DNA from: Nannocystales bacterium
GTDB lineage: Bacteria > Myxococcota_A > Polyangia > Nannocystales > Nannocystaceae
DNA: 64,000 nucleotides
Reading direction: 5' to 3'
NCBI GenBank assembly: GCA_050633305.1
Contig: JBOEGF010000013.1
Coordinates: 32,001 to 96,000, forward strand
The translations under genes and the position numbers were made by a program. Within the stretch, counting starts at the first letter, position 1; every line of letters begins with the position of its first letter. This document shows, one piece after another, positions 1-64,000 of this stretch. The notes below the pieces were generated by a model that saw only the letters and a program-made list of their open reading frames with translations, did no database searches and was not told the DNA's origin.

Positions 1-164
1 CCCAACAGAGGCACGAGACACATCGCATACACCCTACGCATCGACGGCCCCCTCATCATGAAGCCCAGGGTATGCAGCCTCATCACAAGACGCCAATCTG
101 GCCTCCACTCCCAGCGCGGCCAAGGGCCACCAAGTCTCCAGTGTCTCCAAACCGGCTCAATGCG

Positions 165-1727
165 TCAGGGCGCCGCCAGTCTGAGGTAGCGGATCGTGGA
201 CGCGCTCGGCGGGCCCTCGACGAGAGCGAGGTGAACTCGGCCGGCATCGTCCACAAACGCGGACATCGACGTCACGCGTGCGTCGGACAGCAGCGTGGAC
301 GTGTGCATGGCGTCGTCCTCGAGCCACGCGACCTGCAGGGAGTACTCGCTGTCGTCGCTGACATCGTTCCAGTAGCAGGACGCCCCGCCACCGAAGCAGT
401 CCGCCTGCGCGGTCCCCAAGCGATCCGCCACCGCGAAGAACGCGAGGACGGCGTCGTTCGCCCCGGCTACGACCGCGAGCGGGCGTGCTTCGACATAGTC
501 GTAGTCGCAGAGTTCGTCCGCGGTCATGCCCTCCGTTGGGCACACGACGCCGTCATCGGTCTCGACGACGTGGGTGCTCCACGTGCCTGCGCCGGTCCGA
601 TGTGCAAGTTCGGTCTGCATCCGGCCCGGTTCGACGACGGTGAGCCCGAGAATCCATGGCACCCCATCCGCGCCAACGGTCGCTGCATACCCGAGCGGAA
701 GTGCCTGTGGCAGCCAATCCGAACTTGGCCACCAGCCCGAGGCAACCATGACCTCTTCTGTGACCCCTTCCGATCGCCACCTGACCACGCGATCGAACGA
801 GTTGCTCGGGATGTCGAACGCGCCCGTCCTCATCCAAGTCGCCTGCCAGACGTCGTCGACCCCCATCAAGTGCGGGAGCTCTGGCGCAGACCCGACCTGG
901 AAGCTATTCAGCACGCTCCAAGCCGAACCGTCGAACGCATTGACGTTGATGCTGACCATGCTGTCGTCCGTCGCAGCGCGGGCAGTGGAGTCCCCGGTAC
1001 GAATGACACCGCGCGATCGAACGGTTTGAAAGCTCGCGATCTCGCTGTCATAAGTCCATCCCTCGTCGTCGCGATGCCAAAGCCGATTGCCCTGCACCCC
1101 GCCCGAGATCATGATCTGAGTCCGCGCATTGTCGGCATCGTAGTCGAGACCGCCGCGGTTGAACGTCTCTGCGGCAGGCTCGAGCGTCCACACGCCTTCG
1201 GTATCGCGGACCGCCAAGCCTGCAAAGGTGTCGGCATCCGGGTTCAACGACGAGGTCAAGATTTGTGGCTCGCAGTCGGTGTCGACGACCAACCCTGGCG
1301 CGTCCGCACGCGCCCCAGGCAATGCGTCGACGAGCTCGTCGAGTTCGACGACGCATTCACCACCCACGCCACACAACGAGCCCGCGTAGGGAAACCCACC
1401 ATCGAAGCACGAGACGGCTTGGCGACCGGAGCTCGACGAATCCTCTGTTGACGAGCTGGAGGTGGAGGCAGAGGTAGAGCCGTGACTGCTGGACCCGTCG
1501 CTGGATTCGGTCGTGCTGGCAAAGTCCCCTGTCGTGCCACTACTGCTGGACCCTGACCCCGTCGGCACGCCCCCACTGGACGACGTCGAATTCACATCAC
1601 CGCCAGTGGTGTCGGCGGCCGAGCTCGATCCCTCATCGTTGGACGCAGTGTCATCACTCGAGCATCCGAGCATATTCACCACCGTCACAAGTCCGCCAAT
1701 CGTCGCCCAACGAAGCCCATTATTCAT
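165..1727 (-). CDS. Myxobacterial lipoprotein, Ser/Thr-rich linker plus probable beta-rich domain (hypothetical)
   Basis: 520-aa ORF; signal peptide ending VNMLGC; S/T/D-rich linker; acidic globular C-terminal part with paired Cys. Confidence 0.8.
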   Translation of the reverse strand: MNNGLRWATIGGLVTVVNMLGCSSDDTASNDEGSSSAADTTGGDVNSTSSSGGVPTGSGSSSSGTTGDFASTTESSDGSSSHGSTSASTSSSSTEDSSSSGRQAVSCFDGGFPYAGSLCGVGGECVVELDELVDALPGARADAPGLVVDTDCEPQILTSSLNPDADTFAGLAVRDTEGVWTLEPAAETFNRGGLDYDADNARTQIMISGGVQGNRLWHRDDEGWTYDSEIASFQTVRSRGVIRTGDSTARAATDDSMVSINVNAFDGSAWSVLNSFQVGSAPELPHLMGVDDVWQATWMRTGAFDIPSNSFDRVVRWRSEGVTEEVMVASGWWPSSDWLPQALPLGYAATVGADGVPWILGLTVVEPGRMQTELAHRTGAGTWSTHVVETDDGVVCPTEGMTADELCDYDYVEARPLAVVAGANDAVLAFFAVADRLGTAQADCFGGGASCYWNDVSDDSEYSLQVAWLEDDAMHTSTLLSDARVTSMSAFVDDAGRVHLALVEGPPSASTIRYLRLAAP

Positions 1728-1779
1728 AGGACCAGGAGAGTACCTGAAACAGGCATCCGCTGGAGGCGACTTCCCCCTC

Positions 1780-2661
1780 TCAGTTCATTGGGACGAGCCA
1801 GCCCTCGAGACCGTCGAGGATCCACGCCGCGCTCACGACTCGCCCGTTGGAATACGTAGCGACGACCTCGCCGCGAGGGGAGAGAGTCAACTCGCGTAGA
1901 ACGCCGGGCTCGCGTCCATCGCTCGAAACGCCTCGTACGGAGGATGCGCCGGCAACCGAAGTGGTGCGCGCAGGGTCGAATTCGAGGTGCCATACCGCTT
2001 CGTTGTCCTCTGCCCAAGGTGCGATGAGCGGCTCGCCTTCCACCTGTGCCAGCTCGCCGTCGGCTCCGAAGTCCAATGTCACGACACCGAGCAGCTCGTC
2101 CTGACCTTCAACTCCCCGCTCGGCCATGGGATAAACCTTCCACTTGTCGGGGGTCTGGGCGAAGAAGACCTGCACCTCGACACTGACTCCCATCTCGTCG
2201 TAGATGGAGATCGAGGTTTGGTAGTCCGATGTAAACACCGGGTCGAGGGGGTCGAACGGAAGCCGCGGGACCGTTCGATCGAGATTGACCGCAAGTTCGA
2301 CTGTCTGCGTCGCGACGCCGGGAATCGCCAACGGGACCGACACCGGGCTGAGCGTCGGAACTTCGACGCTTACGCCAAGAACTGACCGGTCGTCTTCGTC
2401 AACAAGCGCTCCCTGCTCATCGACGCGAAGGTGGAGTTCGTTCTCGTCGAGGACCCGCCCTTCATCGGAGACCTGTACCGTTCCAGCGCCACACACGAAT
2501 ACGGAGATGTCCCCGTTCCCCAGCTCAAACGGGTTCTCAGCGACGCCTGCGCCCTCGCAGGCCCGAGGTGCGAGGCCCTCGTTTTCGTCCTGTGAAGCCC
2601 CGCATCCGGACGCTACGAGGGTGGTGAACACAGCGGCAAGAAGATGACGGTCGACGCGCAT
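1780..2661 (-). CDS. Lipoprotein with flagellar hook FlgE-like (D1/D2, FlaE-type) domain
   Basis: ATG at 2661 (MRVDRHLLAAVFTTLVASGC, lipobox); FlgE-like motifs ATQTVELAVNLD, FDPLDP..TSDYQTSISIYDEMG, LDFGADGEL, SDGREPGVL, GEVVATYSNG. Confidence 0.75.
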   Translation of the reverse strand: MRVDRHLLAAVFTTLVASGCGASQDENEGLAPRACEGAGVAENPFELGNGDISVFVCGAGTVQVSDEGRVLDENELHLRVDEQGALVDEDDRSVLGVSVEVPTLSPVSVPLAIPGVATQTVELAVNLDRTVPRLPFDPLDPVFTSDYQTSISIYDEMGVSVEVQVFFAQTPDKWKVYPMAERGVEGQDELLGVVTLDFGADGELAQVEGEPLIAPWAEDNEAVWHLEFDPARTTSVAGASSVRGVSSDGREPGVLRELTLSPRGEVVATYSNGRVVSAAWILDGLEGWLVPMN

Positions 2662-2674
2662 GACCCAGACAAGG

Positions 2675-2690
2675 AGCACATTCCGTGCCA
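2675..2690 (-). promoter_or_regulatory. sigma54 -24/-12 promoter
   Basis: Minus strand TGGCACGGAATGTGCT (GG-N10-GC), 13 nt upstream of ATG at 2661. Confidence 0.65.
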
Positions 2691-2857
2691 GAGGTAATGC
2701 ATCGAGAACCGGCAAGGGCCAGGTCCGAGGGCCGGTGGTGCGAAACACAACATTCCGGCTCGACGGTACGACAACAAGCGGAACCCGAGTCGTCCTCGAC
2801 ACTGTGGTGTCGCGAATACGAGGCCGATGCTGCCCCCGCGGCGTGAGGCTCGTCCTG

Positions 2858-3616
2858 CTAGCGAGCCGGCGTTGGTCGGTGCTCGGCGAACATACGGAGT
2901 GCGAACGCGCCCGCGGGGTGTTCCCGATACTCCACCAACAGCCCACGGGTCGGTTCGGGGAATTCCTCGGGAGCCGGAAGCGGAACCCCGTACTGGGCGG
3001 GAGCTGTAATCGCAGCGGCCATGCAAGCGAACGTCAGGTCGGCCGCGGTGAAATGGTCCCCGGTGAGGAAGGGACGGCCATCGCTCAGACGCGCCTCGAC
3101 CTCATCGAACACGCGCCGCACATGCACGAACGCCGCGGAAACTTTCTGCTCGTTGACCTCCAGATATCCGCGGGCATATCGCTCGAAGAATGGAAACGCC
3201 AACCATGCCAGGCCACGCTGGTACCGCGGTGCTCGCCCACCGTTGAAGACCAACGCCGGTCGCCCCCATCGGAAGAAGTGCTCGTACATGATCCGACGCG
3301 CCTCCACCCCCAGAGGCTCGGTGAGTTCATGCTCGAGCTCGAGCGTCTCTTGTCGTGCGCCAGGGTCCTCGGGGTACAGCCGCCGATTCGAAGGTGCCCG
3401 AGCGTCGGCATATTGGACGATCTCCGCCGAGTCGGTGAGCACCGTCCCGTCGTCCGTGACCAAGACAGGGACGGTCTTGCCGCCTCCGCTGCGTCGGACC
3501 GGTCCGTAGTGGAACATCTGGAGGTGTTGCTCCTCCCGATACTCCAGCCCCGCGTATTCCAGGGCCCAGCGCGCGCGCTCGCAGTAGTGCGAGATCGGAA
3601 TCGTCAGCAGTCGCAA
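2858..3616 (-). CDS. Glutathione S-transferase family protein
   Basis: ISHYCERARWAL, TVPVL, DSAEI and FTAADLTFA motifs. Confidence 0.9.
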   Translation of the reverse strand: MRLLTIPISHYCERARWALEYAGLEYREEQHLQMFHYGPVRRSGGGKTVPVLVTDDGTVLTDSAEIVQYADARAPSNRRLYPEDPGARQETLELEHELTEPLGVEARRIMYEHFFRWGRPALVFNGGRAPRYQRGLAWLAFPFFERYARGYLEVNEQKVSAAFVHVRRVFDEVEARLSDGRPFLTGDHFTAADLTFACMAAAITAPAQYGVPLPAPEEFPEPTRGLLVEYREHPAGAFALRMFAEHRPTPAR

Positions 3617-3638
3617 GGTCGCCCCCCTCCCGGGCTCG

Positions 3639-3971
3639 TCACATCGTCTTCACCTTCGCGCATGCGTGCTCGTTCTTTTCGTCCCCCTCACCACCCTCGC
3701 ACAACTTCGTGCACGCGTCCTTCCCCATCTCGGTGCACATGGTCTCCGTCACGCCCTTGAACGCGTTGCAAGCATCCTCGTCTTTGGTGACGTCGCACGC
3801 GATCCCGCACGCTTGGTAGGCCGGAGCCGCCAGGTCCTTCGCGGCCTCATCCTCTGCCTTTGCGGCCTCGTCGAACTTCGCGAAGTCCTCCAGGCACATC
3901 TTGGTCGCGGCATCTTTGCCGCAGGCAGTGGTTGCGAGGAGCAGTGCGAGAGCGATCAGGGGGCGGGTCAC
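3639..3971 (-). CDS. Small Cys-rich helical lipoprotein
   Basis: VTRPLIALALLLATTAC lipobox; 8 further Cys; start taken at GTG 3971. Confidence 0.75.
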   Translation of the reverse strand: MTRPLIALALLLATTACGKDAATKMCLEDFAKFDEAAKAEDEAAKDLAAPAYQACGIACDVTKDEDACNAFKGVTETMCTEMGKDACTKLCEGGEGDEKNEHACAKVKTM

Positions 3972-4057
3972 ACGAGGGTAGAGTCGGCTCGCCGGCCACC
4001 GGATCACGCTTCACCCACTTTTTTGCCCAGACGGTCTCAGACAACCCTTCCCGCCAA

Positions 4058-5014
4058 CTACGCGGCCTTGGCTTGTTGCGCGGGCAGAAATCCGGCCAAG
4101 GTCTGTGCAACCGCGGTGTCCAGCGGCGTCGGCTCGATCCCGAACGTTCGGCGGAAGTCACCATCATCGAGCACGTAGGGCACATCCCACTGATACCGCA
4201 TGGTCAGAACCGCGCCGAGCATCGGAGAGAACACGCGCGCGAGCTTGAGAACCCACTCGGGTACCACGCTGACCTTCAGCTTCGTGCCGGCATGGCGAGC
4301 GAAGACTTCGAGCAACGTCCGGGTGTCCGTCGTCGAGGTCGTCGGCAAGTGCCATGCCCGCCCCACCGCTTCGGGACGAGTACCAAGCGTCGCCAGACCG
4401 CGGACGACATCCGGCGTGTAGGAGTAGCCATGGGCCGTGTCGACGTTGCCCAGCTGGTAGACACGGCCGCCGTTTGCAATCGCCTCGAGTACGTCCGGAC
4501 GGATGACTGCGCTCAGGTCCGCACCCGGCCCGAAGAAGTCGGAGGCGTGCCCCACGGTGACCTCGAGTTCCCCACGCGCGTGCCGTGCCCAAAGTTCCTC
4601 GTTCATCGCCTTGCGAATCTCCCCGTGTGGGGAGCACGGACGCATCGGCGTGCGCTCGTCGAACGGCGACTCGGGGGGCCGCCCATACATGTAGAGGTTG
4701 TCGAGCTGGACGAGCCGGGCCCCTGGCCCCGCGGCTGCGTCCCAGATCGCGCGATACAACGGCTGCAACACCCCATCCCAACGCCCGTAGTCTGGAGGGT
4801 TGGTACAGTTGTAGACCGCGACCGAGCCTTCGCATGCCTGGGCCGCAAAGGCTGGGTCTGTGGCGTCGCCTTGCATCCACTCCACCCCGTCGATGGCCTC
4901 TCCAGGGGCGCTGCGCCGGACGAGCCGGACAGCATGACCCTGCGCTGCGAGCTCGATGGCGAGGGGTTTTCCGACCTGGCCCGCGCCGAAGATGGTGTGT
5001 TGCTGCGTCTCCAT
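4058..5014 (-). CDS. NAD-dependent epimerase/dehydratase (atypical SDR)
   Basis: GAGQVG Rossmann motif, DNLYMYG, DFFGPG; divergent from LysR. Confidence 0.9.
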   Translation of the reverse strand: METQQHTIFGAGQVGKPLAIELAAQGHAVRLVRRSAPGEAIDGVEWMQGDATDPAFAAQACEGSVAVYNCTNPPDYGRWDGVLQPLYRAIWDAAAGPGARLVQLDNLYMYGRPPESPFDERTPMRPCSPHGEIRKAMNEELWARHARGELEVTVGHASDFFGPGADLSAVIRPDVLEAIANGGRVYQLGNVDTAHGYSYTPDVVRGLATLGTRPEAVGRAWHLPTTSTTDTRTLLEVFARHAGTKLKVSVVPEWVLKLARVFSPMLGAVLTMRYQWDVPYVLDDGDFRRTFGIEPTPLDTAVAQTLAGFLPAQQAKAA

Positions 5015-5071
5015 GGCCTCAACATAGGATTTGCATCCACATCCCGAAAGTCGTCGTTATTCGACTAGGCT

Positions 5072-5085
5072 TTGCATCCATGCAA
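5072..5085. promoter_or_regulatory. Probable LysR operator palindrome
   Basis: TTGCATCCATGCAA perfect 6-bp inverted repeat overlapping the LysR ATG; TTTGCATCCA also occurs near 5030. Confidence 0.45.
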
Positions 5086-5982
5086 CCCCTGCGATGGGAC
5101 GACCTGCGCATTCTCCTGGCCGTGTTCCGAGAAGGCTCACTCAAGAGAGCCTCCGCCTCGTTGGACATCAACATCTCCACCGCCTCTCGCAGGATCGACG
5201 CGCTGGAGGCCTTGGTGGGGGCCCGCTTGTTCGACCGGACCCCTGACGGAGCCAAGCCCACCGACGCCGCCGAGCGGCTCGTGCCCCATGCCGAGACGAT
5301 GGAGCGCGGCGCGACTGGCTTCCTTCAAGTCGCCGAGGGTCTCGAGGTGGAGCCCGAGGGCATCGTCCGTCTCGCAGCGCCCCCGGGCGTCGCCGACCAC
5401 TTCCTCGTTCCCCAACTCCGTTCGCTGATCGATCGCCATCCCAAAGTCCGGTTGCAGATCCTCGCGGGCATTGGATACGCCGACCTCAGCCGTCGAGAGG
5501 CCGACCTCGCGCTTCGCCTCCGTAGACCGACCGGCGGAGACTTCACAGTCCGGCGCATCGCAAATGATGGCTATGTGGCGATCACCTGCGCCGATACACC
5601 CACGCAGCGAGCGGTGTCCGATGCGTCGCGGTGTCGCTGGGTGACCTGGGGCGAAGACCTACACGACCGGGCCGACCGAGCGTGGGTGTTTGAGCAAGCG
5701 GGCGCGGAGGCGATTGTGTTGGAGACCAGCAGCATGACCGCCCAGATCGAGGCCGTGCGTATGGGGCTTGCCGCGATGCTGGTTCCCGTGCCCTACGTGA
5801 CCCTCCGCGGGGTCAAGCGACTGAAGCTCTCGAAGGCATTGGAGGCGTCTCTGCAGGCGATCCCGCCAGACCCACTGTGGCTCGTGGGGCACCGGGCGTT
5901 GCGAGAGGTTCCCAGGATTGCTGCGGTGTGGGAATGGCTTCTCGAGGGGATGAGCTTCGTGAATCCACGGGTTGACCGGTGA
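5080..5982 (+). CDS. LysR family transcriptional regulator
   Basis: WDDLR..L...REGSL..AS..L....STASRRI..LE HTH; EADLALR; PRIAAVWEWL. Confidence 0.92.
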   Translation: MQPLRWDDLRILLAVFREGSLKRASASLDINISTASRRIDALEALVGARLFDRTPDGAKPTDAAERLVPHAETMERGATGFLQVAEGLEVEPEGIVRLAAPPGVADHFLVPQLRSLIDRHPKVRLQILAGIGYADLSRREADLALRLRRPTGGDFTVRRIANDGYVAITCADTPTQRAVSDASRCRWVTWGEDLHDRADRAWVFEQAGAEAIVLETSSMTAQIEAVRMGLAAMLVPVPYVTLRGVKRLKLSKALEASLQAIPPDPLWLVGHRALREVPRIAAVWEWLLEGMSFVNPRVDR

Positions 5983-6028
5983 GAACCTCCTCGCTGTTCT
6001 CGCTCCTCGTGGCTTGCGACCTCGCGCC

Positions 6029-6382
6029 CTATCGGCAGTCAAAGATCGACGAACAGTCGAAGTCGAGACAATCAACGAATCCATCAAGGTCGTTATCGCC
6101 CCCATCGAGACAGGCGTCGAAGCTGTTCTCAGGCCCCTTCACGGGACAGGGTACCAAGCACACGGTTACACCGGCCCCATACAAACAGGCAAAATCCTCG
6201 CAGTCCACGAAGCTATCGTAGTCATTGTCCACCCCGTCGCTGCACAACGCGTCGGTATAGCGATGTGCCGGATCCGTGGAGCATCTGAATCGCACCTGCA
6301 CCTGCACCTGCACCTGCACCTGCACCCCACTGGGCCGCCCGAGCCGGGGTCGGTGAAAGCCATGTCCGTTGCGCAACCTCAT
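6029..6382 (-). pseudogene. C-terminal fragment with two Cys/Asp-rich CxDGxDNDxDxxVDCxDxxC repeats
   Basis: CSDGVDNDYDSFVDCEDFAC and CLDGGDNDLDGFVDCLDFDC; N-terminus lacks a signal peptide and reads through a hexamer repeat. Confidence 0.55.
6292..6326. repeat. (GCACCT)n hexamer tandem repeat, about 5.8 copies
   Basis: Directly visible in sequence. Confidence 0.95.
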
Positions 6383-6404
6383 GGGGTTCCACCGCAGGTC
6401 AACG

Positions 6405-6420
6405 TGGCACGCCCGTTGCT
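6405..6420 (+). promoter_or_regulatory. sigma54 -24/-12 promoter
   Basis: TGGCACGCCCGTTGCT matches consensus TGGCAC-N5-TTGC; 12 nt upstream of ATG at 6433. Confidence 0.75.
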
Positions 6421-6432
6421 AACGCGGGGGTC

Positions 6433-6640
6433 ATGCCTAACCACAAACCCCACCTCCTTGCCGCCGCTCTGCTCGGCTGCATCTACGTCACCGGTTGCGA
6501 TGCATCCGCGCCTCTCGATGGACCAGACGAGGCAAGTCAGGAGGACCGAGGCCCGATCGGTAAGGCCGACAACATCGGCTCCTGTGCACCCGTCGACGAT
6601 GAAATCGCCTGTGGGAGACACAGCATCGAAGGCAGATGCC
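6433..6640 (+). pseudogene. N-terminal remnant of a myxobacterial GKAD-motif lipoprotein
   Basis: MPNHKPHLLAAALLGCIYVTGC lipobox, GKADNIGSC...CG...GRC, then the frame runs antisense into the next gene; end approximate. Confidence 0.5.
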
Positions 6641-6701
6641 TAGTTGGCGTCCCCTCGCTCCGGCCTGGAGACTGCGCGCGAGTGCTGACAAGGACAACCC
6701 G

Positions 6702-7169
6702 TCAATCCGCCACTCTCGCGCCCTCGAGTGCCTGCCACGCGACGGCGAAGTTGGGTTTCCCCGATTCGCGTTGGGCGCTCGCTTCCATGACGAGCGTCCG
6801 CTCACCGACCGCCCGCCACGCGAGCAGCACATGCTCCGAACCGCCGGAGCCTCCTTCACGGACCTCCTCCACATAGCGGACCGGTCCGCCTGTGAGACTG
6901 CGCTGTTCGAGGCTGGTCGCCGGAGTCGGAGGCCCGGCGGCCAACCACAGCTCGATCACCATCGGGCTGCGCAAGGCCCCCGACTCCGTGAACGTCATTC
7001 GGTTTTCGACGTGGTCGGCCCGAAAGCCGTCAGGCATTTCGGCCGAGATACCTGCGTAGTGGACCGAGGAGCCTGACGTTGGAGTGGGTATGGAGGGAGA
7101 GTTCGCGGTGCAACCCGCGAGGCAGAGCGCGGACAGCACAGTCATCGACGTCACGTGTTGGCTGCTCAT
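6702..7169 (-). CDS. Tsi3-like (T6SS Tse3 immunity-like) lipoprotein
   Basis: LCLAGC lipobox; PDGF..FTESGALRSP, RY..E...GGSGGSEH.L.A, ASAQRESGKPNFAVAW..LE.AR match recalled Pseudomonas aeruginosa Tsi3 sequence; start 7169 or 7145. Confidence 0.75.
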   Translation of the reverse strand: MSSQHVTSMTVLSALCLAGCTANSPSIPTPTSGSSVHYAGISAEMPDGFRADHVENRMTFTESGALRSPMVIELWLAAGPPTPATSLEQRSLTGGPVRYVEEVREGGSGGSEHVLLAWRAVGERTLVMEASAQRESGKPNFAVAWQALEGARVAD

Positions 7170-7610
7170 CGTCGAAACCTTGGCGCCAAGTGAAGGGCTC
7201 GCCCCATCGGCACGTAGCATATCCCACAACGCACCGGAGGCTGTGCAGCCGCCCGGGGGGCAGCACGTCTCCATCTATCCAAGGTCGCACCGTCGCCGCG
7301 TTTCCGGGGCCGAACCTGCCGGCCTACCGAGGAAACTGGAGTGCGTGGCCACTCCCCAACGTAGAGTCCATCGGCATGGAGTCGCTCTTGTCCGGAGCGG
7401 CAGGCTCGGGCGGGATGACGGGCTCGCGTGCGGGAGGCTCGCCCTGCAAGAGCCCGCGGCGAGCCTACCGACGCCCGCATCCATCCGGGTCCAGAGGAGC
7501 GCTACGCCCAACGACGCGCGCGGTGACCTGAGCCCGGAGCGTTTTCAAGACAGAGCGGAGGACATTCGGATCACGAGCGTTGTGGTGCACCTGCGGTAGG
7601 GTTGGCAACG

Positions 7611-8612
7611 ATGCCTTCACCCCCGGGATCTGAGCCCGCCCAGAGTCCGCCGCCTGCCCCCAACGGGCTCAGCGAGTGTTTCTCCGACAAGCGGATGGTG
7701 TCCGTCGAGATCCTCCGCGCCCTACAGAAGAAGAGCAACGGTCCGGGCGTGGCTCGTCTGCTCGCGCAGGGCAGCGGTTACCTCGTGGCCGGGATCACCC
7801 TCGTTCTCGCCGAACAGACCTGGCTCGTGGCGGCTGCCTTCGTCGTCAGCTCCGTCTTCCAGTTCGCGTTCTTCGGAATGCTTCACGAGGCATGCCACTT
7901 CACCGCGTTCGCCAGCCGGCGGCTGAACCTACTGGCGGGTTGGGTCGCAGCTCTCGCCCAACCGATGTCCCCCGCCCTAATGCGTGCATTCCACTACGAG
8001 CACCACCGGTTCACGCACCAGCTCGAGCGTGACCCCGAGCTCGCTCAGATGGCGTTCATGGTCCGCTGGCCGCCACACCTGATGTGGCTCATGACGATGA
8101 CCGGCCTGCCCATCGTCGCCGCTCGATTTGGCTGGACCCTGTTCGCGGCCGTCGTGCCTCCGGGTCGCGCATGGGACAAGGTCTTGCCCTTCGTCCGACC
8201 TGCTCAGCGGCGTGCGATCGCATGGGAGGCACGGGCTCTTGCGCTCATCCACGGCGGCGCAATGGCAGTGGCGGTGTTGTGGCTACCCGAGCTGTGGCGC
8301 GTGTATGCAGCCCTGGCGACGGGACACGCGCTCCTCTCGTTCTACATCACCTGTGAGCATCGCGGACTCCCGACCGAGGGCACCATCCTCGACCGCACGC
8401 GGTCGTTGCAAACGCCGTCTTGGATCCGCTGGCTGCTTTGGAACATGCCCTTCCACGCCGAGCACCATGGATGGCCAGCGGTGCCGTTTCACGCTCTGCC
8501 CGAGCTACACGCGACGGTCCGAGAGCATCTGGTTCATCGGGTCAGTCCCGCGTACCTCCACATGCACGGCGGCCGCGAACCGGCTCCCCCAAGAGACGAA
8601 CCGCAAGCGTAG
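7611..8612 (+). CDS. Membrane fatty acid desaturase family protein
   Basis: Three His boxes HEACH, HYEHH, HAEHH plus PAVPFHALP; TM segments. Confidence 0.9.
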   Translation: MPSPPGSEPAQSPPPAPNGLSECFSDKRMVSVEILRALQKKSNGPGVARLLAQGSGYLVAGITLVLAEQTWLVAAAFVVSSVFQFAFFGMLHEACHFTAFASRRLNLLAGWVAALAQPMSPALMRAFHYEHHRFTHQLERDPELAQMAFMVRWPPHLMWLMTMTGLPIVAARFGWTLFAAVVPPGRAWDKVLPFVRPAQRRAIAWEARALALIHGGAMAVAVLWLPELWRVYAALATGHALLSFYITCEHRGLPTEGTILDRTRSLQTPSWIRWLLWNMPFHAEHHGWPAVPFHALPELHATVREHLVHRVSPAYLHMHGGREPAPPRDEPQA

Positions 8613-9141
8613 GCGACGAGATGTCCGCTTCGAACTCGGCCGCGATCGATTCGAGCGCGAGCTGCGGTTCGCTCACCGGCCCGATCGAGACCGCCTCCAG
8701 CATCTCGTCGAACTCCTCCGTCGTGAAGGTGTCGAAGGCGTCGGCACGGGTCACCATGTCGAGAAGCATCGATCCGACGGCGTTCCCTAGAGTCCCCAGC
8801 ACAAAGCGAGGCACACACTTGTCGTCCGGGCCACGGGTGCTTCCGGGGGGACAGGCACTGCTCCAGCTATCAGCGCCGCCATTGCCCGTGTCCAATACGC
8901 AACCGTCGATCGGACCGGGCTTCGCCCCCGGTGGGCATGCGACGTACCAACCGTCCGTGGTGGGCGTGAAGCGAACGGTAATCCGCTCGGGAACACATTC
9001 CCCCAGAGGCCCCACGACGAACCCTGGCTCACACCAGTCGTTGGGATCGGCATCTCGCCCGCCCTCCCGGACGCGAAGCGTCGCGACGCATCGACCGAGG
9101 GGGTCCGGCTGGGTTCCGGGCGGGCACTCAGCTTCGTACAT
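8542..9141 (-). CDS. Hypothetical protein with four short CPPG-x-C repeats
   Basis: CPPGTQPDPLGRC, CEPGFVVGPLGEC, CPPGAKPGPIDGC, CPPGSTRGPDDKC; 3' end overlaps the desaturase; may be partial. Confidence 0.55.
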   Translation of the reverse strand: MYEAECPPGTQPDPLGRCVATLRVREGGRDADPNDWCEPGFVVGPLGECVPERITVRFTPTTDGWYVACPPGAKPGPIDGCVLDTGNGGADSWSSACPPGSTRGPDDKCVPRFVLGTLGNAVGSMLLDMVTRADAFDTFTTEEFDEMLEAVSIGPVSEPQLALESIAAEFEADISSPTLAVRLLGEPVRGRRACGGTRD

Positions 9142-9325
9142 GCGGGTCGCCTCAGTCCTGCTCCGAGTCGCCGCGCCGGGTTACTGCTCGCAAACCCGAA
9201 CCAGCAGGGTCTCGCAGAGCTCAACTGTGCGGCGATAGCAGCGAGCCCGCTGCTGCCCGGCCAGCCCCTTGCAGTCGTCCGGCCGCGAGCCACCCTCCAC
9301 CGGCGTCCTCCACCGAAGATCCCTC

Positions 9326-10414
9326 TCAGCGGCCCCAGTAGCCGAACAATGGGGTCTGAATGCTCATCAGACTCGGCCCGTTGCCCGTCCCTGGGAAGAA
9401 TGGGAAGGCAGCGTTGCTGATGTACAACGTCTTCGCATCAAGCCCCCTCCCGAACGCCGCCGCCGTCGGGCCATCGAGTCCATCGGACGCGTCGAGGATC
9501 GTCTCAACCTCACCGTATTTCGAGATCGAAACGACCGTCTGAAAGGGGTCCGTCGTACAGTAGATCGTACCAATGAAGTCGAGCGCAAAGTCATCACATC
9601 CAGGGAACGGCTCGTCATACGCAAACACGGGATTCTTCGACGCGTCGCCGTACTTGACATAAGGAACGCCTGCGACAGGATTCGTCTTCCAAGGATATGG
9701 TGGAAGCATCGGGATCGCCACGATGGTCCCTTCCGCCGAGTTTGCGACGTAGAGTTCCCCCTTGAATGCCTGTATGCCGTTGGCCGCAGGTACCAGGTCC
9801 AGCGGATTCGTGTCCGCGAGCAACGGCGTCTCAGCCCAGACGCTGGCCGCGGCCCCGGTCCCCTGCACGGGAGCCTTAAAGACGCGCGGTGCGGCCGTGT
9901 CGGCGACGTAGAGGTTGGGTCCCCATAGCGCAATGCCGTTCCCGAGGGCATCCGCGGGTAGTGATGCGACGAGGGTGGCAGCGCCGTCGGCCGCGACCTT
10001 CCAGATTCCTCGACTGGCCGGGTCGCATGAGTTCACAGGCACGTACAGGTTGTTGAACCAGTCGACGGCAAGCGCTCCCATGATCCCGCCGAAGGGTCCC
10101 TGACAATCGGCAGGGTCCCCCAACGGCAGGACAGCGACAGTCGTACGCTGCCCCGATTCGTCGATCGCAGCAATCTCCCCTGTAAGCGCGAGTGATACGA
10201 ACAAGGTACCGTCGTAGCCAACCGCAACACTCTCGGGTGTTTCGAGGGCCTCGGAGCTAAACGCATAGACCTCATCGGCTGCACCCAATGAAAACTGACC
10301 ACTACGCGCGGAACAGTCGAGATCCTCATAGCCCATATCGTCACAACCAACACTAAGCCCGAAGGCAGCGGCGATAGAGAGTAGAGCAAGAGATGGACGT
10401 ACTGATTGAATCAC
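9326..10414 (-). CDS. SMP-30/gluconolactonase-like beta-propeller lipoprotein
   Basis: GLSVGC lipobox; TPES, GNGI, ANGI, GCDDFA, GLDGPTAAAFGR. Confidence 0.85.
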   Translation of the reverse strand: MIQSVRPSLALLSIAAAFGLSVGCDDMGYEDLDCSARSGQFSLGAADEVYAFSSEALETPESVAVGYDGTLFVSLALTGEIAAIDESGQRTTVAVLPLGDPADCQGPFGGIMGALAVDWFNNLYVPVNSCDPASRGIWKVAADGAATLVASLPADALGNGIALWGPNLYVADTAAPRVFKAPVQGTGAAASVWAETPLLADTNPLDLVPAANGIQAFKGELYVANSAEGTIVAIPMLPPYPWKTNPVAGVPYVKYGDASKNPVFAYDEPFPGCDDFALDFIGTIYCTTDPFQTVVSISKYGEVETILDASDGLDGPTAAAFGRGLDAKTLYISNAAFPFFPGTGNGPSLMSIQTPLFGYWGR

Positions 10415-11476
10415 AGTACTTCCGTTGGGCTGCGCACAAACGAGCGCCCCTGGTCAGAAGGACAGGCGGCCCAAAGGATCACCCCGCCGTGCCGATGTGG
10501 CGCCCGATGGGCCGGAGACAGCGGAAACAGGCCGAGCGCCCCGCCCCGGATTCGCCAGAACGGATACTGTCCCTGGCTGTCGCTGAGCCTCTTTGTGCCC
10601 CAATCTGTGAGATTTCCAACAGGAACGACGTTCGGCGAGATGGCGCGTTTTCGCGCCCTAACCTGGCCCAACACCACTGTGACAATCGATTGACCACCGG
10701 TCAGCGAGCATGTGGCGGAACGGCGTTCTGCGCGCTCGACCATAGCGTACGCAATACGCGGTCTCTACTAGTCCAACGTAGGGACGAATACGCATCCTTC
10801 ACGCACCACTACGACGATGTCGGAATTCCAACGGTGTCAGTTCACCGGCGGCGACACCTTGTTCTAACGAATTCGGACCCCGATGCAACTTCGGGTCCAC
10901 GTTGGAGAGAGGCTGACGGCCCCTCATCCCCGTGCTCGTGCTCCTGTCTGGAAGTCAGTTTTTCGCAACGGTGCGGATTCGCGGTCGACCGTCTCCTTGC
11001 AATGTCCAACCCGCCAGCTCTCTATCCTGACAGTTTCCGCCTCGCTCCGACCAACGGCTGAACCAGCACCGTTCGCTGTCCCCTCGCAGCCGTGCCCCAG
11101 AGGTACAGCGAGGTGGGAATCACCGAGCGACCACGACTGCGCACAGGAAGGGCATCAGCTCGCGGCGCAGCGGAGCATGGCAACACGGGCGAGAACACCA
11201 GGCCGAAGCTTGGGATCGAGGCAACGACCGACCCCCATCATGTCCGATGGACCTGGGGGTCTTCTCAGGGCGCACGAGCTCCACACTCGGGCCAAGTACC
11301 GGGCGCTCGCGAAGGCCGTGCTGTCGGCAGACTTCCTGGGCGTTCAGCGGGGCGGTCTAGACCAGGTTGATGCTGGTTGCATCGCGTTCAGCCTCCAAGG
11401 CCAGGACTCGGACACCGAGTGCCGGGTTGTCGACCTGTCCGACAGGCGAGCTGCGGGTCCTCGAGTTCGGCCTGGA

Positions 11477-11643
11477 CTAGCAGGGTGAGGAAAAAGTCGC
11501 GCGTATGCAGAACGGTGTCATCGCCATGCAGAGCAAGGCGCGAAGAGGGAGCTGGTTGGACACCTGTGACCGATGAGGAACGCAGCTATGCATGGCGAGG
11601 GCGCCGTTATGCACTGCGTGGGACTTTTTCCTCACCCTGCTAG
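11477..11643. mobile_element. MITE-like element with about 55-bp terminal inverted repeats, flanked by CTAG
   Basis: CTAGCAGGGTGAGGAAAAAGTC...CGCCATGCA versus TGCATGGCG...GACTTTTTCCTCACCCTGCTAG; first 22 bp are perfectly complementary; no transposase ORF. Confidence 0.8.
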
Positions 11644-11719
11644 GGGGGATATCCCTGACCGACAGGGTACGAGACGATCGAACCGGCAAGAACACGACGA
11701 CGTCCAGGCTGGTGCGCCC

Positions 11720-12124
11720 CTACGCTGCCCTGGCGTCGCCGAGCCACCGGTCGGCACGTGTCAGCCAGGCGAGAGCGTCGCTCTCATCCCGCGCCCAATA
11801 CATGTCGGGCTTGATTGCTCGCGCCATGATCCGCTTGAGGCCTGTGACTCCCACGGTCGCCGATCCGGTGGACAAGCCCTGACGGGCGGTGAGCACGGCC
11901 AGAGCTTTCGCCGACGCCGACACGGCCCGGGTCACGGTCGCGCCCGTGATGTCCCACAGGATGCAGTACGGCTGGCAGCGGCCCCGAATCGTGCGCTCGG
12001 CCAGCCTGAGCCCCTCGAGGAACGCGGCTTCGTCGCAGTGGCTCAGGTTCGCGTGGACCAACGGGCGTCCGTTGTGGCGTACGAGGATCACGGAAGCGGT
12101 TCTGTGCACGTCGTCTCCTGGCAT
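11720..12124 (-). CDS. STAS/SEC14 (SpoIIAA-like) small protein, paralog 1
   Basis: LWDITG, ATVGVTGLKRIMARA, DESDALAWL. Confidence 0.7.
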   Translation of the reverse strand: MPGDDVHRTASVILVRHNGRPLVHANLSHCDEAAFLEGLRLAERTIRGRCQPYCILWDITGATVTRAVSASAKALAVLTARQGLSTGSATVGVTGLKRIMARAIKPDMYWARDESDALAWLTRADRWLGDARAA

Positions 12125-12184
12125 CGACGCGTTGCGGCTCATCTTGAGACGTTCGTGCGTGATGGCGGCAAGTCGTCACGAGCC

Positions 12185-12589
12185 TCAATGGCCGGGCGTC
12201 GCAGCGTCACGCCAGCGTTCGGACCGGGTCAGCCAACGGAGCGCGTCTTCGACATCTGTGGCCCAGTACATGTGGGGCTCAACAGCGCGCGCCATCACCC
12301 GCTTGAGCCCGCAGACCCCGATCGTCGCGGAACCCGTCGAGAGTCGCTGTTCTCGGATGCGGACCGCGAGGGCCTTGGTCGCACGCGAGATCTCGCGCGT
12401 GAGTGTAGACCCGGTGATGTCCCAGAGGACGCAGTACGGCCGTAGCCGGGCATCGACGTATCTCTCTGCCCAGCCGAGGCGGACGAGAAACTCGTCTTCG
12501 TGGCAGTGGCGGAGGTCGGTGCGCAGGACTGGCCGCCCGAGGTGACTCTCGAACCTCACTGCGTCATCACGAGACACGTCGTCCGTCAC
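12185..12589 (-). CDS. STAS/SEC14 (SpoIIAA-like) small protein, paralog 2
   Basis: LWDITG, ATIGVCGLKRVMARA, DVEDALRWL; colinear with the adjacent paralog. Confidence 0.7.
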   Translation of the reverse strand: MTDDVSRDDAVRFESHLGRPVLRTDLRHCHEDEFLVRLGWAERYVDARLRPYCVLWDITGSTLTREISRATKALAVRIREQRLSTGSATIGVCGLKRVMARAVEPHMYWATDVEDALRWLTRSERWRDAATPGH

Positions 12590-12722
12590 ATCGACCGAAT
12601 GTGCGTAGAGTTGAGCACCTCGGCACAGAACACATGGTGGTTCATTTCGGGTCTACCTCTCGCCGGCTCAGCCCGATCGCGGTCGCCAAGCCACGGACCG
12701 GCGGTCTCTCCGTCGGCACCTC

Positions 12723-13847
12723 TCAGAGGCAGACCGCGTTGTTCTCGGGAGCGATCGGCGGGTCCGCGCCGCAACCGTAGTCGCTGCAACTACCAGGAAG
12801 GGAGCAGTACCAGCATGCCGCAAGCGACGGGTCTCCGTCGCAATCTGGGTCGGGGATTCCACAACCGCAGCTACAGAGTTCATCGTCGTAGTAGTACTCC
12901 AGCGGACAGGTCCAGCCGATCAGGATCGGGTCGCATGTCGCATTGTCGATGGGCGCGATCGCACTGCAGTCTTCGCCGTCGGCGAAGCAGGACCCCATGC
13001 CATTGCATTCGCCGCAAGCTGCAACGGCTTCGCTCTCACAGTCGAGATCGACCGCACCACATCCGCAGTCGCAGGTGGCACCATCGTCGTAGGCGAGGAC
13101 CTCACACGTCCAGTTCGGCGGGACGAAGCAGAGGGGGTTGTCATCAGGAACGGCGACAGCGCCCCCCTCGAAAGCGGCACCACAGGAGCCGGGCCCGTTG
13201 CATTCGTCGCACTTCGCGGAGACATCGTCGTCACAGTCAGGGTCTGGGATGCCGCCTCCGCAGTCACAGGACTCGTGGTCGTCGTACGACTGGTCGGTAC
13301 ACGCCCGTCCCTCGGGAGCTGGCGGCGCGGTGGTGTACATGCCGTCTGCGAGGTCGGTGCAGTTGCCGTCGGGAACGAGCGTGCTCGCAAGCGTCGTGGC
13401 GTCGATCCGGGACTCATCCTCCGTGGCGTCTCCGACCCCGCAGGCTCCGGCGCTCGCGCAGAACGACACGAAGTAGCCCGTGTCTTCCGCGATGACGACC
13501 AGATCTGGCGCGACCCGAATGCAGTTCGACCTCGAGTCTGAGTTCGAGCCTGAATCTGAGTCCGGCACCGAGTCCGAATCCGAGTCGCGGTCGGAGCCGC
13601 TCGTCGCATCCGAGGCGAAATCGGGCTCCGTACCAGAGTCCGAGCGGGGTGCCCTCGTCGTCGTCGTCGTGGGAGAAAGCGGACTCGAGTCGGTCACGTC
13701 CGCCGCCCCGATCGTTTCGTCGTGGCCGTCCGCGTCTGTCTCATTGCCGGAGTCGGAGACGGGTGATTCGCATGCCGCGGAGCCCAGGGCGAGAACAGCC
13801 GCGAGTGCCACGCGACTGAGAGAGTTGGGAAGCTGAGGGGGGATCAT
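12723..13847 (-). CDS. Cys-rich repeat lipoprotein
   Basis: LGSAAC lipobox, Asp-Ser linker, three CxCGxGxxDxDC repeats. Confidence 0.8.
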   Translation of the reverse strand: MIPPQLPNSLSRVALAAVLALGSAACESPVSDSGNETDADGHDETIGAADVTDSSPLSPTTTTTRAPRSDSGTEPDFASDATSGSDRDSDSDSVPDSDSGSNSDSRSNCIRVAPDLVVIAEDTGYFVSFCASAGACGVGDATEDESRIDATTLASTLVPDGNCTDLADGMYTTAPPAPEGRACTDQSYDDHESCDCGGGIPDPDCDDDVSAKCDECNGPGSCGAAFEGGAVAVPDDNPLCFVPPNWTCEVLAYDDGATCDCGCGAVDLDCESEAVAACGECNGMGSCFADGEDCSAIAPIDNATCDPILIGWTCPLEYYYDDELCSCGCGIPDPDCDGDPSLAACWYCSLPGSCSDYGCGADPPIAPENNAVCL

Positions 13848-13859
13848 GGCAACGGAGGT

Positions 13860-13875
13860 GGCCGCTCTCGTGCCG
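13860..13875 (-). promoter_or_regulatory. Possible sigma54 promoter
   Basis: Minus strand CGGCACGAGAGCGGCC (GG-N10-GC), 12 nt upstream of ATG at 13847; weaker -12 element. Confidence 0.4.
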
Positions 13876-13970
13876 CGTCAGCCTGCGAGAGCTACGCGAG
13901 GTGCTTCTCCCCACGAGGCCGTGGGGGAACTGAGCGCCGGCGCCCGGTCGACACCACCCCTACTTTCCCG

Positions 13971-14010
13971 CTTGGAGCCGATCCCGTTAACTTGGAGCCG
14001 ATTCTGCTAA
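13971..14010. repeat. Imperfect 20-bp tandem direct repeat
   Basis: CTTGGAGCCGATCCCGTTAA / CTTGGAGCCGATTCTGCTAA. Confidence 0.8.
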
Positions 14011-14080
14011 GAGAATTATCAACCGACCGAGGGGCTTTGCCGTCGTTCGTGACCTGTTCCGTCCGGGAGCCTTCAGCATT

Positions 14081-16600
14081 TCACTGCAGCCCGCGCAAAC
14101 AGGTCTCCGCACTCTTCAGCGCATCGGTTGCCCCCGCTTCGGCGAGCATCTTCTTGGAGCGTGTGCACAACCGACGCGCCTCCTCCTGGCTTCCCTGCTG
14201 CAACTCGAGAATTCCCAACTCGTAGAAGAGCAACCCACGCAGGTGAGGCGGAACGGCTTCGTTGTCAGCATCCGACTCGGCACCCGCGAGAATCGCTTCG
14301 ACGTCGGACCATCGCTCCAGCTTGCGATACGCCATCGAAAGCTGGTAGCGATCGTTGAGGACCGCGGGATGCTCGGGGGGAAACAGCGCGCTACGGATCT
14401 CGTGCGCCCGAAGAAGATGCTCGAGTGCGTCGATGGGCGCGCCATCGAAGTACAGCGCCTGGCCCAGGGACCCGTGGAGGACCGCTAAGCGCGCGTCATT
14501 CTCGCTGTACACAGGCTGCAGCCGAGCCAGGGCTTTCCGGGAGTACTCGGCCGCCCGTTTCATCTCTCCGCGCGCGAACTCCAGCGCGGCCATATTGGCG
14601 AGCACCTCACCGGCCTTGGGCGAGTCGGGGCCCAGTCGTTCGGCAAGCATCTGTTCGGCGTCCTCGAATGAGCTCTGCGCGAGGTCCACCTCACCAAGCC
14701 GAGCCTGGTTGACGCCAAGCGCCACGAGGGCGTCTGCCAGCACCACGGATGCGTTGCCGCTGAGCGCCCGCGACTGCCGGACCGCTTCCTCGAGATAGGG
14801 GGTCGCTTGGTCGTGCTCACCTCGACGGCTGTACGCAACGCCCAGCGTCCGAGCTCGCAACGCCATCAGTCCTGCAGGCCGCCCCGCACGCTCCAGCGAA
14901 GCGTCCGCGAACCGCAGCGTCTCCAAGGCCGCCTTCAGGTCCATGTCGTCCCGGCCTTCGACGAATACGAGGAACAGCCAGGCCCGGGCTGCGATCTCGT
15001 CGAGTCCCGCGCCCGCCGCGAGATGGGCCGCCTCGCTCAGCGTCCGTCGGGCGGCGGGGACGTGACCGGCGGCTCGCTGGTGCCGCCCCCAAGCAATGAG
15101 GACCTCGGCAAGCAATGGGGCATACCCCAGCTCGCGCACCTGCTGGACGAGGCTGTCCAGCCGCGCTTCGATCGAGCCGAAGCCTTGGCTATCGATGTCA
15201 GCCTCGACCCCGATCAACTCGGTCCTCAACGCATCCACACGATCGCGAAGCGGATTGGGGGGAAGGGCCGCCCAGTGGATGAGTCGCTCATCGTCCTCGC
15301 AGCTCACCGGATCCCCCAAGGCTTCCAGCGAAACGACGAAGGACCCGATGTTCGATCCATCGACCCGTTCGGCCAAGGCTTCGAGGCGCTCACGAAACCG
15401 GCGCAGGCACTCCCAGCGGCGGTCGAAGATGTCGTCGGGTATCGCCGCCGTACACAGCCTGCCCTGCACCTCTCCCCACGACGAGATGTGGACCTCCGCA
15501 AGGGCATCGAAGACCTCGACATCGGTGTCCGAGACGGGCGCGGGCGCATCCAAGCACGGCCGTGGTGTATCGGGTACGACCCATGATGCGAGCCCGATCG
15601 CGGCGACCGAAACGACCGCGGAGACCGCGATCCACCGGGAGCGCCTTGGGGACCGTGCCGCCTCGCTCAGCGCGGACGCAAGACCGGCCATCGATGCGAA
15701 GCGCTGCTCGGGGCTCTCGGCCTTGGCGCGGCTCAAGACCTTCCACACCGCGGCCGGTACGTCCTGTCGACCGGTGAGTACCTCGCTTCCGACCATCCCG
15801 AGCCCGTACTGATCCGCCGCCGGTCCTCCCTGCCCGAGTTTCAGCACCTCGGGTGCGATATAGCCAGGCGTGCCGCGGAGTTCGCCTTGCTCGCCGGTCC
15901 CTCTGCTGGAGGCGTCGAGGGCGGAAGCTCGCTCGTGGTCGCGGAGTGAAGCGAGACCGAAGTCGGCGACCCGAGCCCGGCCGTCGTCTCCCACCAGAAT
16001 GTTTCCCGGCGTGACGTCGCGATGCACAACCCCTGCAGCGTGTGCAGCCGCGAGTCCACGTGCGGCCCCTGCCAAGACCTCGAGCACGTCTCGGGTGGAG
16101 CGGGGCTGCTGCGAGAGCCACGTTCGCAGCGAGCCCCCGTCCACCAGTTCCTCGATCAGGAACGCGTGCCCCGTCGTGGACTCGACATCGAACACGGGAA
16201 CAATGTTGGAATGGGACAGACCTGCGAGGACCTGCGCCTCCTCGAGCAAGCGTGCGGCCGCCGACGCGGGAGCATCCAGCATCACCTTGATCGCGACCGG
16301 ACGATGTAACGCGGTGTCGGTTCCAGCGTAGACCAGGCTCATGCCCCCTGCCCCCAACACGCGCTGCGGAAGGTACCGCCCCTGCGCCACACCATCGAGC
16401 ATCCACCCTGGCTCGCGTTCTTCTTCATGGTCCCTCGCCGTGGAGACATCGGACGCGGGCTCGATGAGGCGCGCGAGCTGAACCAGCGTCGCACGGCATT
16501 GGTGACATGCATCGAGATGGTCCTCGACCCGCCGAACCTCGGCGTCTTCCAAGGCACTGGCCACAAACTCAACCAGCAGGTTCTCGTCGGGACATGTCAT
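14081..16600 (-). CDS. Ser/Thr protein kinase with N-terminal zf-HC2 motif, TM segment and TPR repeats
   Basis: MTCPDEN...HLDACHQC; GAGGMS, VAIK, HRDVTPGN, DFG, APE; C-terminal TPRs. Confidence 0.9.
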   Translation of the reverse strand: MTCPDENLLVEFVASALEDAEVRRVEDHLDACHQCRATLVQLARLIEPASDVSTARDHEEEREPGWMLDGVAQGRYLPQRVLGAGGMSLVYAGTDTALHRPVAIKVMLDAPASAAARLLEEAQVLAGLSHSNIVPVFDVESTTGHAFLIEELVDGGSLRTWLSQQPRSTRDVLEVLAGAARGLAAAHAAGVVHRDVTPGNILVGDDGRARVADFGLASLRDHERASALDASSRGTGEQGELRGTPGYIAPEVLKLGQGGPAADQYGLGMVGSEVLTGRQDVPAAVWKVLSRAKAESPEQRFASMAGLASALSEAARSPRRSRWIAVSAVVSVAAIGLASWVVPDTPRPCLDAPAPVSDTDVEVFDALAEVHISSWGEVQGRLCTAAIPDDIFDRRWECLRRFRERLEALAERVDGSNIGSFVVSLEALGDPVSCEDDERLIHWAALPPNPLRDRVDALRTELIGVEADIDSQGFGSIEARLDSLVQQVRELGYAPLLAEVLIAWGRHQRAAGHVPAARRTLSEAAHLAAGAGLDEIAARAWLFLVFVEGRDDMDLKAALETLRFADASLERAGRPAGLMALRARTLGVAYSRRGEHDQATPYLEEAVRQSRALSGNASVVLADALVALGVNQARLGEVDLAQSSFEDAEQMLAERLGPDSPKAGEVLANMAALEFARGEMKRAAEYSRKALARLQPVYSENDARLAVLHGSLGQALYFDGAPIDALEHLLRAHEIRSALFPPEHPAVLNDRYQLSMAYRKLERWSDVEAILAGAESDADNEAVPPHLRGLLFYELGILELQQGSQEEARRLCTRSKKMLAEAGATDALKSAETCLRGLQ

Positions 16601-16612
16601 AGTGAGACTCGG

Positions 16613-17506
16613 ATGCCGGGCTCCAATCATAGGCCGCTGGCGGCGGCATGGGTCCGAGGCCTGGGCCCGGACGCGGACATCGAACTCACGGCGGACCTCG
16701 AAGAGCGACTCCGGGGGCTGCCCGTTCGGGCCGGCGACCTCCGTGGAGAGGTCGATCTCGATGACGACGTTTTCGTGCACCATGTTGGCCAGCTCCTGAG
16801 TCGCCATGGCGACCCCATCGGCGCACTCGAGGGGCTACGCGTGGACGAGCTGTGGCTGACGTGTGGCTGCAAACTCGGCTCCCCCGCCGCGCTGCGCATC
16901 TTCGAACGCACGTATGTACCCGAAGCCAAGCGGGTCCTGCGACACAAGGGTCCGCCCGCCGATGAGGACGAGTTCCTCCAGCGATTTCGCGACCGTCTGC
17001 TGACTTCGGCCGAGGACAAACCACCCCGAATCGCGGCATTCTCCGGCCGCGGTGAACTCCGTAACTGGGTGCGTGTGGTTGCCCACCGCATGCTCCTCGA
17101 CGAGTTCCGCTCACGCGGCCAGGAGGTCGAGAGTCCCACCGACGCCAGCTCGGCGATCGCCTCGTCAGCCCCCGACCCGGAGATAGCCGCCCTCAAGAGC
17201 GCGTATCGGGACGACTTCAAGGCTGCGTTCGAGACCGCGTTTGCGAGCCTCGCATCCGGAGACCGAACCCTGCTTCGATATCGATACGTCGATGGGCTCG
17301 AAGTCCAGCAGATCGCGGCGATCGATGGGCGCCACCGGGTGAGCGTGTCGCGAGCGTTGTCCCGCATCCGCAACGCCTTGCTGGAACAGCTTCGCGCCAA
17401 CCTCGCCGAGCGCCTACGCATGGGGGCCTCCGAAGCCGAGAGCATGGTCCGGTTCATGCGGAGCCAACTCGACGTCAGCATTAGCCGTTTGTTGCGCGCG
17501 GATTGA
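16613..17506 (+). CDS. Myxococcales-type ECF-like sigma70 factor
   Basis: LWLTCGC..G.PAAL..FE, FSGRGELRNWVRVVA, sigma4-like LLRYRYVDGL..QIA..HRVSVSR, SQLDVSISRLL. Confidence 0.85.
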   Translation: MPGSNHRPLAAAWVRGLGPDADIELTADLEERLRGLPVRAGDLRGEVDLDDDVFVHHVGQLLSRHGDPIGALEGLRVDELWLTCGCKLGSPAALRIFERTYVPEAKRVLRHKGPPADEDEFLQRFRDRLLTSAEDKPPRIAAFSGRGELRNWVRVVAHRMLLDEFRSRGQEVESPTDASSAIASSAPDPEIAALKSAYRDDFKAAFETAFASLASGDRTLLRYRYVDGLEVQQIAAIDGRHRVSVSRALSRIRNALLEQLRANLAERLRMGASEAESMVRFMRSQLDVSISRLLRAD

Positions 17507-17591
17507 TCCCCCCTCAACACACACGACGGGCAATCCAGAAGATGTAGCGCGACAAAACGCTACACGCCCAAGATTCTCCGTCGTCTTCCGC

Positions 17592-18947
17592 ATGAGTACA
17601 CGTGCGTGTCGGTGGACCGACTCCTTGCTGGGCCTACTCTTCGCGGCCGGGTGCGGGGGCACCCCTGTCGAGCCGATCGACTTCGGCCTCGGAGACACAG
17701 GATCATCCACGCTTGGCGGGGGAAGCCCCGCCGGCACCACCGGCCTCTCATCGGCGTCGTCGGCGAGCGACACCTCGGGCGAAGCTCAGGGTACGGACAG
17801 CGACTCCGCGGCCCAGGACGACAGTTCCTCCGACGGGGGCTCGTCGGGTGACGACGGAACCACGGGGGACCACGGAGCCGACGGAGTGGTCCCCAACCGC
17901 ATCTCGATGGGGCACGGGCGGGCGTGCGCCATCGTCGAGGGCAATGCATGGTGCTGGGGATCCAACGAGTACGGACAGGCAGGGGACGGCACCCTCGACC
18001 CCGCCCTGTCGCCGGTCGCAGTCCAAGGCCTCCCGGAGCCCGTCCTCGCGATCCATGCCGGCTCAAACCATACCTGCGCATTGAGTGACGCAGGGGCGGT
18101 CCATTGTTGGGGCGGAAACTGGAACGGCCAGCTCGGTCGCGGCAACGCGGCGGACAGCGTGAGCCCAGGTCCTGTGGTCGGCCTCGACTCTGGCGTCCTC
18201 GACCTCTCGGTTGGCGGGAGCCATGCGTGCGCGAGACTGGACGAGGGGTCTGTCCAATGCTGGGGCTTCAACTCAGACGGACAGGTCGGGAGCGGCGGGT
18301 TCGGCAACACGGCCGTCCCAGCCCTCGTGGCCCTGGACGAACCCGCAATCGCCGTCGGCACCGGCGTCAACCACAGCTGCGCCGTCGTCCACAGCGGCGG
18401 GCTGTGGTGCTGGGGCGAGAACGAATATGGCCAACTGGGCGATGGCGGGATGCTGTACGACAACTACCCAATCCCGCTGGCAGCCGACGGGGACCCCAGC
18501 GTCCGAGGCTCCGACCTCAGCAGCGGTGGCATCGTGGCGATGACCGGCGGACTCCTCCACAGCTGCGGCATTGCCGATACGGGTGGCCTCAAATGCTGGG
18601 GCGACGGCTTCTCCAGAAGCGGTGCGATCGTCGTCCCCGGACTGAGCGCCGACATCGAGCACCTGGCGGCGGGAAGTTTCCACACCTGTGCGGCCCTCAC
18701 GGACGGCACGGTTTGGTGCGGGGGCAGAAACGTCGAGGGGCAGCTGGGCAACGGCACGACCGCCAGCACGGATGACATGGTTCAGGTCGTCGGCCTCACC
18801 GACGTGGTCGACGTCGCCGCCGGTCAGTACTCGAGCTGCGCGGAAACCAGCGATGCGATCTACTGTTGGGGCGACAACGGGGAGGGACAGCTCGGCGACG
18901 GCAGCACTTCGTCCAGCGCGACGCCGGTGCAGGTGATGTCCTGGTGA
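17592..18947 (+). CDS. RCC1/BLIP-II repeat lipoprotein
   Basis: FAAGC lipobox; repeated HxCA...CWGxNxxGQLGxG. Confidence 0.9.
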   Translation: MSTRACRWTDSLLGLLFAAGCGGTPVEPIDFGLGDTGSSTLGGGSPAGTTGLSSASSASDTSGEAQGTDSDSAAQDDSSSDGGSSGDDGTTGDHGADGVVPNRISMGHGRACAIVEGNAWCWGSNEYGQAGDGTLDPALSPVAVQGLPEPVLAIHAGSNHTCALSDAGAVHCWGGNWNGQLGRGNAADSVSPGPVVGLDSGVLDLSVGGSHACARLDEGSVQCWGFNSDGQVGSGGFGNTAVPALVALDEPAIAVGTGVNHSCAVVHSGGLWCWGENEYGQLGDGGMLYDNYPIPLAADGDPSVRGSDLSSGGIVAMTGGLLHSCGIADTGGLKCWGDGFSRSGAIVVPGLSADIEHLAAGSFHTCAALTDGTVWCGGRNVEGQLGNGTTASTDDMVQVVGLTDVVDVAAGQYSSCAETSDAIYCWGDNGEGQLGDGSTSSSATPVQVMSW

Positions 18948-19060
18948 CGCGCCTCGCGCTGTCTTCGAACCACCGCCGGTCCCCCTTCTGAACGCCCAGC
19001 ACCCCTCGGCCCCAGGAGACGCGGGAATGCTGAGGCGTTCGCTCCGGTTCACAGGATTCC

Positions 19061-19597
19061 TTGCACCAACGGTCCTACGAACTCGTTCTCTCACCGCGCG
19101 ATGCGATGCTCGTCTTCGAGGACCACCCGGCGGTCCTCGAACTCCGTCAGGGCCATCTGCGAACGGCGGGGGGCACCGTGACAGGCTGGGCGGAGGGTCA
19201 ACCGGGGCGGGTCGTGCTGCGCGGACGGTGGTCCCGAGGGTTCGCGTCGTGCTCCCCGCTGACCAGTCGCATCGAGCTCGACCTCACGCCCACGCCTCAA
19301 GGCACCAGCGTCACCCTTCGGCGCCAGTCCCCAAGTCTGCGAGCAATCGGTGAGTCCAAGGGCATTGTCGCGGTCGCCATCCTCACCGCCCTCGCAATAC
19401 TCAGGATCGGCGTGCTGCCGCCGATCACCCTCCTGTACATCTTCTCGGCTCAGATGCTCGCCGTCGGCGTCGTTTGGCTCTTGAAGCGGCGCGGCGTCGC
19501 GCGGGCCAACGACGCCCTCCTCGACCTCGCTTGGCGGGTCTGGGCCCCGCACGTCCGGGTCTCCGGGCCGGGGCTCTACCGCGGACAGGCGAAATGA
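19061..19597 (+). CDS. Hypothetical membrane protein (2 TM)
   Basis: Two hydrophobic segments near the C-terminus; start uncertain (alternative ATG 19106). Confidence 0.6.
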   Translation: MHQRSYELVLSPRDAMLVFEDHPAVLELRQGHLRTAGGTVTGWAEGQPGRVVLRGRWSRGFASCSPLTSRIELDLTPTPQGTSVTLRRQSPSLRAIGESKGIVAVAILTALAILRIGVLPPITLLYIFSAQMLAVGVVWLLKRRGVARANDALLDLAWRVWAPHVRVSGPGLYRGQAK

Positions 19598-19655
19598 CTC
19601 CCCGCATCTCCGCGTCCGCAGTCGTCCCGGGCATGCGTCCCTCGGCGCCGAGGGC

Positions 19656-21122
19656 TCAGTCGGTGAGCACGTGCTGCCGGATGCTCACCGCGTTGCCGTC
19701 GTGAACGACATAGACGATGCGGCCCAGGTCCGCGGTCCATCGATATCGCTCCTCGGAGATGAACCCAAGCGAGTTCTCGGGCGGCGCCCCGCGAATGTCG
19801 GTATCGAGGACTTCGAACTCCCCGCCGAGGCGGTTGCGGTAGAGCCAGAAGTCCTCGCGATCGGTAGGGTTCCGGGCCAGCGCGGTGACGTACTCCGTGC
19901 CAAGGTGCGTGTAGCCGAGCGTTGGGAAGAACGACTCTTGGAAGCCAAGCGACGGCAGGAATGGATAGGGTTCACCTCCGTCTAAAGGATACGCCCAGAC
20001 ATCTTCGGTGCCCTCCACAAGGAGAACATCCTTCCACGGCACGCCGGCCGAAGTCGCAGTCACCACGCCGTCCGCGAGCGGACGAGCCCACACGATCTCG
20101 AGCTCGGCGTCTTCGTCTTCGGGTCGCTCGAGCGGGACCCTGAGAAGCTGGAGTCCATCGTCCGTAGCCACGACCACCCGCTCACCATCGACGACCGTGA
20201 CGCCGCGGACGTTCGTCACATTGCCCGCCAGCGGGCCCGCCCACTCGGGCCGCCACAGCGTCAATCCAGTGTCCACGATCGCCGCCAGCCCGGCTTCGAC
20301 GCTCACCGAGTTTCGCGTTTTTAGCCGATCCCCCCTCACCTCAATGGTCTCGAACCAAGCTCCGGTCTCGAGGTCCAGCGCGAACAGCATGGGGAGGCCG
20401 AGCTCTGGCAGCGAGACGGGCTCCGAATACGCGGCGAGGAATACCCACGAGGACGCGTTGCCTTGGGTCACGACAAACTCAATGGGTGGGAGCCCATCGA
20501 CGAGAATGGCCTCTCCATTCCCGGGCGGAAGGACAGCGAGACCATCACGTCCTCGGACGACGCCCGCGTCTCCCAGCCATGTCAGCGAAGCCCCAGAGAG
20601 CGGCGGCACCTTTCGCGAAGACCCGTCTGGCAAGTACTGCACCACGCCTTCGTCGGTCGTCACGAACCCAAACGACGAGTCCGGGCCATCAGCACAGTAC
20701 TCCCCAAGTCCGAGTTCCTTTCCGCGGCCCCCGTGCATGAGGATCTCCCAGATTCCAGGGCCTTCGAGTGCCGATTTCGAGCTGCATAGCACAACCTCCC
20801 CGCCGAGGTAGGCGGCGCCACTCGACAGACCGTAGGTCTTGTTCAAGCGAAGCGGTTCCCCCCCACAGTTGTCCACCAGCACCACATCTCCGAAATGCGG
20901 GGCTGCGACCGACACCGCATCGATGAGATCGAAGGCCCGGTAGTCCCCCGTCGCGTCTTCGATGCGCAGGAGCTCGCGTGGAGACTCCTGGGCATCGCAG
21001 GCCCCAAACTCGGCCGTGGCGACAGGGTCGTCCTCACAACCAACGGAAAGGAGAAGAGCGGGAACGATCCAGCGAGCGGACCGAGGAGGGTTCATGCGCT
21101 TCGTCCTGATGGGCACAGCCAT
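19656..21122 (-). CDS. Hypothetical lipoprotein
   Basis: LLSVGC lipobox; long acidic beta-rich ORF; alternative start 21095. Confidence 0.75.
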   Translation of the reverse strand: MAVPIRTKRMNPPRSARWIVPALLLSVGCEDDPVATAEFGACDAQESPRELLRIEDATGDYRAFDLIDAVSVAAPHFGDVVLVDNCGGEPLRLNKTYGLSSGAAYLGGEVVLCSSKSALEGPGIWEILMHGGRGKELGLGEYCADGPDSSFGFVTTDEGVVQYLPDGSSRKVPPLSGASLTWLGDAGVVRGRDGLAVLPPGNGEAILVDGLPPIEFVVTQGNASSWVFLAAYSEPVSLPELGLPMLFALDLETGAWFETIEVRGDRLKTRNSVSVEAGLAAIVDTGLTLWRPEWAGPLAGNVTNVRGVTVVDGERVVVATDDGLQLLRVPLERPEDEDAELEIVWARPLADGVVTATSAGVPWKDVLLVEGTEDVWAYPLDGGEPYPFLPSLGFQESFFPTLGYTHLGTEYVTALARNPTDREDFWLYRNRLGGEFEVLDTDIRGAPPENSLGFISEERYRWTADLGRIVYVVHDGNAVSIRQHVLTD

Positions 21123-21274
21123 ACGAGCTTCTACCGCCTACGAGCACAGCCGAGAACCCCGCCGTAGCCTGCAAGGACAGGGCGGGGAACGAGACCGAAG
21201 CGTACGGTGTGGCAGGGCGACGGACGACAGGGTGTTCGACTTCCCGACCGTTGGTCTGCGAAGTCAGTCAGCTC

Positions 21275-22033
21275 CTATGGGCACAATGCGGGATGTCCGG
21301 GGCCGCAGTCGTCCCCTGGTCCAGTTCCGGCCCCAGTCCCAGTGCCAGTCCCAGTCCCAGTCCCAGGCGCGGTGAAGCCTGTCACGGTCGTGGTCGCGAT
21401 CACGCTATTGCTATACCTGTCGGTTTCCACCGTGAAGACGTAGTGACCGTTCTCCTGGATCCAGGGTGCCGGAATACAGGTCAGGCCCGCGTCACGTTCC
21501 CCGTTGAAGATCTGCTTCGCGTTGCCGTTCGCGCTCACCTTGATCCAGACCTTTCGTCCAGCGAGGTTGGCGAGATCCCAGCAAACGGAGGTTTGGCCCA
21601 ACGAGCCGGCTGGCACGGGAACGGGGTTCGGCGTAGCGCTGATCGACGCGATGACGGGAACGGGGCTGCAGTAGGCGGCGTTGTCGAAACCTGGGCTGGC
21701 ACAGCTACCGCACGACCAGCTGCAGGTTGTGTAGAGGATCGCCTCTCCGACGGGACAGTTGAACCCGCACTGGAGTCCGGCTTTGACCGAGTTCTCTGCG
21801 TTGAATTCCGTCGATTCGGACGCGGACGGCCCTGCCCCTTCTCGAGGTTCAGCGTCCTCGAGATCGGCCAACTCGTCGAGCAACATCAAGTCCGCGACCT
21901 CGAACGAGAGGTCGTCCGCAAGCTCGGCCGAGTTCTCAACGGCGTCGTCTCCCGACTCTGTCGCGCAAGCCGTGAGCACGAAGCCAGCTGCGAGCATCAC
22001 TGCTGGGATCATGCTTTTCTTTGTTCTCTTCAC
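21275..22033 (-). CDS. Hypothetical lipoprotein with Cys cluster, Ig-like domain and Gly-Thr tail
   Basis: VLTAC lipobox; acidic pro-like region; CGFNC..CSWSCGSC; ASISATPNPV; GTGTGTGTG repeat. Confidence 0.75.
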   Translation of the reverse strand: MKRTKKSMIPAVMLAAGFVLTACATESGDDAVENSAELADDLSFEVADLMLLDELADLEDAEPREGAGPSASESTEFNAENSVKAGLQCGFNCPVGEAILYTTCSWSCGSCASPGFDNAAYCSPVPVIASISATPNPVPVPAGSLGQTSVCWDLANLAGRKVWIKVSANGNAKQIFNGERDAGLTCIPAPWIQENGHYVFTVETDRYSNSVIATTTVTGFTAPGTGTGTGTGTGAGTGPGDDCGPGHPALCP

Positions 22034-22606
22034 GCGCCGTAGTTCGCCGCAGGAACCAGGAATCTGACGCTGGCCCGTAGTTTCTTGCGCGAGGGATTCG
22101 CAACCGGCCGGCCCGACCTTCTGGAGCAGCCCCTCAACGGTTGATGGAGAGCCCCCCCAGGTCCAGCTCCGAATCCAGGGACGTTTCCCCGCCAGCTCCG
22201 ACCGTCTCGGTCAGCAATCCAGAATCGGCGAGAGGGGGCTTCGAACTCTCCGGTCGTCTCCTCGCTGTCCATTCTCGGCGCGTCGTGGCGGACACGGTCG
22301 ACCTCGGGTCCGCTGAGCCCCACCTTGCGTAGCCGACAGCGACTGCGCGGTCGAGCAGCACTGCGATCCGGCGCCCTCCATGGGGCTGCCACCCGTGCGT
22401 CTGGGGACAAGGCGACTGCGATGAGTACCTGCTCACGGTCCGCGGGGATGCGTTTTCGGGCGCTGGGAGCCGGCGCAGAGTGACAGAACCTGCGTCGGCG
22501 CCATCGTCCGTCCGCATGCGTCCTCGATACCGGACGCCTGTAGTCACACCGCCCCCAGAACCATCTCGACGCGTACGGCCAACCATCCGCTAGCCTTGGA
22601 GGGCTG

Positions 22607-22837
22607 ATGAGCGCCCCCGAATCCCACGAGACCGCAGCCGAGACTGCCCCGGGGGACTACGACGCGGAGATGCTGCTCTCGGCCGTCGAAAAGATGGAGT
22701 CAGCAACCGAGGCCCTTGCGGTGATCCGCGGCGGCGCGCAGCCCGGACTCCGTGACCTCGAGACAGCAGCGGTCCTCCTCGCAGATGCGAGCACACTCCT
22801 CGAGTTCGTCTACGGCCGCCTCCAGCCCGAGGCATAG
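22607..22837 (+). CDS. Small acidic hypothetical protein
   Basis: GGAGG RBS before ATG; helical acidic 76-aa ORF. Confidence 0.55.
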   Translation: MSAPESHETAAETAPGDYDAEMLLSAVEKMESATEALAVIRGGAQPGLRDLETAAVLLADASTLLEFVYGRLQPEA

Positions 22838-22915
22838 CGCCATCGCGAGTCTTGGGCCGCCAAACTCGCGGCCACGGTGCGCGCAGCGTCCGGGCGTGCA
22901 AGAGTCGGCTGCAAC

Positions 22916-23779
22916 GTGCCCACACGCCCAGACGTAACGCCCGAACTCTTCGATGACCTGGTCGTCGTCGTGGCGGTGGCCGACGCCCGAAGCGTCGCGG
23001 GAGCAGCCCGGGCCCTTGGAGTCGACGGTTCGACGGTAAGCCGCCGGGTCCGGCGTCTGGAGGACTCCCTGGGCATCGCCCTGTTTCACCGCGGCGGCCG
23101 GGGCATGGAGCTTGCCGAGCCAGGCCGCCGCTTGGTGCAGCGCGTACAGGCCGCGATGAACGAGGTCAGCCTGGGCTTGGACGAGGCGCTGCTCGACGGT
23201 GACGGCCTTCGTGGCCGTGTCATCGTGACAGCCCCCACCGAGTTGGGCACGGCCTTCTTCACGCCGATCATCACTGCGTTCTCGCTCGAACACCCCGACG
23301 TCGACTTCGTCCTCGAGTTGGGAGATCGCGTGCTCTCGCTCGACAAACGAGAGGCCGACATTGCGCTTCGAACGATGCGGCCCGAGAAGGGGGACGTGGT
23401 GGCGCGGAAGCTCCGCGGCCCGCTCGGGTACATCGTGCGCTCGCCCGAACTCGCCCCCGATGACGCGCGACAGCGGTGGCTCGCGTACACCGGCCGGGAC
23501 CCGATCGTGGACGACATCGTCGAGTCCGTCCCCGGCGCACGGGTGGTGCTGCGAACCAACGACCTCGCGGGACTGCGGGCCGCATGTCAGGCCGGAATGG
23601 GGGCAAGCCTCATGCCGGAGCCCTTCGTCGAGCTGCTCGGACTTGTGCCGATGGAGGGGTTCGAGCCGGTCCAGCTGCCGCCGCTCTTCCTGTGCGCTCC
23701 GTCGGTCTCCCTAGAATTACCGCGCGTCCGGGCGCTTTGGGACGCGATCGTCGAGAGCTACACGCAAATTCTGCCGTAA
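22916..23779 (+). CDS. LysR family transcriptional regulator
   Basis: SVAGAARALGVDGSTVSRRVRRLE HTH; EADIALR; PRVRALWD. Confidence 0.9.
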   Translation: MPTRPDVTPELFDDLVVVVAVADARSVAGAARALGVDGSTVSRRVRRLEDSLGIALFHRGGRGMELAEPGRRLVQRVQAAMNEVSLGLDEALLDGDGLRGRVIVTAPTELGTAFFTPIITAFSLEHPDVDFVLELGDRVLSLDKREADIALRTMRPEKGDVVARKLRGPLGYIVRSPELAPDDARQRWLAYTGRDPIVDDIVESVPGARVVLRTNDLAGLRAACQAGMGASLMPEPFVELLGLVPMEGFEPVQLPPLFLCAPSVSLELPRVRALWDAIVESYTQILP

Positions 23780-23892
23780 CTCCAGCCAGTTACGTTGTGT
23801 CCGCAAGTCGGCAATTGTGTCACCGGATCCGTGCAACGGGGCGTTGCAAGACCAGGCAGGCAACGGACGAGTCCGGCCCGTAAGCCCAGGGG

Positions 23893-24840
23893 GTGAGACG
23901 GACTGGTTTTGCGCTCCTCCTCTTCGGTGCCTCGGCTTGCAACCAGGTGTCGTCCATCGACAACCCCGACCCGACCGCACTCGACGACGTCGAGTTCGCG
24001 CGGATGCGCCTGGGTCATCGGCTGTTCTTCGACCCGGGGCTCTCGGCAAGCGGCGAAACATCCTGCGCGACCTGCCACGAACCGGACCAGTTCGGTGTTG
24101 ACGGTCTGGCCCGCTCCGTGGGCGACCAGGAGACCGCGGTGCGACGCAACGCGCCTTCGACGTTCAACGCCGCGTTGAAGTCCCACCAGTTTTGGGACGG
24201 TCGCGCAGCGACACTCGAAGAGCAGGCTTCGGGCCCGTTGTTGGCGGCCGACGAAATGGGTGGTGACGAGGACGCGATCCTCGAACATGTCCGCGGATAC
24301 GACGACCTGTTCGACGCCGCGTTTCCCGGAGAAGGCGGCCCAAGCCTGGACCAGGTGACGAGCGCCCTCGCCGACTACCAGCGGATGTTGCCCCGACGTT
24401 CGCGCTTTGACGCCTACCTCGACGGAGACCGCGACGCGTTGAGCCGGACCGAGCGCCGGGGCTATCGTTTGTTCCGCCGCAACTGCGATTTCTGTCACAG
24501 CGGAGCTGGAATCGGCGGAGGCCAGATCGAAAAGCTCGGAGAGGAAGAGCCCTGGCCCGAGGACAGGCGAGACGACCAAGGCCGCTTCGAAGTCACCCAG
24601 AACCCCGGCGACCGCATGAAGTTCGTCGTGCCCTCGCTTCGCAACGTCTCGAAGACCGCGCCGTACTTTCACGATGGGAGCGTGGAAACCTTGGACGAGG
24701 CCGTCCGACTGATGGCTCGGCATCAGCTCGGCCGAGACTTCTCGGGTCGAAATGTGCGCGCGCTCGTGGCCTTTCTCGAGACGCTGGAAGCTCAGGACGT
24801 GCAGCCGTGGGCCTACGAGGACTGGGATGGCACACGCTGA
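23893..24840 (+). CDS. Diheme cytochrome c peroxidase/MauG family lipoprotein
   Basis: CATCH and CDFCH heme motifs, RNAPS, FWDGRA, PSLRNV..TAPYFHDGS; GASAC lipobox. Confidence 0.92.
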   Translation: MRRTGFALLLFGASACNQVSSIDNPDPTALDDVEFARMRLGHRLFFDPGLSASGETSCATCHEPDQFGVDGLARSVGDQETAVRRNAPSTFNAALKSHQFWDGRAATLEEQASGPLLAADEMGGDEDAILEHVRGYDDLFDAAFPGEGGPSLDQVTSALADYQRMLPRRSRFDAYLDGDRDALSRTERRGYRLFRRNCDFCHSGAGIGGGQIEKLGEEEPWPEDRRDDQGRFEVTQNPGDRMKFVVPSLRNVSKTAPYFHDGSVETLDEAVRLMARHQLGRDFSGRNVRALVAFLETLEAQDVQPWAYEDWDGTR

Positions 24841-24980
24841 CCCGCGCTCAGCCAACCGCCAGTCGGTCTCGGGGTGTACGATCCACACCACACGTGTGCA
24901 TTTCACAGCACGCCTTGGCTGCCCAGAAGGCCCCTAGAACCCCGAAACGGACTGGCACCCCCGTTGCAACACCGGGACGC

Positions 24981-25403
24981 GTGCGGCTTGGTTCCATCAT
25001 CCTCAGCGCCCTGTTTTTGGCCGGATGCAGATCGGACTACGAAGGCGAGAGCTTCCCGCCTGTGGTCGAGGCCGATGAAGTGGAGTCCGTCGACGCGGTG
25101 CCGGACGACGCGCGGATCATCGGCTTCGTCTCCGACAGCGAAGACAGCACGCTCGATGGCAGCAGCCTCGTCGAACGAGCGCTGTACTGCAACGTCGAGG
25201 ACCGCCTCATCCGACAGATGAGGCGCACGGTCGCGGACGAGGGCGGTGAGTTCCTCGTGGGAGTCTACTGCGAGACGACGGAGGACGAGGACAGGTCCGC
25301 GATCCACGACGACCCGGACACGAGTCGTGTGGAGACGTCGTTGTACTGCGAGACCTACTGCGAAGCCGACGTCGCCCGCCGCTGGATTCACGACCGCGGC
25401 TAG
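24981..25403 (+). CDS. Hypothetical acidic lipoprotein
   Basis: LFLAGC lipobox after GTG 24981. Confidence 0.65.
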   Translation: MRLGSIILSALFLAGCRSDYEGESFPPVVEADEVESVDAVPDDARIIGFVSDSEDSTLDGSSLVERALYCNVEDRLIRQMRRTVADEGGEFLVGVYCETTEDEDRSAIHDDPDTSRVETSLYCETYCEADVARRWIHDRG

Positions 25404-25418
25404 AACGGCCGACAGCGC

Positions 25419-26118
25419 TCAGGGAGCGACGACTTGGTTCAGCCAGTCGCTCATCGTGGTGAGCACTTCGGGCTCGAGTGTCTGCTCGATCGCACCGTAC
25501 TCGGTGGGCAATCCCGTCTTGGCAGCCTGAAAGAGGTGGTTCAGCCCCGGAAACCGGACGGCGTGGACGCGGTCGTTGGGTTGCAGTGCGATGCGGATCG
25601 CAGCGAGGTCTTGCTCGGGCAGCACTTGAAGATCCAGGTCCCCCTGGAGGACCAAGACCGGGCATTGGACAGCCTTCAGTGCGGGCGCGGGGTCGTAGCG
25701 AACGAAGCCCATGAGCCAGGGCGAGACGCTCGACGCCGCGCTGGCTGGAACCGTCGTCTGTGCCTCCTCGATGGTGTTTGCCGCCAGGATCGCGTCGATG
25801 GTGGCATCTTGCTCGGCCTGAACCGCTTCGAGTTGCGCCTGCGAAGCACCAGAGGCGCGGACGAGTTCGACGGCTTGCTTGCGAATGACCTGATCCCCTG
25901 GACCCCCCGGCCCTGCCATCATCACGACGAAGGCCACCCTCGCGTCCGTGGAAGCGACACGGGGCCCGAGCGCCCCCCCTCGCTATGGCCGATCTCACCG
26001 ACACGACCCCCGTCGATCTGAGGATGCTTCGCAGCATCTCGAGGGCCGCCTCTGCGTCTTGGGCAAGCTCAGCCCCAGTTGAGTTCGCAACGCTCCCCGT
26101 CGACCCCCCGACGCCTCC
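25419..26118 (-). pseudogene. 5'-truncated, frameshifted alpha/beta hydrolase
   Basis: GVGGSTG..AELAQDAEAAL, HPQIDGGRVG.IGHSEGG and VAFVVMMAGPG..QGDLDLQV..GLNHLFQ lie in three frame segments. Confidence 0.8.
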
Positions 26119-26171
26119 AGTTCGGCCGGGGTGCATGCCAACGCACGAGCAGTACATGTTACGCGTTGGCG

Positions 26172-26594
26172 ATGCTGTTCCGCGTCGTTCTTGCGACCTC
26201 GCTCCTCGGCGCCGCGAGTTGCTCCCGGCCAGTCGAAGGGCCTCCGCCGACACAGCAAGCCGCGGCCAACAAGCTGCGAACAACGGCCCCCGCCGAACCG
26301 TCGAGTGTCTCCCCGCGCCGACCGGCCGCTGAGTCTCCCCGCATCGGTCCCCAGGCCACGCTCATGACGCTCTCCGTCACGGTCACCCCCGCGAAACTCT
26401 TCGTGCGCGGAAAATCGGTTGAGCCAGCCCAGCTCCGCCCCCAACTTCAAGCCCTTGCCAAGCGATATCCGGATGCCACGGTCGCGGTCCAGGCCGACGC
26501 CACGGTTCCCGAGAAGCGATTGGCCAAAGCCCTCGAGGCGATCAAGGCCGCGGGGTTCGAGACGGTCGAAGTTGCGACACGACCGGTCCGGTGA
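26172..26594 (+). CDS. Lipoprotein with ExbD/TolR periplasmic domain (no TM-Asp helix)
   Basis: LLGAASC lipobox, Pro-rich linker, VAVQADATVP......ALEAIKAAGFETVEVAT. Confidence 0.75.
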   Translation: MLFRVVLATSLLGAASCSRPVEGPPPTQQAAANKLRTTAPAEPSSVSPRRPAAESPRIGPQATLMTLSVTVTPAKLFVRGKSVEPAQLRPQLQALAKRYPDATVAVQADATVPEKRLAKALEAIKAAGFETVEVATRPVR

Positions 26595-27097
26595 CCGACC
26601 GGGGCGTGCTTCGAACAACTGAGCGGCCGCATCGTGATACGCCTCGAACCGTGGTCTCCCGCGCACACACCTGCGTCCTGGCGCTCGCCCTGTTCGGCTG
26701 CAACGCCGATACGCCACAGCCACCCGGGGACCAGCTGGACCAGCTGGACCGGATCGAGGCCCGACTCGAGCGCATCGACGAACGGCTACGAGCCTTCGAA
26801 CACACGGTGGTGACCGCGAACGCCGTAGAGATCCAGCTCCCAAGACCCGCGGCCGCACCCGCCTTGTCCCGAATCGCGGTGAGCGTTACGCCAAGCCAGG
26901 TCTTCATCAACGACGGAGCAGTCGCCACCGTCGCGTTGCGGGCCGAACTCGAGAAGTTCGCGGCTGGGTCCCCTCACGCAAGCATCGTCATCCAGGCCGA
27001 CCAGTCCGTCGAGCACGGGCGAGTCGTGGAGGTCATGGATACGATCAAGAAGGCCGGTTTCACACGCATTGCAATTGCGACCCTGTCCGAGCCCTGA
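26591..27097 (+). CDS. Lipoprotein with coiled coil and ExbD/TolR periplasmic domain
   Basis: LALFGC lipobox; IQLP linker; IVIQADQSVEHGRVVEVMDTIKKAGFTRIAIAT. Confidence 0.8.
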   Translation: MTDRGVLRTTERPHRDTPRTVVSRAHTCVLALALFGCNADTPQPPGDQLDQLDRIEARLERIDERLRAFEHTVVTANAVEIQLPRPAAAPALSRIAVSVTPSQVFINDGAVATVALRAELEKFAAGSPHASIVIQADQSVEHGRVVEVMDTIKKAGFTRIAIATLSEP

Positions 27098-27112
27098 GTA
27101 CCCTGCACCTGC

Positions 27113-28393
27113 ATGACGCAGGTCGTTCAGCTGCAGCCGCCGACGAACCTCGACTGGGCGCTCCCGCTCCCCGGTTCCAAGAGCATCACCAATCGGGCAC
27201 TGCTGTTCGCCTCCATCGCGCGCGGCACATCGACCCTCCGCGGATGGCTCGACGCCGATGACACCCGACACATGCGGGCGTGCTTGAGCGCGCTGGGTGT
27301 CGCGGTCGAAGAGAGAGACGGAGCGCTTGTCGTCCCAGGATCCGGAGGGCGTCTGTCGACCGACGAGGCCCCCGAGCTCTTCGTGGGAACGGCCGGCACG
27401 GTCGCGCGCTTTCTCCTGCCCGCGCTGGCCGGGAGCAACGTTGGCGCGACCATGGACGGAACACCACGAATGCGCGAGCGCCCGATGGCGATGCTCATCG
27501 ACGGTCTCCGCTCGATGGGCGCCGAGTTGCACTGCCTCGGCGAAGAAGGATTCCTTCCCCTGCGCATCCACCCGACCGACGGTTTGCACGGCGGCGAGGT
27601 CCGCTTGAGCCGGCCCGCAAGTTCTCAGTTCGTCTCGGGACTCGCGGTCGCGGCCACGCTCGCCGCCGGTCCTGTCGACATCGTGCTCGAGCAGGGCACG
27701 CCCGCCCGCCCCTACGTCGACATGACGCTGCGCGTGCTCGAGGCCTTTGGTGGACGCGGCTCGTGGAACGGCAACACATTGCACATCGAGCCGTGCTCCC
27801 TCGAAGCTCAGACGTACACGATCGAGCCCGATGCATCGGCCGCCAGCTACCCTCTCACCCTCGCCGCGATCCACGGTGGTAAGGCAACGGCTCAGCTCGG
27901 CAGCGCGAGCCTGCAGGGCGACGCCCGATTCCCCGAGGTCCTCGAGGTCCTTGGAGCTCGGGTCTCACAGACGGAGACCCGGACCACCGTCGAGGGCACC
28001 GGCACCCTGCGTGGTGGGGCATTTGACCTCACCGACATGCCCGACATGACGCTCACCCTGGCCGTCGCAGCGCTCTTCGCCGAGGCACCCACGGAGATCC
28101 GCGGCGTCGAGATCCTCCGGCACCACGAGAGCGACCGCCTTGCCGTAGCCGCGACTGAGCTCCGAAAACTAGGCGCCGAAGTGGACGAGCATCCGGATGG
28201 ACTCACGATCCGCCCCCCAGGCGCGGGTGTGCGCTCAGGGGTCGAGATCGACACCTACGACGACCATCGCGTGGCCATGGCCTTCGCGATGGCGGGTCAC
28301 GTGGGGATCCGCGACCCCGAGTGCGTGGGCAAAACCTATCCCGACTACTTCAATCATCTGCAGCAGACCGGTATGGTCGTCGCTCGCACATGA
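27113..28393 (+). CDS. aroA: 3-phosphoshikimate 1-carboxyvinyltransferase
   Basis: PGSKSITNR, GTAGT..RF, RMRERP, SSQF, ESDRL, DDHRVAMAF, KTYPDYF. Confidence 0.97.
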   Translation: MTQVVQLQPPTNLDWALPLPGSKSITNRALLFASIARGTSTLRGWLDADDTRHMRACLSALGVAVEERDGALVVPGSGGRLSTDEAPELFVGTAGTVARFLLPALAGSNVGATMDGTPRMRERPMAMLIDGLRSMGAELHCLGEEGFLPLRIHPTDGLHGGEVRLSRPASSQFVSGLAVAATLAAGPVDIVLEQGTPARPYVDMTLRVLEAFGGRGSWNGNTLHIEPCSLEAQTYTIEPDASAASYPLTLAAIHGGKATAQLGSASLQGDARFPEVLEVLGARVSQTETRTTVEGTGTLRGGAFDLTDMPDMTLTLAVAALFAEAPTEIRGVEILRHHESDRLAVAATELRKLGAEVDEHPDGLTIRPPGAGVRSGVEIDTYDDHRVAMAFAMAGHVGIRDPECVGKTYPDYFNHLQQTGMVVART

Positions 28394-29706
28394 AGCCTGG
28401 CGACACGATCACGGTTTGCGCGGAATCCCTCTCGCGTCACGGCGACGGCATCGCCCAGCACGAGGGTAGGGAGGTCCACGTTGCCGGCCTGCTCCCGGGC
28501 GAGACGGGAGACGTCAAGCTGGACTACGTCAGCCGGCAGCGCCTGCGCGCCCACGGCTCGGTCATCACGCGGCGCAACACCCACGCCGGCCGCCGTCCCG
28601 CGCCGTGCAAACACCACGGCCGCTGCAATGGATGCGCGGTCATGGAGATGGACGTCCCCGCTCAGCGCGAGCTCAAGGTCGGCGAGCTCAAGATGCACTA
28701 CGACCTCTGCGTCGATCGGGTCGTCTCGAGCGACGATGACGGTCTGCACTACCGCTGGTCCGCCAAACGTGTGTTCGCGGGCGAGGCGAGGTCCCTGGTG
28801 CTCGGCAGCTTCATGCGGGGCACGCACAACGTCGCCGACATGTCAGGCTGTCTCGTCGATCACCCCGACATCACCGCGGCCTGCGCAGAGCTCGTCGCCG
28901 TGGCCAACGACCTGGGCGCAGCGGCCTACGACGAACTCGACGAGAGCGGTGACCTCCGTTACGCGTGGCTCAAGACCGACGGCCGCGGCAACGTCCTCGT
29001 CGCGATCATCACCGCCGATCCGCTCGCCACGTTGGCGCACCGCATCGCCGAGCGGCTCGAGCTTCCGGCCGGTGTTGCCTGGGGCGTGCACTCGGGGCGT
29101 GGAAACGACATGCGGGGCGTCACCATCCGCCCTCTTCGCGGTCGCCAAACCCTCGCGATCGAGCTCTGCAACGAGCTGGTGCACGTCGGCCCACAGGGCT
29201 TCCTGCAGCCCAACCCCAAGACCGCCGCCCTCGCCTACCACGACCTGGTCCGCGTCCCCGCCGGCGGTTTTCCACACGGTCGTGTCGCACTTGACCTCTA
29301 CGCAGGAGCCGGCATCACGACCAAGCTCATGCGCGAACGCTTCGAGGTCGTCGTGCCGTGCGAGTCCTACCCCGAGAGCGCGCGAGCCCTCGGCATCAAG
29401 CCCGAGCTGGTCGAGGACTTCCTCGCGCCGATCCTCGCCGACCCGCATCACCCCCACCGCAAGCCCGACCTTGTCGTCGCCAACCCGCCCCGTGGGGGCT
29501 TGGGTGCGGACGTCTGCGGGCAGCTCAACACACTCAAGGCCCCGCGTCTGCACATCATGAGCTGCAGCCCCGCCTCCCTGCACGAGGACCTCCAGGTCCT
29601 GACCGGAAGCGACGGCGCGTACAACCTCATCCAGTGCCGCGCGTTCGACACTCTGCCCCAGACAGCCCACATCGAGCTCGTCGCCTGGCTTGTGGGTAAG
29701 GGCTGA
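28390..29706 (+). CDS. 23S rRNA m5U methyltransferase (RlmD/TrmA family, TRAM domain)
   Basis: C.H...C.GC FeS motif, FLQPN, LDLYAGAG, NPPRGGL, MSCSP, PQTAHIE. Confidence 0.9.
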   Translation: MKPGDTITVCAESLSRHGDGIAQHEGREVHVAGLLPGETGDVKLDYVSRQRLRAHGSVITRRNTHAGRRPAPCKHHGRCNGCAVMEMDVPAQRELKVGELKMHYDLCVDRVVSSDDDGLHYRWSAKRVFAGEARSLVLGSFMRGTHNVADMSGCLVDHPDITAACAELVAVANDLGAAAYDELDESGDLRYAWLKTDGRGNVLVAIITADPLATLAHRIAERLELPAGVAWGVHSGRGNDMRGVTIRPLRGRQTLAIELCNELVHVGPQGFLQPNPKTAALAYHDLVRVPAGGFPHGRVALDLYAGAGITTKLMRERFEVVVPCESYPESARALGIKPELVEDFLAPILADPHHPHRKPDLVVANPPRGGLGADVCGQLNTLKAPRLHIMSCSPASLHEDLQVLTGSDGAYNLIQCRAFDTLPQTAHIELVAWLVGKG

Positions 29707-30350
29707 TGGACGCCCAACGGTGGGCGGCCCCCTCCCCGCTGCCTGGGCCCTTCTTCACCGAACGGCTCGAGGTTCGGCGCTACGTGCTTGGGGATGCACC
29801 TGCGCTGTTCGAAGCCGTCGATCGAGACCGGAAGGCGCTGCTCCCATGGCTTCCCTGGGCCGCCTTTGCGCACCGAGACGAAGCGGACACCCTCGCGTTC
29901 CTGAGGGATTGTCGTCGCGGGTACGCCTCGGTCGACGCCCCCGACTTCGCGATGGGCGTGTTCCGCCGCTCCGACGGTGAGCTTGTCGGGGGAACGGGCC
30001 TTCACGATCCTGTTCCGCAAGGTCGTCAGGCCGAGATCGGATACTGGATCGCGGCCGCAGAGCGCGGGCAGGGCCTGTGCGGTGAAGCCGTTGCGGGGCT
30101 CATCAGCGCAGCCCTGGGGTCCGAAGATGATGGAGGCTGGGGCCTGCGACGCATCGTCATTCATTGCGCCGCCCTCAACATCCGCTCGGCCCGCGTCTGC
30201 GAAAAGCTGGGTCTGAGACGCGAAGCGGTCCATATCGCTGACCGATGGTTTGAGGGCTGCGATACGATCCCCGCGGGCTACATCGACAGCCATACATATG
30301 CCGTGTTGGCGAACGAGTGGGATGTCGTCCGGGGTCATCCCCGAGATTGA
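29706..30350 (+). CDS. GNAT N-acetyltransferase (RimJ/RimL family)
   Basis: EIGYW, RGQGL, N.RSARVCEKLG. Confidence 0.9.
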   Translation: MDAQRWAAPSPLPGPFFTERLEVRRYVLGDAPALFEAVDRDRKALLPWLPWAAFAHRDEADTLAFLRDCRRGYASVDAPDFAMGVFRRSDGELVGGTGLHDPVPQGRQAEIGYWIAAAERGQGLCGEAVAGLISAALGSEDDGGWGLRRIVIHCAALNIRSARVCEKLGLRREAVHIADRWFEGCDTIPAGYIDSHTYAVLANEWDVVRGHPRD

Positions 30351-30480
30351 GTTCGTCTTCGTACCTCCGACGGTAGTTGTCGGGGTCGCCCGATCGTTCC
30401 CAGATTTCTTCGGGAGCAAACTCCAGCGAGGACGGACGACGAGTCCGTGCGCACTTCGGAATCCCAGCTACGCTCCACGA

Positions 30481-31254
30481 ATGAGATTAATGACTTGGAG
30501 ACGTCGTTGCGCCATCTGCCTGATGGCGACCCTCCCGATGATCGGGGGTTGCGACGAAGAAAAGCAGGACAGCCCCATCTGCCCCGACGATGGAAGCTGC
30601 GAGGATCCGAGCGTCGACGATGATCCGCGCGGATGCGGCGAGCAAACGATCACCGTGCTCACCGACCTGTCCGTCGTCCCCGCAGGCTTCGAGCGAAGCG
30701 CCGCGGACATCCTGGGCTCAATCGAGGCGAGCTACGCAGGCGAGCTGACCTGGCGGCCAAACGACGGACCGATCAGCGTTGCCCACGCGGAGACGAGCTC
30801 TGCGCTCTCGCTCACGGTGACGCACGACGGCGGCGAAGTCCGGCTCGTCGAGGTGGAACTGGCCGGGCAGTACCCCAACGGACAAGAAGGAGGCGCGCCC
30901 TGTTCGAATCATCTGGAGATCGACACCGCCATCTCGTTTTCAACCGAAGACGGCCTTTTCGCGGAGACGTGGGATGCGACGGTCCGGAAGATCGCGGCCG
31001 AACACGAGTTTTCCGAAGACGGAACGCCGTCGCTCTACCGTTCGATCGACTTCGCGGCCCACGAAGGAACGCTGGCGACCTCGGACTTTGCCTTTGAGGG
31101 CGCACAACTCCAAGACGTGATCGTCACCGCCGGCTTCGGCGAAGACGAAGTCACAGGATCGCTGCTCATGGAAGTCCGCTCCGGCGACGACGAAACCGGC
31201 TGGATCGGGGCCGGAGACGTGGCCTCCTTCTCCGCAACCCCGCTCGCGGAGTAG
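30481..31254 (+). CDS. Hypothetical myxobacterial lipoprotein
   Basis: PMIGGC lipobox; acidic beta-rich domain. Confidence 0.75.
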   Translation: MRLMTWRRRCAICLMATLPMIGGCDEEKQDSPICPDDGSCEDPSVDDDPRGCGEQTITVLTDLSVVPAGFERSAADILGSIEASYAGELTWRPNDGPISVAHAETSSALSLTVTHDGGEVRLVEVELAGQYPNGQEGGAPCSNHLEIDTAISFSTEDGLFAETWDATVRKIAAEHEFSEDGTPSLYRSIDFAAHEGTLATSDFAFEGAQLQDVIVTAGFGEDEVTGSLLMEVRSGDDETGWIGAGDVASFSATPLAE

Positions 31255-31270
31255 GGCCCGGGCCCGCGCG

Positions 31271-31819
31271 TCAAAACGGCCGCTGTCCGACGAAGTTGCC
31301 CGGAGGGTCGTAGTTGCACACCCACACCTGGGCTGTGCCACACGACGCCATCGCGCAGCCGACGTTGCGAGAGTCGGCCCAGACCACCTGCGTATAGTGA
31401 CCGCACACCTCCCCTCGCGCGCACCTATTCTTGCGCGCGTTGTAGTGCGCCGCCTCGTCGGTCCACGACCCCACCACCGCCTGTGGGCTCTGCGGAGCGC
31501 TGCTCCAATACAGGTTCTCACCATAGGGACCGCCGGTGCTGTGTTCGAGGTCGCAGCCACGAGAGGCAAGCTCGCCCGCCCAAGCCTCCGCCGTCGCGGC
31601 CACGGTGCTGGACCATGCGAGCGGCGGCGCACCGACGGCAGCCCGAGCTTCGTTGTGCACGCGGACCAGGTTCCGCACTTCATCCTGGGACAGGCTCGCG
31701 GAGGTTGTCGTTCCGGTTGCACTGGGGTCCGCCGCTCGGGGCACCGTGGCTCCTGGACCGCTCGGCTCAGAGACCGAGCCCGAACAGGCAAGCGTCGGGG
31801 CAACAGAACACACGAACAT
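31271..31819 (-). CDS. CAP/SCP (PR-1-like) domain lipoprotein
   Basis: HNEARA, YGENL, CGHYTQVVW, VCNYDPPGN. Confidence 0.93.
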   Translation of the reverse strand: MFVCSVAPTLACSGSVSEPSGPGATVPRAADPSATGTTTSASLSQDEVRNLVRVHNEARAAVGAPPLAWSSTVAATAEAWAGELASRGCDLEHSTGGPYGENLYWSSAPQSPQAVVGSWTDEAAHYNARKNRCARGEVCGHYTQVVWADSRNVGCAMASCGTAQVWVCNYDPPGNFVGQRPF

Positions 31820-31998
31820 GAAAGAGAGGATTCGGCCCACCGGACCCTCAGTGTGTCCGAAACCGAGGCCGAGACCCCAACGAAACGACACACCACACCC
31901 ACACGAATCGGCGCAATCGCGCGGTTTTCTACGGGCTCGCCGCTCACGATGCGGTCGCCGTGCGCCGGCGCCAGGGGCGAGCTATGCTTCGAAACGCG

Positions 31999-32322
31999 AT
32001 GAGCGAAGCCGAAGAGACCCCGTCCGACGACGCCGAAACCACGGAGCCCAAAGCCAAGAAAGAACTCCTGGGACAGCTCGAAGACGGCCTCGGTGAACTC
32101 AAGACGATGGCCGGAGACCTGGGCGAGCGCCTCTCGGGAGCCGCCACCGAAGTCTCTGCCGAGGCTAAGGAGACTTGGCAGAAGATGGAGCCGGGGGTGA
32201 AAGAGAAGCTCAAGACCGCAGAACAGACGCTCGAGCAGGTCACCGACACGGCGGCCGAGCAACTCAAGGGTCTGTTTGGCGAACTCAAGTCTTCGATGCA
32301 GTCCCTCAAGGACAAGCTCTGA
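31999..32322 (+). CDS. Small amphipathic helical protein
   Basis: Glu/Lys-rich amphipathic helices; high GC3 codon usage. Confidence 0.7.
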   Translation: MSEAEETPSDDAETTEPKAKKELLGQLEDGLGELKTMAGDLGERLSGAATEVSAEAKETWQKMEPGVKEKLKTAEQTLEQVTDTAAEQLKGLFGELKSSMQSLKDKL

Positions 32323-33551
32323 GCCTCGCGCTCTCCACACACGAGGTCCTCAGCGCCGCCGAGCGCGAGCACTACGCAGCCGAACGACGGCGCGACCGAG
32401 GCCTGCTGGGTCGGCGTCGCGGGCTCATTGGATTCTTCGTCACCCTCTTCACTCTCACCGCGGTGCTCAGCCTGCTCGATGGCGGCAAGGTCGTGGCGGG
32501 ATTCTCTCTGGCTGCGGTCTTGCTGATCGCCGAGGTTATCCTCGCCGTCGTCCATCGGACCAAGCCTCAGCGGCAACCCACGGTCGATATCCTGGAGGGC
32601 ACGGTGGAGTTCGTCGCCTTCGAGGATGACGAAGAGCCTCGCCAGTCGGAAGCCCCCCACGCGCGATGGTTCGTCGGCGAGCAGCGACTTCATGTGCCGC
32701 CGCACTGGCAGCATCTCCTGGCCCATGGCGAGCGTGTCCGCGTTCGCATCGCTCGACCGCCCGGTGAGCGCCTCGCGTTCGTCTTGGGCATCGATGGCAG
32801 GGCCAACGTCGACTTCGAACGCTCGCGAGGCTTGCCGCCCGCACCCGCCGAGCAGCCCGTCCTCCTGCTGCTCGCGCTCACCACGGGGCTCATCGTCGTT
32901 CCCGGGCTGCTCATCGGAGCGGCCCAGTTCGCGTTTGGTGACTCCAAGCCCGCCGAAGGTCTCGCGGCACTGTCGGCCGTCGCCGCAGGCGAGCACATCG
33001 GGACCCTGGCGGAGGTCGAGCGTGTGGGTTTGCCCGAGCAGGGCACAGTCACAATCCGAGACGCGACGGTTCTGCCCCGGGAGTGGGTCGTCGATCCCCC
33101 GGCGGAGGCCGCCTGGGCCGTGCTCAGTTCGGAGGGCCGGGATCGGCTCACCACGATGCTCGAAACGAAACACGGGAGAAAGGCGGGCGGCATCCCCAAG
33201 CCGGACGAGGAATCCGAGCCGGTCGCACTTGGCCCCGCGGACATCCTTCTGTGGCGCCGCGCAGAGCTCCACGAAACCCGCAGCCCCACCGGGCGACCCG
33301 GAGACCAAGTTCTGGTGTGGCTGGGCCGCCACAAACCGCTCGAGCTTGTCCGGACGCAGACCGACCCGGGCGCGCCACCGCTCGTCCGAGCCCGCGAGCA
33401 GGCCGAGAACCTTGCGTTCGCGACCGGCTCCCTTCTCCTCGCCATGTGTGTCTTTCCGGTGTTTCTGCTTACATTCGGGGCCATCGTGTGGGCTCGTTCC
33501 GCACGAGCGCGGTTTCGGGCTCGAGCATTGCGGACCTACGGAGTCACCTAG
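32319..33551 (+). CDS. Hypothetical membrane protein
   Basis: About 4 TM segments; start uncertain. Confidence 0.65.
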   Translation: MSLALSTHEVLSAAEREHYAAERRRDRGLLGRRRGLIGFFVTLFTLTAVLSLLDGGKVVAGFSLAAVLLIAEVILAVVHRTKPQRQPTVDILEGTVEFVAFEDDEEPRQSEAPHARWFVGEQRLHVPPHWQHLLAHGERVRVRIARPPGERLAFVLGIDGRANVDFERSRGLPPAPAEQPVLLLLALTTGLIVVPGLLIGAAQFAFGDSKPAEGLAALSAVAAGEHIGTLAEVERVGLPEQGTVTIRDATVLPREWVVDPPAEAAWAVLSSEGRDRLTTMLETKHGRKAGGIPKPDEESEPVALGPADILLWRRAELHETRSPTGRPGDQVLVWLGRHKPLELVRTQTDPGAPPLVRAREQAENLAFATGSLLLAMCVFPVFLLTFGAIVWARSARARFRARALRTYGVT

Positions 33552-33614
33552 CTTCACCTAGGTGGTTGCGTACCGCGGCACGTCCGACGAAGATTGCGCC
33601 GAGGCCGAACCGAC

Positions 33615-34022
33615 GTGACGAACCCGCAGAACTACATCACCGAGGACACCACCATCAAAGGCAGCATCACCACTGCCTCGTCACTCACGATCGCGGGGGC
33701 GATTGAGGGCGACGTCAACGCCGGTGGCGAGATCACGGTGTTGGACGATGCGCTCATCAAGGGCGATGTCTCCGGGCCCAACGTCAAGATCCTTGGCAAG
33801 GTTGAAGGCCGCGTGAGCGCGACGGGCCGTCTCGAGATCTCATCCTCGGGACAGGTCATCGGCGACATCTCGGTCCGCGCACTTCACATCGAAGAAGGCG
33901 GCACCCTCGAGGGCGAATGCAAGATGGGGGGCAGCGCGAAGGCGCCTCGACCGACTGCCGCCGCTCCTGCCGGGACACCGCGCCCGGCCGCATCCAGCCT
34001 GCCCCCTCCGGGCGGCGCCTGA
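33615..34022 (+). CDS. Bactofilin (polymer-forming cytoskeletal protein)
   Basis: I...TTIKGSI....LTIAG.IEGDV, G.V.GDI....L.IEEGGTLEG.C.M. Confidence 0.9.
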   Translation: MTNPQNYITEDTTIKGSITTASSLTIAGAIEGDVNAGGEITVLDDALIKGDVSGPNVKILGKVEGRVSATGRLEISSSGQVIGDISVRALHIEEGGTLEGECKMGGSAKAPRPTAAAPAGTPRPAASSLPPPGGA

Positions 34023-34486
34023 TCGCCGAAGCACCGAGCCCTGTTCGCAGGGCACGGTGCGTTCCCGTCGAACAAAGACACTGAGACCGCGACATCCGCT
34101 CGCGGTTCAGTCACGTGTGCGATGCGAGCGATCCCATGGCGGGCCCTCATCCGTCCCGAGTCCACGACATCAGCGCCGACATCTCCAGAACCTCAGTGGG
34201 CCAGGCGATGCGCGGCACGTCGCACTCCGTCGACCCGAGAGAGCTCTCACGCGTGCGGATGCGCTGTGCTGAGCCTGCACGACGACCGCGATGTCCGAAA
34301 CAAATTCGGGCGGCGTTGGTTCGCACGCGCGCGGCTTCAGCTCTTCAACCAGCGCGTTTACACGGGGACGCCTGAGGACATGTTCCGTGCTCTACCCACC
34401 GTGCGACGACGCACGATGCGTCGCACGGGGTCCACCCGGTTTGCACACGTTTTCAGCTGGGGCGTTTCGGCTAGCATTTTCGACGA

Positions 34487-36163
34487 ATGGGATCCTCATC
34501 GAACACGGACGTGAACGTTGACTTCGAGGTCGATCCGGCGTCGTACCGACACTGGAAAGTCTCGTACGACGGGGCGATCGCCCGCGTCGCAATGGATGTC
34601 GATCCGAACGGCGGCCTTCGAAGTGACTACGAGCTCAAGCTCAACTCGTACGACCTCGGTGTCGACGTTGAGCTGGCCGACATCGTTCGCCGGATGCGGT
34701 TTGAGCACCCCGAAGTACGCGTGGTCGTGATGACCTCCGCCAACGAGAAGGTGTTCTGCGCTGGCGCCAACATCCACATGCTCGGCACCAGCACCCACGG
34801 GTGGAAGGTGAACTTCTGCAAGTTCACCAACGAGACTCGGTGCGAGATCGAAGAAGCCACCGAAGCCAGCGCCCAGGTCTACATCGCCGCGTGCAACGGA
34901 ACGACGGCTGGAGGGGGCTACGAGCTCGCGCTGGCCTGCAAGGAGATCTACCTGCAGGACGACGGCAACTCGGCGGTCAGCCTGCCTGAGGTACCGCTGC
35001 TCGGCGTCTTGCCCGGCACCGGTGGCCTCACCCGCTTGGTCGACAAACGCCGCATCCGTCGCGACCGCGCGGACGTCTTCTCCACGATGGCAGAAGGCAT
35101 GCGAGGCAAGCGTGCCGTCCAGTGGAACCTGGTCGACGACGTGTTCCCGCGCTCCAAGTTCGATACGAAGATCGCCGCGCGCTGCGAAACGATCATCTCC
35201 GAAACGACTGACCTCGCCACCGGCACGCGCGAAGGCGTGAAGCTCGGCAAGCTCGCAGTCGAAGAGACCGACTCAGGCCGCAAATACTCCAGCGTCGAGG
35301 TCACGTGGGACGACAAGGCTCGCACCGCAACGCTGACCATCGAAGGCCCTACCGCCGAGGACGTCGCGCTCGCCGAGCGTGGAGCCGAAGCGATGCACGG
35401 CGCCGGTGACCAGCTGTGGGCGCTCCGTGCCTATCGCGAGTTCGACGACGCGCTGCTGCAGCTGCGTTGCAACCACCCCAACGTCGGGATGATCGTCGTG
35501 CGCGCCAAAGGTGACGCGCAGCGCGTGGTCGCCCATGACGCCGCGCTCGTGAAGACCCGGGACCACTGGTTCGTCCGCGAAGTGCTCCTGCACATGGGCC
35601 GCGTGCTCCGCCGCATGGACAACACCAGCCGCTCGTTCTTCGCCCTTGGCGATGCCGGCACCGCGTTCGCAGGAAACCTCTTGGAGCTCGCTCTTGCGGC
35701 CGACAGGTTCTATTTGTTGGACGACCCGGACAACGTCGTTCACGTCGGTATGGGCGACCTCAACGAAGGTGCACTTCCGATGAACACCGGCCTCACGCGG
35801 ATCCAAGCGCGCTTGTACGGCGAACCCGACAAGGCCGAAGCCCTCACCGGGCGCCGCGACCTCCTCGAGCCCGAAGATGCCGACGAGGCCGGACTCACCA
35901 CGATGTTGCTCGACGACATCGACTGGGACGACGACATCCGAATCGCAATCGAGGAGCGCGTCAGCCTCAGCCCCGACGCACTCACGGGCATGGAGCAGAA
36001 CCTCCGCTTCGTCGGCCCCGAAACGCCCGACTCCAAGATCTACGCCCGACTCAGCGCGTGGCAGAACTGGATCTTCATCCGCCCCAACGCCACCGGCCCC
36101 GAGGGCGCACTCACGATGTACGGCCGTCCCGAACGCCCCGCCTTCGACTGGCGCCGCGTCTAA
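34487..36163 (+). CDS. boxC: 2,3-epoxybenzoyl-CoA dihydrolase
   Basis: YELKLNSYDLGVDVELAD, KVNFCKFTNETR, LPEVPLLGVLPGTGGLTRL, RLSAWQNWIF.RPNA, FDWRRV. Confidence 0.95.
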   Translation: MGSSSNTDVNVDFEVDPASYRHWKVSYDGAIARVAMDVDPNGGLRSDYELKLNSYDLGVDVELADIVRRMRFEHPEVRVVVMTSANEKVFCAGANIHMLGTSTHGWKVNFCKFTNETRCEIEEATEASAQVYIAACNGTTAGGGYELALACKEIYLQDDGNSAVSLPEVPLLGVLPGTGGLTRLVDKRRIRRDRADVFSTMAEGMRGKRAVQWNLVDDVFPRSKFDTKIAARCETIISETTDLATGTREGVKLGKLAVEETDSGRKYSSVEVTWDDKARTATLTIEGPTAEDVALAERGAEAMHGAGDQLWALRAYREFDDALLQLRCNHPNVGMIVVRAKGDAQRVVAHDAALVKTRDHWFVREVLLHMGRVLRRMDNTSRSFFALGDAGTAFAGNLLELALAADRFYLLDDPDNVVHVGMGDLNEGALPMNTGLTRIQARLYGEPDKAEALTGRRDLLEPEDADEAGLTTMLLDDIDWDDDIRIAIEERVSLSPDALTGMEQNLRFVGPETPDSKIYARLSAWQNWIFIRPNATGPEGALTMYGRPERPAFDWRRV

Positions 36164-36187
36164 CTCAACACTTCTGGAGCACTCGCA

Positions 36188-37621
<1,434 letters not shown>

Positions 37622-37951
37622 AACGCGCTCGTTGCTCCGAAGCCCGCCCCGGTGTGTGCCGCGGCGGGCGTTGTCGTGAGCTCGGTCTCCGCATAGACGA
37701 GCGACGCAGCGGCGGGAGTTCAGGCAAAATGAAGTGCGAAAAAACCCAGCCGTGCCGCCCCGTAGAGCCGTTCGCGAACACCGCCGAGTGACCCGCAGCG
37801 CACCCGCTGAGATGGCACGGTCCCGAAGCGGATTCGCATGCCGCGGCGGGGCCCACGGGCGGATGCGCGGGCCCGCCCCGGGACCACTTGGGACCGGCCC
37901 AAGCGCCTGAAACCGCGGTCCTCTGGTGAAGAACCGTGACAGAATACAAAG

Positions 37952-38527
37952 ATGGGAGCGGGCCGACTCATCAAGGGCATCGATCTCGTCGGGCTCGTGA
38001 AGTCGCTGCGGGTTGCTCGTAGCGACAACCGCCTCCAGGGATTGGATCCCTCAGACCTGGAGCTCATCGATCAGCGGGTGCTCCTGTCCAACTGGTACCC
38101 GCTCGACCACTTTCGACGAGTGCTCCTCCTCAACCATCGGCACATCCAAGGCGGTACGAACGAGGCCGCCCGCGCCATGGGCGAGTTCGGTGCCAAGACG
38201 GCACTAGAGGGCGCTCACAGCGTCTTCCTACACCCAGGCGATCCCCTTCAAACCCTCCGCGGCATGGCCACGATCTGGTCCGCCCACTTCAACTTCGGGG
38301 AGATCAACGTGCACGTCGATGGCAACACGGTGCGGGTCGTCGTGCAGGGATACGACGACATGGAAGTGTTGCACGGGACGCTGCTGTTCGGGTGGATCAC
38401 CAAGGCGGCCGAGCTCGCGGGTGCCCAGATCGAGACCTCCAAGATCGAAGAGTCTCCGTGGCACGGTGCCGACTGCCTCGTGGTCATGATGCGGCTGGGA
38501 TCCCTCGAACCCACCCGTCCTTCGTGA
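37952..38527 (+). CDS. Myxobacterial DUF2378/TIGR02265-like protein
   Basis: IKG N-terminus, LLSNWYP, MGEFGA, W..HFNFG, GW....ELAG. Confidence 0.6.
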   Translation: MGAGRLIKGIDLVGLVKSLRVARSDNRLQGLDPSDLELIDQRVLLSNWYPLDHFRRVLLLNHRHIQGGTNEAARAMGEFGAKTALEGAHSVFLHPGDPLQTLRGMATIWSAHFNFGEINVHVDGNTVRVVVQGYDDMEVLHGTLLFGWITKAAELAGAQIETSKIEESPWHGADCLVVMMRLGSLEPTRPS

Positions 38528-38623
38528 CCGCCCACGGCGAAGCCCTCGGCCGGAGTCGACGGAGGGCTCGAGTCTGAACGAAACCGGAGGACCGTCGGTA
38601 CCCCAACGGCGCACGCGAGGCGG

Positions 38624-38940
38624 TCGTTCAAAGACCCGCGGCAGGACGCGTTTACAGCCCTCCCCCCTGAGCGCGCGACCTCCTGTGCCACCAGGTACTG
38701 CATGGGCTCAACATCGACCAAGTCGGTGCCCTGCATCCCGAGCACCGAACCACAGCGTTCCGCTTGGATCGAGAACGCACGCAAAGCCCTGCTACGGGAA
38801 ACTCGTAAGGCGCTGATGAATCGCTTGCGGGTCGGCAGCGGAGAGTTCTCAGCATCATGCGGGTGGCGGGCGGTGACCTCGATATCAGTGTGCGGCGCCT
38901 TCTGGCCAGCGAGGTCGAAGAAGAGCCGGGCCAGGGCTGA
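38624..38940 (+). pseudogene. Frameshifted C-terminal relic of a Myxococcales-type ECF sigma factor
   Basis: Across frames: SFKD..QDAFTAL / RDLL..QVLHGLNIDQVGAL...HRTTAFR / WIENARKALLRETRKALMNRLRV / SIMR....LDISVRRLL, colinear with the 16613-17506 product. Confidence 0.75.
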
Positions 38941-38941
38941 G

Positions 38942-39313
38942 TCAGCTCCGACGCTCGGCTAGCACGAACCCGGTTACGAAAGCGACCTCGCCCGCAACAG
39001 CGACGAAGATGCCCGAGCCGACATTGCCCGAGATGAACTCCGCCGTGCCCAAGACGGCGAGCGCCAGCAGGGCGACCACCATGCCGCGTGTGACTGCGGT
39101 ACGACCCGGTGAGTGCTCAGCGTGGCGAGACGACCACGCCATCGTCGCCATTCCGAGAAACAGCATCGCCGCGCGTCGCCCCAGAATAATCGTTGAGGCG
39201 TGGCCTTCGATGTCCAGCAGATCGAAGATGGAGTCCGGCGTGAACAGCAGCTCGAGGCACAGGATGGTGAAGAGCACTGCTGCGGCAGAGCTGACGATAC
39301 GGTAGCTGTGCAT
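38942..39313 (-). CDS. Small membrane protein (4 TM)
   Basis: Four hydrophobic helices; RRAAMLFLG; GGAG RBS. Confidence 0.75.
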   Translation of the reverse strand: MHSYRIVSSAAAVLFTILCLELLFTPDSIFDLLDIEGHASTIILGRRAAMLFLGMATMAWSSRHAEHSPGRTAVTRGMVVALLALAVLGTAEFISGNVGSGIFVAVAGEVAFVTGFVLAERRS

Positions 39314-39407
39314 TCTCCTTGGGTTCCCACGCGGACCCTACCGCCGCGAGGGAGGCTGGCAAGAGCGGCCTACTCGACGGGCGGAGCCAAGCTCACGGTG
39401 CCCGCGC

Positions 39408-40319
39408 TCAGCTCGAGGCAGCGCCTTTTGAGCACCGTCCCTCGAGCTGCGGAGAACCGCGCTCGAGCGCGGCTCGCACGTGTTCATAGAACGCCCGTAC
39501 ACGTGGTGTCGAGCGATGGTCGGGATGCCGAAGGACGTACACCGCGGTGGCTTCGAGCGGCTCACTGATCCGGCATAGACGCCCCTGCGGATCCGCGAGG
39601 AAACACGGTAAGGCGGCCAGCCCCAGACCCTGGGCCGTCGCCTCGAGCTGAGTCGGAATCCCTCCAAGTCGCCCATGGACCGGCACCTCGGGAAAGCGCT
39701 CGTCCTTGAGCGCGGTCGGGTACGGACCGTTCTCGTCCCACCCGACCCAACGACACTCCGCAGGTTTTCCCTCAGGGTCGTGCGACGCGAGGTAGTCGTG
39801 GGACGCGTACACAGCATAAGCGAACCCCGATACCCGACGCGCGATCGTGTCGCCGTCGGGAACGGTGGTCACCCGGATGGCGACGTCTGCCTGGTTCATC
39901 GACAGGTTCACCACTTCCGGGGACAGGTCGAGGAGAACCTCGATCTCCGGATGCGTGGCACAGAAGCTCGCGATCGCGGGAACGAGAAATGCCGTGCCGA
40001 GTACGGCGTGGGTCGACACCCTCACCCGACCGGACAGCGGTAGGTCGACACCGGTGATCCTACGCTCCACCGACAGCAACTCGCGCTTGATTGCCCCGGT
40101 CGCGCGCTGCAATTCATCGCCAGCCTCGGTCAGCTTGACCCCATCTGCGCCACGTACGACCAACTTCACCGCGAGTGCCACCTCGAGGTTCGCAAGCCTG
40201 CGCGAGACCGTTGCATGGTCAACTTGAAGTGTCCGTGCGGCTGCCCGAAGACTCCCCGACTCGGCCACCACGCAGAAGAAACGGTAGTCGTCCCAGCTGA
40301 CTTCGAGTGCTCCCGCCAC
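39408..40319 (-). CDS. LysR family transcriptional regulator
   Basis: WDDYR..GSLRAAARTLQVDHATVSRRL..LE; ADVAIR; PRVRAF. Confidence 0.92.
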   Translation of the reverse strand: MAGALEVSWDDYRFFCVVAESGSLRAAARTLQVDHATVSRRLANLEVALAVKLVVRGADGVKLTEAGDELQRATGAIKRELLSVERRITGVDLPLSGRVRVSTHAVLGTAFLVPAIASFCATHPEIEVLLDLSPEVVNLSMNQADVAIRVTTVPDGDTIARRVSGFAYAVYASHDYLASHDPEGKPAECRWVGWDENGPYPTALKDERFPEVPVHGRLGGIPTQLEATAQGLGLAALPCFLADPQGRLCRISEPLEATAVYVLRHPDHRSTPRVRAFYEHVRAALERGSPQLEGRCSKGAASS

Positions 40320-40369
40320 GTGTCGGTCTTAGCCCGGTCACCGTGGCCTGTCGAATCGCGGGCGCAGTG

Positions 40370-40396
40370 GTGCACTGGTGCACCGGGCCGGTGCAC
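40370..40396. promoter_or_regulatory. Probable operator in the LysR divergon
   Basis: Three GTGCAC sites; GTGCACCGG-G-CCGGTGCAC perfect inverted repeat. Confidence 0.4.
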
Positions 40397-40450
40397 TCCC
40401 TCGCCTTCCGCTCTCCTTGGCCCGCCCCTACCTTGAGCGAACGGGACAGC

Positions 40451-41422
40451 ATGCGACACCTGATTATCTACGCCCATCCGTCGGCGGACAGCTTCAACCA
40501 CGCCCTTCTCGAACGGTCGCGCGCGGTTCTGTCAAGCAGCGGCTCGTGCGACGTCATCGACCTCTACGCGCAAGGTTTCGACCCCCTTCTGGACGCCGAT
40601 GAGCACCACAGTGCGGACGCACCCAAAGACGTCCTTGCGCACCAGCGGCGCATCGAGAAGGCGGACCATCTCGTCTTCATCTATCCGATCTGGTGGTACG
40701 ACCGCCCGGCGATCCTCAAGGGCTGGTGCGACCGTGTCCTGCGATACGGCTTCGCGTACGAGTTCGATGCCGAGTCGGGCACGCCCATCGGGCGGCTCAG
40801 GGGAAAGTCTGCCAGCGTCGTCGTGACGACGGGGCTCATCAAGGAAGGCGACCCAGACCTCGATTGGGCTGTCCGTTCGATGACTCAGGGCACGCTCGAG
40901 TTTTGCGGGATATCGAAGACGCGGCTCTTGCCGCTGTTCGGTGTGCCCCGCGTATCTGCACAAGTGCGAACCCAACTGTTGTCGACCGTAGCGAACTTCC
41001 TGCGGTCGAATGCATCACGACCAACCAAGCAACAACCCATGACCGAACCAACCGACATCCGAGCCTACTACGCGAGCACCATGGCGAAGGCTCCGGCCGC
41101 CGTCATGCAGTGGTACCTGACGTTGAACCTTCGCGACAGCGAGGGGCTTCGCGCCACAATGACCTCCGATTTCACCTTTCACAGCCCTCTGGGAGACTTC
41201 GACTCTCCGCAGGGCTACGTCGACATGGTCGGCAAATTCGGCGGATGGGTCGAGACGAAGCGCCTCGTCATCGAAGGCGACACCGTCGTGCATGAGTTCG
41301 TCTATCACATGACCGATCCAGGGAGCGCAGACATCCCGACCCTCGAGATCTTCGACATGCGCGGCGAGCTGATCTGCGCGTCGAACGTCTACAACAACCC
41401 CGCCGACTTCCCCTCGGACTAG
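40451..41422 (+). CDS. NAD(P)H:quinone oxidoreductase (flavodoxin-2) fused in frame to a SnoaL/NTF2-like domain
   Basis: YAHP...SFN, DLY...FDP, YPIWW...PAILKGW.DRV; second domain starts at Met 41039 (DFTFHSPLG, EGDTV). Confidence 0.85.
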   Translation: MRHLIIYAHPSADSFNHALLERSRAVLSSSGSCDVIDLYAQGFDPLLDADEHHSADAPKDVLAHQRRIEKADHLVFIYPIWWYDRPAILKGWCDRVLRYGFAYEFDAESGTPIGRLRGKSASVVVTTGLIKEGDPDLDWAVRSMTQGTLEFCGISKTRLLPLFGVPRVSAQVRTQLLSTVANFLRSNASRPTKQQPMTEPTDIRAYYASTMAKAPAAVMQWYLTLNLRDSEGLRATMTSDFTFHSPLGDFDSPQGYVDMVGKFGGWVETKRLVIEGDTVVHEFVYHMTDPGSADIPTLEIFDMRGELICASNVYNNPADFPSD

Positions 41423-41494
41423 CCGCGTCGCACCGGCTTCGCGTCTCGATACGAACCCCGCCGCGCTCCCCTCGGACGCCGTAGACACCGTGCC

Positions 41495-42703
41495 CTACGA
41501 CGCCGCGGGGGCGCCTTGACGACGACGGCGCACCTCGGCCTTGGCAACCGGTACCAGTCGCTCCGCGGCCCGCAGGCCTCCGGCAATGTTCAGAGCCACC
41601 GGTCCCAGCTGAAGCTCCGCCAACGCACCGCTGAGGTAGAGCCCGTCGGCCCATTGCAGCTGTGCGTCGACGATCGGCGTCCCGCAGCCTGCTCTTGGAA
41701 AACGCTCCGGGTCGAGCGAGCGAAGCAGTCCTGCGCCCGGCAGGCCTTCGAACCCCGTTGCCAGCGCAACCGCGTCGACCTCGAGCGGCTTCGGTAGACC
41801 GAGCACCCGACGGTCTTCCAGCGCAAACACACCGCGGACTTTGCCGTAGACGAGTTCGGCCGACCCCTGCCGCACGTGACGACGCAGCACCTGCTCGACT
41901 TCCTTGGTCATGGTCCCAGGACGTCGCGCGCGGTCGATCTGACGGCGCCTCACCGACAGGTCATCCTGTTTGGAGAACCTCGCCATCTTCGCCGGGCCGA
42001 GCCATTGCGGGCTGCTGTCGAACTGCATTCGCCTGAGCCGATGCGGGCTCACCAGCCAAACGCGACGCCCCGCTTCACAGAGGCGGTTGGCGAGCTGAGC
42101 CGCCGAGATCCCACCACCGACGACGGCAACCCGATGCAAGTGGGTTCTCGCGACGAGGTCGAAGTTCGGATCGAAGACGTGCTGCAACCAGCGTTGGGGA
42201 GCACCGAGGTGTGGACGCGCCCACGGCGGCACCCGCTCCGTCCCGCCGAGGCCCAGGGCAAGAACGACACGTTTCGCCTGAAGAGACCGGCCTTCTTCGA
42301 GCCCAACGCGCCAACCGTCAACGCCGGGGACGAGTTCGTGTGCTGCGCCTTGTACGTGCAGGGCACTCAGGCCGAACCGCGCAACCACAGCTCGAGCGTG
42401 GGCATCGAAGAGTGCGGTCGATGGACGCGAGTACGGCGGGGCGAACGCCGCGACATCGCCGCGGGGAGCCCACGACTCCGCGAACCGCTCCAGAGACCAG
42501 GGGTCGGCATCGACGTTGTGCACCGAGGGCGACCTCAGATGGGACATCGCAACCGTACTTGCTCGACGGTTCCACGCTTCCATCAGCCCGGCGTGGGGGT
42601 CGAGGATCCGCAGTCCGGCCGGCGAAAGTCCCGCTTTTTCGAGCAGCGCCGCGGCGATGTGCAGGCCTTGCGGCCCACCCCCGATGATCAGCCACTCGAG
42701 CAC
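41495..42703 (-). CDS. FAD/NAD(P)-binding oxidoreductase
   Basis: IIGGGPQG, MSHLRSP, VVGGGISAAQ, LATGF, LAELQLGP.A.NI.G. Confidence 0.88.
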   Translation of the reverse strand: MLEWLIIGGGPQGLHIAAALLEKAGLSPAGLRILDPHAGLMEAWNRRASTVAMSHLRSPSVHNVDADPWSLERFAESWAPRGDVAAFAPPYSRPSTALFDAHARAVVARFGLSALHVQGAAHELVPGVDGWRVGLEEGRSLQAKRVVLALGLGGTERVPPWARPHLGAPQRWLQHVFDPNFDLVARTHLHRVAVVGGGISAAQLANRLCEAGRRVWLVSPHRLRRMQFDSSPQWLGPAKMARFSKQDDLSVRRRQIDRARRPGTMTKEVEQVLRRHVRQGSAELVYGKVRGVFALEDRRVLGLPKPLEVDAVALATGFEGLPGAGLLRSLDPERFPRAGCGTPIVDAQLQWADGLYLSGALAELQLGPVALNIAGGLRAAERLVPVAKAEVRRRRQGAPAAS

Positions 42704-42714
42704 GCCGCGACACT

Positions 42715-42733
42715 ATTGCAACGCCTTGGCATT
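42715..42733. promoter_or_regulatory. Putative Zur/Fur-family box (degenerate)
   Basis: ATTGCAACGCCTTGGCATT = TGCAA-N5-TGGCA, immediately upstream of the oxidoreductase. Confidence 0.4.
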
Positions 42734-42821
42734 TACAATATTCAACCGGCTGCGGTCGCGAACCGGGGAATCCCCTGGCTCTTGACGTCCACAGGCCGAC
42801 CAAGAGCGACACCCCTTTTCT

Positions 42822-42840
42822 TTTGCAACGCGATTGCAAA
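42822..42840. promoter_or_regulatory. Putative Zur/Fur-family box
   Basis: TTTGCAA-CGCGA-TTGCAAA palindrome 30 nt upstream of the His/Asp-rich lipoprotein. Confidence 0.55.
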
Positions 42841-42870
42841 TGCAACGTGGTGGTTGCAGGATGTGCGGCG

Positions 42871-43548
42871 ATGAAGGTTAAATCAGTACTGTTCGCGGGC
42901 CTCCTCTGTCTGACCGCGACCCCTGGCTGCGACCAAGACTCCGGGTCTGCCGAGGAACACGACGACCACGACGACCACGACGACCACGACGACCACGACC
43001 ACAACCACGAGAACGAGCTGATCACGACGGTGACCCTCACCTTCACCTCGGAGTCCGGAGAGACCGTGACGGCCTCGTTCCGTGACCTCGATGGCGACGG
43101 TGGTGCATCGGGCACAACAGACGACCTCGTCCTCGCGCCGGATACAACCTACGCGGTCCGTCTCGAACTCCTCAACGAACTCGAGACCGAGGTCGAGGAC
43201 GTGACGGAGGAGATTGCCGAGGAAGCCGAGGAGCACTTCGTCTTCCTGTACGGCCCCAACGTGAGCGGCCCGAGTTCGGAAGGGGACGGCTTCCTCGTCC
43301 ATGAGTTCGACGACCTCGAGTCGGACTACACAGAAAATGTCGTCGGCGAGGACCTCCCGGTCGGCATCGCAAGCATCGTCACGACCAGCGCCGCAGGCGA
43401 TGGCCGCCTGAGCCTTGTGGTACGCCACCTCCCGGACATCAACGACGCGCCGCAGAAGTCCTCAGAGCTCCCGGACGCCTTCGCGCAAGGAGAGGCGATC
43501 GCGGGCAGCAACGATGTCGACGTGACATTCGAAGTCAGCGTCCGGTGA
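42871..43548 (+). CDS. His/Asp-rich putative metal-binding lipoprotein
   Basis: TATPGC lipobox; HDDHDDHDDHDDHDHNHE; NELITTVTLTFT, DLDGDGG, EEIAEEAEEH. Confidence 0.8.
   Translation: MKVKSVLFAGLLCLTATPGCDQDSGSAEEHDDHDDHDDHDDHDHNHENELITTVTLTFTSESGETVTASFRDLDGDGGASGTTDDLVLAPDTTYAVRLELLNELETEVEDVTEEIAEEAEEHFVFLYGPNVSGPSSEGDGFLVHEFDDLESDYTENVVGEDLPVGIASIVTTSAAGDGRLSLVVRHLPDINDAPQKSSELPDAFAQGEAIAGSNDVDVTFEVSVR
42958..43008 (+). repeat. (CACGACGAC)4 coding tandem repeat (HDD)
   Basis: Directly visible in sequence. Confidence 0.95.
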
Positions 43549-43606
43549 CGCGGATCCACGAGTTGCTCCCAAGCCCGCGCGGCGTACCCAGGAACACGGA
43601 CGAACA

Positions 43607-44190
43607 ATGACCGAACCCATCGTCGATAGCTGGGACCTCCACGCGGACACCTACTCGAGGATTGCCGCGCCGTGCACCGGCTACCTCGCGCAATCCCTCT
43701 TTCTCCACGTCGCTGGTCGCCTTGCCCCGGCGGCCAGGGTCCTCGACGTGGCGTGTGGGAATGGCGAGCTGTCTCGTGCCGCGGTCTTGCACGCCATGCA
43801 CACCGCGGAGACCGCCGACAACCATGGACACCTGACCGCCGTCGACTTCTCGCCGGCGATGGTCGACCGAACCCGAAGTCAGCTCGCCGCGATCGCCAAC
43901 GACCCGGTGGCGTTCTCGCGACCGCGGTCTGGCGGGGTCCAGAGTACAAGGAGCTCGCGCGGCTTCAGATGGAGCCGGTCTTCGCGGCACTCCCCGCCCG
44001 GGTCCGCGACAATGCGCCCCGAGCTGGGTGGGTCGTCCCGTTCGGTTCGGGGCCTCATGCCACTTCTTCGTGGCTCGTCGAACCTGAGCCCCCCTTCCCG
44101 AGTTGCGCGGCGACGAGCGTCCTGCGCGAAAACGCCCGCATCGATCTTTTTTCGGACCGGGTGAGGGATTCGGCGGACGGGGTCCGTTGA
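43607..44190 (+). pseudogene. Class I SAM methyltransferase with internal deletion and frameshift
   Basis: VLDVACGNG and VDFSPAMV in one frame; RPGGVLATAVW in another frame directly after; intervening motifs missing. Confidence 0.7.
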
Positions 44191-44204
44191 GAGGCCTGGA
44201 ACCG

Positions 44205-45926
44205 ATGCGTGCTTTTCGAAACACACTTCCAGCCGTTGCTCTTCTCCTGCTCGTGCCCGCCTGCGACTCCAAAGAGGACGCTGGGAGCAAGGAAGGTGAG
44301 AGCGCCAAAAAGTCCGGTGGAGACGAGGCCGCAAAAGGCGCTGCTGCAGGTGAGGCCGCGGCCGCGCCTGTCCCCTTGAAGGCGGTTCAGGTCGCCGCGG
44401 GCAACAGCGCCGCGTGTGCCTTGATGAACAACGGCACCGCGCGTTGCTGGGGTCGGAACAACAGGGGTGAACACGGCATCGAGCCCTCGGACACAGATGC
44501 AGCAACACCCGTCGCGGTTCCCGGGGTCAAGGACGCCACCGACATCTGGATGGGTGGTGACTCGGGCAGCTCGGGCGACATGACCTGCGTGCGGACGAAA
44601 GCAGGGTCGATCTCCTGTTGGGGAAGTGCCGCCAACAAACCCAAGACCGACGGCAAGACGTGGACCAGTGCGGTGGAGGAGATCCCCGAGCTCAAGGGCG
44701 CCAAGGACCTGGCGCTCGGCGGCGGCACGCAATACGCCGTGACCGCGACGGGGTCGGTGATGGCATGGGGCAGCAACGCGTTCAACTCGATCGGCAACGG
44801 CGACACCAGTGGGGGCGACAAAGGCCTGACCGAGGTTCCCGGGGTGTCCAAGGCCAAGGCCTTGGCGGCGGGGCAAAACCACGCTTGCGCCCTGCTCGAG
44901 GACGGCACGGTCACCTGCTGGGGGTACGTCACGCCCAAGCAAGCTCCGAAGAAGATCGAAGGCCTGTCCGGCGTAGTCTCCATCGGCGCCGGTTCGGGGA
45001 ACAGCGACACCTGTGCGGTCACGGCCGACAAGAAGGTGCAGTGCTGGAGCGGCTCGCAGAAAGTCCGTGAAGAGAGCGGTCTCGAAGACGTCTCCCTGAT
45101 GCGTGCCCGCAACCACAAGTGCGTGATGACCAACGCAGGCGGTGTCCAGTGCTGGGGCTACAACGACCGAGGACAGGTCGGAACCGGCGAGCTCAAGGGC
45201 AGCAACGGCAAGAAAGATCCGGTCGTCGACTTGGGCAAGGCCGTGCATGTGGACGTGGGATCGAACTTCGCGTGCGCCGCTGTGGACGACGGGAACGTCA
45301 AATGCTGGGGGTGGAACAACCGCGGCCAACTCGGCGACGGAACGCTCATCGACCGCCCAAAACCCGTCGTGGTCACAGGCCTCACCGCCGACACCCTTGC
45401 GCCCGCGAAAGATGGCGCCGACCAGGCACAGGAATCCGAGGTTGCGATGGACTGGAGCGGGCTTCCTGAGGCATGCACCAAGCCATCCAAGATCACCGCC
45501 AAGGACAAGTTCCTCAAGGGTGACTTCAACGTCGCCAGCGCCTACGCAACCTCGCGCAGCGACGGAAAGTACGTCGACGTCAACCTGGCGACGTTCAAGA
45601 TGGACCCCAAGCGCCTGTACGACGGACCGCGAGGCAAGCAGTTCCGACTCAACCTCAACCTCGGCAAGGTCGACGTCGAGTCCAAAGAGACGTTTCCAGT
45701 GGACGTGGGCGAGTACATCTTTGGGCTCAAGCAAGAGCGCAAGGTCGCGAGCAACGTGCAGCACAAGTCGGGCAACAACATGTTGATGCGGCTTTCCCTC
45801 GAAGGCGCCAGCCCCGGCTCGGTCAGTGTCGCGCACATGGATGACACCTGGATCTGCGGCGAGCTGAAGCTGAAGACCAAGGATTCGAGCTTCACCGGGC
45901 CCTGGGCGGCACGCCTCGTGAAGTAG
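44205..45926 (+). CDS. RCC1 repeat lipoprotein with C-terminal unknown domain
   Basis: LLVPAC lipobox; CWGxNxRGQxG repeats; Lys-rich C-terminal beta domain. Confidence 0.88.
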   Translation: MRAFRNTLPAVALLLLVPACDSKEDAGSKEGESAKKSGGDEAAKGAAAGEAAAAPVPLKAVQVAAGNSAACALMNNGTARCWGRNNRGEHGIEPSDTDAATPVAVPGVKDATDIWMGGDSGSSGDMTCVRTKAGSISCWGSAANKPKTDGKTWTSAVEEIPELKGAKDLALGGGTQYAVTATGSVMAWGSNAFNSIGNGDTSGGDKGLTEVPGVSKAKALAAGQNHACALLEDGTVTCWGYVTPKQAPKKIEGLSGVVSIGAGSGNSDTCAVTADKKVQCWSGSQKVREESGLEDVSLMRARNHKCVMTNAGGVQCWGYNDRGQVGTGELKGSNGKKDPVVDLGKAVHVDVGSNFACAAVDDGNVKCWGWNNRGQLGDGTLIDRPKPVVVTGLTADTLAPAKDGADQAQESEVAMDWSGLPEACTKPSKITAKDKFLKGDFNVASAYATSRSDGKYVDVNLATFKMDPKRLYDGPRGKQFRLNLNLGKVDVESKETFPVDVGEYIFGLKQERKVASNVQHKSGNNMLMRLSLEGASPGSVSVAHMDDTWICGELKLKTKDSSFTGPWAARLVK

Positions 45927-45946
45927 GAACTCGGTATACTCGACGC

Positions 45947-46930
45947 GTGCGGGGATGGGCGTGGCTGGTGTGCGTCGCGGTGCTGGGCTGTCAGCCTTCG
46001 CCTGCTTCCGAGGGCAGCCGCGGGACTGAGGGCAGCGACGAAACGAGCACCACGTCGACGACTACCACCACCGCAACCACCGACGACCCGAGCGGCAGTA
46101 CGACGGGACTCGCCTCGACGGGTCCCGCCGGTTCCACAGGCGCGGCCGCCGTCTGCAATGGGTCTCCCGTTCTTTGCGAGCGGGCCTACGACACGGTTGT
46201 CTTCCCGGGTACACACAACTCGGTCGCCGCGACCCAAAGTGGCTTTGCGCCCATCAACGCCAACCAAACGAAACCCGTAGCAGACCAGCTCGACGACGGG
46301 ATTCGCGTCCTGTTGCTCGACGTGACCTACGACGACGGCGAGACCGCTTTGTGCCATGGTCCCTGCTCCCTCGGCTCGCGGCCCCACATCGAAGTGCTCG
46401 AAGAGCTCCGGACATTCCTGGTCGACAACCCCCGCGAGGTGGTCACGATCATCTACCAAGACTCGGTCGCGCCTGCCGATATCGCCGCAGACTTCGACGA
46501 AGCCGACCTCCTCGGTCTCGTCTACACCCACGGCGGTGACGCATGGCCGACCCTGGCTGAGATGATCGACGCTGATACCCGGCTGGTCGTGACCGCCGAG
46601 AACTCGGGACCCCCTCCGGCGTGGTTTCACCGGATCTGGGATCTGGCGTGGGATACGCCGTACACCTTCACGAGCGTCGATTCGTTCTCCTGCGAACACA
46701 ACCGGGGTGATCTGCGGCACCCTCTGTTTCTACTCAACCACTGGCTGAGCAACGCCGCCGGGTTGCCAGCGGCGGGCATGGCCGCGCAAGCCAATGCCGC
46801 GGACGTCCTCCTGGCGCGCGTGGGCCAGTGTCAGCAACGCATGGGCCGAACTCCGACGTTCATCGCCGTCGACTACTACGATCAGGGCGACCTGTTCGAG
46901 GTCGTGCAGATGCTCAACGCTCAGCGGTAG
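45947..46930 (+). CDS. PI-PLC X-domain-like phosphodiesterase lipoprotein
   Basis: GTHNS, QLDDGIR.L.LD, LCHG, NPREVVTI, LLNHW, FIAVDYY. Confidence 0.85.
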   Translation: MRGWAWLVCVAVLGCQPSPASEGSRGTEGSDETSTTSTTTTTATTDDPSGSTTGLASTGPAGSTGAAAVCNGSPVLCERAYDTVVFPGTHNSVAATQSGFAPINANQTKPVADQLDDGIRVLLLDVTYDDGETALCHGPCSLGSRPHIEVLEELRTFLVDNPREVVTIIYQDSVAPADIAADFDEADLLGLVYTHGGDAWPTLAEMIDADTRLVVTAENSGPPPAWFHRIWDLAWDTPYTFTSVDSFSCEHNRGDLRHPLFLLNHWLSNAAGLPAAGMAAQANAADVLLARVGQCQQRMGRTPTFIAVDYYDQGDLFEVVQMLNAQR

Positions 46931-46968
46931 TGCCCGGCCAGGCCTCCGCGAGCGTGTCGGGCTCGGGG

Positions 46969-47556
46969 TCACTGCCACGTTAAGCGGAAGCGCACAGTTC
47001 GCGCACGAGGGTCCAAGGCCTCGACGAAGACCTCCCCTTGCACCCCACAGAGATCGAGCAACGCATGAAACGCCCCGGAGATCGCTCGTAGATAGACCTC
47101 CGAGGCGAGAACGGCATCGGGCATCTCCACAAAGTCCAGCGCCGCTGCGTTCGCTCCGAGATCGACGAACTCTGGCTTGCCGCCGTCGCGATACAAGCTG
47201 CTCCACCCTCGCCGGCTCGTCTTGAGCATCCCCTTGGGACTCAGACCGAACACCTTTCGCACGCCTTCGATAAACGGCCGCAGCAGTTTTTGGTCCATCG
47301 AGGCGGTCAGCGACTGACGCGCCCGCTCGAAGTCACTTCGGGGGCCGCAGGTCGCTTCGACCGCGTGGCTGAGCACGATGTCCACGTCGAGCGGGATCCA
47401 TGACGTACCGATCGCATCGCGAATCAGCGCCAACGACTCCGCACCGATCGCTTCGTGAAGCTCCTGCACCCGTTCGCCGGCCAGGCGCTCCGCAATCGTG
47501 AGGCTAACCTTGACCTGCGTCGCCTTGATCTGGGGCTGCCCGCCGGTCTCCTCCAC
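46969..47556 (-). CDS. Myxobacterial hypothetical protein (DUF2378-like)
   Basis: QIKA, SWIP, W..LYRDGG, FRLTW; start uncertain. Confidence 0.6.
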   Translation of the reverse strand: MEETGGQPQIKATQVKVSLTIAERLAGERVQELHEAIGAESLALIRDAIGTSWIPLDVDIVLSHAVEATCGPRSDFERARQSLTASMDQKLLRPFIEGVRKVFGLSPKGMLKTSRRGWSSLYRDGGKPEFVDLGANAAALDFVEMPDAVLASEVYLRAISGAFHALLDLCGVQGEVFVEALDPRARTVRFRLTWQ

Positions 47557-47739
47557 AAGACTTGTGTACTCGAAAGCCGAGCCGTCTGCCACGACGGACC
47601 GCCGACCGATGCCTGGTTCGCACCCAGCGGCGACCGAACGCCGGCCTATCACGGGCCCGCGACAGGCCGAGAGCCGCTCCCACCGGGGCCCGTTGACGGT
47701 CTGCGGCTCCACACCCCTGAGAAACGGTAGGCTGCGGGC

Positions 47740-48519
47740 GTGAGCACCACCGCCCTCCCCCGAGCGAACATCGCTCGCTACGCCTCCGCGCTCCGTGAAG
47801 GCGGTTCGCTTCCAGCCCTGGTCGAGGCGGAGGGTGGCGAGATGATGGTGGCCAAGTGGCGCGGCGCTGGACAAGGCGTCGCGGCGCTCGTGGCCGAGAT
47901 CATCGCAGGAGAGTTGGCCCGTGCTGCGGGATTCAACATGCCCGGGCTTGCCATCCTCGAGCTCAATACCGCGATCGGAAAGAACGAACGCGATCAGGAG
48001 ATCCGCGACCTTCTCGTCGCCAGTGAGGGCTCGAACCTTGGGATGCAGTTCCTCGAAGGCGCACTCGCATTTGACCCTGCGGCCCATGTGGACCTGGCCC
48101 CGGGAACCGCCGCCAAGCTGGTCCTGTTCGACAGTGTCGTGATGAACGTGGACCGGACCGCACGGAACACCAACTTGTTGTGGTGGAATGACGACCTGTG
48201 GCTCATCGACCACGGCGCGGCGCTGTATTGGCATCACGGATGGGACGGTGCGGTCGAACGCCCGACCCGAGCGTTCCCGATGGTCGGGCAGCATGTCTTG
48301 CTTCCCGTGGCGGACCGACTGGAGGACGCGGCGGCCGAGCTTGGTTCGCTTCTCACTCCCGAACAGGTCGCCGCTGCCGTGGGCAAAGTCCCGACGCCGT
48401 GGCTCATCGGGGACGACGCAGATGCCCGACGCGATGCGTACATCGGGTTCTTGACGGCGCGCGTCGAGGCGCTGCCAGCTCTCGTTGAGGAGGCGAGCAA
48501 TGCCCGCGCAGCCCTTTGA
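47740..48519 (+). CDS. HipA-like kinase (HipA_2 family)
   Basis: LREGGSLP, KWRGAGQG..AL.AE, NVDRT.RN.NLL, LIDHGAAL. Confidence 0.88.
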   Translation: MSTTALPRANIARYASALREGGSLPALVEAEGGEMMVAKWRGAGQGVAALVAEIIAGELARAAGFNMPGLAILELNTAIGKNERDQEIRDLLVASEGSNLGMQFLEGALAFDPAAHVDLAPGTAAKLVLFDSVVMNVDRTARNTNLLWWNDDLWLIDHGAALYWHHGWDGAVERPTRAFPMVGQHVLLPVADRLEDAAAELGSLLTPEQVAAAVGKVPTPWLIGDDADARRDAYIGFLTARVEALPALVEEASNARAAL

Positions 48520-48919
48520 CTACGCCGTGGTGCGGTGGGTTCCAGACCTCGACCGGGGCGAATGGCTGAATGTGGGCGTGCTGATGTACTGCGCGGTCGC
48601 GGACCACATTGGGTGCCGTGTGGAGTTCGACACCGTCCGAGCGACCGCGCTATGCCCCGCCGCCGATCACTCCGCGCCCGCCCAACATCTGTCCGCCCTC
48701 GCCGCAGTTTGTCGCGGTGACTCGGATGCGGGTCCGGTGGCACGGTTTCCGACTGGGGAGAGGTTTCATTGGCTGGTGCACCCGCGGAGCGCTGCGCTAC
48801 AGGTCTCGGCGGTGCATGCAGGGTTGTCGGAGGACCTGCCCACGACGCTCGACCAACTCTTCGAGCGTCTGGTGCGGATTCGCCCGACGCCCCCCTCTCC
48901 CCTCAGCACGGGGGCCTAG
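48500..48919 (+). CDS. DUF3037 domain protein
   Basis: FDYAVVR.VP...RGE.LNVGV, RFHWL..PRS, L..LF.RLV; overlaps the kinase stop. Confidence 0.85.
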   Translation: MPAQPFDYAVVRWVPDLDRGEWLNVGVLMYCAVADHIGCRVEFDTVRATALCPAADHSAPAQHLSALAAVCRGDSDAGPVARFPTGERFHWLVHPRSAALQVSAVHAGLSEDLPTTLDQLFERLVRIRPTPPSPLSTGA

Positions 48920-49604
48920 TACAGCATTCCTGCGTATCGAAGGCGCACTTGGAGTCGCACGAGAGCACGCCCTTGGGAAGCCCGAGGTCCACGCACGTCG
49001 TCCCGTCGAGGTTGTCGCCGTCGCAATCCTCGGCGCGGCCTTCCTGCACGTAGCCATCACCGCAGCTGGCAGGAACACAGCCCGACACGCATGTGTCGCT
49101 GTTGCTGCTGTTGCCGTCATCGCACTCTTCGTCCATGCCGAGGAAACCGTCGCCACAGAACGCGAACGCACAGAGCACGCAGCTGTCGCTCTCGTCGTCG
49201 TTTCCATCGTCGCACGCCTCGCCGTCTTGGAGCTGTCCGTCGCCGCACCGCGCACGAACACAGCTGTTGCTGCAGAGGTCGTGATCGATGAGGTTTCCGT
49301 CATCGCACTCTTCTGCGCCGTCGAGGATGCCATTGGGGCACAGCACGGCGGACGGATCTCCCGTCGTGCTGCCCGAAGCACTCGTCTGCGTACCTGCGGA
49401 CTCAGTCCCGGTCCCAGACGAACCGACGGGGTCTCCGCGGGTCCCGCTCGCCGCCGTTCCCGAGGTGGAAGTGCCGAGTGACGCCGCGCTCGTCGACCCG
49501 TCGGTGTCGGTATCGGTGCCCGTTGCGCCCGCTCCCGACGAATCACCCCCGCCGCATCCGCCGGCAAACAACACGAGGGCCACGCCGACACTGAGCCGCG
49601 TCAC
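48903..49604 (-). CDS. Myxococcus cysteine-rich repeat (DUF4215) lipoprotein
   Basis: FAGGC lipobox; repeated CGDG....E.CDDGN. Confidence 0.9.
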   Translation of the reverse strand: MTRLSVGVALVLFAGGCGGGDSSGAGATGTDTDTDGSTSAASLGTSTSGTAASGTRGDPVGSSGTGTESAGTQTSASGSTTGDPSAVLCPNGILDGAEECDDGNLIDHDLCSNSCVRARCGDGQLQDGEACDDGNDDESDSCVLCAFAFCGDGFLGMDEECDDGNSSNSDTCVSGCVPASCGDGYVQEGRAEDCDGDNLDGTTCVDLGLPKGVLSCDSKCAFDTQECCTRPPC

Positions 49605-50977
49605 TCCCGGCCCTCCATCTCCCCGAACTCCAGCAACGTGTCGCGACCCGACTTGTGCTGCAACAGGACCCATTCCGGCGTTCGAACGGTTCGCTCGAGT
49701 CGCACCTCGTCGAGAATCCCCTCGAACTGCCGGCCGTGGTTGGAGCGGTTTCCGATCGCAAGCGGAAGCTCGACATCCGTCACCAGATCCGCATCAGGCA
49801 CGGTGCCGGTGCTCGCCAAGACCTGCTCCACGCCGTTGAGGTAGAAGCGCGCAGCGCTCTGGTCCCCCTCGACCGCGATGTCGACCGTCACCACGACATG
49901 GGACCACGTCGCCAACGAGATGGTGTCCGGTGCAGTGCTCCAGCGAGTCGAATCGCTTTCCCCGACGAAGTTCAGCCCGAATGTCAGCTCTCCTGCCTGC
50001 GACAGGTACAAGAGCCACCCTCCGGAGGTCCCTTTGTCCAGGATTCGGCCGTAGCCGTTGTGCCCCCACCCCCACGGCCGAATCCATGCGGAGACCGTGA
50101 CGCCGCCCAAGAAGAGGTCGTCGATCGCCGGAGAGGACGCAACTTCCAAGCGCGAGGTCTGGGTCAGCAACTCGGCTCCCTCGAAGATCTGCCCTTGGGT
50201 CGTGCCCACTTCGCCGAAGGCGACCGCGTGTTGCCCGTTGGCTGAAGAGTCCTCCGTCCCCTCCGCCATGTGCCACACGGCCGCGTAGACGTCGGGCCAG
50301 ACATCGCTGAACACGTTGGAGGTCTCGGCGACCGCATTGCCATAGTAGATCCAGAAGTGATCGTCGGCGCCTCCCGAGACATCGACGCTCGTCCAAACCA
50401 TCGATGTTCCGTTCGGGTCCCAAGTCTCGATCTCATGGGGGAGAACGCTGCCGGTCGACGATACGAACCGGAGGTCCTCGGCGTCAGCCTGCATCAGCTC
50501 GTAGTCGATGCGTCCCGGCCCGAGACGTACGGCAACCGGAACGTCGCTTTGCAATCCGTATGCACCCGCAGCGACCGACACCCGTCGGCGGTACGACCAC
50601 TCGCAGTCCCACCAATCCTCCGGACAGCCCGCCCCCATCGTGGCCCCGGTGCTGGAGGTGCCTTCAGACGAAGCGGTCTCCGCCGGACCCTCGGAGCTGG
50701 AGCTTTCGAGCCCGCCCGCCGTCGAACTCGTGACGTCCGCCATCTCGGTGTCGGCCGTACACTCCCCTCCGAACGGCGGCACGCTGGCTTCGCCAAAGCG
50801 GCGACCCGACGGGCAGTCGAGGTCGGGAAAGCTGCACGCCCCGTTCGGCTCACACACGCCTTCGCCGCCGCAATCGTTCACCCCGTCGCAGAAGAAGAAC
50901 GCCTCCTCCTGGCAAGCAAGCCCTACGGTTGCCGCGAGGAAGCCGCCGGCCCACGCGGCGAGTGCCGACCATCGCAT
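49601..50977 (-). CDS. Lipoprotein with DUF2341 and LamG-like jellyroll domains
   Basis: VGLAC; WSYRR, DLRF, HEIE.W, IYYGN; TVSAWI, WSHVVVT, F.G.LDEVR. Confidence 0.85.
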   Translation of the reverse strand: MRWSALAAWAGGFLAATVGLACQEEAFFFCDGVNDCGGEGVCEPNGACSFPDLDCPSGRRFGEASVPPFGGECTADTEMADVTSSTAGGLESSSSEGPAETASSEGTSSTGATMGAGCPEDWWDCEWSYRRRVSVAAGAYGLQSDVPVAVRLGPGRIDYELMQADAEDLRFVSSTGSVLPHEIETWDPNGTSMVWTSVDVSGGADDHFWIYYGNAVAETSNVFSDVWPDVYAAVWHMAEGTEDSSANGQHAVAFGEVGTTQGQIFEGAELLTQTSRLEVASSPAIDDLFLGGVTVSAWIRPWGWGHNGYGRILDKGTSGGWLLYLSQAGELTFGLNFVGESDSTRWSTAPDTISLATWSHVVVTVDIAVEGDQSAARFYLNGVEQVLASTGTVPDADLVTDVELPLAIGNRSNHGRQFEGILDEVRLERTVRTPEWVLLQHKSGRDTLLEFGEMEGRE

Positions 50978-51172
50978 CTCCCCGATTCTACGCGATTCGA
51001 GGGTCGCTCGGCGGACTGCGGCACTCCGGGAGTCCTCAGGTGCGCCCATTCTCCTCAGGGGCACACCGAGACGTACAACCTTCTCGCTCCGCAAACTCCG
51101 CAGCGCGTTTTCCGGTGTGGAGCCGGCGGCGTGTCCAAGCGGAGCCTGTGGCGTCCGCCAAGGGCCGTCCGC

Positions 51173-53332
51173 TCAGGACGGGAGCCACAAGTTCACGACG
51201 AGAACCGACGGCGTGCCCAACTGCATGCCGGGGATCGCATCCTGGAACCGACGCCACATGAGGACGGGCGCCAGTCCCTGCGCGAGGATCACCTCCCGCA
51301 GTGCGTCGAGGACCTCGGCCTCGCGGTAGCGACACGTCGAGGGCGCGTGCCACTGAAGGAGGGCCTGGGAGTCGATCGCGAAAGCGTACCCCGTGCGCCC
51401 TTGGTATCGGACCAGCTCGATCCCGTTGGCGCCTGAGCGAACAGTGGGCAGCGGTACCGAACGCTGCACCCCCTCAGCCCGCCAGACGCGGTTGAAGCGG
51501 CGCTCGAGAGCGTCTCGCAAGGCAACCCAGACCCGTTGCCCCGCATCATCGACAGGCAAGTATTCCTCGCCATTGCCACTGAGTGCGCCGAAGCAAACCC
51601 GAACGTCCGAGTACCAGGTCGGCATGCCACGTTGCTCGAGAACGACTTTCCGCTCGCGAGTGACAAAGGCCCCCTTGAGATACTGACCGTTGTCGGGCGT
51701 GGGGAACGGGCCAGACTCGGACCATGCTGCAGCCCAAAAGTCTTCAAACGTGTCGAAGGTCGACAGCATCGGGATATCCCGGGACCGTGGATCGGGCACG
51801 GGGCCCGCCACAGGGTGGCCGTCGGGAAACTCCCACCGGGCCGAAACAACCTCTGCGACCGAAAACGAAGACGTGAGGAGCTCCAGCAGAAGCGACAAAG
51901 CACGCACGGGTTGGTCGACGTTGGTCACGATCACGGAGATGTGATCGCCGGCGACCTCTCTCAGCATGCAGGTCGGGGAGAACGCGCTCTCCCACCCTGC
52001 GACGACGGACTGAAGCAACGCGAACTGTCGTCCCTGAAGACGTTGGGAGAACCCAACGATGCAGTGGAGCCTGGTATCGCGGCCGCATCCCTCGTAGACC
52101 GGATGCGTCAAGCCACCCGGGGGGACGACGTGTGTCTCCGGTCCAGGCACGAACACCCGCACAGGCGCATCATCGGGCGCCTGGACAACCGCAAGGCCGT
52201 GCGCGAAAGACTTTGCGGAGGTCAACGATGGCGGAACTCGAAGGGCGCCCTGCATGTCGACGTACCCCCAACGCCCGTCCTTTCGCACGGGGCAACGCCC
52301 ATCTGCGAACGCGCCAACGTCCTCGTAGAACCCGGGGAGTTCTGTGCCGTCCGTTCGAAGCAGTGCCCAACCCTGCTCACGGTGTTTCACGGACGCGTGC
52401 CCTCCGACGAAACTCCGTAGGTCTTCGTAGCGATGCTCGACCGCCAGCGAACCGTCCGCGCGGAGGAACCCCCACAGCCCGCCCTTGCTCGCGAAGGCGA
52501 ATCCACCGTCGACAGAGCCCACCCGTTCGTAGGCGCCGACCACCGTCCCGTCTGGGAGGAGCAAGCTCCACGTCTCGCCGCGTTTCACCGGCCAGACGCC
52601 GGCCTCCTTTGCCACCCCCACATCGTCGAAGCCCGCCCCCAAGACCCCTTCCTTGCCGAGAATTGCGCAACTTCGGTCCCGGATGGCATTCGCCGCACCG
52701 TCGACGATTCTTCCGATCTTGTCGTACTCCGGAGCGTGAACAAACCGCCCATCTCGATCGATGATGCCCCACCGACCGCCAACCTTGACGCGTGCGAACC
52801 CGTCCACGAAGTCCGTCGCCTCCTGGTACGGCCCCGGCAGCACGACGCTGCCGTTCACGTCGAGGTAGACATCGCCTGTCGGTGTCGCCGCGACCACCAG
52901 ACCGTTGCTGTAGATCCCCATGAACTTGTACGTCGGGGGCAAGACGACGCGACCCTGCGTGTCCATGACACCCCACCGGTCAGCATCGAGAAACGTGGCT
53001 CGCCCCTCATGAGGATCGAGTAGGACGTTGCATGACATCGGTTGCATGCGCGGCGTTCCCAAGCCGTCGACCAACGACCAAGAGCCGCCGCGGACGGTTC
53101 CGTTGACCCGGTTGCCTCCGTCATTGACCCGTGCGAGTCCCTCGAACAGGGGCTCGATGAAGTCGTGCGGCGCCCCCAACGGGTGTCCTCGTCCATCGAG
53201 GAGCGTCATTCGCCCATCGGGCAACACGACCTGTGCCGTCTCGTGCTGAAACGGGTGCGCAACCCGAAATGCCCCTGGAAACGCCTGCTGTCCCGTCGGT
53301 CGAATGTAGTGGAAGCCGAGTCGAAGCGTCAT
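51173..53332 (-). CDS. WG-repeat protein with C-terminal unknown domain
   Basis: Multiple F.EG.A.V...G.WG.ID..G repeats; no signal peptide. Confidence 0.85.
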   Translation of the reverse strand: MTLRLGFHYIRPTGQQAFPGAFRVAHPFQHETAQVVLPDGRMTLLDGRGHPLGAPHDFIEPLFEGLARVNDGGNRVNGTVRGGSWSLVDGLGTPRMQPMSCNVLLDPHEGRATFLDADRWGVMDTQGRVVLPPTYKFMGIYSNGLVVAATPTGDVYLDVNGSVVLPGPYQEATDFVDGFARVKVGGRWGIIDRDGRFVHAPEYDKIGRIVDGAANAIRDRSCAILGKEGVLGAGFDDVGVAKEAGVWPVKRGETWSLLLPDGTVVGAYERVGSVDGGFAFASKGGLWGFLRADGSLAVEHRYEDLRSFVGGHASVKHREQGWALLRTDGTELPGFYEDVGAFADGRCPVRKDGRWGYVDMQGALRVPPSLTSAKSFAHGLAVVQAPDDAPVRVFVPGPETHVVPPGGLTHPVYEGCGRDTRLHCIVGFSQRLQGRQFALLQSVVAGWESAFSPTCMLREVAGDHISVIVTNVDQPVRALSLLLELLTSSFSVAEVVSARWEFPDGHPVAGPVPDPRSRDIPMLSTFDTFEDFWAAAWSESGPFPTPDNGQYLKGAFVTRERKVVLEQRGMPTWYSDVRVCFGALSGNGEEYLPVDDAGQRVWVALRDALERRFNRVWRAEGVQRSVPLPTVRSGANGIELVRYQGRTGYAFAIDSQALLQWHAPSTCRYREAEVLDALREVILAQGLAPVLMWRRFQDAIPGMQLGTPSVLVVNLWLPS

Positions 53333-53420
53333 CAACAGGGGAGTGATCGGGAGCCCGAAAGGGTTCGGAAAAGGTTTGGAGGCCACGGCTTGACCCCGCG
53401 CGCCTGCACCATCGACGCTC

Positions 53421-56129
53421 TTGGAGGTGCTCGAGCCGGACGACACAGCGAACCTCGTGCGCGCGGCTCCTCCCGCGCAATCGGGCGTGGATCGCGAAGT
53501 CGGATTGTCCGCGGTCCTGCAGACCGTGCTCCGTCGCGAGGAGCGGGTCCGCGTCGGCCGGTTCATCGTCCAAGGACGCCTCGGCGCTGGCGGGATGGGT
53601 GCGGTGTACCGGGCCTGGGACCCGCGGCTGGAACGGACCATCGCACTCAAGCTGCTGCTCCAGGCGGATGAGAGCGGTCAGCGGCTTCGCCATGAAGCCA
53701 AAGCCCTCGCCAAGCTCAAACACCCCAACGTCGTGGCGGTCTACGACGTCGGCGAGGATGAGCAGGGCGGCTTTGTGGCGATGGAGTTGGTCGATGGCCC
53801 GACCCTTCGGACCTGGGTCGAGACCCACCCCGACGGGACGGCCCGAGCGGTGGTCAAGATGTTCGTCCAGGCGGGTCGAGGGCTTGCCGCGGCGCATGCC
53901 GTTGGCGTGGTCCACCGCGACTTCAAACCCGACAACGCGATCGTCGGAAGCGACGGACGTGTGCGAGTTGTGGATTTCGGCATCGCGCGGCTCCGCGGAG
54001 ATCCGGATGCAACCCCCACCGCAGGCACGCCCAACGCCATGGCTCCCGAGCAACGCCGCGGGGATGTCAGCGACGCGCGAACGGACCAATACGCCTTTTG
54101 CTTGGCCCTGCAACGCTGCCTTCACGCACACGACGACGGCGCCTCCAGAAGGCAGCTCCCACGGGACTCCCGGGCAGCGATCGAACGCGGCCTCGCGGAA
54201 GACCCGAACGACCGCTGGCCTGCCATGGACGCTCTTCTGGAGGCCTTGGAGCCACCCACCCGGTCCCGGCGACGGTGGCTCGCCTTGGGCGTGATGGCGG
54301 CGTCGCTCGCCGGCTTCAGCGCGCGAGGCTCGGCCGACTCCTCACCCTCTTGCCCCGAGCCGCGGTCCGACGTCGCCACATCGTGGACCCGGCACAACCG
54401 CGATGCGCTCGAAGCGAAGTTCCGCGAGTCAGCAACCCCCGGGGCTCCGGAGTTCCTCCGGCGTATCGATGGCTTCGTCATGTCTTGGCAAGACGCACGG
54501 GTCGCCGCGTGCGGACTTCTCCACACGGAGAGAGGCGAGCTTGCCGCCACCGGATCTCGCCGGCTCGAGTGTCTGGACCTCGTCGCCGACGGCCTGAACT
54601 CATTCACAACAGACCTGGTCGCGAGGGAGGGCGACGCGCTTCGATATGCCGGACTTGCCGTGCAAGCCCTACCCCGCCCTCAAGACTGCGCAGCCTCTCA
54701 CGATACGCTCGTCGGCTCGCTCCCAGACGGCGCACTGCTCCTGGAGATCCAGGCCGGACAGGTCGCCCGTCGACTGTTCGACTTCGACGGCGCTGTGGAG
54801 CGGATCACCCCGGCGTACAAACGCGCGACAGCTGAAGGGCTCCATCGACTCGCCGCGACTGCTGCGCTGACGCTCTCCACCCACGACAACGACGAACACG
54901 ATCAGCGACGTCAGTGGGCAGAGCGAGCGTTGGCGAGCGCGGAGAAGGCCCAGAACACAGACTTGATGGTTCTGGCCTGGATCAATCTGAGCTACACCGA
55001 CGCGAGTTCCGACCCGCCGGGACCCTGGGAGTCGACGCTGGAGCACGCGGTTCGCCTCGGCGCTCCCGCTTCACTCTCCCCGGCTACGACCGCCAGGCTC
55101 GCCGTGGCTCAGGCCAATGCTGCGATGCGTCAGGGGAGACACGCCGACGCACTCCCGTACCACGAAGAAGCGATTGCGGCGTACAGCGGAGACGGACTCA
55201 ACGCATCTGCGGCCTCGATTCACTGTGACAAAGCCCAGGCCCACGCTGCGTTGGGACAGATCCCACTCGGGCTATCGGAGATCAAAACATGCCTCGATCA
55301 GCTCTCGACGACGCTAGGAGCCACCCACCCGCACCTCTTCGTCCGGCTCGGGATTGGCATGCAGATCTCGCTGATCGGCAACGACCCTCGACAGACGATC
55401 GAGCTGGCCAATCGTGCCATCCCTATCGGGCGCCGCGGCCAATACCGAGCCAGGTTCCGAATCGCGCCATACACCTATGGAGCCGGTGCACACACCGAGC
55501 TTGGGGAATACGAGGATGCGGTGGGCCTGCTCGAAGAAGGTCTCGCGGTCGCGGAGTCACTGGAGAGCACAGATGCCGAGGCAAGCATCCACGCACAACT
55601 CGGTAGCACGCTTTCCGAAGCCGGCGACTGTGTCGCCGCACTACCGCACTTCGACGAGGCACTCGTCCTCCTGCGACGAGAACCTGAGTCCCATCTAACC
55701 CAGGGGATCACCTTACTCAACCGCGGCGAGTGCCTCGCCAAGACCGGGGATGGCGACGCCGCGATGGCGGACGTCGAGGGCGCCTGGGAGGTCTTCGACT
55801 TCCCACAGACCAGCACCCTCGGCCTCAAGCAGGTCAGGCTCGACGCCCAGGTAAGCCTCTTCGCAGGACGGCTCGAACGAGCCGCCGAAAAGCTCGCCGT
55901 GGTCGAGGAACGCGCCGAGTCTGTCAGCCTTCCACCCGCGGACTTGGCGTACGCTCTGTACCTACGCGCACGCGTCGAAGCAAAACGTAACAACGCCCCG
56001 CTTGCGCACATCTACATCGACCGTGCGGAGAAGGCCTATGCCGGGCACGTCGACGGCGCCAGAAGTCGGTACCGCGAGTTTCAAGCGTGGCTCGGAGAGT
56101 ACGACCTCAACCATCCGGCCCCGCCGTGA
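53421..56129 (+). CDS. Ser/Thr protein kinase with TPR repeats
   Basis: GAGGMG, IALK, HRDFKPDN, DFG, GTPNAMAPE; TM segment; TPRs. Confidence 0.92.
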   Translation: MEVLEPDDTANLVRAAPPAQSGVDREVGLSAVLQTVLRREERVRVGRFIVQGRLGAGGMGAVYRAWDPRLERTIALKLLLQADESGQRLRHEAKALAKLKHPNVVAVYDVGEDEQGGFVAMELVDGPTLRTWVETHPDGTARAVVKMFVQAGRGLAAAHAVGVVHRDFKPDNAIVGSDGRVRVVDFGIARLRGDPDATPTAGTPNAMAPEQRRGDVSDARTDQYAFCLALQRCLHAHDDGASRRQLPRDSRAAIERGLAEDPNDRWPAMDALLEALEPPTRSRRRWLALGVMAASLAGFSARGSADSSPSCPEPRSDVATSWTRHNRDALEAKFRESATPGAPEFLRRIDGFVMSWQDARVAACGLLHTERGELAATGSRRLECLDLVADGLNSFTTDLVAREGDALRYAGLAVQALPRPQDCAASHDTLVGSLPDGALLLEIQAGQVARRLFDFDGAVERITPAYKRATAEGLHRLAATAALTLSTHDNDEHDQRRQWAERALASAEKAQNTDLMVLAWINLSYTDASSDPPGPWESTLEHAVRLGAPASLSPATTARLAVAQANAAMRQGRHADALPYHEEAIAAYSGDGLNASAASIHCDKAQAHAALGQIPLGLSEIKTCLDQLSTTLGATHPHLFVRLGIGMQISLIGNDPRQTIELANRAIPIGRRGQYRARFRIAPYTYGAGAHTELGEYEDAVGLLEEGLAVAESLESTDAEASIHAQLGSTLSEAGDCVAALPHFDEALVLLRREPESHLTQGITLLNRGECLAKTGDGDAAMADVEGAWEVFDFPQTSTLGLKQVRLDAQVSLFAGRLERAAEKLAVVEERAESVSLPPADLAYALYLRARVEAKRNNAPLAHIYIDRAEKAYAGHVDGARSRYREFQAWLGEYDLNHPAPP

Positions 56130-56721
56130 CCCACTCCGTCGAGAGCCTTCTCAGCGGTTCGGACAACCCCTTGCGACCAGCTTGGCGCTCCAGCTCCTGA
56201 CGCAGAAGTTTTCGCGCTCGATGCAAACGGCTCTTCACCGTTCCGACCGGGACCTCCAAGACCTCTGCGAGTTCGGGGCCACGAAGCTCCTGCCAGTACG
56301 TCAGCTCGAGAACGACCTGCAGCTCCATGGGAAGCGCTTGCACGGCGTCGAGGATGGTCTGCTGCTCCTGCCGAACGCGAGCGAGCGTCGATGGGCCGCC
56401 GTTGAGGTCGATGGCCGATGTCACCGCCGCGTCGAACTCAAAGTGCTTGTTCCGCCGCTGGCGTTCTCGAATCGTCTCGAACAAGAGGTTTCGAGCGATC
56501 CCGTAGAGAAACGCCCGGAAACTGCCGCTGTCTCGCAGCCTCGCGCGCCCTTCGGCCGCCCTGAGAAATGTCGCCTGCACCAGGTCTCCCGTGTCCCCAC
56601 GGGTCTTGGTGGCAAAGAAACGCACCACCCCATCGTAGTGCCGCCGGATGAGGAACTCCGCCGCGCCATCGTCTCCCGCGCACCACGCCCGTGCAGCCTC
56701 TTGGTCGGTGGAGTACTCCAT
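56107..56721 (-). CDS. ECF sigma70 factor
   Basis: DLVQATFL, SFRAFLYGIARN, ELAEVLEVPVGTVKSRLHRAR. Confidence 0.92.
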   Translation of the reverse strand: MEYSTDQEAARAWCAGDDGAAEFLIRRHYDGVVRFFATKTRGDTGDLVQATFLRAAEGRARLRDSGSFRAFLYGIARNLLFETIRERQRRNKHFEFDAAVTSAIDLNGGPSTLARVRQEQQTILDAVQALPMELQVVLELTYWQELRGPELAEVLEVPVGTVKSRLHRARKLLRQELERQAGRKGLSEPLRRLSTEWVTAGPDG

Positions 56722-56810
56722 CGCACGCGTTCGCCCGTGACAACGTACCCCGTCCGCGGCCCCTGGGGGCCCGCTTCAGCGCTCTGTCCTTCTACCAGCA
56801 CCGAGGTGCC

Positions 56811-57803
56811 CTAGCGCCGACCTCCGCGCACGTCTAGCTGCAGACGCATCAGGCTTGGGTGCGGATCGCTGGAGAAGAACGGAAATGCTGCGTTGGCGAT
56901 GTAGAGACCGAAGCGGTCGGCGCCATAGCGACCGAACAAGACCGCGGTCGGTCCATCGAGCCCGTCGTTCTCGTCGAGTAGAGTCTCGACCGACCCATCC
57001 GGGCTGATACGAAGCACGGTGTTGAAAGGGTCGGTGCCGCAGTAGAGGTTTTTCTGGCGGTCGAACGCGAAGTCGTCACACCCGACATCGGCCACGATGC
57101 GAGGTTCACCACCTTCGGGAAACGGGAACGCGACGATCTGGGCCGAGTTCGAGTTGGAGACGTAGAGTTCTCGGCGGAAGATCTGCACGCCGTTGGGGCC
57201 AGGAAAGGGAACGTTGGGGTCGCTGTCCAACAACGGATGCTCGGCCCAAATGTAGGGGTCGCCTCCATCGAGCGGCACCGCCCAGACCTTTCCCTCAGGA
57301 GCGGAGTCGGCGACGTAGACGGTCCGTCCCCGCTTCGCGATCCCGTTGGGGACCGCGGTCACCGGGAGTTGGGCTACGAGCTCGGTTTGGCAGTCGGGAT
57401 GGACAACCCAGACACCGCGGTCGGCCGGGTCCGATGCCGAGACGCTGACGTAGATGTCGTCGTGGCGATCGATGACCATCGCCCCCATGATCCCGGAGAA
57501 TGTGGTGGGGTCGAAAGGCCCTCCGATCGGAAGAAATGCGTGTGTCGACTGCTGGCCGTCGGAGCCTACTCGCACGATCTCTCCGCTCAGCGCCATGCTG
57601 ACAAAGAGGTCGCCATCGGAGCCGATCACAAGGCTTTCCGGGGTGTCCCCGAGGGACGGGTCGAAGGTCGCGATCGTCTCGACATCCCCTACGTTGGAGA
57701 CAGGGGGAGACGCGTCGGTAACGGCCGGCTCGAAGCACGCGAGCACGGCAGCAGCCAGTCCAACTCGAAGCAAAAAGCGAAAGGTTCGATGAGGGTGTTC
57801 CAC
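56811..57803 (-). CDS. SMP-30/gluconolactonase-like lipoprotein (paralog of 9326-10414)
   Basis: VLAC lipobox; TPES, GIMGA, PNG, GCDDFA, GLDGPTA, NAAFPFF. Confidence 0.85.
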   Translation of the reverse strand: MEHPHRTFRFLLRVGLAAAVLACFEPAVTDASPPVSNVGDVETIATFDPSLGDTPESLVIGSDGDLFVSMALSGEIVRVGSDGQQSTHAFLPIGGPFDPTTFSGIMGAMVIDRHDDIYVSVSASDPADRGVWVVHPDCQTELVAQLPVTAVPNGIAKRGRTVYVADSAPEGKVWAVPLDGGDPYIWAEHPLLDSDPNVPFPGPNGVQIFRRELYVSNSNSAQIVAFPFPEGGEPRIVADVGCDDFAFDRQKNLYCGTDPFNTVLRISPDGSVETLLDENDGLDGPTAVLFGRYGADRFGLYIANAAFPFFSSDPHPSLMRLQLDVRGGRR

Positions 57804-57884
57804 TGGCCCGACGTACGGTGAAACCCCTGCGGTGCTAGGTCGCAGATCATATTGGGACGCACTCCAGCGTGGCATCTAACCTGT

Positions 57885-57906
57885 CCCTTGGCACAGGTGC
57901 CAAGGG
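57885..57906. other. Perfect 10-bp inverted repeat (operator or hairpin)
   Basis: CCCTTGGCAC-AG-GTGCCAAGGG between the kinase stop and the SMP-30 gene. Confidence 0.6.
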
Positions 57907-57922
57907 CATGTCACCCCAAAAC

Positions 57923-60814
57923 TCAGCGTCGAAGTTCGTCTCGCAACGCCTCGGCCTCGGCGACAACTTCCGCGGGATACGGTGAAATTTCAAGGAGCTC
58001 CAGCGCATCCGCCAACACGACAAGCGCCTCGTCCGTCCGCCCGTCTTCATGCAGAGTACGGACATGCGTCAATCGATACGCACTGGCCCTATGCGCAAAG
58101 AGTTTTCCTCGTAATCGTTGTTCCGCGCGCTCAAACAGCAACAGGGCATGAGGCCGGTTGCCGACCTTGCTCCAGTTACTCGCGAGCATGTACAGGGTAA
58201 TCCCGCGATCAGCGAGCGGCACATTTCCGCTTGACGACTCCACCAAGACCTCCGCCTTTTGGTTGAGTGTCCGGGCCTCGGCCACGTCGCCTTGGTTGAC
58301 CTTGCACATGGCGAGCATCGCAATTGCATTCGCCCGGCGAAGCGCCGGTGCCTCCGCGAGGACGTCGACCGAACGCCGAAACCACTGTTCCGCGGTGTCG
58401 TGCTCCCCCTCAACAGTCGCGAGCGAGCCGAACGCCGAGAAGAGCGGAGCCGCCTCGGTGGTTTGCAGGGCATCCAGCTGTTCCCGGATCTTGTACGACT
58501 CCTCGTAGTGCTGCTTCGCCGCAGCGAGATCGCCCAAGTTCCGCTCTACGATCCCAAGTGAAAGCAAGGCGTAGGCGAGCGGCAACCGAGGTTCGTCATT
58601 GGCCGCACGGAGGCCATCGAGCGCGTCCAGATGGGCCTCACGTCCCTCCTCGAAGCGCCCTTGCATGACGAGCACTTGGGCGAGTTTCTCTCGGCCAGAT
58701 GCAGTGTTCGCGTGCCGAGGCCCCCAGTGTTCCTGCGCAAACTGGGCCGACTTCCGAAACGCCTCTGCGGCTTCGTCCAGACGCTCGGCATTGGCAAGAG
58801 CGACTCCGACGTTCGTCATCCCATTCATGTAGCGCTCGGCTCCGGCAGGATCCTCGAACGCCAACTCGGCAACCCGTTCAAAATGCCGGATCGCCGCCTC
58901 GGTTTGATTCTGCCGACCCGCCAAGATCCCCCGTACGTTGAGCACGGGCACGAGGTACGTGGACCGCTCCATGTCGTGCCGTCGCATGAGGGCTTCGGCC
59001 CGGCGAATCCAGGCCTCGGCGGCTTCAAAGTTGTCGGTGGTCGTCGCGAGCACGTGCGCCGTCGTGCTCGCAACCTTCAATGCGGTGATGTCATCTGCCG
59101 CAGCGAGTGCAGCTTCGAAGGCTCGCTCGCGCGTCTGTGATGCCTCCTTCGCATCTCCTGCCCCCAGCTCGCAGTCCGCACGAACCGCGAGCAGCCTCGC
59201 GATCTCCGGGCCAAACCCGAGCTCCCGAACCCGCGGTTCAACGGCGGCCAGTTGCTCGAGGCAGGCCTGAGCATCGTTGGCCTGTCCTGCGTCGCTCGCC
59301 TCGTCGATCGCGGGCGAGACCTCCAAGAGCGAGGCACGCATCGTGGGATCGAGCGGTGCCCCGACTTGGAGTTCGAGCCAACTGACGTCGTTGCACGATT
59401 TCGACTCATGCAGCTGTTCCACTTCGCTGAGGCCGGACTGAACCCCTTGCGAGTCCACCGCATCGAAGGAATCGACAACCTCCTCGAACTCAGCGAGGGA
59501 CGCCTCGAGGCAGCGCCGGGAACGGAAGCCGAGTTCTTCCGTGAACGCTCGCTCCGGGCCCGCCATCGCACAAGAGCGCTGCGCAGCCTCCGCCCACCCG
59601 GTCGCATACTCGTCGAGCACCTTGACCACTCGACCGCCCATCGAGGCACCGTTGAACGCACCCGAGCGCTCGAACGCAGTGAGCACCGACTCGCGCCGCA
59701 GGGTGTTCCACAAGTCGTCGATCTCTGCCCCTGCCCCCGCACACGGTTGGGGTTCTTGTGCAGAGGCCGCGTTCTTCTTGCCCAGGCCGTAGGCGGCCGC
59801 CGTTGCGGTGGCGAAGACGGCAACACCGACCAGAACCAGGCCAGCCGAGGACCGCTCCGCAGGGCTCAGCGCTTCAAGCAGCGCGGTCATGGACGCAAAG
59901 CGGTCGTCCGGGCTGGTCTGCAGGCCGCGGTCGATGACCGCCAGGATCGCGGGGTCGAGAGCTTCTGCTTCGGGGGTGTGCGTTCGTTCGCCACGAAGCA
60001 CCGCCGCACTGAGGGTCGCGAACGAGTCCGAACGGAACGGACGCTCTCCAGTCAGGGCCTCGTGGAGTGCCACGCAGAACGCAAACTGATCGGTACGCTC
60101 GTCTGACGGACGTCCGGCGAACTGCTCCGGAGCCATGTACGCAGGCGTCCCGATCACAGCCCCCGTTCGTGTGAGCTGCATATCGAAGCTCGAGGATGCG
60201 CCGGGCAGGTCGTTGGAGGCTGCGTCCTCCGGTCCATCTCCCCCTTGGCGTGCGAGACCGAAATCGAGGACCCGCGGCCGACCCTGCTTGTCCACGAGCA
60301 CGTTGTCGGGCTTGAAGTCGCGATGCACGACTCCGGCGGCGTGGGCGGCCGCGATGCCAGCGCCCGCCTTCCGAAACACGTTGAGGATCTCCTGCGTGTC
60401 TGGATTGGTCCGTGTCCGCCACGCGCCCAGAGGCTCCCCGTCGACCAACTCCATCGCAAAGAAAACACGCTCGCCAACCATGCCCACGTCGTGAACCGCG
60501 ATGACGTTGGGATGAGCGATTCGGGCCATCGCCTGAGCCTCACGCTGAAGCCGGGATGGCCCTTGCGTGCCTTGGCGGGAACCGTCGCCCAGCAGCAGCT
60601 TGATGGCGACCGCGCGGTCGAGTTCCGGGTCGAACGCCTTGTAGACGACTCCCATCGCACCCGCACCCAAGCGTTCAATGATCACGTAGCGCCCAACGCT
60701 GGCCCCGCGGTCGAGTGCGAGCTCTCGGCGTGCCGCCTCACGAACCCCGGTCCCAGCCAACGTCTCTTCGTCGCTCGGGACCTCGGTGGACACCCGATGT
60801 TCGTCATCCGACAA
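57923..60814 (-). CDS. Ser/Thr protein kinase with TPR repeats
   Basis: GAGAMG, VAIK, HRDFKPDN, DFG, GTPAYMAPE; TM segment; TPRs. Confidence 0.93.
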   Translation of the reverse strand: MSDDEHRVSTEVPSDEETLAGTGVREAARRELALDRGASVGRYVIIERLGAGAMGVVYKAFDPELDRAVAIKLLLGDGSRQGTQGPSRLQREAQAMARIAHPNVIAVHDVGMVGERVFFAMELVDGEPLGAWRTRTNPDTQEILNVFRKAGAGIAAAHAAGVVHRDFKPDNVLVDKQGRPRVLDFGLARQGGDGPEDAASNDLPGASSSFDMQLTRTGAVIGTPAYMAPEQFAGRPSDERTDQFAFCVALHEALTGERPFRSDSFATLSAAVLRGERTHTPEAEALDPAILAVIDRGLQTSPDDRFASMTALLEALSPAERSSAGLVLVGVAVFATATAAAYGLGKKNAASAQEPQPCAGAGAEIDDLWNTLRRESVLTAFERSGAFNGASMGGRVVKVLDEYATGWAEAAQRSCAMAGPERAFTEELGFRSRRCLEASLAEFEEVVDSFDAVDSQGVQSGLSEVEQLHESKSCNDVSWLELQVGAPLDPTMRASLLEVSPAIDEASDAGQANDAQACLEQLAAVEPRVRELGFGPEIARLLAVRADCELGAGDAKEASQTRERAFEAALAAADDITALKVASTTAHVLATTTDNFEAAEAWIRRAEALMRRHDMERSTYLVPVLNVRGILAGRQNQTEAAIRHFERVAELAFEDPAGAERYMNGMTNVGVALANAERLDEAAEAFRKSAQFAQEHWGPRHANTASGREKLAQVLVMQGRFEEGREAHLDALDGLRAANDEPRLPLAYALLSLGIVERNLGDLAAAKQHYEESYKIREQLDALQTTEAAPLFSAFGSLATVEGEHDTAEQWFRRSVDVLAEAPALRRANAIAMLAMCKVNQGDVAEARTLNQKAEVLVESSSGNVPLADRGITLYMLASNWSKVGNRPHALLLFERAEQRLRGKLFAHRASAYRLTHVRTLHEDGRTDEALVVLADALELLEISPYPAEVVAEAEALRDELRR

Positions 60815-60914
60815 CGCCGCAGAGGATACCTCGGGTCATCGGGTCCAACCGGGGAGCCAAGAAAACCGACACAAGCCCGTCATCCGGTCCCGTTCCGCTG
60901 CGAATGAGGAACTG

Positions 60915-61535
60915 ATGAGACCTCCCGCCCTCGGTGCCGCCGTCCTTGCCCTCGCAGCCCTCGCGGTCTCCCCCGCCGACGCATCGTCTGGAAAGTCGAT
61001 CCTGGACGGCGGTGTCACATGGACCGCGGCATCTGGAGACACCGGGGCGAAGTCGAAGATCATCGGCTCGTCGACCGACGTTCGGGCCGCTTACTCGATC
61101 AAATGGTGGGAAGACACCGATGACCCGTGCAAGTTCGAGGTCTACAACCGCCACATCAATCTGGGTGGGGTGAAGACCCCTGAGCACTCCTGGTGCGGAG
61201 GGTCGCCCGGAAACATGAAATGGGCCGAGCGGCGGGGAGGTGACGAGTACATCACCGCGCTTCAGGTCTGCCTGACCGACAAGAACGACTCCACGAAGAA
61301 CAAGATCAAGGGCATCCGGGTGTGGGGCAAGGACCTTGATACCGGCACGCTCGGCCCCGAGAACGGGCCGGACGAATCCCGTCACACCAACTGCAAGAAG
61401 TGGAAGAACAAGGTCGCGTGTCCGAGCGGACAGATCGCGACCAAGATCAAGGTCCACTACAACGAGTACCAGTTCACCACCCACGGCTTCGCCACCGGGA
61501 TCTCGCTTGGTTGCCGCGACGTCGACCCCAAGTAG
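60915..61535 (+). CDS. Secreted Cys/Lys-rich hypothetical protein
   Basis: GAGGA RBS; Sec signal ending ADA; six Cys; beta-rich. Confidence 0.75.
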   Translation: MRPPALGAAVLALAALAVSPADASSGKSILDGGVTWTAASGDTGAKSKIIGSSTDVRAAYSIKWWEDTDDPCKFEVYNRHINLGGVKTPEHSWCGGSPGNMKWAERRGGDEYITALQVCLTDKNDSTKNKIKGIRVWGKDLDTGTLGPENGPDESRHTNCKKWKNKVACPSGQIATKIKVHYNEYQFTTHGFATGISLGCRDVDPK

Positions 61536-61667
61536 GCGCGACGCGTCCTCTCGGAGCATGGACGGCGAAGCTGGCTCCGGCGGCCTTCCGGGGTCGTGGG
61601 GCACTCGCCGTTCGAGCGGAGTATGAAGGGCCCTCGGAGCGGCAAACCGGGACGAACACGACCGCTT

Positions 61668-61790
61668 GGCAAACTCGAGGCGTGTGGTGGTACCCAGACC
61701 AAAGCGGCAAAGCTGCTCGAGATCTCACGCAGAACGCTCGCATCTCGCCTCGACCGCGACGATATCCCCCGGCCTCGGGAGCGACGTTGA
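61668..61790 (+). pseudogene. Fis-type HTH remnant of a sigma54 activator
   Basis: LEACGGTQTKAAKLLEISRRTL..RLD...IPRPR with no upstream AAA+ domain. Confidence 0.65.
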
Positions 61791-61847
61791 ACGAAGCATC
61801 CCGGCCCGTACTCTGTGTGACGAGGACTCCAATCCGCGACCAGCGAA

Positions 61848-62168
61848 CTACATCGTGTCGATCGTCTGCGTGAGTCGACGGCACGCATAGTAGACGCTGT
61901 CGGCAAGTTGCCGCTCGAGCTCCAACAGCTCCCGGTCCTGACGGTGAAGGGCTTCCCGTTCCCAGTGCTCCCGAGCTGCTCCGATCGCCAGATGATCAAC
62001 CTTCCCGAGCAACTCGCCCAGGTTGCGAAGGTCGCGATCCCTCCCTAGCTGCGGCACCTCCTCGGAGAGTTTCAGCAACGCCTGAACACCGTCGAACAAC
62101 GGCGCCCGCTTGCGGAGGATGTCTTCCATGCACAGGCGCATGCGAATCGTGGCCGGGACTTCAGTCAT
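61848..62168 (-). CDS. Small helical hypothetical protein (possibly DUF2489-like)
   Basis: DHLAIG..RE.W...AL..QD.E....E......ACRRL. Confidence 0.55.
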   Translation of the reverse strand: MTEVPATIRMRLCMEDILRKRAPLFDGVQALLKLSEEVPQLGRDRDLRNLGELLGKVDHLAIGAAREHWEREALHRQDRELLELERQLADSVYYACRRLTQTIDTM

Positions 62169-62227
62169 GCCGGACGCATGGTGCCGCGCTCCCGGCCTCC
62201 TGTCAGCGGCTCAGGCTCTTCAGGTCC

Positions 62228-62899
62228 CTACGACTCGTCCGCCGCCGGAGTGGCCACTCCACTGAACAACGCCAGGACGTGCGGGCGAATCGTTTTCGCC
62301 AGCCGCCCATCGAGCAGCAGCTCTGGGCGGTACAGCAAAGCCCCCTGAACCGCGCCGCGCACCATGAAGAACGCGATCGAAGGACCGTCGCTGTCGGGTG
62401 CGGGGATGGGCAGCCCACGCGCGGACCGCCACCGGCCAAGCTCGACGCGGAGCCTGGAAAGCAGGGCTACGATCGCCGACTCACTTTCAACGATCAGGGT
62501 ATGGGACCACGCACGCGGGATGTGGTTGAGGAGCGCGCGCCGAAGCTTGAGGTCGCCGTAGTGGTCCGAACAGGCCAGCTCGAGAGCGGCGTCGAGTTTC
62601 TCTGGTGCACTGGCCTCGCCTTCGACGATCGCGAGGAGTTGGGCCCGGAACGACTCGTTTACGCGCCGCGTGGCCTCGGCGAGGATCGCTTCTTTGTTGG
62701 GGAAGTACTGATAGAGCGACCCGATGCTGACCCCAGCCCGTTTGGCGACGTCATTGGTCGTCAACGAAGGGCCACTCTCGATGAGGAGCTCGCCTCCGGC
62801 TGCAACGACGGCGTCGACCAGCGCCTTCGCAGAGACCGTCCCTGCCTGTTTTCGTGGAGCCGGGTCCTGAGTGGCTTGGGTTCGCTTCTTCTCGGTCAC
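62228..62899 (-). CDS. TetR/AcrR family transcriptional regulator
   Basis: TTNDVAKRAGVSIGSLYQYFPNKEAIL. Confidence 0.93.
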   Translation of the reverse strand: MTEKKRTQATQDPAPRKQAGTVSAKALVDAVVAAGGELLIESGPSLTTNDVAKRAGVSIGSLYQYFPNKEAILAEATRRVNESFRAQLLAIVEGEASAPEKLDAALELACSDHYGDLKLRRALLNHIPRAWSHTLIVESESAIVALLSRLRVELGRWRSARGLPIPAPDSDGPSIAFFMVRGAVQGALLYRPELLLDGRLAKTIRPHVLALFSGVATPAADES

Positions 62900-62995
62900 G
62901 TCGTCGCCCGTCTGTGTCGCCGGCGGGGGGCGTATCGATGCACCCTAACGTCCCAACCCCGACGGTGTCACCTCGCCGAAAGAGTGACACGCCGC

Positions 62996-64000
62996 TCAGC
63001 CCCCGCAGGTCGAACCGGAGCTCAGCCGGGCCACGTGCAGCGTCGTGCTCCCCGGAGCGTCGAACCACGCCCAAGACACGTCTCCGTTGACGTGGGCACG
63101 CATCGGGTCGTCTCGCTTCCCCCATGCCGCCGCGCCGGCGAGGTCGACCGGACCCTCGATGAACGCGCCCGCCGCGTCGACTCGACCCAGCCAATGCGTC
63201 TGGCCGTCATGCCAACCCACGACGTACTGCTCGCTGCCGTCATCGCTTGGCTGCCAGCGCACAGCGGTTGCGTCGTCTTCGTCTCCAGGGGTCTGCGTCA
63301 GCCAAACAATCGCACCCGGCTGCATGCCCGAATCGATTGCGACGAACCCGATGTCTTGGTTCATGGTCGCGGGGTCGTACGACCCCTGCCCCGCGGTTGC
63401 GGCCGCCTGGTGGGCGTTGAAGGTCAGCACCCACCCATTGGGCGCGAGCCCTGCCCCCCCGAGCTCCCCGGCAACGTCACCATTGCAGCCCGCGTCGACA
63501 TCCAGGACATGCGACTGATTGTGGTTGAGGTAGATCCCGCCGATGGCATTCGTCGCGAAGTCGCCCGACGTCCCGGGGAAACAGTCCGTCACGCAGGCGG
63601 GCATGAACGTGTCGAGCCCCGGGTTGAAACGCAACAGGTTGCTCATCGAGTGAGAACAGCCCCACCCCCATCCCGTGGTCTCCGCCCCCGATGCAGCGTC
63701 CACCCACTTGAGCGTGTCACCTTCGTGGCCAGTGTCGGAGTGCACATGGTAGTAGGCGCCGTATCGACCGCCGCCGTACTCGAGGCGGCTGTCACCGATG
63801 CCAAAGTCGGTCGGCGTATTGTCCGGGTTCGTCAGCTCGGTCGAGGACAACTCGCCCGCCGAGACATCAAAACGACGGACGTAGATTCGCTGACCGGCCG
63901 GGTCCCACAGCAGCGCCCCGAAGATCGTATCCGACTCCGCTGCGAGGCCGCGAAGCTCGAGACCCGGCGCCAAATCGATCGAGGATTCGACACCGTCGCT
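62996..64000 (-). CDS. Hypothetical secreted protein, 5' part outside the window
   Basis: Long acidic ORF open towards the window edge; GHEGD, WGCSHS, CVTDC. Confidence 0.7.
   Translation of the reverse strand, partial: SDGVESSIDLAPGLELRGLAAESDTIFGALLWDPAGQRIYVRRFDVSAGELSSTELTNPDNTPTDFGIGDSRLEYGGGRYGAYYHVHSDTGHEGDTLKWVDAASGAETTGWGWGCSHSMSNLLRFNPGLDTFMPACVTDCFPGTSGDFATNAIGGIYLNHNQSHVLDVDAGCNGDVAGELGGAGLAPNGWVLTFNAHQAAATAGQGSYDPATMNQDIGFVAIDSGMQPGAIVWLTQTPGDEDDATAVRWQPSDDGSEQYVVGWHDGQTHWLGRVDAAGAFIEGPVDLAGAAAWGKRDDPMRAHVNGDVSWAWFDAPGSTTLHVARLSSGSTCGG

Follow-up and report, generated by a model that had tools for sequence, protein, structure and literature searches.

A predicted lipoprotein built from the D1 and D2 domains of the flagellar hook protein FlgE in a flagellated member of the Nannocystaceae

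The hook-like locus

Near the beginning of the window, by which we mean the whole 64-kb stretch of DNA analysed here, the reverse strand carries a gene for a 293-residue protein (P0001), whose features in window coordinates are as follows.

1780..2661 (-): P0001 reading frame, 293 residues from the ATG at 2661; predicted lipoprotein, FlgE D1-D2 without D0
2602..2661 (-): signal peptide (residues 1-19) and lipobox Cys20 (2602-2604), followed by +2 Gly and +7 Glu
2491..2559 (-): Cys35 and Cys57, common to full-length family members (alignment)
2317..2547 (-): N-terminal half of FlgE D1, about residues 39-115 (alignment and model)
1915..2286 (-): FlgE D2, residues 126-249 (PF07559, E 4.2e-13)
1783..1914 (-): C-terminal half of D1, shortened and closing with the family motif W-I-L-D-G-L (alignment)
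2675..2690 (-): sigma54-type -24/-12 element, GG-N10-GC, 13 nt upstream of the ATG

The initial annotation had described a hook protein fragment with a lipobox at 1780..2690. While the reading frame itself extends only to 2661 on the reverse strand, the outer limit of 2690 does take in the promoter element at 2675-2690, and the quoted lipobox and FlgE-like motifs were all found in the P0001 translation. Located 52 nt downstream on the same strand is a gene (165-1727) for a 520-residue Ser/Thr-rich protein with a lipoprotein-like start and without a Pfam match; the two genes may share a transcript, and this second gene does not lie beside the hook-like orthologues in other genomes.

Domain architecture of P0001

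Scanned against Pfam, P0001 matched FlgE_D2 as its sole family (residues 126-249, 50.4 bits against a cut-off of 22.7). The FlgE models of NCBIfam cover residues 52-275, with all scores far below the whole-protein cut-offs, and FlgE chains in the PDB also match by sequence (best E 3.6e-7). Domain D1, which is split around D2, is present according to both the alignment and the predicted fold, with PF22692 itself giving no match. As for D0, neither PF00460 (N-terminal, with the NIAN motif) nor PF06429 (C-terminal) matched P0001 in Pfam, and D0 profiles that we built from the FlgEs of relatives gave no match either. Here, the alignment places a signal peptide and a short linker where FlgE has its N-terminal D0/Dc segment, and at the opposite end the chain stops soon after the YSNG strand, short of the final strands of D1 and of the C-terminal D0 helix.

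An AlphaFold2 model of the mature chain, for which the input was a 34-sequence alignment that included FlgEs, has a pLDDT of 92. Its best fold match is the crystallised FlgE31 core of Salmonella FlgE (PDB ID: 1wlg), with a Z-score of 17.2 and a rmsd of 3.0 Å for 235 residues, and with residues 32-273 aligned to 71-358. In both Foldseek and a second structural alignment, only hook and rod proteins match the model well, and unrelated folds have Z-scores of 4.1 or less. The homology to FlgE is thus borne out by Pfam and by the hook structures, and the description as a D1/D2 module without D0 on a lipoprotein signal was confirmed by Pfam, the alignment, and a lipobox rule.

As both D0 tests fail, P0001 is outside the FlgE family, but it is made of the outer domains of FlgE. 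It is predicted to be non-polymerising, since the termini of axial flagellar proteins form an inner coiled-coil tube, according to the accessible text of PMC6681337. Cys35 and Cys57 lie where the Dc/D0 link of FlgE would start, and may possibly be joined in a disulfide.

Relative to FlgE (PF00460, PF22692, PF07559, and PF06429; TIGR03506 / PRK05682), with which it has the sequence and predicted fold of D1 and D2 in common, P0001 lacks D0 and Dc on both sides, begins with a lipoprotein-type signal, and has a shortened D1. Moreover, its gene is solitary and away from the flagellar cluster, whereas canonical flgE follows flgD within that cluster. FlgE31 covers almost the same span as the P0001 model, though it was made in the laboratory as a fragment, whereas P0001 is encoded in nature with a signal peptide and a promoter of its own; FlgE31 is not known to polymerise. 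Helicobacter pylori FlgE2 (PDB ID: 5npy; fold match Z 13.5) is likewise a FlgE-like protein that accompanies the structural hook protein. It is, however, larger, belongs to the flagellar gene set, and is not known to have a lipobox.

Export signal and membrane sorting

The N-terminus of P0001 consists of a basic stretch and a hydrophobic core that lead to the lipobox Cys20, and it passes a PROSITE-style lipobox rule, as do only 5 of 10,000 shuffled sequences. Among eight full-length family members tested, seven pass the same rule, the exception showing LLGC in that position, while a lipobox is found in none of 53 canonical FlgEs. With signal peptidase II genes also present in the host genome, Sec export and lipidation of P0001 are predicted. 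The sorting rule for Myxococcus xanthus, as given in the accessible text of PMC3222651, works through the +2 and +7 residues, with a +7 alanine sending lipoproteins outside; by this rule, +2 Gly and +7 Glu would predict an outer-membrane location for P0001. The +7 alanine is present in none of the eight family members.

Sigma54-type promoter element

Upstream of P0001 lies TGGCACG-N4-GTGCT, which has one mismatch to the sigma54 consensus TGGCACG-N4-TTGCW (taken from the accessible text of PMC2725144). Three such matches were observed in the window against 0.71 expected, and 4 of 100 shuffles also reached three, so that these statistics by themselves point only weakly to a sigma54 element. The element gains weight from its retention 12-14 nt upstream of the ATG in all four orthologues examined, with the same G replacing T, in neighbourhoods that are otherwise unrelated. 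In fact, the four loci have nothing else in common except one unrelated gene pair, and the candidate of a conserved gene neighbourhood was dropped. The earlier claim that the gene is sigma54-driven is supported in the sense of a conserved, predicted promoter, from which the transcript would be nearly leaderless.

In the host genome as a whole, 25 of 128 relaxed sigma54 matches are followed 9-17 nt on by an ATG-started reading frame, as compared with 177 of 4,000 random positions. By this enrichment, short-leader promoters of the sigma54 type look common in the host rather than specific to the flagellum, and near-leaderless sigma54 transcripts are suggested genome-wide. Many of these motifs precede signal-peptide genes. 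Two further elements occur in the window, at 6405-6420 (+) and 24953-24968 (+), the former being a perfect consensus 12 nt upstream of a 147-residue reading frame with a lipoprotein-like start. Sigma54-type elements also stand upstream of flgB and fliM in the three genomes checked (G000, i.e., the host, G002, and G006), and the host has rpoN as well as a sigma54 activator gene inside its flagellar cluster. Sigma54 control common to the hook-like gene and the flgB and fliM operons is hence predicted. In the similar genes of other lineages, no such element was found within 150 nt upstream (0 of 12); this, along with the many unrelated host genes that have one, we counted against the reading as a hook look-alike (see below).

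The flagellum of the host

The initial annotation took the hook-like gene to be an orphan in a cell that does not swim. Its observation that the 64 kb hold no flagellar gene stands, beyond P0001 itself, for FlgE D2, flagellin N, Flg_bbr_C, and FlgI in genome-wide family searches. The inference drawn from it fails, because about 40 flagellar genes, among them an intact flgE, are clustered on another contig of the 11-Mb, 66% GC genome (C15, 198-237 kb, the hook-like gene being on C13). Here, 39 of the 44 reading frames scanned match flagellar-type families (flhB, flgH, and fliJ being named by position only), and the 427-residue FlgE has all four domains.

The cluster also has two motA/motB pairs and two flagellins. 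Directly after flgE is a gene with LysM and peptidase M74 domains (L013:1279-2277, on C15), as is likewise the case in G002, G006, and G014, and outside the cluster there is a solitary flagellin of 277 residues (L017:9930-10763, on C16). Flagellar genes are already known in Myxococcota, as the accessible texts describe for Anaeromyxobacter dehalogenans 2CP-C (PMC2330069) and for uncultured lineages (bioRxiv 10.1101/2021.07.06.451402); these accounts, to the extent accessible, mention no exported hook paralogues. In our phylum sample of 401 genomes, FlgI was found in 168 and a D2 match in 165.

Close relatives and co-occurrence with flgE

Orthologues of the hook-like gene are present in G002, G006, and G014. 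The closest named homologue and one of the orthologous loci carry the label Nannocystaceae. Counting database proteins as well, the family has nine full-length members (288-303 residues, without stops), of which the seven other aligned ones are 26-39% identical to P0001. The lipobox cysteine and two further cysteines are kept in all full-length aligned members, and the family forms a clade with full support in our trees. A pseudogene, or a chance chimera in which a piece of flgE became joined to a signal peptide, would suit the lower GC3 of the gene (0.71 against 0.87 for flgE). This reading is nevertheless barely credible given nine stop-free members with conserved cysteines and promoter and a crude dN/dS of 0.41-0.46 in D2 for three pairs, and a chance chimera is ruled out by the intact, conserved homologues. 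By its own terms, the initial annotation would have been refuted by the lack of an FlgE match or of intact homologues with the lipobox-FlgE build, and both were found. We regard the D1-D2 lipoprotein architecture and its conservation as secure, whereas the function is something we infer.

Of the 72 family genomes searched, 21 have a hook-type match and four have the lipoprotein, all four together with flgE; none has the lipoprotein without flgE, and it was not found in 17 of the 21 hook-positive genomes. As these genomes are kin and not independent observations, the co-occurrence may reflect few events. Neither flgI nor the lipoprotein was found in three genomes of the same genus (G003, G004, and G005, which are 84, 90, and 72% complete). 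In G001 (1,300 contigs, 77% complete), flgI and flagellins are present and neither flgE nor the lipoprotein was found, and this genome was counted neither way. G004 has one flagellin match, and flgE was not found in it.

Origin of the window's clade

Host-type FlgEs group apart from the other Nannocystaceae FlgEs in our trees, and either type fits equally well as donor of the lipoprotein clade, with p-AU values of 0.51 for the present host-type flgE and 0.48 for the other type. Free trees put the clade elsewhere, on a long branch. An advantage of +20.7 log-likelihood units over a quick free tree had at one stage pointed to a host-type donor, which was dropped once the direct comparison showed no preference. 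The profiles are similarly divided: the wider one gives 128 bits for the other Nannocystaceae FlgEs versus 117 for the host type, and the narrower one 110 bits for host-type FlgEs versus 90. A short loop of host-type FlgE is found in most lipoprotein members.

These results bear on whether the protein is a relic of an older, since deleted Nannocystaceae flagellum, with a role unrelated to the present one. The apartness of the host-type FlgEs, the AU value for the other donor, and the slight preference of the wider profile are in keeping with such a relic. However, the 17 family genomes in which the only hook genes are of the other FlgE type or fragments yielded no lipoprotein, nor did the non-flagellated genomes of the same genus, and both the narrower profile and the shared short loop lean towards host-type FlgEs, which altogether makes a relic highly unlikely. 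Of the ancestral-flagellum origin proposed by the initial annotation, an older donor is thus compatible with the AU test, though the present flgE fits just as well.

Resemblance of D2 to the cell's own hook

We compared 22 lipoprotein D2 copies (16 genes, 15 genomes) with 46 FlgE D2s, having dropped copies with fewer than 70 aligned residues. Among the 46, the cell's own FlgE ranks first for nine of the 22 copies and within the top three for 19, with ranks of 6th, 13th, and 32nd for the remaining three. A single clade of lipoprotein D2s was rejected (p-AU 1.2e-4, with a bootstrap that is not fully settled), and separate origins account for part of this matching.

The clearest case is a lipoprotein family (f72) with members in G420 and G342, which are 45% alike outside D2 and only 36% inside it. 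Outside D2, they are 28% alike to their own FlgEs, while D2 is 74% alike to the own FlgE in G420 and 58% in G342, where the lipoprotein D2 and the own FlgE share a loop deletion. The canonical FlgEs of the two genomes (L092 and L091) are themselves 70% alike outside D2 and 36% inside, a divergence to be expected of a surface under changing pressure, and one that suggests exchange of D2 between hook genes. For G420, G342, and G486, dS is 0.43-0.67 to the own flgE versus 0.70-0.86 between the lipoproteins, with synonymous sites near saturation in most pairs. The longest identical DNA runs to the own flgE are 27, 18, and 21 nt, respectively, against 23, 13, and 16 nt for the next best. Taken together, these values suggest that D2 was copied from the own flgE in these three genomes. 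For families other than f72, the matching could stem from copies that arose separately from an ancestor at the genus level, and not from upkeep.

The window copy tracks its own hook weakly. At 40% identity to this D2, the own FlgE takes rank 3, level with two unrelated FlgEs (40-41%); in a second alignment, the value is 33% against 30-34% for other host-type FlgEs. One D2 stretch of 15 residues matches the own FlgE at 14 positions, and an identical run of 19 nt is found with the own flgE, the other 45 flgE genes giving at most 13 nt. Recent gene conversion in the window gene was considered and rejected, a single 19-nt run at a conserved motif being too little.

Such drift raises the alternative of a general surface protein: the fold would have been taken up a single time, as a stable beta scaffold or adhesin, and the window clade would now have a non-flagellar target, its co-occurrence with flagella being inherited history. 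In keeping with this are the invariant Trp174, Pro215, Gly284, and other residues specific to the clade, the shortened D1 and long stem branch, the location of the gene among many signal-peptide genes with sigma54-type elements, and the want of a clear match between the window copy and its own hook. Nonetheless, searches of the three flgI-less genomes of the genus (72-90% complete) and of the hook-negative family genomes did not turn up the protein, and the 14/15-residue match and 19-nt run are with its own flgE; we therefore consider this alternative rather unlikely.

A wider class of exported hook proteins without D0

A profile search of 1.84 billion representatives returned 1,712 matches, and the best 150 were classified: 53 have both D0 ends, nine have one, and 88 have neither, counts that are no measure of frequency since the query profile favours D0-less lipoproteins. 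A lipobox occurs in 51 of these 88, and another 14 begin with a hydrophobic stretch, versus none of the 53 D0-complete proteins among the same best 150. None of 71 D0-less proteins scanned matched a D0 Pfam family. Many keep the whole of D1 and D2 and end where D0 would begin. In others, D2 occurs two or three times, an Ig domain of the FlgD type is present, or thrombospondin-type repeats are joined by a Cys-helix-Arg tail. One protein is named from a Bacteriovoracaceae genome.

The 15 genomes identified as having a D0-less lipoprotein gene each also have a canonical flgE, a co-occurrence that is partly built in, as most came from genomes with at least two D2 matches. The independent part of the evidence is that the 233 FlgI-negative genomes of the 401 contain a D2 match in only three, each with a canonical FlgE. 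Counts for the class are low, because the Pfam search missed two known members. The second D2 matches in G153 and G272 do not match the lipoprotein profile, and the two in G147 belong to one long FlgE.

Several builds of the class are worth recording. In L112 (G590), L115 (G620), and P0124, tandem FlgE D2 domains and an Ig domain of the FlgD type are combined in one lipoprotein, and in P0025, P0107, and P0030, D2 repeats are combined with thrombospondin-type and acidic disulfide repeats. The C-termini of P0025 and P0107, with a cysteine, a hydrophobic helix, and an arginine cluster, resemble MYXO-CTERM by eye, and no MYXO-CTERM model matched these tails at E 0.01. MYXO-CTERM is described as a surface-sorting tag in the accessible text of PMC11980579. 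Among 22 D0-less exported proteins of 320-400 residues, 12 (P0033, P0045, P0064, and others) have a cysteine in the last 16 residues, and many proteins of this size have one after the lipobox; disulfides may staple both ends of these proteins in place of D0. Two canonical-type flgE copies are found in each of G094, G573, and G631.

Carriage by phages was not evident: no phage match was obtained with P0058 as query and none in viral contigs with A1. A search of plasmids and secondary replicons gave seven weak matches (one annotated as flgE and six unannotated), scans of metagenome contigs gave none, and the ESM Atlas returned FlgE clusters only. We found no description of a lipid-anchored hook protein without D0 in the literature that we searched, from which subscription journals were mostly absent.

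Possible function

We tentatively favour, at somewhat under an even chance, the reading that P0001 imitates the cell's own hook at the outer membrane without polymerising, and that it probably serves as a decoy against a hook-binding phage or predator. A second copy of flgE would have kept D1 and D2, lost both D0 ends, and gained a lipoprotein-type signal; Sec export would lead to lipid anchoring in the outer membrane, leaving the protein unable to build a hook, and the anchored D1-D2 would mimic the surface of the own hook and draw the hook-binding phage or predator. The surface exposure of P0001, any binding partner, its decoy role, and a continued job for the drifted window copy are all points that we infer. 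D2 forms the outer surface layer of the hook, with D2-D2 and D2-D1 contacts (accessible text of PMC6874566), and phage chi binds polyhooks (accessible text of PMC10399903).

What is found, in a patchy distribution and built more than once, is an anchored copy of the hook domain that is the most exposed and the most variable, and a decoy accounts for this best. The restriction to genomes with flgE, within those searched, and the D2 matching in relatives were counted for a look-alike of the own hook, as were the tandem D2s, the FlgD Ig domain, and the MYXO-CTERM-like tail. By the same D2 resemblance, the interactor with prey flagella that the initial annotation had considered is disfavoured. Counted against a look-alike were the weak tracking by the window D2 and the ranks of 6, 13, and 32. 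Outer-membrane lipoproteins face the periplasm by default, and this orientation, together with the missing +7 alanine, was counted against the decoy at the surface. We know of no phage or predator that binds the hooks of these bacteria.

Alternatively, the anchored D1-D2 may dock homotypically on FlgE through the contacts that hook subunits make with each other, either at the base of the own hook, as a collar, brake, or sheath tether, or on the hooks of kin, as an adhesin for self-recognition. Docking needs a cognate D2 and explains the D2 matching as well as a decoy does, the D2-D2 and D2/triangular-loop contacts are documented in the accessible text of PMC6874566, and the promoter class is that of flgB and fliM. 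Moreover, the thrombospondin-type repeats of three relatives resemble those in MtsC, a cohesion protein. We still think docking doubtful: the protein was not found in 17 of the 21 hook-positive family genomes and so is no core assembly part, most D2 contacts would already be occupied in a finished hook (to judge from the same accessible text), the gene is unlinked to the flagellar cluster in the four genomes compared, and the window D2 has drifted.

For the class as a whole, it is possible, and proposed here with caution, that flagellated Myxococcota, and at least one member of the Bacteriovoracaceae, repeatedly made tethered copies of their hook whose D2 is refreshed by conversion from flgE, which would amount to a self-updating decoy or a device for self-recognition.

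Significance

Databases label several of these proteins as 'flagellar hook protein FlgE', which is a warning for annotation. Axial flagellar proteins are usually regarded as cargo of type III export that functions solely in polymeric form, and recurring hook cores that stop at the borders of D0 and appear to be Sec-exported and anchored, some matched to the hook of their host, would imply selection for displaying a copy of the own hook. The natural pairs of matched and mismatched lipoprotein and hook offer material for tests, and the class points to an unknown hook-binding agent, or to recognition between hooks, in environmental myxobacteria.
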